DNA of 64,000 nt, from the NCBI RefSeq assembly GCF_030144855.1, contig NC_082710.1, forward strand, positions 171,740,001-171,804,000, read 5' to 3'. Both the position numbers and the translations under genes were made by a program. Below are positions 1 through 64,000 of the stretch, in pieces (positions within the stretch are counted from its first letter, which is position 1; each line of letters starts with the position of its first letter). This DNA comes from Hypanus sabinus. Taxonomy: Eukaryota. A model generated the notes under the pieces. The model did not search any database and was not told the origin of the DNA. It saw nothing but the letters and a program-made list of their open reading frames with translations.

Positions 1-1165
1 AAAATATTGTAAAGAAAATGAGACCGATATTTGTGATACTCGTGGTCAAATAACTGTAATATGGGGAAATGATGGGAGTACCAGTATAACAGTGGAAGTA
101 TGTGGTTTAGGTCGTGGTTCAGGAATAAAAGCTTATAAATCAAGCACAATATTGTGAATGTAATGGTAGTGTTGACGTGGACAGAAAGCACAAACGGGAT
201 AATCAGTTAGCCTGTCCCCCAGGCAAACCAATTGCAGTTGGTCATCGGGCATACACCTTACCCCATGGTATATTTAACAAATGATATGACAAATGAAGTT
301 CCAACTGTTACTAATCCTTTGCTGTGTGATGAGTTTCGGACAGATACAAAGGGAGGAGGATTTGTATTAGAAGAAATAGAAAAACAGATTACTCTATTTG
401 CATGTTAACTCCATTACAGAAAGTAACCTAAAGGTATTGGGGGTTGTACATACCTCATCTAGTATATCGACATGTGCAGGTGTGATAAATTTGACAGCAT
501 TCCAAATTCCTAGATGGAGTGGAATAAGCCTCCAAAAGCTTTTACAACATATATTAATTGAACAGTTTACCCATTTAGAATATGAAACAGGAGAGAATCG
601 AAGGAAAGGGTTTACTGAAATTATGTGTTTGGGTTACGCAACTGGCATTTCAACAGTAAATACTGTAGATATTGTAGACGGAAACTCTCAGTTTTATTCC
701 CTGACACAAAAGATGAAAGAAATTGTAAATTAGTATTAACTGGATACGGGAGGAGTTAGCACTTTAGGTAAGCAAAAAGCAAATATAGTTTAGAAAATGC
801 TCCTGCTCCAGGGAAATGGAAACTTTGAGAGGTATGACAAATCGAATTACTGTATTGACAGAGTTAATAATGAAACTATCCAACCCTCTAAAGATGCGGT
901 ACAATTTAAGAACCGAAGGTTTCCCGATTGAATTTTGCATGAACAACTGAAAGAATTGGTTGCTGCTAATGCCTCAGGATGTCACACTAGAGAATTCGTC
1001 TTGACAAATCATCTCCTTCGAAGTTGTAAGAATGGATATGGAGCACTGTATGTTAGAGCATTGCTTCATATTCCTTACCACATTGGCAACCGAACATACC
1101 GACTGTACAGTGTTGGAAATTATCAAGAAGGAGTTTGGATTTCACTTACCATTTCACCTACTTAG
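1..1165 (+). pseudogene. Decayed endogenous viral envelope / class I fusion glycoprotein (env-like) fragment, running off the window start
   Basis: Stitching frames across stops and shifts gives Cys-rich pieces (KYCKENETDICD.., YCECNGSVDVDRKHKR), then NRRKG|FTEIMCLGYATGISTVNTVDI (furin-like site plus fusion-peptide-like segment, 599-670), heptad-like helices (EMETLRGMTNRITVLTELIMKL) and LLHIPYHIGNRTYRLYSVGNY. There are several N-x-S/T sites. A CR1 3' tail truncates it at about 1166. Confidence 0.55.
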
Positions 1166-3680
1166 AAACATAGAAAACCTACAGCACAATACAGGCCCTT
1201 CGGGCCAAAAGGTTGTGCCTACCCTAGAAATTACTAGGCTTACCTATACCTCTCTATTTTTCTAAGCTCCATGTACCTATTCGAAACTCTCTTAAAAGAC
1301 CCCATCGTATCCGCCCCCATCACCTTTGCCGGCATCCCACTCCACGCACTCAAAACTCTCTGAATGAAAAACCTACCCCTGACACCTCCTCTGTACCTAC
1401 TCCCAAGCACCTTAAACCTGTGTCCTCTTGTGGCAACCTATTAAGCTCTGGAAAATGAGTATCTACACGATCAACGTCTCTCAACATCTTATATACTTCT
1501 ATCAGGTCACCTCTCATCCTCCTACGCTCCAAGGAGGAAAGGCCGTGTTTTCTCAAACTGTTCTCATAAGACATGCTCCCCAATCCAGGCAACATTATTG
1601 TAAATCACCTCTGCCCCATTTCTATGGCTTCCACATCCTTCTTGTAGTGAGGCGACCAGAACTGAGCACAGTACTCCAAGTGGGGGTCTGACCAGCGTCC
1701 TATATAGCTGCAACATTATGCCTTAGCTCCTAAATTCAATCCCACGATTGATGAAGGCCACCGTAAGCCTTCTGAACCACTGAGTCAACCTGCTCAGCTG
1801 CTTTGAGCTTCCTATGGACTTGAACCCCAAGAACCCTCCGATCCTCCACACTACCAAGAGTCTTACCATTAATACTATATTTTGCCATCATATTTGTCCT
1901 ACCAAAATGAACCATTTCACACCTATCTGTGTTGAACTTCATCTGCCACTTCTCAGCCTACCAATGTCCTGCTGTAAGCTCTGACAGCCCTCCGCACTAT
2001 CCACACCTCTAACCTTAGTGTTATCAGAAAACTTACTAATCTATCCCTCCACTTCCTCAAAACAGACCAGTCCCAGAACAGATCCCTGAGGCACTCCACT
2101 GATGACTGACCTCCATGCTGAATATGACCTGTCTACAACCACTGTTTGCCTTCAGTGGGCACTCCAGTACTGGATCCACAAAGCAATGTCCCCTTGAATC
2201 CCATGCCACCTTACTTTCTCAATAAGCCTTGCATGTGGTACCTTATCAAATGCTTTGCTGAAATCCATATACACTACATCTATTCCTCTTCCTTCATCAA
2301 TATGTTTAGACACATCCTCAAAAAATTCAATCAGGCTCGTAAGGCACGACCTGCCCTTGACAAAGCCATGACGACTATTCCTAATCATATTATTCCTCTC
2401 CAAATGTTCATAAATCCTGTCTCTCAGGATCTTCTCCATCAACTTACCAACCACTGAAGTAAGACTCACTGGTCTATAATTTCCTGGTCTATCTCTACTC
2501 CCTTTGTTGAATAAAGGAACAGCATTATAACAAGAGAAATTGAGTATGGGAGTAAAGAGGTCCTTCTGCAGCTGTACAGGGCCCTGGTGAGACCCCACCT
2601 GGGGTATTGTGTGCAGTTTTGGTCTCCAGATTTGAGGAAAGACATTCTTGCTATTGAGGGAATGCAGCGTAGGTTAACAAGGTTAATTCCCGAAATGGCG
2701 GGACTGTGATATGTTGAAAGATTGGAGCGACTGGGCTTGTATACACTGGAATTTAGAAGGATGAGAGGGGATCTGATTGAAACATATAAGATCATTAAGG
2801 GATTGGACACACTGGAGGCAGGAAGCATGTTCCCGCTGATGGGTGAGTCCAGAACTAGAGGCCACAGTTTAAGAATAAGGGGTAGGCCATTTAGAACAGA
2901 GATGCGTAAAAACTTTTCCACCCAGAGAGAGGAGGATATGTGGCATGCTGTGCCCCAGAAGGCAATGGAGGCCAAGTCTCTGGATGCTTTCGAGAGAGTT
3001 GGATAGAGCTCTTATAGATAGCGGGGTCAAGGGGTATGGAGAGAGGGCAGGAACGGGGTACTGATTGTGTATGATCTGCCATGATCACAGTGAATGGCGG
3101 TGCTGGCTTGAAGGGCCGAATGGCCTACTCCTGCTCCTACTCTCTATTGTCTATTCACATTCCTCCAATCCTCTGGAATCTCTCCCATCTCTATTGATGA
3201 TGCAACGGTCATCGCCAGAGGCTCAGCTATCTCCTCTCTCGCCTCCCACAGTAGCCTGGGGTACATCTCATCCGTGTCCGGCGACATATCCAACTTGATG
3301 GTTTCCAAAAGCTCCAGCACATCCTCTCGCTTAATATTTACATGTTCAGGCTTCTTATTCTGCTGCAAGTCGTCATTATTATCACCAAGAGCCTTTTCAA
3401 TAGTGAAATACTGAAGTAAGGTATTCATTAAGTACCGCTGCTCTTTCCTCTGGTTCCATACACACTTTACGACTGTCACATTTGCGAGGTCATATTCTTT
3501 CACGTCTTATCCTCCTGCTCTTCACGTACTTGTAGAATGCCTTGGTGTTCTCCTTAATTCTGCCTGCCAAGTCCTTCTCATGGCCACTTCTGGCTCTCCT
3601 AATTTCCTTTTTAAGTTATTTCCTGTTAGCCTTATAATCTTCTAGATCTCTAACATTACTTAGTTCTCTGAAGATTTTGT
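1166..3680 (-). mobile_element. CR1 LINE, 5'-truncated, interrupted by a second CR1
   Basis: 3' tail tagaaacatagaaaacc at 1164-1180. Minus-strand ORFs carry CR1 RT motifs ([48 protein letters not shown]). The sequence resumes at about 3153 (REEIAEPLA). Confidence 0.9.
2531..3152 (+). mobile_element. CR1 LINE 3' end nested in the previous element
   Basis: [19 protein letters not shown] and [16 protein letters not shown] motifs. 3' UTR ends gggccgaatggcctactcctgctcctactctctattgtctatt. Confidence 0.9.
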
Positions 3681-4069
3681 AAGGTTTTTTGATATTTAGC
3701 TTATGCTATTAAATGTGAATAATGTACAAAGGCAGTAAATGTGACTTCCTGTCATTGAAAAGGCACAAAGTTGTTCCGTCTGAGGACGTAGCTATGAAGG
3801 AGTTAAAAATTGTGGCTTTGTTTCTTTTAATAATTTTTCTCTATCTATTTTTCCTGTCAGTAGAGCACATTCCTAAAATTTGCTTTGGTGAATTTGCTAT
3901 TTGCTTCTTAAATTTGCTTCTTACATTGCTATTTCAAGCACACATTAATAGAATAGCTCTTTCATTTGCAATAAGAATAACTCTAATATTGAGGTTTCCA
4001 GTATTTCGAGGGACTTATCCTTAGCTGGGCTGTTACCAAATCGAGTTATAAGACCATTTATTAAACTAA

Positions 4070-7000
4070 ACATAGATAAGACCATAAGACATAGGAGCGA
4101 AGCCAGAGACTCCGCTCCGCCATTTCATCATGGCTGATCCAATTTTCCCCTCAACCTCAATCTACGTCCTTCTCCTCGTATCGTTTCAAGCCCTAACTAA
4201 TTAAGAATCTATCAATCGCTGCCTTAAATACACACTTAGACTTAAAATACATTAAGAAATTCCTCCTCGTGTCCGTTCAAAAAGGGCGCCAATCTATTCT
4301 GAGGCACTGTCCACTCGTTTTAGACTCTTACACCTTTGGAAACAGCCTCTCCAGATCCACTCGATCAAGGCTTTTCAACATTTGATAGGCTTCAATGAGG
4401 TCACCCCTCATTCTTCCGAACTCCAGTGAATACAGGCGTAGAGCCATTAGAAGCTTTTCATATGATTCCAATCCTGGAATGATTTTGGTGAACCTCCTTT
4501 GAACCCTCTCCCGATTCAGAATATGCTTTCTAAGATAAGGAGTCCAAAACTGCTTACAATACTCCAAGAGAGGCCTCAGCAGTGCTTCATAAAGTTTCAA
4601 TGTTACATCCTTGCTTTTGTATTCTAATCCTCTTGAAATAAATGTTAACATTGGATTTTCCTTCCTCAGCATGGAGTCAACCCGCGAATTAACCTTTAGG
4701 GAACCCTGCACAAGGGCTCCCAAGTCTCTTTGCACCTCAGAGTTTTGTATTCTTTTCTCCATTTAGAAATGGAGAAAATAGTCCACCCTTTCATTTCTTC
4801 TAAAAAAGTGCATGACCATACATCTCCCGACACTCTGTTTTATCTGGCATTTCTTTGCCCATTCTCCTAATCTAAGTCTTTCTAAGGCGATCTACTTCCA
4901 CAAAACTACCTGCCCATCTACCTAGCTAGATATTGTCTGAAAACCTAACAACACAGCCATGATTCCGGCCTTCAAATCCTTGGCATATAATGTCAAAAGA
5001 ATGGGTCGGAACACAGATACTTGTGGAAAATCACTAGTCAACGGCAGACAGCCTGAAAAGACACCCCTGATTCCCACTGTTTGCCTCATGCCAATCAGCT
5101 ACTTCTTTATCCATGCTAAAATCTTTCCTATAATACCATGGGCTCGTAGCTTTTTAATCAGCCCCATATGTGCACCCTGTGAAAGACCTATTGTTGTGTC
5201 AAGTACACAACATTAATCGATTCTCTTCTATCTCTTCTACTTATTATTTCTTCAAAGACTTTCAACAGATCTGGCAAGCAAGATTTTCCGATGATGAAAA
5301 CATGCTGAATTCGGCCTATTTTGTCATGTGCCTCAAAGTACCCTGAGACCCAATTCTTAGGAATCGACTCCAACACCTAGCCAACCACGGAGGTCAGACT
5401 AACTGTCCTATTGTTTCCATTCTTTTGCCTTTTCCCCTTTTTGAAGAGTGGAGTGACAGTTGTAATCTTCCTGTCTTTCTGAACCATTAAAGAATCTAAT
5501 GATTCTGGAAAGGTCATTATTAACAACTTCACAATCACTTCACAACCTCTATCGGAACTCTAGGCTGTACACCATCTGCTCCGGGTGTCCTAACTACCTT
5601 CTGTTGCAAGGGAGTGGCTGGGGACGAACCCAAGTGCAGGACACAGGCACAGAGACAGTGTCGAGAGGTGCTAGCACAGTTGCGAATGTGGAACAGATAA
5701 CCAGGGGAGTCTTGACTCGAAGACAAGGTTTTCGTAAAATAACTAGAGGATGGAGCGGAGCTTAGAACTAACAGTCCTCAGGGACCAGGAAACGAGGTTA
5801 ACACTCACTGGAATCGACCAACGAACTGGCGACCCATGGCTGTTAGCCAGAGTTCTTATCCTATATTCTCTGATGGGAACCAGGTGTGCTGTAATTAATT
5901 GAACTAGCAGCAATTGGGAATCAGACGACGGGATGTAAGGCCCAATCAAGGAGATAGGAGCGAGATGGGGAATAGCCAGACGGGACCATGACACCTTCAG
6001 ACCTTTCAGTTACCCAAGAACCGTCTTGCTAGTTATAGCAACTTCACACGCATCCTGCCCCATGATTTCTGGGACTTCTACAATGCAGCTATTGTCTTCC
6101 ATAGGGAAGACTGACAGAAATTACTTATTCAGGTCTTCCCCCATTTCGTTTGTTCCCATTACTACCTCTCTAGCATCGCATTCCAGCGTTCGGATATCCA
6201 CGTTCTCCTCTCATTTACATTTTGTGTCTCTGAAGAAACGTTCAGCTCTTCTGTAATATTATTAACTAGCTGACTTTTATCTTCGTAATTACTTTTTTAG
6301 ATGCTGTCAGTTGGTTTATAAAAGCTTCCCAATCTAACTTCTCACTAATGTTTGCTTTATTATAAGTCCTCTCTTTGGCTTATATGTTGGCTTTCAATTT
6401 TCTTGTTAGCCATGGTTGTGGCATCTTTCCTTTGGAGTACTTCTTCCTCTTTGGGATGCACGTACTCTTTACCTTCCGAATTGCTTCCAGAAATTTCAGT
6501 CAATGCTGCTCTGCCGTCATCTCCCCCAGTATTCTTTTCCTATCAACTCTGGCCAACTCCTCTCTCATGCCTCTGTAATTCCCTTTATTCCCATGTGATT
6601 CTGATACATCTTGACTTTAGCTTCTCTTTCCTAAATCTCAAGGTGAATGCGATCATATTATGATTACTTTCCTCTCAGGGCTCTTCTACCTTTAAGATCT
6701 CTAATTAATTCTGGCTCATTGCACAACTCCTAGTGCAGAATAGCTGATCATCTGGTGGGTTTATCCACGAGCTGCTCTAAAGATGCAGCTTGTAGGCATT
6801 CTAGAAATTCACCCTCTTGGAATCCAGCACCAGCCTCATTTTCCCAATCTAACTGCGCATTGAAGTTTCCCATGAATATTGCAACATTGTTCTGTCTCTG
6901 GCTGTAATCTGTAGGCCACCTCCTTACCACTGTTTGTGGGTCTGTATACCACTCGCATCAGAGTTGTTTTCCCCTGGCAGTTCTGTAGCTTTATCCATAA

Positions 7001-7190
7001 TGATTCAACACCTTCCGATCCTATGTTACCTCTTACTGAATATTTGATTTAATTTTCATCGGTGATGCCTACACCATCATGCCTGCCAATCTGCCACTGT
7101 GCTGCATGTTCACCTACCTTATACCATATACGTACACATTCAAATACAGCACCTTCAGTCATTTATCCACCTTTTCAGACTTCGTCCGCT
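4070..7190 (-). mobile_element. CR1 LINE (decayed EN-RT ORF2), interrupted by a solo LTR
   Basis: Tail cataagaccataagacatag near 4075. ORF 4328-4762 is the RT C-terminus (LLRPLLEYCKQFWTP). ORF 6748-6930 is the endonuclease (MGNFNAQLDW..FLECLQ..LEQLVDKPTR). Confidence 0.85.
5602..5993 (-). mobile_element. Solo LTR (Gypsy/BEL-type)
   Basis: TG...CA termini (tgttgc...catgaca) and a perfect 5-bp TSD CCTTC at 5597-5601 and 5994-5998. The CR1 sequence is continuous across it. Confidence 0.85.
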
Positions 7191-8849
7191 CACCCTTCTC
7201 CATTTTGTTAGTATCAATGATACGGTGGAACGCTTACTAAGACATTTACCTACTGCCTATCTCTCATTTTACTGCACAGTGGAATAAAGTTATTAACCAT
7301 AACGGAGCTCTTATTAAACAAAGGAACGTCTTATCGAAGATTATTAGAGATCATGCTGACTTAGGTAACGATGTTTTCCAGAATACACCTTTTTGGAATG
7401 AAGTTCTATGAATGTTAAAGTACAACCTTGGATTCGTCTTATGTTATCTCTTTTGTTACGTGGTTTTGTTATTGTTGTTCTAGTGACTATTCAATGTATT
7501 TGCCCAAGTTTTTGGATAGCAAGTTTAAATGTTTACATGGTAGATATATTCCAAATCTCTTTTTGGTGATTTGTCTGACTTTATTAAATATGAAAGAAAA
7601 CACCGAACTCGAATGGGTCAACGAGAGCTGGAAGTTGTCCTTGCTATGTGCATGGAGGGTTGGAGGCTGCCAGTTTGTGAAGCTGCTCTATAAACTTATA
7701 TCTTATGAACGATTTGATGAACAGATTCTTGCTCTGGGATAACGTTACCAGGGCAATAGACGGGGACACAAGAAAATTCTGCTCGTAGTCTGTTAAATCG
7801 GAGACCATTTTCAAACTAGGGGCTTATTGTGTGCAATGTCAGGTTTGCAGAATTAATTTCGTTGTCTCCGCTTAGTGTCTGCGTGACCCGGTTTGACCGG
7901 TTTGAAGCAGAGTCGAATAGAACAAAATAAGTCACCTACGGCACGAAGTGTTGTAGACACTGGCTACATCCGATAAGAATCTGACACAGTTTGGTCAAAT
8001 GACCTCGAGCCAATGAATTGAAACGTAACGTTTGAACTGATAAGGAAAGAGTACAAGAATGCAAGGGGGTGAGAAATTCGACGACTAAATACAGGAAGGA
8101 AGACTTTCATGCTAGGGGCTGGGAGAAGAAGAATCAATCGGGTGACCAACGGGAGATTCTCTATATTTGTGTTATACATTGGAGAAGCGCTCTGAGTGAG
8201 CATTTAAAGATTCAAGGTTTAAAGGATATTGGTTATGAAAGTATGTATGCGATTTTGAACCCTCAGATTTGTCTTTACAGGCAAGCAGGAAACGAAGAAA
8301 ACCATGGAACCCGTTCAAAGGAAACCATCAACCACCCCCAACAAAGCGCAAATATTCGCTTAGACGGCAAAAAATGGGCGGAAATACAAAATCGAAAGAG
8401 TTCAGGCACGTTCAGCTCAGTTCCGGATATTAAGGAAGTTGAAGCAAATACAACGCTACTCATACATGGAATGGTAGCATTAGATTTGCTTGGGCATTTG
8501 GCAAATTAGTTGATCTGCGGAAAAGAATCGAATTTCTGTTAAGTTTAGCTCCACTGTTTTTCTCTCTGTAACGCTCACGTGGTTTTGTTATTTTTAATAG
8601 GCTCTCGTCACTTACAATATCACCAGGCCGCTGTTCTGACCAAAACTGACTGCTCTAAGTAAATGGAACAATTTAGGCCTTCTTATCAGCCCGTGTCCTT
8701 TCTAAGTACTTGAATTGTTCCAGAAGTGTTGTGCTCAGAAGCCACGTATGGGGAATGACTAAAAATTAATATAAATTGAATTTACATGTTTTGATTCATT
8801 TGCCGTAGTACCGTGAATTGATCTGAGACTAAAAGGAGCTACGAAATGA

Positions 8850-10125
8850 TATCGTGGAAGACCTGATTGATAGTTTCTGCCAGATAACAAGACAGGTATA
8901 CAAGATGTTGACGACGGTAAGGCAGTGGATGTAGTCTATATGGACTTCAGCAAAGCCTTTGACAAAATTCCACATGGAAGGTTAGTTGAGAAGGCTCAGT
9001 CATTAGGTATTAATGCTGGAGTAATAAAATGGATTCAACAGTGGCTAGATGGGAGATGCCAGAGAGTAGCGGTGGATAATTGTTTATCGGGATGGACGCT
9101 GGTGACTAGTGGGGTGCCTCAGGGATCTGTTTTGGGCTAAATGTTGTTTGTAATATACATAAATGATCTGGATGATGGGGTGGTAAATCGGATTAGTAAG
9201 TATGCCCGTGATACTAAGGTAGGAGGTGTTGTGGATAATGAGGTGGGTTTTCAAAGCTTGCAGGGAGATTTATGCCGGTTAGAAGAATGGGCTGAATGTT
9301 GGCAGATGGAGTTTAATGCTGAGAAGTGTGAGGTTCTACATTTTGGCAGGAATAATCCAAATAGAACATACAGGGTAAATGGTAGGGCATTGAGGAATGC
9401 AGAGGAACAGAGAGATCTAGGAATAACAGTGCATAGTTCCCTGAAGGTGGAGTCTCATGTAGATAGGGTGGTGAAGAAGGCTTTTGGAACGCTGGCCTTT
9501 ATAAATCAAAGCATTGAGTATAGAAGTTGGGATGTAATGTTAAAATTGTACAAGGCATTGGTAAGGCCAAATTTGGAATATTGTGTGCAGTTCTGGTCAC
9601 CGAATTATAGGAAAGATATCAATAAATTAGAGAGAGTGCAGAGACGATTTACTACGATGTTACCTGGGTTTCAGCACTTAAGTTCCAGAGAAAGGTTGAA
9701 CAAGTTAGGTCTCTATTCATTGGAGCGTAGAAGGTTGAGGGGGGATTTGATCGAGGTATTTAAAATTTTGAGAGGGATAGATAGAGTTGACGTGAATAGG
9801 CTGTTTCCATTGAGAGTAGGGGAGATTCAAACGAGAGGACATGATTTGAGAGTTAGGGGGCAGAAGTTTAAGGGAAACATGAGGGGGTATTTCTTTACTC
9901 AGAGAGTGCTAGCTGTGTGGAATGAGCTTCCTGTAGAAGTAGTAGAGGCCAGTTCAGTTGTGTCATTTAAGGAAAAATTGGATAGGTATATGGACAGGAA
10001 AGGAGTGGAAGGTTATGGGCTGAGTGCGGGTAGGTGGGACTAAGTGAGATTAAGAGTTCGGCACGGAGTAGGAGGGCCGAGATGGCCTGTTTCCGTGCTT
10101 TGATTGTTATATGGTTATATTGTTA
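8850..10125 (+). mobile_element. CR1 LINE 3' portion with a long open RT C-terminal frame
   Basis: ORFs 8925-9140 and 9141-10043 (DFSKAFDKIPH, SGVPQGSVLG, YINDLDDG, RGDLIEVFK). Tail (ttatatgg/ttatattg)n at about 10105-10135. Confidence 0.92.
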
Positions 10126-10879
10126 TATGGTTATGATAGGAAACATCGATTGAGAGGACAGTCAGAGACTTTGCCCAAGAGGGAAATGGCGAATACGAGG
10201 GGGATAAATTTAAGATGATTGGAGTAACGTAGATGAGAGATGTTCGAATTAACTTCTTTACACAGAGTGATTCGTGAGTGAAACGCACTTCCTGGTGCTG
10301 TTGTAGAAGCAGAAACATTAGGAGAATTCAAAGGACTCCTAGACACACTGATGATAGCAAATTGGAGGGTTGAGTGGGAGGGAATCATTAGATTGATCTT
10401 AGAGTAGGTTAAATTTGGCACAACTCGTGCGCTGACAGACCTATACTATGCTGAAGTTTTCAATGTACTATGCAGTTATTCGTCAGAAAATACATAATGT
10501 AACTGGAAATACTTTATGATTGGATTGCTCGGTACTTCATAAGCTACCATAAGCTGACGTATCAAAAGTAAAAAAATACACACTCAGTGTCTACTGTTAT
10601 CAGGAACACACTTACACATCGTTATTGGAAATATCTTATCCTGAGGCAGCATATTAATGCCGAAAAGAATGCGGACGTGACCAAATGGTTCAGTTGTTGT
10701 TCAGGCCGAATATCAGAATGGGGACTAAATGTGTTATAAGCGACTTTTGTTTAATTCTAATGACTAACGAAAAAACATGCAGCGCAACCACTAAAGCCAC
10801 AACCATAGGAAAATCAAATTAAATATTGAGCAGCAAAAGGGAGAAAAAAATATCAAGGTTAAAAGTAAACATACACCGC

Positions 10880-11200
10880 AGAGGTGCACCACACAAATAA
10901 ACCTCAGTCCTCACTCCGTAAGAAAGTCCAATACAGGGCCCCATATCCGTTCAAAGATGTCCCCTCTGTCCCCATTACATAGTCTCAGTCTCTCCAAATG
11001 TAAAGTGTTTGCCAGTTCTCTCATCCACACATTGTACGCAGGCACTGAGTCCATTTTCCATATTTGCAGGATTAACTTCTTAGCAATCACCATTCCAAAC
11101 AATACAGTCACTTTTTCATACATATTGGCTGAAGATAAGGAGCTTGTTGCGCCAAGGATGGCTATGAGCGGGTGATCTCTCAGCTATTGGTGATCTCCTG
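10880..11200 (-). mobile_element. L1/Tx1-type LINE ORF2 C-terminal fragment
   Basis: ORF 10911-11123 (AKKLILQIWK..P.YNVWMREL...LHLERL......IFERIWGPVL) resembles the C-terminus of fish L1/Tx1 ORF2. Confidence 0.65.
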
Positions 11201-12139
11201 GGATCACACACACACACACACACTCCAGTAAGTGGGCAAAGACACCTTGATAATGAGAGAGGTCAGACGAGAATAGCCAGACTATTGAAGAAGAAGGGCT
11301 ACAGCAGCAAAACACCACGAATATATCTGTGCCATCTATGGCGGAGTTGCATATCAGACATTAGAACACATTAAAAAGGAGATAAATTAAGAATTATTGG
11401 GAGAAAGTTTTAAACTGAAGAGCTGTGAGACAATCAGGCTAACCAGAATATCGGCACTACTGTTCAAAATACTATTGCAAATGCAACTATGATGTTTAAA
11501 AGAAGCAAAAGTAATCGATGACACTTTAGTCCTATTCTCTTAACTGCCGGACATTACACCTTTACTCAATGTTCCCTGCCCCCCCCTTTCCATTCTTGTC
11601 AAACAGTACAGTGATTCGTCTCCCCGCAATCCTCTGCTACCAGAAGTCACGCGAATGAGCATTATGTGCCATTCAGTTCATTTGTCAATGAAACCGGGTA
11701 TCTGACTATTTGCGAATTGGAACATCGTCACAAAGCGCGATAATTTTATTTGCTCTTGACAAATTGGAAACAGGTTACTGGGCAGTCAGCTTTACAATTT
11801 AACATGATAATGCGATAGTTCCATTTACCCATTTTCTAGCCATCGTTTATATTAGAATCGGGTTTAATATCACGATTATGCGGGACCTTGGTGTATAAGT
11901 CAGCTGAAGAATTTCAAAAGGTGTATTGAAGGAACGTGAGCAGGTGAGTTTCCTTCTTAATCAGCTGCGGTCCTGGAGTAATGTGTCCAATCACTATGCT
12001 GTTTCCGAGGGCGTTTTCCCAGGATTTTCACACAGCGATGGTGAAGAATTGGAGTGGTGGGTTGGGGGTTGACGTGGTGGTGGAATGGAGTTGGTGAAAG
12101 GTCAGTTATCGAGAATGTAGAAAACGTTTAAAGAAGCGG

Positions 12140-13035
12140 TCAGTAAGGAAGGCTTTCAAAGCTTGCAGAGGGATTTGGACCAGTTGGAGGAATGGGCAGA
12201 AAAATGGCAGATGGAGTTTAATGCGGACAAGTGTGAGGTATTGCACTTCAGAAGGTCAAACCAGGGTAGAACATACAAGGTAAATGGGAGGACACTGAGG
12301 AGTGCAGTAGAACCAAGGGATCTGGGAGTACAGATACATAATTCCCTAAAAGTGGCGTCACAAGTAAATAGGGTTGTAAAGAGTGCTTCTGGTACCTTGG
12401 TCTTTATAACTCAAAGTATTGAGTATAAGAGTTGGAATGTAATGGTGAGGTTGTATAAGACATTGGTGAGGCTGAATTTGGAGTATTGTGTGCAAGTTTT
12501 GTTACCTAATTACAGGAAGGATATTAATAAGGTTGAAAGAGTGCAGAGAAGGTTTACAAGGATGTTGCCGGGACTTGAGAAACTGAGTTACAGAGAAAGG
12601 TTGAATAGGTTAGGACTTTATTCCCTGGAGCGTAGGAGAATGAGGGGTGATTTGATAGAGGTGCATAAAATTATGACGGGTATAGATAAAGTGAATGCAA
12701 GCAGGCTTTTTCCACTGAGGCTCGGGGAGAAAAAAAACCCGGAGGTCATGGGTTAAGGGTGAAGGGGGAAATGTTTAAAGGGAACATTAAGGGGTTGGCT
12801 TCTACACGCTCAGAGTGGTGGGAATGTGGAATGAGCTGCCAGATGAAGTGATGAATGCCTGCTCACTTTTGACATTTAAGAAAAACTTGGGCAGGTATAC
12901 GGATGAGAGGGGTTTGGAGGGATACGGCCCAGGTGCAGGTCAGTGGGACTAGGCAAAAAAAAAAATGGTTCGGCACAGCCAAGAAGGGCCAAAAGGCCTT
13001 TTTCTGTGTTGTAGCGTTCTATAGCTCTATGGTTC
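12140..13035 (+). mobile_element. CR1 LINE 3' fragment
   Basis: ORF 12163-12756 has WQMEFNADKCEVLHF and RGDLIEVHKI. A 3' UTR and ctatagctctatggttct tail follow. Confidence 0.9.
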
Positions 13036-13479
13036 TAAGTTATCAGCTTGGATTGTTTCGAGCTGGATCGGAAGATCTGCAGAAGGCACTGTTCCCTCTA
13101 AGCTACGCGGGTGCACAGCCGTGCAGTAAGTGAAATGTTCCCGCGCACATGACCTTTGTGGCCCCACAGCTGGAATTTTCCGTTATGTAGTATTAACATA
13201 ATTTTGAAATCTATCTATACAATTGTGACATACACTGTTATTAATTAGGTGTTAATGAATATAATCCATAAATTGTGTGAATAATAAATGCACAAGAACC
13301 TTTACAATACTTTGAAATATTTTCGAATTTCAACGTGTTTACATTGTCCGTATTTGAAGTTACACCACGGTTACAAATTGTAACAAGCACAGAGTGCAAG
13401 TCAGTTGGTCATTGTTAATAAACTATGATACCATTAAGTTACGGTCAGAGTATCTTGACGATATCGTAAAATTGGATTG

Positions 13480-13990
13480 ACAAAGTGGAAAATCTGCTTG
13501 CATTTTCAAGTTCTGACGTCGATACTGAGCCTATTATTCTATTCATTCAACGAGTGCTTAACGACTTGGATAATAGATTTCCTGAAGATCTGCTAAGAGA
13601 ATGGCAAGCTTTTGACCTTATTGCCCTTGCAAATATAACCAATTTTGAATTTGGAAAACGAAAACACGTACTGAACTACTATTACAAACTAAGACGGAAG
13701 CATTGCCTCGAAAATATCGCAGCAATTTTTAAAAAAAAATGATTTTACTGAGAAAGTTAAGTTTGGTTCAATTAAGAGATTCACTGATATATTAAACTAC
13801 ATATTTAGGAACGAAAGATTTGAAGAAATGTCAAATCGTGTTGACATCGCTGGAGAATTTGAAGCTTGTGCTGACAGCGAACGTGGATTCAGACTTGTGA
13901 CTTAAACCAGTATCAAGAAACATTTTAGAAGTGGAACATTTGGATGATTTAACGACGATAAGGACCATTATTTCATCTAGAAGCGAAATT
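13480..13990 (+). mobile_element. hAT-superfamily transposase C-terminal remnant
   Basis: ORF 13485-13742 (VLNDLDNRFPEDLLREWQAFD) is followed by a decayed dimerisation-domain motif (EEMSNRVDIAGEFEACADSERGF, about 13825-13890). No TIRs identified. Confidence 0.55.
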
Positions 13991-16297
13991 AATCTGCAGT
14001 GTTTACAGACAATGAAGTTGTAATAAAGACAGGCGAGAAAAAGTTATGAAATGAAAAGCAACTTACTTTGACGTACCGTACTTTATGATACCCTACAATT
14101 AATGAATACAACCAAAAGTACAAGATTATTCAGTTTTCAAAAAGCACAAGATTTATCGGAAGATTAGGAGGGATAATGGCACCTAATAGAGTATAGAAAC
14201 ATAGAACATAGAAAACCTACAGCACAATATAGCCCTTCGGCCCACAAAGTCGTGCTGAATACGTCCCTACCTGAGAACATACTAGGCTTACCTATAGCCC
14301 TCTATTTTACTATGCTCCATGTACCTATCTAAAAGCTTCTTAAAAGATGCTATGGTGCACGCTTCCACCACCCTTTCCGGCAGCCCATTCCACGCACTCA
14401 CCACTCTCTGGGTAAACAACATACCCCTGACATCTCCTTTGTACCTACTCCCCAGCACCTTAAACCTGTGTCCTCTTGTGGCAACCACTTCAGCTCTGGG
14501 AAAAAGCCTCTGACTATCCACACGATCAATGCCTCTCATCATCTTGTACACCTCTCATCCTCCTATGCTTCAAGGAGGAAAGGCCGTGTTTACTCAACCT
14601 GTTCTCATAAGGCATGCTCCCCAATCCAGGCAACATCCTGGTTAATTTCATCTGCGCTCCTTCTATGGCTTTCACGTCCTTCCTGGAGTGAGGCGACCAG
14701 AACAGAGCACAGTACTCCAGGTGGGGTCTGGCCAGTGTCCTATATAGATATAACATTACCTCTTGGCTCATAACTTTAAATCCACGATTGATGAAGGCCA
14801 ATACACGTTATGCCTTCTTATCCACAGAGTCAACTTGCGCAGCTGCTTTGAGCGTCCTATGGTCTCAGACTGCAAGATCCCTCTGATCCTCCACACTGCC
14901 TAGAGTCTTACCATTAACAATATGTTCTGCCATCATACTTGACCGACCGAAATGAACCACTTCACACTTATCCGTTTTGAACTCCATCTGCCTTTTCTCA
15001 GCCCACGTTTGCAGCCTATTAATATTCCGCTGTATCCTCTGACAGCCCTCCATACTATCCACAACACCTCCAACCTTTCAGTCATCAGCATACTTATTAA
15101 CCCATCCATCCACTTCCTCATCCAGGTTATTTATAAAAATCACGAAGAGCAAGGGTCCCAGAAGAGATCCCTGAGGCACACCACTGGACAGCGACCTCCA
15201 CGCAGAATATGACCCGTCGACAACCACTCTTTGCCTTCTGTGGGCAAGCCAGTTCTCGATCCACAAAGCAATATCCCCTTGGATCCCATGCCTCCTTACT
15301 TTCTGTATTGCCTTGCATGGGGTACCTTATCAAATGCCTTGCTGAAATCCATATACACTACAGCTACTGCTCTTCCTTCATCAATGTGCTTAGTCACATT
15401 CTCAAAAAATTCAATCAGGCTCGTAAGACACTACCTGCCCTTTCCAAAGCCATGCTGACTACTCCCAATCATATTACACCGCTCCAAATGTTCATAAATC
15501 CCGCCTTTCAGGATCTTCTCCATCAACTTACCAATAACCGAAGTAAGACTCACTGGTCTATAATTTCCTGGGCTATATCTACTCCCTTTCTTGAAAAAAA
15601 GGAACAAAATCCGCAACCCTTCAATCCTCGGGAACCTCTCCCCGTCCCCATTGATGACACAAAGATCATTGGAAGAGGTTCCGCAATCTCCTCCCTCCCC
15701 TCCCACAGTAACCTGGTGTATATTTCGTCCAGCCCCTGCGACATAGCCAACTTGATGCTTTCCAAAAGCTCTAGCACATCCTCTTTCTTAATATCGACAT
15801 GCTTAAAGTTTTCAGTCTGCTACAAGTCATCACTACAATCACTAAGATCCTATTCCACAGTGAATACTGAAATGAAATATTCATTAAGTAACTCTGCTCT
15901 TTCTTCCAGTTCCATACACACTTTAACATTTGTCATATTTGGTAGGTCCTATTCTTTCTCGTCTTATCCTCTTTCTCTTCACATACTTGTAGAATACCGT
16001 GGGGTTTCGTTAATTCTGCCCACCAAGGCCTTCTCATGGCCCCTTCTGGCTCACTTAATTTCCTTCTTAAGCTCCTTCCTAGTCGCCTTATAATCTTCTA
16101 GATATCTAGGTCTCATTACCTAGCTCTCTGAACCTTTTCTAAGCTTTTCTTTCCTTATTGACTAGATTTATTACAGCCTTACACGGTTCCTGTACCCTAC
16201 CATAATTTCCCTGTCTCATTGGAACATACCTGTACAGAGATTTACACAAATATTACCTGAATATTTGCTGCATTTCTTCCGTCCTTTTCCCCGAACG

Positions 16298-17259
16298 GCT
16301 AAAGCCAGAGGCTTATAAACTGCGGGTTCGGGTCTCGAGTAGATTACCTTATTGGCCAAACTCAAGCGACGCGTGAAACAGGATTAGAAGGGAACAAGGC
16401 GTCAATGGTCCGGATCATAATGCAACCTAACTAAATTTAAAGGAGAACCGATCCGGACCATGACAGAAACAGAAGAAGAGTCCCTCGAAGAAGAGTCCCG
16501 GTTCGGTGCCTGAGTGGAAGGCGGAGTTCTGGCTCGACGTTCATGCCCACTGTCCGTGTCTACCCCTCGAAGAGTCCCGGTTCGGTGCCTGAGTGGAAGG
16601 CGGAGTTCTGGCACGAAGTTCATGCCCGGTGTCTGTGTCTATCCCCCGATGAAGAATCCAGGCTCGATGCCTGAGTGGAAGGCGGAGTCTTGGCTCGACG
16701 TTCATGCCCAGTGTCTGTGTCTACCCCTCGGAGAGTCCTGGCTCGGTGCTTGAGTGGAAGGCGGAGTTCCGGCTCGAAGTTCATGCCCTGTGTCCGCGTC
16801 TGTCCCCTTGAAGAAGAGTCCCCGGTCGATGCCTGATCTGAAGGAGGAGTCCTGGCTCAAGGTTCCTTGTCCTGTTTTGATGTCCGTGTTTCTGGCTGCG
16901 GTGAATCAAGGTCCCAGTCTCCAAGTCCGAGGAACGTGGCAGTCCCAGTCCCCAGGGTCCCAGTCATAGCCGCGACGATCCATGTTTCCACTGTCCAAGT
17001 CCAAGGTCCGCGGCTGTCCATGTTCCCACTGTCCAAGTCATGGCCGCAGCAATCCCAGTTCCCTGTTTCCAAGTCCCAGGTCCGCGGCGATCCAAGTCCC
17101 ATGTCCACTAGTCCGAGGTTCGTGTTCCACTTTGTCCTCCTTGATTTCCCGATTTTTTGTGCAGCGAGTAATAATCGCGATTTTATTGAACCTAAGAAAG
17201 ACGTGTTTGAGTCCTACGTGTGGGTCCTCTCCCAGCACCCTTGTCCCCACCTCTTGACA
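16298..17259 (+). mobile_element. Solo LTR whose 5' ~170 bp is inverted
   Basis: 3' end tgggtcc...ttgaca followed by GTTTC (17260-17264). The 5' end appears reversed as ...ggaccatgaca (ends 16465) followed by GAAAC, the reverse complement of GTTTC. Confidence 0.7.
16490..16870 (+). repeat. Tandem repeat, about 5 units of about 79-83 bp, inside the LTR
   Basis: Unit gaagagtcccggttcggtgcctgagtggaaggcggagttctggctcgacgttcatgccc... starts at about 16490, 16569, 16650, 16730 and 16813. Confidence 0.85.
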
Positions 17260-18429
17260 GTTTCCAATGTAAGCCTCCAATTTCCTACCTGATAATTCCC
17301 TTACTACAGTTAAACGCTTTTCTAACTTGTCTGTTCTTATCTCTCTCCAATGCTATTGTAAAGGAGATAGAATTATGATCGCTATCACCAAAGTGCTCTC
17401 CCACTGAGAGATCTGACACCTGACCAGGTTCATTTCCCAATACCAAATCACGTTCAACCTCTCCTCTTGTAGACGTATCTACATACTGTGTCAAGAAACC
17501 TTCCTGAAGACACCTACAAACTCCAACCCAACTGAACCCCTTGCCAATCGATATTTGGGAAATTAAAATCTCCCACCACGACAACCCTTTCCGGGATGTG
17601 TTTCCCTATCTGCTCTCGATATCTCTGTTACTATTAGGCGCCTATAAAAACACCCAGTAAAGTTATTGACTCCTTCCTGTTCCAATCACAGAGACTCCAT
17701 AGACAATCCCTCGAAGGCGTCCAACTTTTCTGCGGCCATGAAGCTATCTATGAGCAACAGTGCCACGCCCCCACCTCTTTTTCCTCCCTCCCTGTCCTTT
17801 CTGAAACATCTAAAACCTGGCACTTGAGTAACCAATCCTGTCCCTGAGCCATCCAAGTCTAGGTAATGGCCACCACATCATATCTCCAAGGTCATAATGC
17901 ACGGTCTAAGCTTATTCGCTTTGTTCACAACACTCCTTGCATTAAAATAGACACATCTCAAGCCTTCAGTCTGAATGCGTCCCTTCTCTATCACCTGCCT
18001 ATCCTCACACTCGCACTGTCTACAAGCTTTCTCTATTTGTGAGCTAACCTCCTCTTCCGCAGTCTCTTCAGTTCAGTTCCCACCCCCAACAATTAAACAA
18101 TTCTAGTTTAAACTCTCTTCAGTAGCCTTAGCAAACCTCCCCACCAGGATATTGGTTCCCCTGGGATTCAAGTGCACCCGTCCTTTTTATACAGGTGCCA
18201 CCTGCCCGAAAAGAGGTCCCAATGATCCAGAAATCAGAATCCCTGCCCCCGCTCCAATCCCTCAGCCATGCATTTATCCTCCACCTCATCCTATTCCTAT
18301 TCGCAGTGTCGCGTGGCACAGGCAGTAATTTCGAGATTACTACCATTGCGGTCCTGCTTCTCAACTTCCTTTATTGCGACTCCTTTGCTTGCATCTTCGG
18401 AAGCAGCTCCATTTCTACCTTTAATATTT

Positions 18430-19110
18430 TCTTTTTCTTTTTCAGGGTTCTTTTGAAGACCCTAACTTGGAGTTACACGCAGTCTTCGGTTCTTTGCGGG
18501 AATGGGACCCATTCTCGGGGTTCAACGACTGACGGTAATTCGACATGCCAAGGGTTTGGCCTGAGAGTCTCGATCGTGTTCGCAAGACTAAGATCTCGGG
18601 GCTCTGGAGACGGGAGTATTGAGGGTCGATATCATGGCATGAGACTCGTATGTCGTCGTGGAGGCCAGAAAACCTTTCGCTGTAGAGCCGAAAGCCCGAG
18701 GTCTTTGCGATCTTGGGACACGAAGATCGAAAAGCTACGAAACGCACTTTTAACATCCTAAACCAGCGGGTTGTTCTGTCTCCTGCTCGCTTTGAAAATG
18801 GGAGAGAGAGAACCTGTGGTTTGTCGAATGTCGGGTGAAATGGGGTAACTTTAGTCTGTGTCTTTGCTATTGCTTAGCACACGCTTGGCCTCGGTGACGG
18901 TACCGATGCGCTTTTTTTTGCTGTTGCGGGGAGCGGGATCGTTGTTTCCTGCCGCTTACGCGCGGGAGGGGGAACTGTGGGTGTTTGTGGTTCTCATGTT
19001 TAACTGTCGTTCATTCTTTGGAGCACTTCTCTGTTTTCGTGGATGTTTGTGAACTAAAGGCATTTCAGGATATATATTGCATACATTTCTCTGACATTCA
19101 ATTCGACCTT
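18430..19110 (+). mobile_element. Unclassified interspersed repeat ending in a (t)ttgaacc tail
   Basis: CpG-rich body and tail cgacctttgaacc. A similar architecture and tail (aataaattgaactttcaacctttgaacc) occurs at about 43120-43895. Confidence 0.4.
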
Positions 19111-19829
19111 TGAACCTTTTCGTTCTAAACATTCATAGTATGCATATGTGGAGGGAAAGGTTCAATAAGCTAAGTGACTAGGGTCAAGGAGACAGCAAAT
19201 CAAAAGAAGAACGTTATGTGCTGACTCTTGCGAGATAAGGCATGAATATAATCTGCTGCGGCCACAGAAACAGAAACTAATGTGCTGAGCTCTGCAAGAT
19301 AATTTATCTTGTAACTGCTCCTTTCATTCTAAGTTTTATGTAGTGAACATTAACGTATTGCCAGCATGTCGTAATATTTCTATACAATGATTCGATATTT
19401 TATAATAAGTCTGCTGTTACTATGCTGAACTGTATGAAAGGACACTATTGCAACTGGAGAGCAAAGTCGGGAGCTGGTGGAGACCAGCTCTCTCCCTCCT
19501 TGTACCAAGTAAAATAAAGGTTCCGAAAAGAGGCTCCAGAGTCGAGCATTCTTTTCACTTGGCTAAACTCAAATTTCCACGACAGCATATTACAAAAAAG
19601 TGCCCTGATGTTTTCAGGTTGAGCAAAAAGTTTCTGCTCGGAGAAATGATTTGTCGGTGCAGCTGTTTAAAATAAATAAATAAATGAATAAAAAATAAAA
19701 AATTAAAGGCAATGTTAGCAGAAGGTCAGTAGCAATTCTGCTATCAACGGCTGGCTGACAATTTAAGATCCCAATGATTGTACATCCTAGGGAGGCTATT
19801 TAAAGAAGCCTGCTGCATGAAACGTACTC

Positions 19830-20045
19830 ATGATAAAGGACAAGATTCTGAAAATCCAGATCAACACAGAAAATGCGGTTGGAACTCAGAAGGTCAGTTT
19901 TATTCTATTGAGGGGAAAGCAGACGACGTTTCGGGCAGAGACCTTTTATCGGGAATGGAAAGGAAGTGGGGAGGAAGCCAGAACTGCTTATTCCCCTCCA
20001 CAAATGCTATCTGATCGGCTGAGTTATTCTAGATTTTTGTGTGTT
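19830..20045. mobile_element. Decayed Penelope-like pseudo-LTR pair (inverted)
   Basis: aacacagaaaatgcggttggaactcagaaggtcag...gacgtttcgggcagagacc followed by the opposite orientation (ctgatcggctgagttattctagatttttgtgtgttg). Homologous to 47895-48040. Confidence 0.65.
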
Positions 20046-20737
20046 GCTCTTGATGAAGTCACATCTGCTTCGCTTAGAAAATTAAGTAGTGCGCCTAACT
20101 GGAATTTTGGGAGCTTTGGTCATCTTTTAGAACTGTTGTCATGCTCAGGTTTGCACAGCTCCATTTCCCTGCCCCTTAAAGTGAACGAACTCCGTCAAAT
20201 ATGCAGGTAGTGGCAAGTATACTATGAAGTGAATGCTAAAGTTTCAAAAGTTTCAGTAAGCCAGCGCGGTTCCAGTTCTGGCAGTGATAAAGAAATAGTA
20301 ACTGGAAGACAGGAAGAGAAATACATCGCAGTAAACTACACAGCATTTCATGGGACCTCACATGCCAAGCAGGCTGTAGAGATAAATTTTGTTTTCTCTC
20401 CGGATGATGATCTTTGGCATGCTTTAATATTTGGTGAGGGTTTTTGTTACTTGATTTTTCGACATCCAGGCGTAGCTGCAATAACATAATTTATTTTTCA
20501 TCTTCAATTAATGCTTGCCTGCCGCCCTTTTGAACCACTGCAGCCCTTCTGGTGGGCATTGTTAGAGGATTCAGATATGGCCACGCTGAAGGACTGGCGG
20601 TGCGTGACTTTAGGAGTTGTTTTCAAAGCTTGCCGCCTTTTCTCTTTTTAGCGGATAAGGTCGGACGCATGTTGGTAGGTTTGGCGGGGGGTGAGGGGTG
20701 GAGGATGAACCATGCAAAGCAACAAGCTAATAGAAAA

Positions 20738-20927
20738 AACACGAGGAAATCTGCAGACGCTGGAAATTCAAAAAGCACACACAAAATGCTGGTGGAACAC
20801 AGCTTGCCAGGCAGCATCGATAAGGACTGGTCCTGACGAAGGGTCTCGGCCCGAAACGTCGACAGTGCTTCACTTATAGATGCTGCCTGGCCTGCTGTGT
20901 TCCACCAGCATTTTGTGTGTGTTGTTT
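20738..20927. mobile_element. Short Penelope-derived inverted-repeat insertion with 14-bp TSD
   Basis: Arms cacacacaaaatgctggtggaacacagc..ccaggcagcatc and gatgctgcctgg..gctgtgttccaccagcattttgtgtgtg. Flanked by AAGCTAATAGAAAA at 20724-20737 and 20928-20941. Confidence 0.8.
20826..20866 (+). ncRNA. Minimal type I hammerhead ribozyme motif (Penelope-associated)
   Basis: gtc-CTGACGA-a-gggt-ctcg-gccc-GAAAC-GTC-gac. Intact core, stem II and short stem I. Confidence 0.65.
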
Positions 20928-21364
20928 AAGCTAATAGAAAACAAGCCTGATCAGCGATTGTGCACCGTGGCAGGCTGCTCTGGCCTGCAGCGCCCTCACT
21001 AGGTGATGGACAACAGTGAAGATGCGAGATAGAGAAACACCACATGAAATGACACCGCATTCTGAAATATAAACATCGGTTACATCAGTTCCGCCTCTTT
21101 CTGGCAAATTACCTTTCGGTTATCTTGAGATTAATGCCAGGAAACAAAACTGTTAAATAATATTTAATGCTATTTTACAATTGTACAGCATATTATGGTT
21201 CCTTAAGGTTGTTATAGCCAGGGCCCGTAATAGAGACAAACTCCGACTAACTATTAAATGATCCCAAATGGCGTGTGCTTCAAATTGCCTCTGACAACGA
21301 AATCTAACTCCTGGTGAAATCTAACATGTGGCTTAGCAACTAAGCACAACGAAACCGTTTCTAT

Positions 21365-21750
21365 TGACAGGAGAAGGGGCAAAGGCGGGTTACTGACGCC
21401 TTAAAACCAGTCGCTTCGGGCAGATGGGACTCGTCAGCCGTGGCTGGCAGGTCATCTAGTAGAAGGAAAACTATGATCTCAAAGCTCCGCTGCCTTGCGG
21501 CTATACCCACTCAGGAGGATGGGTTCTGGAGTAAACCCCAAGGGAAAACAAATCCGAGGCAGTCCTATGCTGAGTTCGATGCTGACTGGCAACTCCTGCG
21601 ACACTGCTGTTACCAACCTGTATTGGTTTCTGTCGTTCCATCATCAGATGTGTGGAGACGGGGAGCTTGCTACATAGGCAAAAGCTTGCTCTCCATATCG
21701 TACTGCCCAGGCTTGCGTATCTAGACAGATATGATGCAATATCCATGGTC
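21365..21750 (+). mobile_element. Probable RTE-type LINE 5' region or derived non-autonomous repeat
   Basis: CpG-containing non-coding block (ggcgggttactgacgccttaaaaccagtcgc...ggcagtcctatgctgagttcgatgctgactggcaactcctgcg). Family assigned from recollection only. Confidence 0.3.
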
Positions 21751-21799
21751 AACTCTGACCGACAGTTTTCCTCGACATCATGTTAATTGTCATGATAAG

Positions 21800-23000
21800 C
21801 AAAAGTTCTTGAGCCAGAGAGTTGTGAACCTGTGGAATTCTTTGCCACAGGTAGTTGTGGAGGCCAAGTCCTGATGAATATATAAGGCAGAGTTTGATAG
21901 ATTCCGGATTGGTCTGTGTTTGAAGGCACACGGGGAGAAAGCCGGATGCTTCTCATCCCAGGAATCATACTTGGAAGATCATTATCTAACCTATAAAGAC
22001 TTTAATAAAGAGTGGGGCACAGAACTGGATTCAATATTGTAGTTATAACTGCACCAGTGTGCACCAGTGTTTTATAAAGATTCTTACATTAAATTGATTC
22101 CTGTCTTACAAACGGTGGAAATGCAATGGACAAACAAAAGTGCCATTAGAAGTTCAAATTTATTTTCAAATGAGTATATGTTATCATAACATCGGAGGAA
22201 AAACGGATGATAAAGCTGACGATGAGGTAGCTGGGTTACAAGCAGAAGCAATGTGTAGTGAGGAGAGGCTGTTGATAGGGCAGAACTGCAGTTAACAGGA
22301 TGAGTTGCAACGTGAAAAGCGGACAAAATCGAAAAGAGTGAATACAGGACTTAGGTGTAATATTTGAATGCGCATACTATACACTGAATCATGGCGAAAA
22401 GATTATGGCTGGGAGCTTGATGTCAAACGATACACATTATATCGAAAGGACAAGTAGGAAGGCAGAGAGGGCAGCGTTGCTCTGTTGGTAAAAATTAAAT
22501 GACATCATTAGACAGAGGTAACTTTTGTAAGGAAGGTGTTGAAATATTGTCGATAGAACTAAGGAACTGCAAGGATAAAATGACCCGGATAGGATATGTA
22601 TGCAGACCACCAAACAGTTGTAAGGATGTAGTTTACAAATTAAAACGGGTAATAGAAAATACATGCCAAAAGGGCAATGTTGCAATAGTCAAAGAGAATT
22701 TCAATTAGCAGGTATATCGGGAAAATCTGGTTGGTGCTGGATTCCAGGAGGGCAATTTCCAGAGTGCCTACAAGATGGCTTCTTAGAGCAGCTTGTGGTT
22801 GAAGCCTCTAGGGAACTAACTATTGTGAATTGGGTGCTGTGCAATGAACGGGAATTGATTAGGGGACATGATCATAATAAAAATCGAAATCGCCCTGAAC
22901 TTTGAGAAGGAAAGGTAAAGTTAGATGTAACAGTATTACAGTGGAGTGAAGGGAATTAGAGGCGTGAGGGGGGAGTCGGTCAAAATTGATTGGAAAGGAT
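21800..23000 (+). mobile_element. Old CR1 fragments (3' UTR piece and endonuclease piece)
   Basis: gagagttgtgaacctgtggaattct 3' motif. ORFs 22499-22708 (VCRPPNS) and 22663-22905 (ECLQDGFLEQLVVEASR..WVLCNE). Confidence 0.75.
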
Positions 23001-24329
23001 CAAAAACGTGTTGGTTATTTAGCTTTCTCTCTCCATTTATGTTTCTCTGCAAGGGTGTTCAACGAACCGTTGAGAGTTTCTAGCATCTTTCTGTTTTACT
23101 CTCGATTCCTCGTATTCTTATATACCTTGCAGATGCTTAAGCTACCCAAGAGAATCTGAGACCTGAAGTGTGCACTCTGTTCCCATTGCACTATAACCAA
23201 GAGATGCAGACCCCAGAATTAGGTACAGAATCCCTAATATGGTATACGGAAGCTAGAAATGCCGTCACTGCAGTTAATCTTTGAGTCATCTTTTTCTGCT
23301 TTGTGTTTATTTTCTTCTGACCGTGAATCCAAAGGCAATATTAGACTTCATGCATACGATCAGTGTCTCTGAACTTAACAGCTAGTTTGAGAATGGTAAG
23401 TACATCTTAATATGCGCGTTAAGAATATCCGGTGGCCCACAAAGGCCTTTGAAAATATGGCGTAACTCTGGATTGGGTTTTAGGGAGGGCGAATCACTCT
23501 AAACCTGGATAAAGGGAGGGTAAGTTTCCAAGAAGCGGGCTTGGCGATATCAAGTTTCCATGAACCAGCTTTCAGGGAGATTGTTAATTTCAATGGGGAA
23601 TTTGTCTAACGGGACTTTGAGGATAGTGAATGATTCTGAGCCAAAATGTGGGGAAAACGTGTTTCTTTCAAGCTACCTTTAAATTTCCAGAAAGGAATTG
23701 TTATAATCCGTAATTAAATGTCTCTAAATCCAATTATGATTCCGGCTTTGATGCAGCTGAACGTGGCTCTATCGTGCTTCGGGGAGAGTGAATATCCCTT
23801 TGCTTCGCCACTTCCCACTGCAACGTCACCCACCGGTTCCCTGGCACTCTCTCCGTTCACAGTTCTCATTCTCTCTGCCACTGCTCAATGATTAAAGCCT
23901 TAAGATGCAGCCTAATATCTTTTTCGGACTGAACGAAATTCAGATTTAGTTTATCCCCGCAGATGTCCAGCGGCCTGGATTTTACTGACGTCCAGGCAAT
24001 CCTCGAACGTCGTTTTGAAACTAAAATATCCAGTAAATGCCGATGAGGCGTAACCTACCTTTTACTGACGACTGCTTCTGCTCAGCCACTGCAGAAACGC
24101 CATGCACAACGCCCCTGACTGCTGGTATTCTAATGCTTTTTAGCAGCTAATTGCATGGGACATTTCATACTTTCGATACCCAGATCCATTGAAACAGACA
24201 GAGCATCAAGTAGGAAGGCACATTTCTGGGGAATATCAAAGCAGAAGTGAAGTGAAATCTTAGGAGTCACCATCTTGACATTAGGTAGCATATCCGAGTT
24301 CTCAGAAAAAATGTTAGAAATGTTAGAAC

Positions 24330-25470
24330 TGTGCTCAGTTCTGGTCGCCTCACTACAGGAAGGATGTGGAAACCATAAAAAGGGTGCAGCGAAGATTTAC
24401 AAGGATGTTCCCTGGATTGGGGAGCATGACTTATGAGAATAGGTTGAGTGCACTCGGCCTTTTCTCCTTGGAGCGACGGAGGATGAATGGTGACCTGATA
24501 GAGGTGTATAAGATGATGAGAGGCATTGTTCGTGTGGATAGTCAGAGGCCTTTTCCCAGGGCTGAAATAGCTGCCACAAGAGGGCATAAGTTTAAGGCGC
24601 TTGGGAGCAGGTACAGAGGAGATGTCCAGGGTAAGTATTTTACGCAGAGAGTTGGGAGTGCGTGGAATGGCACGTTTGGTGGCACTGGGTCTGTACTCGC
24701 TGGAATTTAGGATAGAATCAGAATCAGGTTTATTATCACCGGTATGCGAGGTGAAATTTGTTTACTTAGCAGCAGCAGTTCAATACAATACATAATCTAG
24801 CAGAAAGAGAGATAAAATAATAAGTAAAATAAAACAATAATAAATAAACAAATAGATCAATTGTGTACCTTGAACAGATTTTTTTAAAATGCGCAAAAAA
24901 CAGAAGTATTGCATATTAAAAAAGCGAGGTAATCTCCAAAACATCAATGTCCATTTAGGAATCAGATGCTAGAGGGGAGGAAGCTGTTCCTGAATCGCTG
25001 AGTGTGTACCTTCAAGCTTCTGTATCTCCTACCCCATGGTAACAGTGAGAAACGGGCTGCCCTGAGTACTGGAGGTCCTTAATAACGGACACAGCCTTTC
25101 TGTGAAACCTATCGAATGTTCAAAGGCCTAGACAGAGTAGATGTGGAATGGATGTTTCCTATGGTTGGAGAGTCTAGGGCAAGAAGGGACAGACTCAGGC
25201 TAGAGGGGTATTAATTTAAAACAGAGGTATGGAGAAATTTCCTTAGCTGGAGCGTGGTGAATTTGTGGATTTATTACGACAGGCTGCTGCGAAGGCCGGT
25301 CGTTGGGTGCATTTAAGGCAAAGATTGATAGGTTGTTGATTGGGCACAGCATCAAATGTCACGAGGAGAAGGTCTGGGAGTGAATTAGAGGAAGGAGAAA
25401 ATGATGAGCCATGACTGAATGGCGGAGCAGAGTTGGTGGACCACATGAACTAATTCTGCTCCTATGTCTT
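24330..25470. mobile_element. Cluster of CR1 3' fragments (+) and a Rex-Babar 3' end (-)
   Basis: ORF 24366-24710 has CR1 motifs. A gaatcagaatcaggtttattatcacc tail at about 24716 is followed by Rex-like sequence. A CR1 3' UTR spans 25110-25470. Confidence 0.75.
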
Positions 25471-25707
25471 ATGCTCCTAAAATTCAATCACCCGAGTTAG
25501 AAAATTACTTCCTGAATGGTGCGTGCATTTTCGCGAGATTTTAGAAACGCAGAGACAACCTCTTATATCTTCAAGATCTCGAAGTATGTGGATATAATGA
25601 AGGTAAATGGGAACTCTATCAATGGGTGCCACGGGTGGAATTGACATGCAAGTCTGTATTGGCTGTATCTGTGCTCTATGACTCTAAAACTTTACTTATG
25701 TTTATAG

Positions 25708-26053
25708 GATGTGCTGAAGGAAGCATAACAATCATCCACTCGCCTCAGCAGGTCGCCGTTGCTGAAGCAGAGACGTTGCAGATCATGTGTATTTTCAGTC
25801 ATGCTACAAGTTATTCAGAGATCAATGCAATTGGAGCAATCAGATGGTACAACGAAGTGGCAACATGTTCCGTTTCCGATAACTGCACCTGGTATAATGT
25901 CCGCTTCCGGGAACATAGTTCACCTGAAATTCCAAGAGCATCTCTCGATGTATCCGACTTCAGAATGAAAAATGCAAGACAGTGTTAATGTGGATGTTTC
26001 CATGGATCAAATATACGTTGGAAACGGACAGCCGGAAGGTTACACTGCCTAAC
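25708..26053 (+). pseudogene. Pseudogenised NKp30/NCR3-like Ig V(J) exon
   Basis: Phase-1 acceptor tttatag|GA. Translation GCAEGSITIIHSPQQVAVAEAETLQIMC..IGAIRWYNE..SVSD..YNVRFR..SLDVSDFRMKNARQC*C aligns with the intact V exon at 54855. TAA at 25986-25988 falls in the YYC motif. Frameshifts occur before and after a YVGNG J-like motif, and the donor is degraded (aac|gtttac). Confidence 0.8.
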
Positions 26054-26379
26054 GTTTACATTCATTGTTTGGAGCATCTGTCTCAACAACGCCGCTATAG
26101 CATGCTAAAAGAAAGTAAAGCTATTGCAAATATAGGGAAAGAAATTTCGGCTATTAATAACTATTAATAGTTACAACATATGAGTGAGAATTCAAATATT
26201 TACATAGCGATAATTAGCAAATGATCACAGATAATCCGATAAAAATTAAAGGATAAGATAGGCGTAATTTCTGAGAATACACGGATGTCAGGCAGAAAGA
26301 TTGCTTTATACTATTACAAAATAGTAACGGTACTGAAAGAGGCATTCTGTGGGTGTTGGCCGATAAAGATCTGCATAAG

Positions 26380-27322
26380 GGCACCAAATTTCTTCGTGTT
26401 CACCTGGGGGAGAATCTCACCTGGTCCTTCAACACCATCTTCTTAGCACAGAAAGCCCAGCAGCGTCTCTACTTTCTGCGAAGGCTGAGGAAAGTCCATC
26501 TCCCACCCCCCCATCCTCATCACATTCTACAGGCGTTGAATTGAGAGCATCCTGAGCAGCTGCATTCACTGCTTAGTTCGGAAATTGCACCATCTCGGAT
26601 CGCAAAACCCTGCAGCGGATAGTGAGGTCAGCTGAGAAGATCATTGGGGTCTCTCTTCCCACCATTACAGACATTTACACTACTCGCTGCATCCGCAAAG
26701 CAAACAGCATTCTGAAGGACCCCACGCACCCCTCAAACAAACTCTTCTCCCTCCTACCATCTGGGAAAAGGCACTGAGGAATTCGGGCTCTCACGACCAG
26801 GCTATGTAGCAGTTTCTTCCTCCAAGCTATCAGACTCCTCAATACCCAGAGCCTGGACTGACATCAACTTACTGCTCTCTACTGTGCCTATTGTCTTGTT
26901 TATTATTTGTTGTAATGGCTGCACTGTTTTGTGCACTTTATGCAGTCCTGGGTAGTTCCGTAGTCTAGTGTAGTTTTTCTCTGTGTTGTTTTTTTTTACG
27001 GTAGTTTAGTGTAGCTTTTGTACTGTTTCATGTAGCTCCATGGTCCTGAGAAACGTTGTCTCCAATTTAATGTGTACTGTACCAGCAGTTATAGACAATA
27101 GACAATAGACAATAGGTGCAGAAGTAGAGCATTCGGCCCTTCAAGCCTGCACCGCCATTTTGAGATCATGGCTGATCAATTCCTATCAATACCCGGTTCC
27201 TGCCTTGTCCCCATATCCCTTGATTCCCCTATCCATAAGATACCTATCTAGCTCCTTCTTGAACGCATCCAGTTATGGTCGAAATGACAATAAAAGTGAC
27301 TTGACTTGACTTGACTTGACTT
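26380..27322 (+). mobile_element. Rex-Babar LINE 3' portion
   Basis: KFLRVHLGENLTWS..KAQQRLYFLRRLRK motif, 3' UTR with aataaaa and a (tgact)n tail at about 27297-27322. Confidence 0.85.
27093..27269 (-). mobile_element. CR1 3' tip inserted in the Rex-Babar 3' UTR
   Basis: (agacaat)n tail. TSD CAGTTAT at 27086-27092 and 27270-27276. Closely matches the tail of the CR1 at 53500-53670. Confidence 0.85.
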
Positions 27323-27869
27323 GATAGCACAGATCCGTGCCCCTGAGATTCATTTGCTTCCATTGCACATCAAGGTTCGTTGTAAATTTCGTCAGTGCGC
27401 TCTGCCCATTAACCGCTCAGGCATGAAGCTCGAGAAGCCGGACAACTTCCTCAACAAAGTCCTTTACCTGTTTAGTGCAAAGTCATCTAATACAGCTGTC
27501 CTTTCGAACCTCTGTTCAATTTCCTTCTCCGCAGAATTGCGCCAGTTATTCTCCGCATCTCCTCCGAATCCTTGTTTTATCTTACATTCCCTGTATCCGC
27601 AAAATCATTTTCTAACTCTACAAAATCCTCCGGATTGTGCTAATTTACTTAGTATAATGTAGAGAGAAAGAAAAAGTAGCAAACGAGAGACAATGAAAGA
27701 ATGTCTAAATCGTGTAAGGTATTTCCACAAACTACCCTGAAACTAGAGTGGTACTGGAAGTGTGAACCCTGCAGAATTTTCTCTATTTCTGCATAAATAT
27801 GACCTAAATATGCTGACCATCCTTCTGCATAAATATGGCCTCATCACGGCAGTATAGGAGGTAATTACT

Positions 27870-29540
27870 CGACATGAGTGAATGGGAAAGGGAAATGGAA
27901 TTAAAATGGTGGTCAGATCTTCACAGAAGTCCTAAAGCTAGACGCCTCTGCCACCGCATCTTAGAGTTCGATCCACGCACTTATCACTCTGTAAAAAACG
28001 TACCCCTGACATTTCCCCAATGTTTTCCTCCAATCACCTTAAAGTTATGCCTCAAGTTGCAGCAATATAGAACCCTGGTCAGACTCCACTTGCAGTTCTG
28101 TGCTCAGTTCTGGTTTCCTCACTACAGGAAGGATGTGGAAACCATAGAAAGGGTGCAAAGGAGTTTTACAAGATGTTGCCTGGATTCGGCAGCGTGCCTT
28201 ATGAATACAGGTTGAGTAAACTTGTTCTTTTCTTCTTGGAACGACGGAAGATGAGAGGTGACCTGATAGAGGTATATAAGATGATGACAGGCGTTGGTTG
28301 TATGGATAGTCAGAGGCTTTTTGCCAGGGCTGAAATGGTTGCCACAAGAGGACACAGGCTTAAAGTGCTGGGGAGTAGGTACAGAAGAGATGTCAGGGGT
28401 ACTCAGAGAGTGGGGTCTGACCAGGGTCCTATAGAACTGCAACATTACCTCTCGCCTCCTAAATTCAATTTCACAATTGATGAAGACCAATACGCCATTC
28501 GACTTCTTAACCACCGAGTCAACCTGCGCAGCTGCTTTGAGCGTCCTATGGACTCGAACCCCAAGATCCTTCTAATTCTCCACACTGCCAAGAGTCTTAC
28601 CATTAATACTGTATTCTGCCATCACATTTGACCTACCAAAATATGTGGCACTAGCCAGGAGGGCTGAAGGGCTAAGGGGAATCTTGCCATTAGTACTATA
28701 TTCTGACATCATATTTGACCTATCAGAATGAACCATCTCACACTTATGCCAATGTTTTTTTTGAAATATCATTATTAATGCCTACACAATCTCTACTAGT
28801 ACCTCTTTCAGAAAGTTACGGTGCAATTCATCTGGTCTGGGTGACTTACGTACGTTTAGGTCTTTCAGCATTTTGAGCACCTTCTCCCTTGTAATAGTGA
28901 CTGCAGTCAATTCTCTTCCCCCAGACCTTTCAACATCTGGCACACTGCTTTTACCTTCCACAATGAAGACTGATGGAAAATAAACAGTTAGTTCATCAGC
29001 CATCTCCTGTTCCACCGTTATAATTTCTCCGGCCTCATTTTCTATAAGTCCCATATCCATTCTCATTTCTCTTCTGTTCTTATATACTTGAGAAAACATT
29101 TTCTATCTACCTTGAAACTATTTGTTGCTTGCTTTCGTGTTTCGTCGTTTCTCTCCTAATGATTCTTTTAGTTGCTTTATGTAAACGCTTCCCAAAATTA
29201 TATCTTCCCGTTAATTTTGAATTGTTGATTTTTTGTATGTTCTCTCTTTTGCTTTTACATTAGCTTTGACTTCCCTCGTGAGCCACGGTTGTACTATTTT
29301 GCTATTTCAATATTTCTTTGTTTTTGGTATACATATAGTTCACAACTTCCTCATTCCTCCCAGAAACTCAAGCCATCGATGTTCTGCGTCTTCTCTGCCA
29401 GCATCTCCATCCTATTTACTTTGGCCAAATCCCCCCTCATATCACTGTAATTTACTTTACTTCACTGAAATACTGTACTGCTATGTCAGACTTTACTTTC
29501 TCCCTATGAAACTTTAAGTGGCAGTCAATCATAATGTGAT
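27870..29540. mobile_element. CR1 fragments in alternating orientation
   Basis: Minus 3' piece to about 28060, plus piece about 28066-28402, minus RT pieces 28411-28770, and minus linker 28782-29500 (EAGEIITVEQEMADEL). Confidence 0.8.
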
Positions 29541-29559
29541 CCCAGCCTTCTCAGGGTTG

Positions 29560-32500
29560 CTCCTAAGCCTGTGGAAAGAGGCCAGTGAGTGAGTTGGCCA
29601 GTGAAGGAGTGGAAATTTGAGGCTTTGACTCGAGAGGCTTCGAAGGGAAGAGGCTGAGGACGAGCTTCACTCCAAGTGAGGTAAGGCCGTGTAAGTTCCT
29701 TTCAAAGGAGAAAGTTTCAAAAGTGAGGCAAGTATTAGGTAGGTCATGGCAGCTGAGATCGGCTCCGTGGTTTGTTCATCCTGCAGCATATGGGAAATCA
29801 GGGATAATTCCAGTGTCCCTGACGACGATGTGTGCAGGAAGAGTGTCGAACTGCAGCTTCTGGCAGACCGTATTCAGCGTCTGGAGCTGTGACTGGATTC
29901 ATACTGAAGCATCCGCGATGCTGAGAAAGTCGTGACTAGCACGTTCAGTGAGTTGGCCACAACGCAGGTAAAGGCTACACAGGCAGAAAGGGAAGGGGTG
30001 GCCACCAGACAGCATCGCAGTAGGCAGGTAGTGCAGGAGTCCCCTGAGGTCATCTCTCTCCTAAACAGATATACTGTTTTGGATACCGTTGGGGGGAGAT
30101 GTCTCATCAGGGGAAGGCAGCAGCAGCCGAGTTCATTACACCATGGGTGGCTCTGCGGCACAGGAGGGAAGGAAAAGGAGTGGGAGAGCTATAGTGATAG
30201 GGGATTCGATTGTAAGGGGAATAGATAGGCGTTTCTGCGGCCACAAACGATACTCCAGGATGGTATGTTGCCTCCCTGGTGCAAGGGTCAAGGATGTCTT
30301 TGATCGGCTGCAGGACATTCTGGAATGGGAGAGTGAACAGCCAGTGGTCGTGGTGCACATAGGTGCCAACGATATAGGTAAAAAACGGGATGAGGTCCTG
30401 CAAGGTGAATTTAAGGAGTTAGGAGATAAACTAAAAAGTAAGACCACAAAGGTAATAATCTCTGGATTACTACCAGTGACACGTGCTAGTCAGAGTAGAA
30501 ATAGGAGGATATTTCAAATGAATACGTGGCTTGAAAATGGTGCAAGGGGGAGGGATTCAAATTTCTGTGGCATTGGAACCAGTTTTGGGGGAGGTGGGAC
30601 CGGTATAAATAGGACGGAAGCGTTTGCTGCTGCTGTTCAGGAAGCTTTAAACTAATGTGGCAGGGGGATGGGAACAAGTGCAGAGAGACAGAGGGGTGTA
30701 AAATGAGGGTAGAAGCAAAAAGTAGTAAGGTGAAAAGTAAAAGTGGCAGGCAGGCAAATCCAGGGCAAAAAGTAAAAAGAGCCACTTTTCAACATAATTG
30801 TATAAGGGCTAAGAGTGATGTAAAAACAAGCCTGAAGGCTTTGTGTGTCAATGCGAGGAGCATTCGTAACAAGGTGGATGAATTGAATGTGCAGATAGTT
30901 ATTAATGAATATGGTATAGTTGGGATCACAGAGACATGGCTCCAGGGTGAAGAAGGATGGGAGCTCAACATACAGGGATATTCAATATTCAGGAGGGATA
31001 AACAGGAAAGAAAAGGAGGTGGGGTAGCTTTGCTGGTTGGAGAGGAGATTAATGCAATAGAAAGGAAGGACATTAGCCTGGAGGATGTGGAATCGATATG
31101 GGTAGAGCTGCATAACACAAAGGGGCAGAAAACGCTGGTGGGTGTTGTGTACAGGCCACCTAACAGTAGTAGTGAGGTTGGGGATGGCATTAAACAGGAA
31201 ATTAGAAATGTGTGCAATTAAGGAACAGTAGTTTTAATGGGTGACTTCAATCTACATATAGATTGGGTGAACCAAATTGGTAAGGGTGCTGAAGAAGAGG
31301 ATTTCTTGGAATGGATGCGGGATGGTTTTCTGAACCAACATGTCGAGGAACCAACTAGAGAGCAGGCCATTCTAGATTGGGTATTGAGCAATCAGGAAGG
31401 GTTAGTTAGCAATCTTGTCGTGCGAGGTCCCTTGGGTAAGAGTGACCATAATACGGTGGAATTCTTCATTAAAATGGAGAGTGACATAGTTAGTTCAGAA
31501 ACAAAGGTTCTGACCTTAAAGAAGGGTAACTTTGAAGGTATGAGACGTGAATTAGGTAAGATAGACTGGCAAATGACACTTAAAGGGTTGACGATGGATA
31601 TGCAATGGCAAGCATGTAAAGATCCCATGGATGAACTACAACAATTGTTCATCCCAGTTTGGCAAAAGAATAAACCAGGGAAGGTAGTACACCCGTGGCC
31701 GACAAGGGAAATCAGGGATAGTATCAATTCCAAAGAAGAAACGTATAAATTAGCAAAAAAAAAAAAAGCGGCGCACCTGAGGACTGGGAGAAATTAAGAG
31801 ACCAGCAGAGGAGGACAAAGGGCTTAATTAGGAAAGGGAAAAAAGATTATGAGAGAAAGCTGGCAGGGAACATAAAAACTGACTGTAAAAGATTTTATAG
31901 ATACGTGAAAAGAAAAAAGATTGGTCAAGACAAATGTAGGTCCTTTACAGTCAGAAACAGGTGAATTGATCATAGGGGACAAAGAAATGGCAGACCAATT
32001 GAATAACTACTTTGGTTCTGTCTTCACTAAGGAGGACATGAATAATCTTTCGGAAATAGTAAGGGACCGAAGATCCAGTGAGATGGAGGAACTGAGGGAA
32101 ATACATGTTAGTAGGGAAGTGGTGTTAGATAAATTGAAGGGATTAAAGGCAGATAAATCCCCAGGGCCAGATGGTCTGCATCCCAGAGTGCTTAAGGAAG
32201 TAGCCCAAGAAATAGTGGATGCATTAGTGATAATTTTTCAAAACTCCTTAGATTCTGGATTAGTTCCTGAGGAATGGAGGGTGGCAAATGTAACCCCACT
32301 TTTTAAAAAAGGGGGTAGAGAGAAAGCAGGGAATTATAGACCGGTTAGTCTGACATCGGTGGTGGGGAAAATGCTAGAGTCAGTTATCAAAGATGTGGTA
32401 ACAACACATTTGAAAAGAGGTGAAATCATAGGACAAAGTCAGCATGGATTTGTGAAAGGAAAATCATGTCTGACAAACCTGATAGAATTTTTTGAAGATG

Positions 32501-33630
32501 TAACTAGTAGGGTGGATAGGGGAGAACCAGTGGATGTGATATATTTAGATTTTCAAAAGGCTTTTGACAAGGTCCCACACTGGTGATTAGTGTGCAAACG
32601 TAAAGTACCCGGTGTTGGGGGTATGGTATTGATGTGGGTAGAGAATTGGTTTGGAGACAGAAAGCAAAGAATGGGAGTAAACGGGACCTTTTCAGAATGG
32701 CAGGCAGTGACTAGTGGGGAACCGTAAGGCTCAGTGCTGGGACCCCGGTTGTTTACAATATATATTAATGACGAGGGAATTAAATGCAGCATCTCCAAGT
32801 TTGTGGATGACACGAAGCTGGGCAGTGGTAATAGCTGTGATGAGGATGTGCAGAGGATGCAGGGTGACTATCTGAACGGTGTCCGATTAGGAAAAGGGGA
32901 GGTGCAACGAGACCAGGGTGTCATTGTACACCAGTCATTGAAGGTGGGCGTGCAGGTACAGCAGGCGGTGAAAAAGGCAATTGGTATGTTGGCATTCGTA
33001 ACAAAAGGATTTGAGTACAGGAGCAGGAAAGTTCTACTGCAGTTGTACAAGGCCTTAGTGAGAACGCACCTAGAATATTGTGTGCAGTTTTGGTCCCCTA
33101 ATCTGAGGAAAGACATCCTTGCCATAGAGGGAGTACAAAGAAGGTTCACCAATTTGATTCCCGGGATGGCAGGACTTTCATATGGAGAAAGACTGAATCG
33201 ACTAGGCTTATTCTCGCTGGAATTTAGAAGATTGAGGGGGGATCTTATTGAAACGTATAAAATTCTAAGGGATTGGACAGGCCGCTAGATGCAGGAAGAT
33301 TGTTTCCGATGTCGGGAAAGTCCAGAACGAGGAGTCACAGTTTAAGGATAAAGGGGAAGCCGTTTAGGACCGAGATGAGGAAAAACTTCTTCACACAGAG
33401 AGTGCTGAATCTGTGGAATTCTCTGCCACAGGAAACAGTTGAGGCCGGTTCATTGGCTATATTTAAGAGGAAGTTAGATATGGCCCTTGTGGCTAAAGGG
33501 ATCAGGGGGTATGGAGAGAAAGCAGGTACAGAGTTCTGAGTTGGATGATCAGCCATGATCATACTGAATGACGGTGCAGGCTCGAAGGGCCGAATAGCCT
33601 AATCCTGCACCTATTTTCTATGTTTCTATG
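29560..33630 (+). mobile_element. Near full-length CR1 LINE (ORF1 zinc finger/SGNH esterase; ORF2 APE endonuclease and RT), inactivated
   Basis: ORF1 has CSSCxxW..CRK and VIGDSIVRG..CCLPGARV..VHIGANDIG..VIISGLLP. ORF2 has NARSIRNK, GITETW, YRPPN, MGDFN, NYRPVSLTS and FVDDTK. It carries frameshifts and an internal RT deletion near 32870. Tail ttctatgtttctatg. Confidence 0.95.
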
Positions 33631-33689
33631 CTTTATATTAAACTCCTTAATGGCATCCTGTTCATTATATAACACCCAATCCATTATAC

Positions 33690-34470
33690 CTGATCCCCTA
33701 GTAGACTCCAGGACAATTTGCTCTAAACATTCAACAAGTCGACTCCCTTGAGATCTATTACCAACCTAATTTTCCCAATCTACTTGCATGTTAAAATCTC
33801 CCATGACTATTATAACATTTCCCTTTTGGCACGCCTTTTGTATTTCCCTTTTCAAATCTGCAGTCCACATCCAGCTACTGTTTGCAGGTCTGTATATGAT
33901 TGGCATCCTGGTCCTTGCATTTTCTTAACTCTGCCCACAAGGATGCAATATCTTCCAATCCTATGTCACATCTTTCTACTAATTGGATGCAATTTCTTAC
34001 GAGCAGAGCTATGCCACCCCTCCATCTACCTTCCTATCTGTCTGATAAACGTGTCACCAATTATACCCATCAGCTCCCAACATTCAGCTCCCAATTATAC
34101 CCATCCTTCAGCCCGATTCTGTGATGGCCACAACATCATACCTGACAATCTGTAATAGTGCAACAAGATTATCCACCTTGTGTCTTATAATCAATGCATC
34201 CAGTTATAACACTTTGAATACTGTACTTGCTACCCTTTTTGATTCTGCATCCCTAATGCACCGATACTCACCCTGGTGGCTGCAATTGTGTCCTATCATC
34301 TGCCTGCACTTCCTGACAATCTGACTGCATGATGTCTTTGCTGTTTTACCATCCCGAGTCCTTTCTCTCGTGCTGCCACCACCCCACCCCCGACAAATTA
34401 GATTAAACTTCTTTCCTACACCTTGCAAGATGCTCCCAAAAATTCCAGCCATTGCTGCCCTGCCGTCATC
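33690..34470 (-). mobile_element. Old CR1 endonuclease-region fragment
   Basis: Homologous to the reverse strand of other CR1 EN regions (e.g. 6900-7190 and 57880-58480). Confidence 0.6.
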
Positions 34471-35029
34471 CCTGCTGGTGTTTCCTTCCAATCAATTTCG
34501 GCCAGCTTCTCTGCCGTGCCTCGGTAAATGCTTTCAACAACCGTAATAGTGAAACAGCTGACGTTCGCTTCTCCTTTTCGAACTTCAGGGAGAAAACTAT
34601 CTTTTATTGACCACTGGCACCAAAGGTTTCCTTTATGTTCAGCTCTCTGATCATTTCGGATTCACTGCATAAACCCCAATCCAGGATAACGAATCCTCTA
34701 GTGGAATTAACCACAAGATGTCCTAAATAGACAACTCATAGGCATTATACAAGCTACACCGCTTAGGATGCGGCACCAAACATTTTCCCATGTAACTGCA
34801 TATTGAAGTCTCCCAGGACTATCGTAACATTGCCATATTGACATGCATTTTGTATCTCCCATTGCAATTTGTAGACCACACGTTTACTGCTGTCTGGCTG
34901 ACTCTATATAACTTCTATCTTAATCTTTTAACCCTTGCATTTTATTAGCTCTACCGAATGCGATTCTAAACATTTCGATCCTCTGTCAGATCTTGTGTTA
35001 AGTATCCCGATCACGTGTGTTCTATGTAA

Positions 35030-36245
35030 AACACACACGCACGCACACCGTGCTGGAGGAACTGGGCAGGTCAGTCAGCATTCATGGAAATGAATAAAGC
35101 GCAGATGGGTCGGGACGAAGCCCTTCATTTGGACTGGAAATGATTGGTGAGGAGGTAAAAACTACCACAAGAAGGTAGGGTGGTGAAGGTAAACAAGCTA
35201 ATGAAGAGTAGGGGAGCAGCAGTGATCACGGAGTGGGTGTACTGAGAGAATGGATCACTCCTGTCGTTCTAATGGCCTTCTACGCGTCTGGTTTCAGTGA
35301 AGCGTGTGGACTTTTTCCCCAGCTCCACTGAAGGAGATGCAAGACCAAGTAAGACCATCAGGCATATGAGCAGAAACAGGCCATTTGGCCCATCGAGTCT
35401 TCTCCGCCACTCAATCATGGCTGATCCATCCCCACCCCCCACCTTCATAACCCCACTCCCCGGCCTTCTGCCCGAAATCTTTATGCCGTATCCAATGAAC
35501 AAACTATCAATCTCTGCCTTATATAAACAGCAGCTTGTGGTAATAAATTCCACAAATTCCCCACCCTTTTTCTAAAGAAGTGTCTACGCATCCCTTTTTT
35601 AAAAGGACGCCCCTCTATCCTGAGGCTCTGGCCTCTTGTCTTAGACTCCCCCACCATGTGAAACATAATTTCCACATCTACGCTGTCCAGGCTTTTCAGC
35701 ATTCGCAAGGTTTCAATGGAATCAGCCCTCATCCAATAATTAGTTTTTCTGTCACAGGAGTCGGTATTGGGACTCTAGCTATTGGTGGTTTATATAAATC
35801 ATTTGGATGCGAATGCACAATACTTCAAAGTCCAAAGTAAAATTTATTACCATAGTATATACTGTATATGTCATCATTTAAACCCTGACATTCTTTTATT
35901 TTGCAGACTTAGCATATTTGTTTTATAAGCTTGGGGATGATACTAAATTAAGCGGTGTTGTTGATAATAAACAACATTATCATAGATTAAATGGGAATCG
36001 TAATCAGTGGGAGAAATGGACCGAAAGTGGATCCCATTGAAGCGTCGCTCCAAGTGGAAACAGGGACGATTACCAGCACGACGTGGGAAGCAGTATGCGA
36101 GCGAGAACGGAAAGTTGCAGTCGGCAAATGGAATCAGGTGGAAGAGAGTGTGGAAGATAGCTAGGCAGATGATAGGTATGACAAGTTGGGATGGAATCAT
36201 GGGCCGAGAGATTCAAAGGGGTAGAGATGTGGGCGCCGGGGCGAT
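35030..36245 (-). mobile_element. Decayed Penelope-like 3' region, split by a CR1 3' fragment (about 35330-35720)
   Basis: pLTR-like start (gtgctggaggaactgggcaggtcag). Sequence 35950-36240 is homologous to the GIY-YIG end and 3' UTR of the element at 48050-48530. Confidence 0.6.
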
Positions 36246-36247
36246 AA

Positions 36248-36885
36248 ACCATAGAACCATAGAACGCTAGAGCACTGTACAGACCCTTCGGCTCTCCATG
36301 TTGTGCTGACCCATATAATCCTTTAAAAAAGTATTAAATCCTCACTACCCCATAACCCTTAATTTTCCTTTCATCCATGTGCCTGTCCAAGAGGCTCTTA
36401 AATACCGCTAATGTTTTAGCCTCCACCACCATCCCTGGCAAGACATTCCAGGCACTCACAACCCTCTGTGTAAAAAACCTCCCTCCCTTAATTTTGTACA
36501 TATGCCCTCTGGTGTTTGCTGTTGGTGCCCTGGAAAACAGGTACTGATTATCCACCCTATCTATGCCTCTCATAATTTGTAGACCGCTATCAAGTCCCCT
36601 CTCATTCTTCTACGCTCCAAAGAGAAAAGTCCCAGCTCTGCTAACCTTGCTTCATATGACTTGTTCTCTCTTGGCAACATCCTGGTAAAACTCCTCTGCA
36701 CCCTCTCCACAGCTTCCACATCCTTCCTATAATGAGGTGACCAGAACTGAACACAATACTCTAAGTGCGGTCTCACCAGAAATTTGTAGAGTTCAACATG
36801 ACCACTCTACTCTTGAACTCAATCCCCCTGTTAATAAAGCCTAGCATCCCCTAGGCCTTCTTAACTACGCTATCAACCTGTGCAT
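36248..36885 (-). mobile_element. CR1 3' end
   Basis: Tail accatagaaccatagaac. ORF 36570-36776 ([15 protein letters not shown]). Same subfamily as 58990-60205. Confidence 0.9.
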
Positions 36886-37714
36886 AAATAATAAATCATA
36901 AATTTATAAAAGGAACATCTGTGTACACATCAACCTCCCTAAAAGTAGGGAGAAAAGAAGTAGACGGGGAGGAGAGCAACAGGGTATGGGTCAAATAAAA
37001 TTATAGATGTCAGTGTTCATATAGTGCAAACTATCAACCAGTTGGCAGATAAAATAGTTTACTTCCAATTCCTCTTTGGAATGTACAAGCAATTGATAAG
37101 GAGGGGGTAGAAAGGTCGGTGTGTGAGTGAAAAGGAGAGTTAAGGTGACATTAACAGTCTGCCACTATTTAGGAAATTTTATGAAAATATGCGGTTTTAA
37201 TAATTTTGTTCCTCGTCTAGAATTATTCTTTGAAATGATCGGTGCCGCACTGAAATAGTTGAACCAATGTCATCCACTTTTCGGGCAAGCTAGAGGTGTG
37301 CGGAAAGTCGCAGGCTTTTTCCCAGGGGCTGAAATGGCTGACACATGTATTGAGCCTCTTCTCTACGAAAGGACGTGCTGGTCTTGGCCAGGAACGTTTG
37401 ATTGTTCTGGGACTTTACTCGCTTGTGTTTAGAAATATGAAGGAGAATCTCAGAGAAACCTATCGAACATTGAATGGCTCAGATAAAATGGCAGTGGTGA
37501 GGATGTTTCTTATAATAGATGAGTCCAGGACTAGACGATACTGTCTCAGTATAGAAGGACTTCCTTTCTAAACCGATATGGGAGAATTTATTTAGCCAGT
37601 AGATGGCGAATCTGTAAAATTCATTCGCAAAGATGTCTGTGGAGGCCATGTCATATCGTATACTTAAAGCGGACGTTGCTGGTGTCTTGATTAGTAAGGA
37701 CTGGAAAGGGTTTG

Positions 37715-39978
37715 AGAAAAAAACAGGAGAAGGAGGTTGTCAGGCACAATATATTTGTGGAGAAGGAGAGGACTGAACCCACGGTTGAGATTTTTGATTG
37801 GAGAAAGGCTAACTTTGAGGAGATGCGAAAGGATTTAGAGGGAGCGGATTGGGACAATTTGTTTTATGAGAAGGATGTAATAGAGAAATGGAGGTCATTT
37901 AAAGGTGTAATTTTGAGCATACAGAATCTTTATGTTCCTGTTAGGTTGAAAGGAAGGGTTAAACGTTTGAGAGAGCCATGGTTTTCAAGGGATATTGGAA
38001 ACTTGGTTAGGAAAAAGAGAGATATCTATAATAAATATAGGCAGCATGGAGTAAATGAGATGCTCGAGGAATATAAAGAATGTAAGAAGAATCTTAAGAA
38101 AGAAATTAGAAAAGCTAAAAGAAGATACGAGGTTGCTTTGGCAAGTAAGTTGAAAATAAATCCGAAGAGTTTCTACAGTTATATTAATAGCAAAAGGATA
38201 GTGAGGGATAAAATTGGAGCCTTAGAGAATCAGAAGTGGACAGCTATGTGTGGAGCCGAAAGAGAAGGTGTTAGATTTTGAACAATTTCTTTTCTTCAGT
38301 ATTCTCTAAGAAGAAGGGTATTGAATCGTGTAAGGTAAGGGAAACAAGTAGGGAAGTTATGGAAACTATGACTATTAAAGAGGAGGAAGTACTGACGCTT
38401 TTAAGGAATATAAAAGTGGATAAATCTCCGGGTCCTGACAGGATATTCCCTAAGATCTTGAGCGAAGTTAGTGTAGAAATAGCAGGGGCTCTGACAGAAA
38501 TATTTCAAATGTCATTAGAAACAGGGATGGTGCCAGAGGCTTGGCGTATTTCTCATGTGGTTCCATTGTTTAAAAAGGGTTCTAAGAGTAAACCTAGCAA
38601 TTATAGGCCTGTAAGTTTGACGTCAGTGGTGGGTAAATTAATGGAAAGTATTCTTAGAGATGGTATATATAATTATCTGGATAGACAGTGTCTGATTAGG
38701 AACAATCAGCATGGATTTAGTGTGGAAGGTCATGTTTGACAAATCATATTGAACTTTTTGAAGTGCTTACGAGGAAAGTTGACGAGGATAAAGCAGTGAA
38801 TGTTGTCTATGTTCATTTCAGTAAGGCCTTTGACATGGTTCCGCACGTTAGTTAGGAAGGTTCAATCGTTAGGTATTAATATTGAAGTAGTAAAATGGAT
38901 TCAACAGTGTCTGGATGGGAGATGCCAGAGAGTAGTGGTGGATAAGTGTTTGTCAGGTTGGAGGCCGGTGACTAGTGGTGTGCCTCAGGGGTATGTACTG
39001 GGTCCAATGTTGTTTGTCATATACATTAAATATCTGAATGATGGGGTGGTAAATTGGATTAGTAGGTATGCAGATGATACTAAGATAGGTGGCGGTATGG
39101 ATAATGAAGTAGGTTTTCAAAGCTTGCAGACATTTAGGCCAGTTAGAAGAGTGGGCTGAACGATGGCAGATGGAGAATAATGCTGATAAGTATGAGGTGC
39201 TACATTTTAGTAGGAATAATCCAAATAGGACATACATGGTAAATGGTAGGGCATTGGAGAATGCAGTAGAACAAAGTGATCTAGGAATAATGGTGCATAG
39301 TTCCCTGAAGGTGGTATCTTATGTGGATAGGGTGGTGAAGAAAGCTTTTGGGTTGCTGCCCTTTATAAATCAGAGCATTGAGTATAGGAGTTGGGATGTA
39401 ATGTAAAACTTGTACAAGGCATTGGTAAGGCCGAATTTAGGGTATTGTGTACAGTTCTGGTCACCGAATTATAGGAAAGATGTCAACAAAATAGAGAGAG
39501 TACAGAGATGGTTTAGTATAATGTCACCTGGGCTTCAGCACCTTAGTTACAGGGAAAGGTTAAACAAGTTAGGAATTTATTCTTAGGAGCGCAGCAGGTT
39601 GAGGGGGGACCTGATAGAGGTATTTAAAATTATGAGGGGGATGGATAGAGTTGACGTGGACAGGATTTTTCCATTGAGAGTAGGGGAGATTCGAACAAGA
39701 GGACATGAGTTGAGAGTTAAGGGGCAGAAGTTTAAGGGTAACACGAGCGGGAACTTTGCTCAGAGAGTGGTAGCTGTGTGGAACGAGCTTCCAGTAGATG
39801 TGGTAGAGGCAGGTTCGGTATTGTCATTTAAAGTAAAATTGGATAGGTATATGGACAGGAAAGGAATGGAGGTTTATAGACTGAGTGCGGGTCAGTGGGA
39901 CTAGGTGAGAGTAAGCGTCGGCACGGACTAGAAGGGCCGAGATGGCCTGTTTCCTTGCTGTAATTGTTATATGGTTAT
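37715..39978 (+). mobile_element. 5'-truncated CR1 LINE (linker and RT)
   Basis: ORFs 37712-39904 (FDWRKANFEEMR, PSNYRPVSLTSVVGK, YADDTK, RGDLIEVFK). Tail ttatatggttat. Same subfamily as 8850-10125. Confidence 0.92.
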
Positions 39979-39991
39979 ATATATATATAAT

Positions 39992-40216
39992 AAGCTAGAA
40001 TTGCGCAATACTGATGATTTACAGGAGTATGTTTGCGAAATCAGCAGGCAGCGTTGCAGATGCTGAACTCTCATTTCCCTTCTAGTGAGTTTATATTTAA
40101 GGAACCCAAACAGAGCGAGAGATAGAAATTAATATATAAATGGTCTCACTTCTGAGCAAAATACTAATTTCGCAAATATACTTCTGTAAATCATCAGTAT
40201 TGCACAATTCTAGCTT
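39992..40216. repeat. MITE-like element with 50-bp terminal inverted repeats
   Basis: 39992-40041 (aagctagaattgcgcaatactgatgatttacaggagtatgtttgcgaaat) versus the reverse complement of 40167-40216 shows 3 mismatches in 50 bp. About 125 bp non-coding spacer. Confidence 0.8.
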
Positions 40217-41049
40217 TTTTCTTAATATCAAACTGCAGCGTCAATAGGACTGACTCCTAAGATCGCACGAGTGCTTACAGGGAAGTAAAGCTGGACAAGA
40301 GGAACTTTTCATAGAATAAAATGAATCATGTTGAGCTGATTTTCCTTCACAAAATTGCTTTACTCTCCAGTTACTGAAAACTGGGACATGTACTGATTTC
40401 TTAGGGAGATGCTTGCTTACTAAGATTACTACTAAACAATTGGGATTATGATGGGAATAAGGAAACGAGAAAAGTGGAGACCTTAAGTTGCATGGAAGAT
40501 GCGAAGAAAATAATGTTCCATGCTACATTCCACAAGCGGGAATTTCAGTTTCAATTCCCCCTTTTGGTTCCGACAAGACAATAACTGACGTGTTAGATTT
40601 GTTTCTGGATTTCCTTCATTTCCGTTTGGAATTTCTCTTTGTGTGCGTGATTGTATTGTCGAAGAGAGGTCACAAACATCTGATTGTTAAAGTAAGTGGT
40701 CTTCTGTTTTCCACATTTACTTAAAGCACAGCAGCGAACGAATTCTCTGTAATATACTATACCTATACGTTATTATTTTCCTCTGGTATATACTTGGCTT
40801 CTACCATCGTCCTTTCCAGTCCTGATGAATGGTCTTGGCCCGAAAGGTCCTGACCTGCTGAATTCCTCTAGCATTCTGTGTGCGCAGCTGCAAAACTTAG
40901 TCGAAAAAGTATTGAAGGGAACATTTTTGAAAAGCAGAGATCAAATTCATTAAAACATAAAAAGAGGAAAATATTAACGAAATTATTGCAGCCAGTTATG
41001 TTGTTGGACTCAGCTCCGAACCATAGCTAGAAAGGATTAACGTACTTAG

Positions 41050-41339
41050 TGTCACGTGCCCCACGACGGGATTAAAGAACCAGCAGAAATTGAAAACACC
41101 GTGGAGTCTGGTATTGCTATAAAGTAATGCTCTTTATTAGTAACTACGCAATACAGTAACATAAATGCAGATATATCAAACAGGTTAGCAATGATTTTAT
41201 GTGTGTCTGTGAGCGTGTGTGTGTGGAAATAGGAAAACCAAGCTTCTTCAAGCCTAGGGGTAAATGGATACCGTCTTACGACGATGAGTGAAGTGAAGTT
41301 CAGTTCGTGCATATTGAGTCATCGAGTCGAGTAGTTATG

Positions 41340-41373
<34 letters not shown>

Positions 41374-42124
41374 GAGAGAGAGAGAGTTTTGAGTGTTCAG
41401 GTAGGCTGACGCCGTCGGTCGCCCCGTTGTCCTCCGAAATCCTTTGGAAGTCACGGACTGTGACCATAACTAAGGCAACCGTTCTTCTGTGGTGGAATTA
41501 CTAATCCAGGCGAGGGTTGGACACACAAATAACTCTCCACCGGTCACACCCTCTTCACATTGCGAGAGCCACTGATCGATCCTTCAACACCCACCTTTGC
41601 TGTGGGCACAACAAAGCTCATTCAGTGTCCGAAACCATGTGTCTGTAGGTCTATCAGCTGACCCACTATTTATCTCAGCATGCTGAACACCAGCCGTCCA
41701 TCAAATAACGCCGCCCTCGGTAACCATGGCGGCCCGTGAGCTGCTCCTTCTCCGCAAAAACTCACAAGCAGGCAGTGTCCTTGTATATTCGAAACTAGCT
41801 TGCAGAGAAACCANNNNNNNNNNNNNNNNNNNNNNNNNNNNNNNNNNNNNNNNNNNNNNNNNNNNNNNNNNNNNNNNNNNNNNNNNNNNNNNNNNNNNNN
41901 NNNNNNNNNNNNNNNNNNNNNNNNNNNNNNNNNNNNNNNNNNNNNNNNNNNNNNNNNNNNNNNNNNNNNNNNNNNNNNNNNNNNNNNNNNNNNNNNNNNN
42001 NNNNNNNNNNNNNNNNNNNNNNNNNNNNNNNNNNNNNNNNNNNNNNNNNNNNNNNGTCGAAAAACAACTCCCTCTCTCTTTTCAAAAAGACATTTCATAG
42101 GGGTAATTCAGGAACCCCGTCACA
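41050..42124 (-). mobile_element. Solo LTR with internal (GA)n and an assembly gap
   Basis: tgtca...tcaca termini and 4-bp TSD TTAG (41046-41049, 42125-42128). AATAAA on the minus strand near 41135. Same family as 62052-62975. Confidence 0.85.
41814..42055. other. Assembly gap (N run)
   Basis: Run of N. Further gaps at 45449-45578 and 50201-50329. Confidence 1.
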
Positions 42125-42329
42125 TTAGGTAGTGGCAGATGGTACTTGTTGAGCCAAGATCTTAATTGCTAAAGTTGTTTTTTTTTGTGATGATGCAAGA
42201 ATATTGAAGTGCAGTATATTTGATGTCGTACACACGATCTTAACAAGGCTCTTCACGAGCTTCCTAATGAAGGCCTAATAAAGATCAAAGTTAAAAGTGC
42301 AAATTTTTTTCTTATTAATGCGCATATAT

Positions 42330-43115
42330 GTCACCATATACAACATTACGATTCATTTGCTTGGGACAAATTCAATAAATCCACAATAGAATAGTAATCA
42401 AAATAGAATCAATGAAAGACTTGGTCGTTTAAACCAGTGAGCAAAAGGCAACAAGCTGTTGTCAAAACAAACGCAACAAGGAAGAAGTAATAGTAACGCA
42501 TAAGTAAGCAATAAATATGGAGAACATTTTATGAAGAGTCCTTGAAAGTGAGTCCATAAATTATGGGAATATTTCAGCGATGGGGCAGGTAAAGTAAAGT
42601 GAAGTGAAGTTATTCGTAGTGCGTGTGTTTGGGGGGGGGGGATGAGGAGGTTTCCTTGATGATGCATGCTTTCCTGTGGCAATGCATCATATAGTTCTGC
42701 TCAATTCTGGGGAGGTCTTTACCCATGGTGGACAGGGTCGTGTCCTCCACTTCTTGCAGGATTTTCTGTTCAAGGGCATTGGTGTTTCAAGCCAGGTTGT
42801 GTGTTACAGACAGTCAATATTCTCTCCAATACACATCTATTGATGCCAGTCAAAATTTTAGATGGTATGCCGAATCGTTGAAAACTCATCAGGAAGTAAA
42901 GGTGCTTTTCGTAATTGCATTTAAGTGATGGGCGCAGGACAGCTCCTCTGAAATAACAAAACCGAGGATATTTAAAGTTGCTGACCGTCTCCACCTCTCA
43001 TCCTCCAATGAGGAATTAATCATTGACCTCTGTTATTCTCCTTCGGAAGTCAGTAATCAGTTCTTTGGTCTTCCTGTCAGAGATATTTTTAAGGCAATTT
43101 GTCAAGCAACTTTTT
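42330..43115 (-). mobile_element. Old Rex-Babar fragment
   Basis: ORF 42770-42994 (ETVSNFKY..KHLYFLMSFQRFGIPSKILT..CVLERILTVC). Confidence 0.7.
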
Positions 43116-44542
43116 CAATCCGGTCAAGATGACGCCAGCGAACGGGATTCTTCGGGCGACATCTTGCAGAACCCAGTCAATCTCTTCATTATTTCGGGTA
43201 CTCTACATCTTCTGCTTGTTTTTTTGTGCCTTGAATGTGCTTCGAAACTGCTGGTACCTGTGACGTGCAGTCAGAGCCCTGTCGAATGCTCTGACAGAGT
43301 GCTGGCTCGGAGAACACGGTGAGTTCGCGCTGCCTCGTGCCGAAGACCAGAGACGGTTGCTGGCGTCCATGAACGATTCCATTTTGAAGCGACGAGGATG
43401 ATGTGGCGGAGTCGGCGGTCACTCACCACGAAGGCGTTCATGGCGGTCGGTAGACGGGTCAGCGGCGTTTCGAAGGATTGAGTACATGCGGGCACTGTCC
43501 TCGAGGCTGAAAGGATGTTGTTTTCGAAATTCTGAGACATGTAATTATTGGGCGGTATCTTATATCGGTCTCCTTCGGTTTTCTGTGGTTTCTTTCTTGT
43601 CGACGATTGCTGGGTGGATGATATGTTGCTTTTTCTGCAAGGGAGGTGTTGGAGATTATTGTTGGTGTTCATGTTGGTGATCTGTTAGTTATTTAGTGCG
43701 AAGGAGGGGGTGGGGTTAGGGATTTGCGAGTAGTTTTCTTTTTTTGTTTTCATGCGGGAGGCGGGTGTTATGTCTTTTAATTGAACAACCCTATGGGTTT
43801 TCTATATTTCATAGCTGTGTAGAGAAGGCGAATGTCAGGGTTGTAGTGTACAGGCATAGTTTGACAATAAATTGAACTTTCAACCTTTGAACCGTTTTTC
43901 CGTCTCCTTCCTTTATGCTCATTCTTCACCGCCTATGCTTAGGCCTACGACAATGATGTCAGCAAAATTGACTAAGGCATTAGAGCTGTGCTTAGCTACA
44001 CAGTCATAAATGTAAGGTGGGTAGAGCTGGAGCCTAAGCAGACAAACTTGTGGTGCATCTGGTCTGATGGAGATCGTGGAGGAGATGTTGTTGCCAATCG
44101 AACTGACTCATCAAAGGAAGGTTGACAAAGTGGTTAAATTGGCGAATAAATATCAGTAAGCAAAGCGTAAATGTTGACGAGATACTTGCTAATTGTTGGC
44201 TATTATAATCGTGGTTATAGGAGTGACTACACGTATTATCTTTATTTGAAAGGTATGCGTTATTGATTTAGACATTGATGGCGAGGACACCTTGGAACAA
44301 TTTGCAGATTGCCAGGGCACAAATGGCTAATATAATGGGACATGTTATTAAGATGTTAGGAGCAAAGTATAATGGGAGATATCAGAAGCATGATTTTGTA
44401 CACGAAGAGCATTAGGTGTGTGGAACGCGCTGCCAGAATTGGTGGTAGAAACAGATATACTGGGGATTCTTGGACAGTTACACGATTAAGAGAAAATTAA
44501 TGGTTATGTGGGAGAAGATTGTTCTATTGTTCTTGGAGTACG

Positions 44543-45381
44543 TGTCATACGGTGGGCGCTGGGAGCGGACCCAAATGCAAGACACAGACACTGAATTACT
44601 AGGAAATGGACTGGACTACAGTTAGGGACGGGACAGGACACAGACTAGGAGCTGGGACAGGAACACAGACTTAGGCTAGAACCTTGGCTAGTAAAAAGGG
44701 ACCAGGACAAGGAACTGGGAACGAGGAGCCTGGGCTTGGACTCCGAGCCAGAGACTGGACAAGGACCCAAAACCTGGGTTATAACTCGGGCTTGGATCCC
44801 GGAATCATGAAAGATATGACCGTGGCTACAGAACTGGACGAGGCTTGGATTCTTCGAGGCTTTCTTGGGCAGGACGAGGTATTCCTGGGTTGGGCGAGGC
44901 AGAAGGACAGGACGAGACCCCGAAGCCTTGACTTGGTCTTGGGAGAACAGGAACACAGGGATATGGAGCACAGAGCCGGGACCCGTCCTTAGGAACAGGA
45001 CTTGGGGCCGGGGTTGTACACAGTCAGGACCCCTCCTGGGGAGCAGGATGTAGAGCCGGGACTCGTACACAGAACACAGAGAGACGGCGGTGGGGGGGGG
45101 GGGGGGGTCATTCAATAGGAGACAACCCAGGATGGCGAGAGTAACACGACAGTGTCTGTGTCGCTGGGTTTATACTTGGCTGGACTGGTCTGTCATAGGG
45201 TGGGCGCTGTGAGTCGTGCACAGAACACAGAGGGATTGTTCTGAACACAAGGCAGCGGCAGACGTAGCGAAGGCTTGGAAACAGAGACAGTTCCAAACAA
45301 CGATAGACGGTTCATTATCTAGACACAGCAAGGCTCCGGTCTTACATTTGACAGTGTAGAACTTGGCGGTAGAACTTGACA
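44543..45381 (-). mobile_element. LTR-like element related to 16298-17259 and 5602-5993
   Basis: Begins tgtcatacggtgggcgctgggagcggacccaaatgcaagacac, the reverse complement of the LTR 3' end. Short purine-rich internal repeats. Terminal motif repeated at 45191. No TSD found. Confidence 0.6.
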
Positions 45382-45399
45382 GCGATACAGGCGAGGTTT

Positions 45400-46135
45400 C
45401 AGGCAATGGCTTCAGGAGGAAGGTGAAAGGAAGGGTAGGGTAGGGAACNNNNNNNNNNNNNNNNNNNNNNNNNNNNNNNNNNNNNNNNNNNNNNNNNNNN
45501 NNNNNNNNNNNNNNNNNNNNNNNNNNNNNNNNNNNNNNNNNNNNNNNNNNNNNNNNNNNNNNNNNNNNNNNNNNNNNNTGCTACCCAGCTTAATGGTGCA
45601 TTACCGCCACCTTCTGCTCCGGAGTATGCGATGGACACACATTCTAAATCCCTTCACCTAATCGCACACATACACATACCCTAACCTACACTTTATCCTC
45701 CCCATCCTAGTACCCCATTTCTGTTTATCCATCATATCCTATAAAAAATCCTTGTACCCCTTAAGAAAGCTAAAAATACCCTGACCTGTACTCTCTCAGC
45801 CATGCCCAGCAACCCTTTTAATGTGAATTCTTGCACCCCCACTTCCCTTAGATTAATTCTCATCATCTCTCTCTGTATCCCATACTTCCTGCAACTCAGA
45901 ATTACATGCTCTACTGAATCCTCTTCCTGACATTCCTCACACAATCCTGTCTGGAGTTTCCCTATCAATTTCAATGTTTGGTTTAGTGCACAGATCCCCA
46001 GCCTTAACCTAGTCCACACAATTTCCTCCCTTCTGTATCTACTTCCTACCCTAGTACCTGCAACACTTTTTTGTATTTGATATAAATGCCTCCCTTTCCC
46101 CTCCTAGCCAATGAAGCTGAACCCAGGAGCTACTT
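45400..46135 (-). mobile_element. Nimb / I-clade LINE 3' end
   Basis: ORF 45732-46019 (TRLRLG..LN..L..IGK..TGLCEECQEEDSVEHVILSC..Y...R) is a C-terminal CCHC knuckle. The 3' UTR has ggtggcggtaatgcacc. Confidence 0.75.
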
Positions 46136-46269
46136 ATGTCGCCAGCCCAAAATGAGAGTCAGGTGCCTCAAATAGTGTACCCAACAGAACATGGGAAAAT
46201 CAGAAAACCTGGAATAAGGAACGTTGAAGCGGACCGTGAATCAGAATGCGGACTTCACGGACCGGACCA

Positions 46270-47335
46270 TCAAATCAAGTCAAGTCAAGTCAAGTCACTT
46301 TTATTGTCATTTCGACCATAACTGCTGGTACAGTACACAGTAAAACTGAGACAACATTTTTCAGGACCATGATATTACATGACACAGTACAAAAACTAGA
46401 CTGAACTACGTAAAAAAAAACACAAAGAAAGCTACACTAGACTACAGACCTACACAGGACTGCATGAAGTGCACAAAACAGTGCAGGCATTACAATAGAT
46501 AATAAACAGGGTAATAGGTCAAGGTGTCAGTCCAGGCTCTGGGTATTGAGGAGTCTGATAGCTTGTGGAAAGAAACTGTTACATAGTCTGGTCGTGAGAG
46601 CCGGAATGCTTCGGAGCCTTTTCCCAGCCGGCAGGAGGGAGAAGAGATTGTATGAGGGGTGCACAGGGTCCTTCATAATGCTGTTTCCTTTGCGGATGCA
46701 GCGTGTAGTGTAAATGTCCGTGATGGCGGGAAGAGAGACCCGATGATCTTCTCAGCTGACCTCACTATCCGCTGCAGGGTCTTGTGATCCGAGATGGTGC
46801 AATTTCCGAACCAGGCAGTGATGCAGCTGCTCAGGATGCTCTCAATACAACTCTTGTAGAATGTGATGAAGATGGAGGGTGGAAATGGACTTTCCTCAGC
46901 CTTCGCAGAAAGTAGAGATGCTGTTGGGGTTTCTTTGTTATGGAGCTGGTGTTGAAGGACCAGGTGAAATTCTCCGTCAGGTGAACTCCAAGAAATTTGA
47001 TGCTCTTTACGATTTCTACCGAGGAGCCGTATATGTTCAACAGGGAGTGGTCGCTCTGTGCGCTCCTGAAGTCAACAACCATCTCTTTTGTTTGCTCACA
47101 TTAAGAGACAGGTTGTTGGCTCTGCACCAGTCCATTAGCGGCTGCACCTCCTCTCTGTAAGCTGACTCGTCGTTCTTGCTGATGAGACGTACCACGGTCC
47201 TGTCATCGGCTAACTTGATGATATGGTTCGAGCTGTGTGTTGCAGCACAGTCATGGGTCAGCAGAGTGAACAGCAGTGGACTCAGCACGCAGCCCTGGGT
47301 AGCCCTCGTGTTCAGTGTGATGGTGTTGGAGTTGG
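46270..47335 (-). mobile_element. Rex-Babar LINE 3' portion
   Basis: (aagtc)n tail at about 46275-46297. ORFs MLSPLLFTLLTHDC..IKLADD and MVVDFR..KFLGVHL..QQHLYFLRRLRK. Confidence 0.9.
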
Positions 47336-47514
47336 TGACAGTACATTAACAGGTTGGCACATAATCGTGGGACGAAGGTTTTGTACTGTGCTGTATTGTT
47401 CTTTGTTACTATAGAGGGAAAAAGTTTTGCGCTGTTGGCGAGAATATGGCTCGAAAGAAGTTTTGGTAATTTTTAATAGACATCTGAAGTGACATAGAAT
47501 GCAATTTTAAAATT

Positions 47515-47790
47515 TAGGCATATAGCGCAGAGTAAACCCTTTCAGTCTTTCAAGCATCGTAGCCCATCAACCACCGATTAAACTTAGCTTAATCATGGGA
47601 CAATTTATAAAGACAAATTAATCCTCCAATCGGTACTGTATGGACCGTGGGAGGAAACGGGAGCACACGGAGAAATGTAACACATTCCACGGGGAGGACG
47701 TACAGACGCCTTATAGGGGACTTCGGAATTGAACTCCGAACTCTGAACCCCGAACTGTAATAGCACAATGGTTCTGTCGCCCATGGTATT
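47515..47790 (-). mobile_element. tRNA-derived V-SINE (HE1-like)
   Basis: Minus strand has a B-box-like ggagttcaattcc and a V-domain (gtacgtcctccccgtg...gtgctcccgtttcctcccac), followed by a CR1-like 3' tail. Confidence 0.7.
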
Positions 47791-47894
47791 CGGGGTTGTC
47801 TGTAAGTCATGGATAGGCCAACGCCACATTTTCTTAATAAGTCAAATAGTGTGTCTATCGCAAATATATTTAGAAGAAAGCAGTGAAAGCAAAT

Positions 47895-49625
47895 TCAAAC
47901 ACAAGGAAATCTGCAGATGCTGGAAATTCAAACAACAACACATACAAAATGCTGGTGGAACACAGCAGGCCAGGCAGCATCTATAGGGAGAAGCGCTGTC
48001 GACGTTTCGGGCTGAGACCCTTCGACAGGACTAACTGAAAGGAAAGATAGTAAGAGATTTGAAAGTAGTGGGGGGAGGGGGAAATGCGAAATGATAGGAG
48101 AAGACCGGAGGGGGTGGGATGAAGCTAAGAGCTGGAAAAGTGATTGGTGAAAGTGATACCGAGCTGGAAAAGGGAAAGGATCACGGGACGGGAGGCCTCG
48201 GGAGAAAGAAAGGGGGGTGGGGGGTGGGGAAGCACCAGAGGGAGATGGAGAACAGGAAAACAACTAAATATGTCAAGGATGGGGTAAGAAGGGGAGGAGG
48301 GGCATTAACGGAAGTTAGAGAAGTCAATGTTCATGCCATCAGGTTGGAGGCTACCCAGCCGGTATATAAGGTGTTGTTCCTCCAACCTGAGTTTGGATTC
48401 ATTTTGACAGTAGAGGAGGCCATGGATAGACATATCAGAATGGGAACGGGACGTGGAATTAAAATGTGCGGCCACTGGGAGATCCTGCTTTCTCTGGCGG
48501 ACCGAGCGTAGGTGTTCAGAGAAACCGTCTTCCAGTGTGCGTCGAGTCTCACCAATATATACAAGGCCACACCGCGAGCACCGGATGCAGTACAGCACAC
48601 CAGTCGACTCACAGGTGAAGTGTCACCTCACCTGGAAGGAATGTCTGGGCTCTGAATGGTGTTAAGGGAGGAAGTGTAAGGGCAGGTGTAACACCTGTTC
48701 CGCTTAAAAGGGTAAGTGCCAGAAGGGAGATCGGTGGGAAGGGATGGGCGGAGGGAGGGGGGAAGAGTTGACAAGGGAGTCGCGTAGGGAGCGATCCCTG
48801 CGGAAAGCAGAAAGAGGTGGAGACGGAAAGATGTGTTTGGTAGTGGGTTCCCGTTGGAGGTGGCGGAAGTTACGGAGAATTATACGTTGGACCTGGAGGA
48901 CGGTGTGGACAAGGGGAACCCTATCCCGAGTGGGGTGGCGGGCGGATGGGGTGAGGGCAGATGTGCGGGAAATGGGAGAGATGCGTTTGAGAGCAGAGTT
49001 GATGGTGGAAGAAGGGAAGCCCCTTTGTTTAAAAAATGAAGACATCTCCTTCGTCCTGGAATGAAAAGTCTCATCCTGAGAGCAGATGCAGCGGAGAGGG
49101 AGGAATTGTGACAAGGGGATAGCATTTATTCAAGAGACAGGGTGGGAAGAGGAATAGTCCAGGTAGCTGTGAGAGTCTGTAGGCTGAAAGCAGATAAGCC
49201 GATGGAGACAGAAAGATCAAGAAAGGGGAGGGAGGTGTCGGAAATGGACCAGGTAAATTTGAGGGCAGGGTGAAAGTTGGAGGCAAAGTTAACGAAGTCG
49301 ACGAGCTCAGCATGCGTGGAGAAGGCAGCGCCAATTCAGTCGTCGATGTAGCGAAGGAAAAGAGGGGGATGGATACTCGTATAGACTTGGAACATGGACT
49401 GTTCCACAAAGCCAACAAAAAGGCAGACATAACTGGGACCCATACGGGTGCCCATGGCTACACCCTTGGTTTGGAGGAAATGGCAGGAGCCAAAGGAGAA
49501 ATTATTGAGAGTAAGAACTAATTCCACTAGACGGAGGAGAGTGGTGGTAGAGGGGAATTGGTTAAGACTGGAATCCAAAAAGAAGAGAAAAGCTTCGAGA
49601 CCTTCTCGGTGGGGGCTGGAGGTAT
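47895..49625 (-). mobile_element. Penelope-like element (RT, GIY-YIG endonuclease and pseudo-LTR), decayed
   Basis: RT: QTKGVAMGTRMGPSY..FLRYIDD (49336-49578). GIY-YIG: YCIRCSRCGLVYIGETRR..EHLRS..PVAAHFN..EQHLIYRLGSLQPDGMN (48305-48598). Confidence 0.92.
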
Positions 49626-50777
49626 ATAGGGACTGGCAAATTCAAGGAAATTCATGTCCTTTTGTTTGGTTGGCTGCTTTTATAGATATCAACTGCTAGA
49701 GAGTTGAATTTGAGTCTTCATAATGAATGCATGGATGATAACGTTTCTGATAAACAAAGCAGGACTTTCCTATTTTTACCATATCTGATGCGTAAGTTCA
49801 GACACGATTGTCCTAATGCACGCCCTCGGGCAACACATTGTGGGAATGCAAAGTTGGTGCCGGAATGCCTGGCAGTACTTGCGGGCTGTCTCCAGCACGC
49901 CACTGTGTGTGTTGTTAACACGAACGACGAATATCGCCGTTTGTTTTGATATACATGTAATGAATAAATATTAACCTGAATCTCATTGTATATGACATCT
50001 TGTCAGTTTGTTTTTGTCAGTTGAATGTCCCCAGTGCAATTAGCCACGGAAGAGCACAACAACCAAAAGTAAGTACTCATTGTGCAATGATAGTGCTAAG
50101 CAAACGGATTTGTATGAAAAGCTGAGCAGTTTGTGTACAGCGATAGACACTATAGACCGATAGACCATAAGCAGTATCCTAGACACTAGGGAGACTGCAA
50201 NNNNNNNNNNNNNNNNNNNNNNNNNNNNNNNNNNNNNNNNNNNNNNNNNNNNNNNNNNNNNNNNNNNNNNNNNNNNNNNNNNNNNNNNNNNNNNNNNNNN
50301 NNNNNNNNNNNNNNNNNNNNNNNNNNNNNCACTTCACTGGGCCTGAATGGTCAAACAAATGATCTGCCTCAGTGCGCGCCGAGGGCATGGAATCCGCGAA
50401 AGCCTCAGATAAATGAGGCTTTTCTGGATTATGTCTCTTTTTTGGAAAGGGGCTTGTCGGACTGAGACAAAAGGACATTAGCCCAAGTTCAAGTGATTGA
50501 AAACATTATTTACCAACACAATAACAGCATTCATTACTAAGTGAACCATTGAAAATAATGAATCGATAGAACATTTATTATTTTGGTATAGATGACATTC
50601 GCCATTACGTCTTTTTACGAATGATGACGAAGTGGCCCTTGATTGCACTGGAGGCAATGGTGTTTGACAACATTTCCAGAGAAATGATCTGAGCTGGCTT
50701 GTCCCAAAAACGGAATCAATTAATCTGTATTAGCAAAGTATTATTTTCTGTCTTCACTTGCAGGCTGTCTCCGAAAC

Positions 50778-50817
50778 ATGGTGTGGAATATGGTCGTTTG
50801 GTCAGCAATGTTCCTTG
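50778..50817 (+). CDS. NCR3: Leader (signal peptide) exon of the NKp30/NCR3-like gene
   Basis: Strong acceptor ttttctgtcttcacttgcag| (exon starts 50764), Kozak aacATGG, MVWNMVVWSAMFL-G, and phase-1 donor G|gtaagc. Splices in frame to 54855 giving MVWNMVVWSAMFLGTAGTNG-IIKQ. Confidence 0.7.
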
Positions 50818-50899
50818 GTAAGCAATGCACACTTAGAGACTCATATACCAGCTTAAGAACATGCAAGCACACGCACACCCAGCCAGTAAAGGATAATTT

Positions 50900-52680
50900 A
50901 CCGAGAATATGGGGTGGACGCCTTGAAAGTGAGTACATAGGTTATGGGAACGTTTCAATGACGGCACAAGTGTAGTTGAGTGGTTGAAGAGCCTGATGGT
51001 TGAGGGGTAAGAACTGGTCGTGAAACTGGTGATATGTGTATTGAGGCTCATTTACCTTCTTCCCGCTGGCAGCGTGTTGGAGGGTGTCGATGACGATGGA
51101 AGCTGCTTTCCTGCGACAGAAAATCGTATACATGTGCTCAATAGTCGGGAATGTTTTACCCGTGATTCACTGGGCATATTGATTACTTTTTGTAGGACTG
51201 TCCATTCAAGGGCATTGGTGGTTCCATACCAGCCTATGATTAACCAAGTCAACGTGCGTTCCACCATGTTACTACACAGGTTTATCAAAGATTAAGATGT
51301 TTTGCAGAATCTTAGCAAACTCCTAAGGAAGCAGAGGCTCTGCCATGCTTTCTTTATAATGACACCTACATACTAGCCCTAGGACAGAACCCCTAAAGTT
51401 ATTACACCGGGAAAGTTAAAGTTGCTAATCCTCACTGCCACAGATCCTCCGATGAGGACAAGCACATGGACATCTAGTTTCCTTCTACTGAAATCAACAA
51501 TAAGGTCATTGTTCTTGCTGTCATTGAGTGCGACATTGTTGTTAGCAAAGTTGAATCTGACATTGGTGCTGTGCTTCGCTTTATAGTCATCAATCTAAAG
51601 TCATTAGTGCAGGAGCTAATCACACAGACTTGTGGCACACCTGTGTCGATAGAAATGGTGGAAATGCTGTTTCCAATCCGAAATGGCTGGGTTCTGCAAG
51701 TGAGGAAATTGAAGTCCCAATTGCACTAATGAGGTATTGAGGCCAATTTCATGAAGATTATTCTCTAGTTTTGAAGGGAGCTTAGTATTGAATGCCGAAC
51801 TGCAGTCGATAAAGTACATTTTTGCTGCATGCATTTTGCCGTCCATATTTTCCAGGGTTGAGCGAACAGAGAATGAAATGGCATCTGCTGTGGATCTGTT
51901 ATGCAGGAAGGCAGAATGGAGCGGTTCCTAGTCACTCCTGAGGTCGGAGTTGATATGTTTCCTCACAAGCCTCTCATGTAGGTGCTATTGGACGACAGTT
52001 ATGGAGGCAGGCTACAAAGCTCTTCTTAGTCATCAGTATAACTGTATGCTGCTCGAAGCAGACGGGTACCTTGGACTGCAGAAGTGAGTGCTTGATTATC
52101 TGAGTTAATATTCCACCTAGTGGATTAGCACAGGTTTTCAGTACCCAGACATGTATCCCACAGGCGTCCGATGCTTTCCGTGAGTTCACCGTCCTGTAGA
52201 ATGCTTTGCGGACGGTCCCAGAGACTAAAATTGCAGGGTCCCATCGGGAGAGCTGAAAACTCAAGAAGGTTCATCCATGCTTTGACGGTGAAAGGCATTG
52301 CGCTCATCTGGCAGCGAAGACCTGTAGTCACCTATGACACCTGGTAGGAGAAGTTCGAATTCAAGCCACAGCTGTCGAGGAAACTGCAACGAGTCAAGTG
52401 TAGTTTGGAATGTCCACTTCGTACGTACGATGGCTTTCCAAGATCGTACCTAGATCTCTTGTGTCTCGCTTGGCCGCCGGACCTGAATGCCACTGATCTG
52501 GCTTTCGGCAGATTGTGGATTTTATGTTTCATCCAGGGCATCTGGTTAGGGAAGACACTGAGGGACATTGAGGGGACATCTCTTCTACAAACAAGCTATA
52601 GTCATTCAGATCACAGATGATTCATTCAACACTGTCCAGTCCTTCGACTCGTAGCAGATAACCATTTGATAGCCTCCCAC
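50900..52680 (-). mobile_element. Old Rex-Babar LINE fragments
   Basis: ORFs 51974-52264 (NSRKAS..GI..VLKTCA..L..I.T.I...SL..VP..F), 51616-51846 (FIDCSSAFNT..PSKL) and 51052-51288. Confidence 0.75.
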
Positions 52681-52684
52681 GACT

Positions 52685-53670
52685 ATGTCAACGATTTATG
52701 TCAACGATTTAGATGAGGGCATTGAAAACTATATCAGCAAGTTTGCTGACGATGCTAAACTGGGTGGCAGTGTGACATGCGAAGAGGACGTTAGGAGAAT
52801 ACAGGGAGACTTGGATAGGCTGGGTGAGTGGGCAGATACTTGGCAGATGTCATTCAATGTGAATAAATGTGAAGTTATCCACTTTGGAAGCAGGAACAAG
52901 AGGGCAGAGTATTGTCTGAACAGTGTAGAATTAGGTAAGGGAGAAATGCAAAGAGACCTGGGAGTCCTAGTTCATCAGTCAATGAAGGTGAATGAGCAAG
53001 TGCAACAGGCAGTGAAGAGGGCAAATGGAATGTTGGCCTTTATTACAAGGGGAATTGAGTACAAGAGCAAGGATGTCCTTTTGCATTTGTACAGGGCCCT
53101 GGTGAGACCACACCTGGAATATTGTGTACAGTTTTGGTCTCCAGGTTTAAGGAAGGACATTCTGGCAATTGAGGAAGTGCAGCATAGATTCACTAGGTTG
53201 ATTCCTGGGATGGCAGGGCTGTCTTACGCAGAGAGATTGGAGAGATTGGGCTTGTACACGCTGGAATTGAGGAGATTGAGAGGGGATCTGATTGTAACGT
53301 CTAAGATAATTTAAAGGATTTGATAGGATTGAGGCAGGAAATATGTTCCAGATGTTGGGAGAGTCCAGTACCAGAGGGCATGGATTGAGAATAAGAGGTC
53401 AGTTATTTAAAACAGAGTTGAGGAAAAACTTCTTCTCCCAGAGAGTTGTAGCGGTGTGGAATGCACTGCCTCGGAAGACGGTGGAGGCCAATTCTCTGGA
53501 TGCTTTCAAGAAGGAGCTAGATAGATATCTGATGGATAGGGGAATCAAGGGATATGGGGACAAGGCACGGACTGGGTATTGATAGTGAATGATCAGCCAT
53601 GATCTCAGAATGGCGGTGCAGACTCAAGGGGCCGAATGGTCTACTTCTGCACCTATTGTCTATTGACCAT
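52685..53670 (+). mobile_element. CR1 LINE 3' portion
   Basis: ORF 52685-53314 ([28 protein letters not shown]). Tail cctattgtctattg. Confidence 0.92.
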
Positions 53671-54029
53671 TGGCAATGGCAAATTGCACTGCGGGAAGCA
53701 AACAAAGGTAGGATGTGCCCATATTTGGTAGGAACATACGGCGTGTTGCAGAGCTGAGGGTCCTTAGGACATAAGTGGTTAGAATCCTGAAAATGGCAGC
53801 GTCCGATTATAGGGTGGAATTTGGGATGCCTGCCCTCATTATTGTGCCTTTCATTGTAACAGTTGTGTTGTCAGGTTGCAGCTATTTAAAACATTGTTAG
53901 CGGTTTTAGTCCCCAATTATAGGAAGAATGTGATTGAGTTGATAAAATGCAGACAAAGCTGATTCAATTAGGAGGGAAAGAATGGTACATGGCGACAATC
54001 TTTATTACATGGATGGTGTGTCTGAGTGA

Positions 54030-54570
54030 AGTCAAGTCGTTTACCTGTGTACACGTATACCGTCAAACGAGACAACTTTTCTCCGAACCAGGGTTGAAAG
54101 CACTGCAGTATACTTAACACACATACACACAATATCTTATGGAAGCACAGACGGCATCTACAGGTGGATCACACATAAATAAACAAACTAAAGTGCAAAA
54201 ATTAATTATTGTAAGGCATAGAGTAGATTAACCAGTGACATTTTGAATGCGATGCGGCCGAGAGTTCTGAAGCCTAATGGCCTGAGGGAAGAAAATGTTT
54301 CTGATCCTGACCTGTCTTTTTTTTATGCATCGGAGTCTCCTACCTAATGGTAGAAAGTCAAAGAGGATGCTGGATGAATGGATGGAATACTTAATAATAA
54401 GGAGAGCTGTCTACGCAGGCTCCTATCTCTAAGGACTCTGCATACGCAGCGCTCTTGATACATTTCCTCTTTGGATGATAGGGAGATCCTGATGATCCTC
54501 TCAGCAGTTCCCACAGTCGTTTATGGAGATTTCCTGTCCGATGATCGGCCGCTCCAATACGAGATGGAGA
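54030..54570 (-). mobile_element. Rex-Babar 3' fragment
   Basis: gtgaagtcaagtc tail remnant and reverse-strand Rex 3' sequence homologous to 46270-46800. Confidence 0.65.
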
Positions 54571-54854
54571 TACAACTAATCAGTAAGGGAAACGATATAC
54601 TTTTATGTTAAGATTTAGGCAGTATCTAAAGGGATTTTTTTTCAGCAGAAGACGGTTAGAAACTAGAGAGTACTGCCTGAAGAGGTGGTGGAGACAGGTA
54701 CTTTAAGAAGCATCCAATACTTTAATCCCCACAGCATAGAAGCCTTAGGACCAAATGTGGTTAAATGAGATCAGTGTAGCTATGTGCAACTGGCGGCACT
54801 GGCATGTTGGACCGAAAGGGAAATGCGAGACAATGAGTTTCTTTCTGGTTACAG

Positions 54855-55196
54855 GAACTGCAGGAACTAACGGAATAATCAAACAATCGCCAGAACAACT
54901 CACGGTTACCGAAGGAGGCACGGCGCAGCTGAGTTGTAGTTACATCAATAAAATAAACGATGCAAAGAAGCTGGTCGGAGCCATTACCTGGTACAAAGAC
55001 GAGGAATACCGTATTGTTTCCAACAAGTCCAGCGGGTTTCATGGTCGGGTGAGGACCAGCAGTGCAGCGCGCATTCTAAGCCAATCTATACAAATTGTCA
55101 ACGTCAGAATGAACGATACAGGAAAGTATTACTGCAGAGTAGTCCTTTTTGGGCAGGAAGATCATTTTGGAAAAGGGGCACAAGTTACAGTCACAC
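54855..55196 (+). CDS. NCR3: Ig V-set (germline VJ-type) exon of an NKp30/NCR3-like receptor
   Basis: Acceptor tttctttctggttacag|, donor AC|gtaagt, phase 1/1, 342 nt, open frame. Has QLSC, AITWYKDE, FHGRV, NDTGKYYCRV and FGKG..VTV. By eye it resembles human NKp30 (IGSVTWFRDE, FRGRL, HDASIYVCRV, GTGNGTRLVV). No RSS seen. Confidence 0.8.
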
Positions 55197-55629
55197 GTAA
55201 GTTCGGCTTATATTACATTTATATTCGACGTTTGATTCGCATTTCTCCCTTCTGCAATATAGTGTACCTCAGTGCAAATTTAGAGAAATAAATTCGGAAT
55301 ATCATTGACATACTGAAAGTGAATTAAATGATGACAAAATAATGAAAGGTAAATTAACATTGCTATCGACTTAATCAAGTTAATTTTTATCGGAGAGTGT
55401 TAATCCAATCTGTTCGCAGGAAAACTGCACCAGCAGAAAGAAATCAAATAAGCATCCGGGTAAAAATGCTGGGGTTGTTCAGCATCATCTCGGAAACGGC
55501 AGTAGTCAGTCCTAAGTGAGCCTACATTATTTTACTTGCACGTTCAGTGTTTTACCACCCTCATCAATATCCGCAAAGGGAAAAACATGAATTCGTATTT
55601 AAGCCTCAGAGCTTTGGAATATATGACTT

Positions 55630-58600
55630 TAAGACCACAGGATGTAAGAACAGAATTAGGCCATCTGGCTGATCCATTATCCCTCTGTGCCCCAATCTCC
55701 TGCCTTTTCCCTTATTCCTCTATGCCCCGATTAATCGAGAACTATGAACGTCTGCCTTAAATATACATAAAGGCTTGGCCTACACATAATTTCACAGATG
55801 CTCTACTCCGTGGCTAAAGAAATTCCTCCTCATCAGCGTTTTGAAAGGACGATCCTCTGTTCTGAGAGCGTGTCCTCTGGTCTTGTGCACTCCCACCATA
55901 GCACTTATCTTCTTCACACCATTGAGGGTTTTCATCATTCGATAGGTTTCAATTAGGTTTCACTCTCAGTCTTCTGAGTTCTAGTAAATGCAGGCTCAAA
56001 TACAACAAACAGTCTTCACGTGTCAAGCCACCCAATCCTGGAATCATTTCCGTCTCCCGTCTTTAAACCATCTCTGATATCAGCACATACTTTCTCAGAT
56101 AAAGGGCCCAAATCTGATCACAATACGCCAAGTGAGGCCGGACCAATGGTTTGTAAAGTTTCAGCATTACCGTCAGCCTTGATTTTATATTGTCCTTTTC
56201 AAATGAAAACTAACATTGTGTTTGCCTTGTTAACCACAAATTAACCGCTAGGGTATCCTGCACAATAACTAACAAGTCCCTTTGCCCCTCGCTTTTTTTG
56301 CATATTCTATCCATTTTGAAAATAGTCAATCCTTTTATCTCTTCTACCAAAGTGCATGACCACGTACTTCCCGACCTTGGATTCCATCTACCGCTCCTTT
56401 GCTCATTCTCCTAATCTCTCTGTTCTTTTGGGGCCTCCCTACATACTCCATCCTACTTGCCCCTCCATTTGTCTCATAGCTCCGCAAACTTTGCAATCCC
56501 ATCATTAAAATCATTGACCGACAACATAACAAGAGTCGTTCCCATCACAGACCCCTGTGAAACACCAGTGATCACCAGCAGCTAAACCAGAAAAGGCCCC
56601 TTATTCCAGCTCATTGCCTCCAGCCAATCAGCCACTGCTCTATCCATGCTGGAATATTTCCCTTTACTACCTTGTGCTCGTAGCTTCTTAAGCATCCTCA
56701 TTTGTGGCACCTTGTAAAAGGCCTTCTGAGAATCCAACTGTACAACATTAACTGATTCTTCTTTGTCTATCCTGCTCATTATGTCTTCAAAGAATTCAAA
56801 CCGATTTATCAGGCAGGATTTTCTTATTGCGTGCCTCCAAGTACCCTGAGAGCTCATCCTTATATTTGACACAAGCATCTTCCTAATCACTGAGGTCAGA
56901 CTAACTGGCTTATAATTTCCTTTCTCCTGTCTCCCTCCCTTCTTGAACAGTAGAGTGACATTTGCAATTTCGATTCCTGTGGAACCATCTAATGATCTAT
57001 GAATGATCATTACTAATGCCTCCAGAATCTCATCAACCACCTCTTTCAGAACCCTGGTGTGTACTCCATTTGGTCCAGGTAACCTTTCTACCTACGGACC
57101 TTTCAATTTCACAGGAACCTTTTCACTAGTATTAATAACTTCATATACATTATGACCCCTGACACTTGGAATGTCCACAGTGAAGACTGATGCAAAATAC
57201 TTATTGAGTTCGGCCACGATTTCCTTGTGCCCCATTACCACCTCTCCAGCATAGTGTTCCAGCGGTCTGAAATTCACCCTCAACTTTCTTTAACACTTTA
57301 TGTATCGGAGGAAACTTTTGATATCCTCTGCAATTTCATGGGCTACCTTACTTTCGTATTGCATGTTTACCTTCTTAGTGACTCTATTCATTGCCTTCTG
57401 CTGGTTTTTAAAAGCTTTCCAATCCTCTAACTTCCCAATAATTTTTGTACCTCCGTTGGATTATATGCTGGCTTTGACTTCTCTGGTTGTGTCACCTTGC
57501 CTTCAGAATACGTTTTCCTTTTTGAGATGTATATATCTTGTGCCTTTTGAATTGCTTCCAGACTTTCCAGGGCTCGCTGCTTTGCCGTCATCCCTGCCTG
57601 TTTTCGTTTCTTATCAATTCTAATACCTCTCTTATGCCTTGTAGTTCCCCCTCTTCCACTGTAATACCGATACACCTGACATTAGCTTCACCGACTCATA
57701 TTTCAGGATTAATTCTATCATATTATGATCATTTTCTCCTAATAGTTCTTTAACATTAAGCTCCCTAATCAATTCTGGCTCTTTGCCCATCACCCAATCC
57801 AGAAAACCTGATCCCCTACTGCGCTCAACCATGAGCTGCTCTAAAAAGCCATCTCGTAGGCATTCCAGACATTCCTCCTCTTGGATATCAGCAACAACCT
57901 GATTTTACCAATCTACCTGCATATTGAAGTTCCCTATCACTATGTAAAACTGCGCTTTTATTATGTATTTTCTATCTTCCGTTGTAATTTGTAGACCACA
58001 TCCTTACTATTGTTTGGGAGTCTGTATACAACTCCCATCAGGGACCTCTTACCATTGCAGTTCCTTGAAGGATTCAAAATCTTCCGACCTCATGTCACTT
58101 CTTTCTAATGATTTTATTTCATTTTTAACAACAGACCAATGTAGCTCCTCTACCTTTCAGCCTGTCCATTCTATACAATTTCTATTCTGAACATTAAGCT
58201 CCCAGCTACAATCTTCTCTCAGCCATGATGCAGTGATGCCCACAGTATCATACATGCCAATCTTCAACTGTGCTACAAGTTTAAAAATCTTATTCTGTAT
58301 ACCACGCGCAATTGAATATTACACCTTCAGTTCTGTATTCACCCTTCTTGATTTTATCTGCCTTTTACGTTGGAACTCATCTGGTTGGCTGCAATTTTGC
58401 CCTATCAAAAGTCTCTCCTGACTGCACATTGGCTCTGTTTGTAAACCAGCTACATCATCTTCGTCCGCCTTTTCGATGATGCTTCTTGCATTCAAATACA
58501 CGCAGAACAGGTCACTAGTGACATCATACTCAACCTTTTGTTTCTTAACTTTGTCTGAGGCATTACCAATATCCGCCTCACCAACCTTTATACTGACTGC

Positions 58601-58910
58601 TCTGGCTCTCTGATTCACATCACAGCCGATTTAACCCCCATCGATCAGCATTCATAAACCTTCCCAATAGAATAATAGTCTTCCACCTGTTCAGGTGTAA
58701 ACCAGCCCTTCTGTACAGGTCCCACCTTCCCTGGGTCCAAAAATCTTATGCCCCCCCTCCTACACCAAATCTTTACCCAGCTATTAAAATGTATATTATT
58801 ACTATTTCTGGCCTCATTAGCAGGTGGCACGGGTAGTAATCCTACGATCGCAGTCCTAAAGTCCTGCCCTTTTACTTAGCACCCAACTCTCCCTCCTCCC
58901 TCGTCACTCC
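55630..58910 (-). mobile_element. Long decayed CR1 LINE (3' UTR to ORF1 esterase remnant)
   Basis: ORFs 56582-57040 (KGNYKPVSLTS), 57632-57832 (FLDWVMGKEPELI), 58319-58618 (YLNARSI) and 58645-58830. Confidence 0.85.
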
Positions 58911-58989
58911 TCCTACCATATCATTGATACCTTCATGGACCAACACCTCTGACTGTTCACCATCCCAGATAAGACGATCGAGGACTCGA

Positions 58990-60205
58990 TCCGAGGTAAC
59001 AAAAGAAATTGATGAGGGTAGGGCAGTGGATGTGGTCTACATGGATCTTAGCAAAGCATTTGACAAGGTCCCTCATGAGAGACTCATCCAGAAAGTCATG
59101 AGACATGGGATATGTGGATCCTTGGCTGTTTGGTTAAAAAACTGGCTTAAAGGAAGAAAGCAGAGGGTAGTCGTGGAAGGAAATTATTCTGTCTGGAGGT
59201 CGGTGACTAGTGGAGTGCCGCAGGGGTCTGTCCTGGGACCCTGCTATTTGTGATTTTTATAAATGACCTGGATGTAGAGGTGGAAGGATGGGTGAGCAAG
59301 ATGACACGAACATTGGAGGAGTTGTGGATGGAGCTGTAGGTGGTCGACGGTTACAAGAGGATATAGACAGGCTGCACAGTTGGGCAGAAAAATGGCAGAT
59401 GGAGTTCATTCCGGACAAGTAGGAGATGATGCATTTTGGAAAGACAAACCAGAAGACTGAGTACAGGATTAATGATCAGTTACTTAAGAGTGTGGATAAA
59501 ACAAAGGGACCTCGGGGTTCAAATCCATACATCCCTCAAGGTCACTGCAGAGGTTCATAGGGTAGTTAAGAAGACCTATGGGATGATAGGCTTCATTAAC
59601 AGGGGGGATTGAGTTGAATAGTAGAGAGGTCATGTTGCAACTCTACAAATCTCTGGTGAGACCGCATTTAGAGTATTGTGTTCAATTCCGGTCACCTCAT
59701 TATAAGAAGGATGTGGAAGCTATGGGGAGGGTGCAGAGGAGTTTTATCAGGATGTTGCCTGGATTGGAGAACAAGTCATATGAAGCAAGGTTAGCAGAGC
59801 TGGGACTTTTCTCTTTAGAGCGTAGAACAATGAGAGGGGACTTGATAGGTCTACAAGATTACGAGAGGCATAGATAGGGTGGCTAGTCAGTACCTGCTTC
59901 CCAGGACACCAGTAGCAAACACCAGAGGGCATAGGTACAAAATTAAGGGAGGGAAGTTTAGGGGAGACATCAGGGATAAGGTTTTTACACAGAGGGTTGT
60001 GAGTGCCTGTAATGACTTGCCAGGGACTTCGAGGCTAAAACATTAGGGGTATTTAAGAACCTATTGCACAGGCACATGGATGAAAGAAAAATGGAGGGTT
60101 ATGGAGTAGTGTGGGTTTAGTACTTTTTGAAAGGATTATATAGGTGGCACAGCATGGAGGGCTGAAGGACCTGTACTGTGCCGTAGTGTTCTATGGTTCT
60201 ATGTC
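58990..60205 (+). mobile_element. CR1 LINE 3' portion
   Basis: [36 protein letters not shown]. Tail ttctatggttctatg. Confidence 0.9.
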
Positions 60206-60788
60206 CCTGGCACCCAGGAGGCAGCATGCCATCCGGCAATCCCTTTCTCGTTAATAGAACCTCCTGTCCGTTCCTGCAGTAACGAATCCTTTTCTCCCGT
60301 CTTCCCTTCTGAATCACAGAACCGGACTCAGATCTCACCTCTGTGACTTTCCTCCGTTAGGCCAACACCTGCCCCCCACCGCCCATCAAAATATCGGAAG
60401 TGATATGCCCGGTGAGGGAGATTGCCACAGGGGTATGCACTAGCTCGTTGAACCCCTTTCCACATCTTTAATATTGAAAGTAATTTTTGTTGCTTAAAAC
60501 ATGAAAGCGGGCGAGCTGACGAATGGGTGGAGCTTATAATTTTGCCAACGACAAGAAGCCGAGATAGAGATTCTTATTTCCTTAACGGGAAGATTTCTTA
60601 CGAGCGATTTCTTGTCTGGCTGCTACAGGTAACTGACGAAACCACCTAGCACGCGATCCAATTTTACTCTCTGTGAGAACTAATGATCAGTAATATTGGA
60701 CGGAATGTCAATCAGCTCCGGGTCAGTTGGTTTTCTGCCAGGCTTTACATCAATACAGTACACACATAATAGTACGGCAACGGAGACC

Positions 60789-60826
60789 CAGTCCTGATGA
60801 AGGGTCTCGGCCCGAAACGTCGACTG
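60789..60826 (+). ncRNA. Minimal type I hammerhead ribozyme motif in a Penelope pseudo-LTR fragment (about 60785-60890)
   Basis: CAGTC-CTGATGA-a-GGGT-ctcg-GCCC-GAAAC-GTC-GACTG. 5-bp stem I, conserved core, stem II and GUC cleavage triplet. Confidence 0.7.
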
Positions 60827-60899
60827 TATTCTTTTCCTTAGATGCTGCCTGGCCTTCAGAGTTCATGCAGCATTTTCTTTGTGTTAGTTCTGGTTCGTG

Positions 60900-61760
60900 C
60901 CAAACGATTTAAACAGCCTACTCCCATCGATCTGCACCAGGACAGGAGCTCTCCCTCCCACGTATCTGTCGAAACGTCTGCTGAATGTTGAAATTGAGCT
61001 CGCATGCTCCACTTGCCCTGCAGCTCGTTCCCCACTCTTACGTCTCTGAGTGAAGAAGTTTCCCATCATGTTCCCATTAAACGAATCATATGTTACCCTT
61101 AACCAATGGCCTGGAGTTGTAGACCCACCCAACCTCAGTGGGAAAACCCAATTTGCATTTACTCTCTCTGTACTCTTCTTAGTTTGCATCCCTCTATGAA
61201 ATCACCCCTCAATCTCCTAGATTGAAGAATATGACCAAGTCACTGCTTGCTAGGGAGACCACAACCTCATTGTAGCCATTATTACATATCTAAGTGCTAC
61301 TGTCAACATAGGTGGCCAATGGTACGGGCTATCAAAACAGAAATGCCTGTACAGCTCCATGTTAAATTGATTCTGGTTTCTGAATGTTATAGCCCCCTTT
61401 CCAGAATGTTAGAACATAAAACATAGAGCATAGTACAACACAGGAACAGGTCCATCAGCCCAGAAGGTTGTGCCGAGAATATAAAATTAGTAATCAAATG
61501 TCTCACAAAACTACTCTCTTCTGCCGACACAATAACTTCATCCTTCTATTTTCCTCACATTCATGTGCTCATCTAAACGTCTCTTAAAAGTCTCTAGTGT
61601 ATCTGCCTCCTCCACCACCACAGGTAGTGCTTCCAGGCACTCACTGCTCCCTGTGTAAAATATATCTGCTCCTCACCTCTCATGTGACATTACTCCTCTC
61701 ACCTCTCCTCTGGTATTCGGCATTTCAACCTTGGGAAAATGATACTATCTGTCTGTTCTA
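60900..61760 (-). mobile_element. Two CR1 3' UTR fragments (about 60900-61200 and 61405-61760)
   Basis: FPLRLG..GHWLRV..NFFTQR motif, and tagaacataaaacatagagc tail at about 61409. Confidence 0.75.
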
Positions 61761-61928
61761 CTTATGTCATGAGCCCTGCAGGCCTTTGTGACGAGTTATA
61801 GAGTGTAGGGCTCTGAGGGCTCTATAGAGTACTTGTTAATTGTCATCATAACAAGACTCGTTGAATCCTTGTGATCCCCATGAAATCTTGTCAAGTTTAA
61901 TTTGAGTGGTTCAGTTTTGTGCGTACAG

Positions 61929-62047
61929 TGATTATTTATAACAGACTCCCGACTAGCCTTCTTACGTGGTCCTAGTTTTGAGAATGTTCTGCCTCGCAGT
62001 GTCGCACGGTCGAGCCACTGATGTTCTGTTGCATTTTTTCTAAATAA
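61929..62047 (+). pseudogene. Candidate decayed transmembrane exon of the NKp30-like gene
   Basis: YVVLVLRMFCLAVS (61963-62004) resembles the NKp30 TM segment VLLLRAGFYAVS. It needs frameshifts on both sides, and an LTR inserts at 62052. Confidence 0.3.
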
Positions 62048-62051
62048 ACTG

Positions 62052-62975
62052 TGTTACATACTCCGTAACTGGGTGTGAGACCAGCAGAGAGAGAAGAATC
62101 TGTTGGAGTATGGTGGTACTATATTCAAAGGAGCTTATTAGTAAAATAAGCAAAACAGTACCAATAAGGCAAATATACATATAAAACAAGTTAGCAGTAA
62201 TAAACCTAAAAGTGTGGGAATAATAATAAGCAATAATAAACAAGCTCTATCGATGTCTAGGGGTGAAAAAATTGTCATAAGTTCAATTCATGCGTGCTGA
62301 GGTAGTTATGGTTGTGGTTTTGTAATCGTTGGAGAGAGAGAGAAAGAGAGAGCAAGAGATTGAACCAGCAACCCTTCCTGGTGCCTTCTGATTCCGTTGT
62401 TCCGTTGTGGTCATTCGGATATGACCCCTCCGTTCTTCAGCTAGACCGTTCTTCTGTGGTGGACTCGTCACTCTGGCATGAGTAGATACACACACAAGTC
62501 CCCACCGACCCTGCCGTCACACTTGTGAGCTTTACTGACCGATCTCCTGATTCGGTCCTCGATGCCCCCACCTTCTCGTGTAACCTTCTCAAAACTCAGT
62601 CAGTGTCCACTGGTGTGTCTGAGGGTTGTCTTTCCAGACCTGTCTTTTATCCCTATAGACGGGGTTTCAGCTATCCATCAACTTTAAATGACTGTGTCCA
62701 TCATAGCAGGCCACTCCTGCGGTCTCCTGAGGAATATTAACTAGCAAAAATAATGTCCTTGTAGTGGAAGGTAAATAATCCAAAAAGAGTCAAAATATAA
62801 TAAATCAACAATCCCCTCTCTCTCTTATCTGTAGCAGATGGACTGCCTTTGTTCTTCATCTCTCACATCCCTCATTAGCAGTATAGCAACAGCAATAGTT
62901 CATAGTTCTCGGGGGGGGGGGTGGATGGTTAACTCTGCACCACAATTCCATCAGGTCGGTTCGGCACTCATAACA
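62052..62975 (-). mobile_element. Solo LTR
   Basis: tgtta...taaca termini and 4-bp TSD ACTG (62048-62051, 62976-62979). Shares blocks (ctaggggt, gtagttatgg, ccgttcttctgtggtgga) with 41050-42124. Confidence 0.85.
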
Positions 62976-64000
62976 ACTGATGTTTCTGACTCGACCTCGG
63001 AGACTGTCGTTCCGCTGTGCCTGGGTTCAGTCGTTGCCAGCATCCACTACGATAATCAAGCCTTTTATAAAGCTGTATCAGATCTCGCTTAAGCCTTCAC
63101 CGCTCCAGAAAACAGTTCAGATTTTACAGCCTCTCGTTATTCCAGATGTCCTCTAAGCCAAGCAACATCCATATTTAGTTTGAAGTGGCGTCGCAAATAG
63201 TGTAAACAGGGTAAATAGCGTAAAGGCAAGCATGGTGGAAGTTGAAATATTTAAGGGGAATATGAGGGGGAACATGAGGACCAGGAAAGTGTAGAACGAG
63301 TTACCAGCACGTGGTGCATGTAAGCTCGATTTCAACGTTTAGGTGAAGTTCGGATGCAGGATTATGGAGGGAAATAGACTGGCGCAGGTTGATGGAAATA
63401 TTAAATATTTCGACACAGACCAAATGGCCTGCTTCTGTGCTGCAGTTTTCTATGACTTCATACCGGAATTCCAGGACACCTCTCCTACAGCATTTCCAAA
63501 GCCTCAACGTCCTTACTATAATCGGGCAAACAGACCTGCTTGGAATACTCCAGATGCGGACGAACTAGAGTTTTACGAAGTTACAGCACAACTTACTGAG
63601 TTTGGACCTCAGTGCCTCGACTAGTAAAGACAATGCCTTCTCAACCACTATTCGGAAAGCATTTGAAAGCAACCGATCAAAATCACAAACATGAGACAAT
63701 GAATTGGTGGCGAAGATGCTGACTAAAGAGGAAAGGCACCAGGGAATCATAAAACCATCATGATAGTTGTTATTTGTGGGCTAGATTTTCAAGGCGACTA
63801 AAGTAGATTCAGTGGATTGAATTTCACCCAGGTAGTTGAACATTTTACTTTCGGACAGTTTAATGTGCCAGGAATTAAATTGCTACATGACGAAAAATTT
63901 GAGATGCTCATGTCAGGTTAACTTTGCTTTATTGTTGTTTTCAGGCCTGCTGTGCAGAAAACAGAATTGAACCTGAAAGTCAATAAGGCATAAAAAGAGA

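Follow-up and report, generated by a model that had tools for sequence, protein, structure and literature searches.

Class I fusion proteins act through furin cleavage, insertion of a fusion peptide and fold-back of heptad repeats. Retroviral env genes captured by their hosts are common in vertebrates, with 177 gag/env events cited (PMC8922424), and teleost cases have also been described (PMC12813294). In cartilaginous fishes, a 2026 preprint has screened 36 chondrichthyans with syncytin baits, requiring both an immunosuppressive domain and a CX6-7C(C) motif, and its main text names neither Hypanus, Hemitrygon nor stingrays (bioRxiv 10.64898/2026.05.06.723177). Endogenous retroviruses (ERVs) resembling snakehead retrovirus (SnRV) are known from the elephant shark, as CmiERV lineage I (Han 2015, PMC4422223), and belong to clade Huo (Xu 2018, PMC6001957). 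Lokiretroviruses differ in their reverse transcriptase (RT), since all loki rows inspected in the alignment of Wang and Han carry PFG before the NS/NA-(P/G) motif (PMC7947760), and the foamy virus Env shares the fold of the paramyxo/pneumovirus F protein (PMC11468914).

The locus described here lies at the start of a 64,000-nucleotide stretch of the Hypanus sabinus genome (hereafter the window). With a probability of about 80%, we read it as the dead, LINE-split env of an old, likely SnRV-like ERV with a predicted F-type class I fusion protein as its Env; in the same reading, an intact paralog on another chromosome (C28) was likely captured as a host gene.

Positions 1-1164 are the middle of a decayed retroviral env gene that aligns in four pieces to the open reading frame of the intact paralog (Table 1). 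The motifs named in an earlier sequence-only reading are all present in frame 2, namely N-R-R-K-G at 596-610, the Gly/Ala/Thr hydrophobic peptide starting at 608, heptad-like segments and LHIPY..YRLYSVG at 1064-1117. The extent of about 1.15 kb given in that reading was too narrow, since the env begins 256 nt upstream of the window and runs to 7562. The basic cleavage site that it proposed is there with its register shifted by one residue, N-R-R-K corresponding to R-R-R-R of the paralog and the following G opening the putative fusion peptide. LINE insertions, which from their motifs we take to be CR1-like at 1165-3700, sit between the last three env pieces. The check for pol and LTRs nearby was positive, as an LTR pair and an RT remnant flank the copy; because the RT fragment lies directly behind the 5' LTR, gag and most of pol must have been deleted.

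Table 1. Features of the window copy and other coding-like segments, numbered from the first nucleotide of the window
Feature	Position	Strand	Basis and remarks
RT fragment	~7485-7043 nt upstream of window		directly after the 5' LTR
env piece 1, surface-subunit region	1..396 (begins 256 nt before window, -256 to 396)	+	paralog ORF nt 1-693; P0002 residues 10-243, in three frames; stops and frame changes
env piece 2, from the end of the surface subunit through cleavage site, fusion peptide and first heptad region to the start of the beta-rich domain	465..1164	+	57% identity to P0002 residues 253-494; ORF nt 703-1451
degenerate basic cleavage site N-R-R-K	596..607	+	aligned to R-R-R-R of the intact paralog
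putative fusion peptide	608..673	+	from position and hydrophobicity; same position in a loki-type Env
LINE insertions splitting env	1165..3700	.	RT-like ORF 2152-2673; 80% match to other window repeats
env piece 3, cysteine-rich beta domain	3701..4078	+	ORF nt 1449-1813; P0002 residues 496-615
env piece 4, toward second heptad and membrane anchor	7212..7562	+	ORF nt 1812-2185; P0002 residues 617-683
3' LTR remnant	~7583..8204 (limits approximate)	+	5' partner ~7790-7485 nt upstream of window
second V-like exon	25731..25991	+	more distant, 28% identity
Ig V-set exon	54869..55204	+	Pfam V-set E 8e-13; J-like FGKG motif at end

The env-like coding signal is real, since the intact paralog protein P0002 matches window 1-1165 with E 4e-91, against E 0.011 for the best of 100 shuffles; Pfam returned no family for any of the four env readings of the window frames. 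The env frame of the window copy holds 9 stops and 25 non-triplet gaps (the latter count inflated by alignment noise), and its LTR pair is at a K2P distance of 0.35 over 254 nt. Its branch length is 0.170 for second codon positions against 0.195 for fourfold sites (ratio 0.87), as expected of neutral decay. With its stops, frame changes, LINE insertions and this ratio, the copy displays neither the intact ORF nor the selection that characterise a captured gene. It is incapable of the fusogen cycle and most likely does nothing itself; taken alone, it is an ordinary fossil, SnRV-like ERVs being already known from a cartilaginous fish. The two V-set-like exons listed in Table 1 are probably the receptor cluster next to which the env was said to lie; they exist, but at such distances that "next to" is a loose description.

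Searching the H. sabinus genome for this env gave at least 70 matches at 64-83% identity, distributed over at least 38 loci, a lower bound based on 40 scored out of 61 candidates. Seven of these loci lie in tandem on C28 and the other 31, the window copy among them, are found elsewhere; all 17 dispersed copies examined are broken, with about 14 stops per 2.2 kb. The earlier description of the stretch as non-TE was thus justified as far as LINEs are concerned, but not for dispersed repeats in general. A sister copy (L047) carries the Pfam domains RVT_1, RT_RNaseH, RNase_H and Integrase_H2C2 upstream of env and, by eye, a CCHC-like knuckle upstream of pol. The arrangement of RT, tether, second RNase H and integrase is present in L047 and in P0057/P0058 (Pfam). 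The family order is LTR-gag-pol-env-LTR, with gag judged by eye, and in related subfamilies the same kind of env is joined to the same kind of pol. Inspection of the LTR ends by eye revealed no clear target-site duplication.

The sister subfamily includes a far younger provirus (L065 1156-9031, C19:148.74 Mb), whose LTRs are 3.3% apart and whose internal region is broken. Near-identical sister-subfamily copies also occur on unplaced contigs (L061, L063 and L071 on C1379, C596 and C1714, and many other small contigs), a recurrence which suggests that the subfamily was caught up in an amplified tandem unit. Upstream of a sister-subfamily gag-pol there is a coiled-coil-like ORF (L067 2820-3578, P0059) that calls to mind the 'smc'-like ORF described from lokiretroviruses; Pfam gave no match to it above cut-off.

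The retroviral lineage was addressed with an RT tree of 49 rows, comprising 12 rows from this genome and 37 of 51 matches (39 were given and two dropped as short). All 12 own-genome rows form one clade (100/100), in which the window-copy RT fragment, whose row fills 29% of the columns, belongs to a seven-row subclade (100/99). This clade groups with amphibian and coelacanth 'NYNRIN-like' Pol proteins (99/98), apart from the foamy-type, gypsy and orthoretrovirus rows, in a tree that has a single foamy-type row (P0089) and no SnRV, loki or fish foamy-like RT references. In a hand count over 138 RT residues of the sister-subfamily protein P0060, about 77 were identical to SnRV, about 58 to Loki-Lch and about 57 to bovine foamy virus (BFV). 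Moreover, the family has LPQG in its RT motif, as does SnRV by eye in the alignment of Wang and Han (PMC7947760). By hand count and motifs, then, the family is likely snakehead-retrovirus-like and a member of clade Huo. A search of viral contigs gave no match, and SnRV was not found among them. Besides the RT motifs and these identities, the family shares with SnRV and SnRV-like ERVs a cartilaginous-fish host and the order LTR-gag-pol-env-LTR; it differs in having a ray host and several subfamilies, and the sequence comparison with SnRV covers its RT. The literature searched contained no statement on an F-like SnRV Env. The sequence-only reading, which had proposed a viral env of uncertain lineage with foamy and loki elements among its candidates, was right about the viral env, whereas the likeliest lineage is outside its list.

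The intact protein P0002 (745 aa) has a hydrophobic N-terminus, a R-R-R-R/G site at about residue 294 followed by a hydrophobic peptide. Beyond these come long helices (predicted), a beta region rich in cysteines, another helix and, near 700-720, a membrane anchor; the protein has nine sequons. As had been noted for the window copy, gamma-type (syncytin class) motifs are absent: P0002 has no CX6CC and no CXXC. There was nothing above cut-off for P0002 in Pfam and no match among PDB sequences, and word-based homolog searches returned P0002 alone. HMMER retrieved 36 relatives, of which 20 were looked up; these comprise 15 from sharks, skates or sawfish (two fused into host gene models), two from frogs and P0036, the rest being also elasmobranch. 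P0036 has a Fusion_gly match in Pfam (E 5e-6) and, judged by eye, looks like a published loki Env; a profile of the P0002 family built without P0036 still matches it (hhalign 98.6%, E 1e-15).

When sequence profiles were compared with the PDB, no F protein was found without the P0036 row, and E 0.007 was reached with it. A structure model was built from a 34-row alignment including P0036 (pLDDT 61.7, pTM 0.42, residues 1-220 poorly modelled); the single-sequence fold, with pLDDT 37.7, was set aside. The best Foldseek matches of the model were the F proteins of RSV, Langya and hPIV3 (E 3e-10 to 1e-8, with TM-scores of 0.2-0.3), so the structure-prediction check against viral fusogens gave F proteins first, for a fold that is itself predicted. 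The best VIA match was NDV F (Z 9.5, rmsd 14.6, 323 aligned), and among predicted viral structures lispivirus, baculovirus, walleye retrovirus and foamy glycoproteins were matched. An Atlas model pointed to the Baculo_F and Fusion_gly clusters (TM 0.34-0.38); the Atlas feature scores, all below 0.9, are leads only. Taken together, these results predict a paramyxo/pneumovirus F fold for the Env, which would be an F-type class I fusion protein; given the low TM-scores and the presence of P0036 in the alignment, the fold stays a prediction. The fold searches and the P0002 alignment support the earlier call of an endogenous viral env with a class I fusogen layout. The predicted fold of P0002 residues ~227-610 is the one that paramyxo/pneumovirus F and foamy Env share as 'subclass Ib' (PMC11468914), but identity is 8-14%, P0002 has an extra N-terminal region of about 200 residues and it is encoded by a provirus. 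Because foamy Env has this same fold (PMC11468914), the fold does not name the lineage.

Two other relatives, P0012 (Chiloscyllium punctatum, 739 aa) and P0016 (Pelodytes ibericus, 723 aa), are further full-length F-like Envs and candidates for young proviruses or independent captures. In Pristis pectinata (P0015) and Heterodontus francisci (P0031), env fragments of the family sit inside host gene models (TRP channel-like and an fbxo15 isoform, respectively), by either exonisation or annotation artefact.

Several other origins for the element have to be weighed against a SnRV-like one. If the element were a lokiretrovirus, the first such case from cartilaginous fish, it would share with that group the dual RNase H and the F-like Env, which has a signal peptide, basic site, fusion peptide, coiled coil and anchor in the same order; the Env is homologous to the loki-type Env P0036 by the profile match given above, and the closest Pol records are labelled 'NYNRIN-like'. 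However, the family has LPQG where the inspected loki rows have PFG, its RT identities are fewer to Loki-Lch than to SnRV, and Loki-Lch Pol differs from the Latimeria record with which the family groups. In addition, the Envs are only about 19-25% identical, and none of six chondrichthyan genomes was positive in Wang and Han (PMC7947760), in which lokiretroviruses are unreported from Chondrichthyes. We consider this origin very improbable, and it was dropped on the published RT alignment signature. Hardly better placed is a foamy-like ERV, to which the shared F fold (PMC11468914), a foamy match in the fold searches (VIA Z 7.9) and a best PDB integrase match to PFV integrase would point; against it, P0089, a single foamy-type reference on a long branch and the only Pol with Spuma_A9 in the tree, is not part of the 22-row clade (99/98), the RT shares only about 57 of the 138 counted residues with BFV, and L047 has its CCHC-like knuckle (by eye) upstream of pol. 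As for a host pseudogene, a non-retroviral insertion of a paramyxo-like F gene or mere chance, the missing Pfam match and the structural matches to Mononegavirales F proteins would suit them, but LTRs and pol flank env both here and in sister copies, the family occupies at least 38 loci and the shuffle control was clear; the chance of any of these is negligible, the linked pol and LTRs refuting them.

The intact paralog belongs to the seven-copy array on C28 (G000:C28:117.66-118.41 Mb), whose units are about 100-170 kb apart, three on the + and four on the - strand. Each unit contains an env and a leader-exon region; one env is intact, with an open frame of 741 codons that equals P0002 except for the first residues, and all six duplicates are frameshifted. 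The provirus around the intact copy is old, its LTR pair having a K2P distance of 0.284 over 402 nt, or about 0.14 per site since insertion, and its gag-pol is ruined, only a decayed 3' part of pol remaining. In three-point branch lengths, taken between the intact copy and 17 of the 31 dispersed copies, the env branch at second positions was 0.055 (95% 0.038-0.075), compared with 0.170 (0.143-0.200) for the pol remnant and 0.132 (0.095-0.178) for the LTR, without overlap between the bootstrap interval of the env and either of the others. The fourfold branch of the intact copy was 0.24; part of its branch may be viral evolution that preceded insertion.

A protein of equal length, 96% identical to P0002 and with the same leader, is present in Hemitrygon akajei (P0004, 745 aa), and it is closer to the intact copy (96%) than to the six duplicates (93-94%). 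Furthermore, sequencing run X1, from a related organism, contains one contig over most of the ORF with about 45-47 differences and no gap. Among the 40 differences listed, over 1662 nt, 20 are synonymous and 20 non-synonymous, with no stop, corresponding to a dN/dS of about 0.28 (Fisher p 1e-4). X1 is nearest to the intact copy (2.4% against 3.1-3.5%). By two tests the C28 env is under purifying selection, with a weak signal within the tandem array, where pairwise dN/dS among the seven copies is 0.49-0.85 and the private changes of the intact copy (11 non-synonymous, 4 synonymous) are not enriched in synonymous ones, itself a weak indication. Given its intact frame, its near-identity to a protein of a second stingray genus and its slow rate of change, the C28 env was likely captured as a host gene.

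Expression is suggested by a second X1 contig that exits the genome at an AG acceptor (L033 5420) and resumes 5.4 kb upstream in an exon with a GT donor at its end and coding sequence for the first residues of P0002. A contig from X7, a genome-sized run, crosses the acceptor point unspliced. X1 is one run from another organism with a guessed RNA status, and none of the runs holding the sequence is listed as RNA on record. About 1.7 kb separate the leader exon from the 5' LTR of the provirus downstream of it, and the exon sits within a different dispersed repeat of about 0.9 kb. This repeat (L034 ~513-1409, C28:118011.5-118012.4 kb) has TG...CA-like ends by eye and three other copies with no nearby pol or env, and is possibly a solo LTR of another family.

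These data bear on whether the C28 env might be a lucky survivor, or a younger env in an old provirus, that is transcribed by accident from a nearby repeat and is no host gene, with the window still correctly called. In its favour, all six tandem duplicates are broken, dN/dS within the array is 0.49-0.85, a much younger relative exists in L065 and the leader exon lies in a dispersed repeat. Nevertheless, the intact copy has accumulated about 0.14 substitutions per site after inserting, without acquiring a stop or frameshift, whereas the 17 dispersed copies carry about 14 stops per 2.2 kb; dN/dS against X1 is about 0.28, Hemitrygon retains an intact protein of equal length with the same leader, and L065 falls in the other RT subclade. 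We therefore regard survival by luck as improbable, though less so than any of the other origins weighed above, and capture by the host as the likely reading.

The captured C28 env would resemble syncytins, percomORF and Seb-env3/4 (PMC12813294) and the chondrichthyan syncytin-like Envs (10.64898/2026.05.06.723177) in being an intact env in a ruined provirus, with purifying selection, conservation between taxa and apparent transcription, here a spliced junction in one X1 contig. Unlike the candidates of the chondrichthyan preprint (10.64898/2026.05.06.723177), all of which have an immunosuppressive domain and CX6CC, P0002 lacks the cysteine motifs CX6CC and CXXC. The class of captured env to which the C28 gene likely belongs is one that the syncytin-baited screen was not designed to detect. 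No published description of the gene turned up in the literature searched, mainly openly accessible papers and the main text of that preprint.

As a viral protein, the Env would form a trimer whose basic site furin cleaves; the cleaved form would then insert its fusion peptide, the two heptad regions would refold and the membranes would fuse. The C28 gene would be transcribed from the leader exon outside the provirus, and its 745-aa product appears to retain signal peptide and anchor as well as furin site and fusion peptide, and would thereby be displayed at the cell surface, cleaved and able to fuse membranes. As every visible part needed is kept, a surface fusogen fits best, and cell-cell fusion in the host comes close to an even chance as its putative job. 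Blocking the receptor of related viruses, which would fit the duplication and loss seen in the C28 array, is a possible but less favoured role, and some other function is unlikely. It is tempting, if doubtful, to suppose that stingrays domesticated the F-type env of a snakehead-like retrovirus, under a leader exon from outside the provirus, as a syncytin analogue for the live-bearing uterus or another fusing tissue, which would make it a captured vertebrate fusogen of a structural class other than that of the gamma-type syncytins.

Two points give the locus its interest. First, a likely SnRV-like pol is tied to an Env with a (predicted) F fold. F-type envelopes would then be common to the SnRV-like, loki and foamy lineages, which bears on the origin of the retroviral env. 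Second, live-bearing rays likely have a captured env that was outside the reach of the 36-species syncytin-baited screen, and through the C28 env it can be asked of a specific gene whether the capture of env accompanies elasmobranch viviparity or serves antiviral defence.
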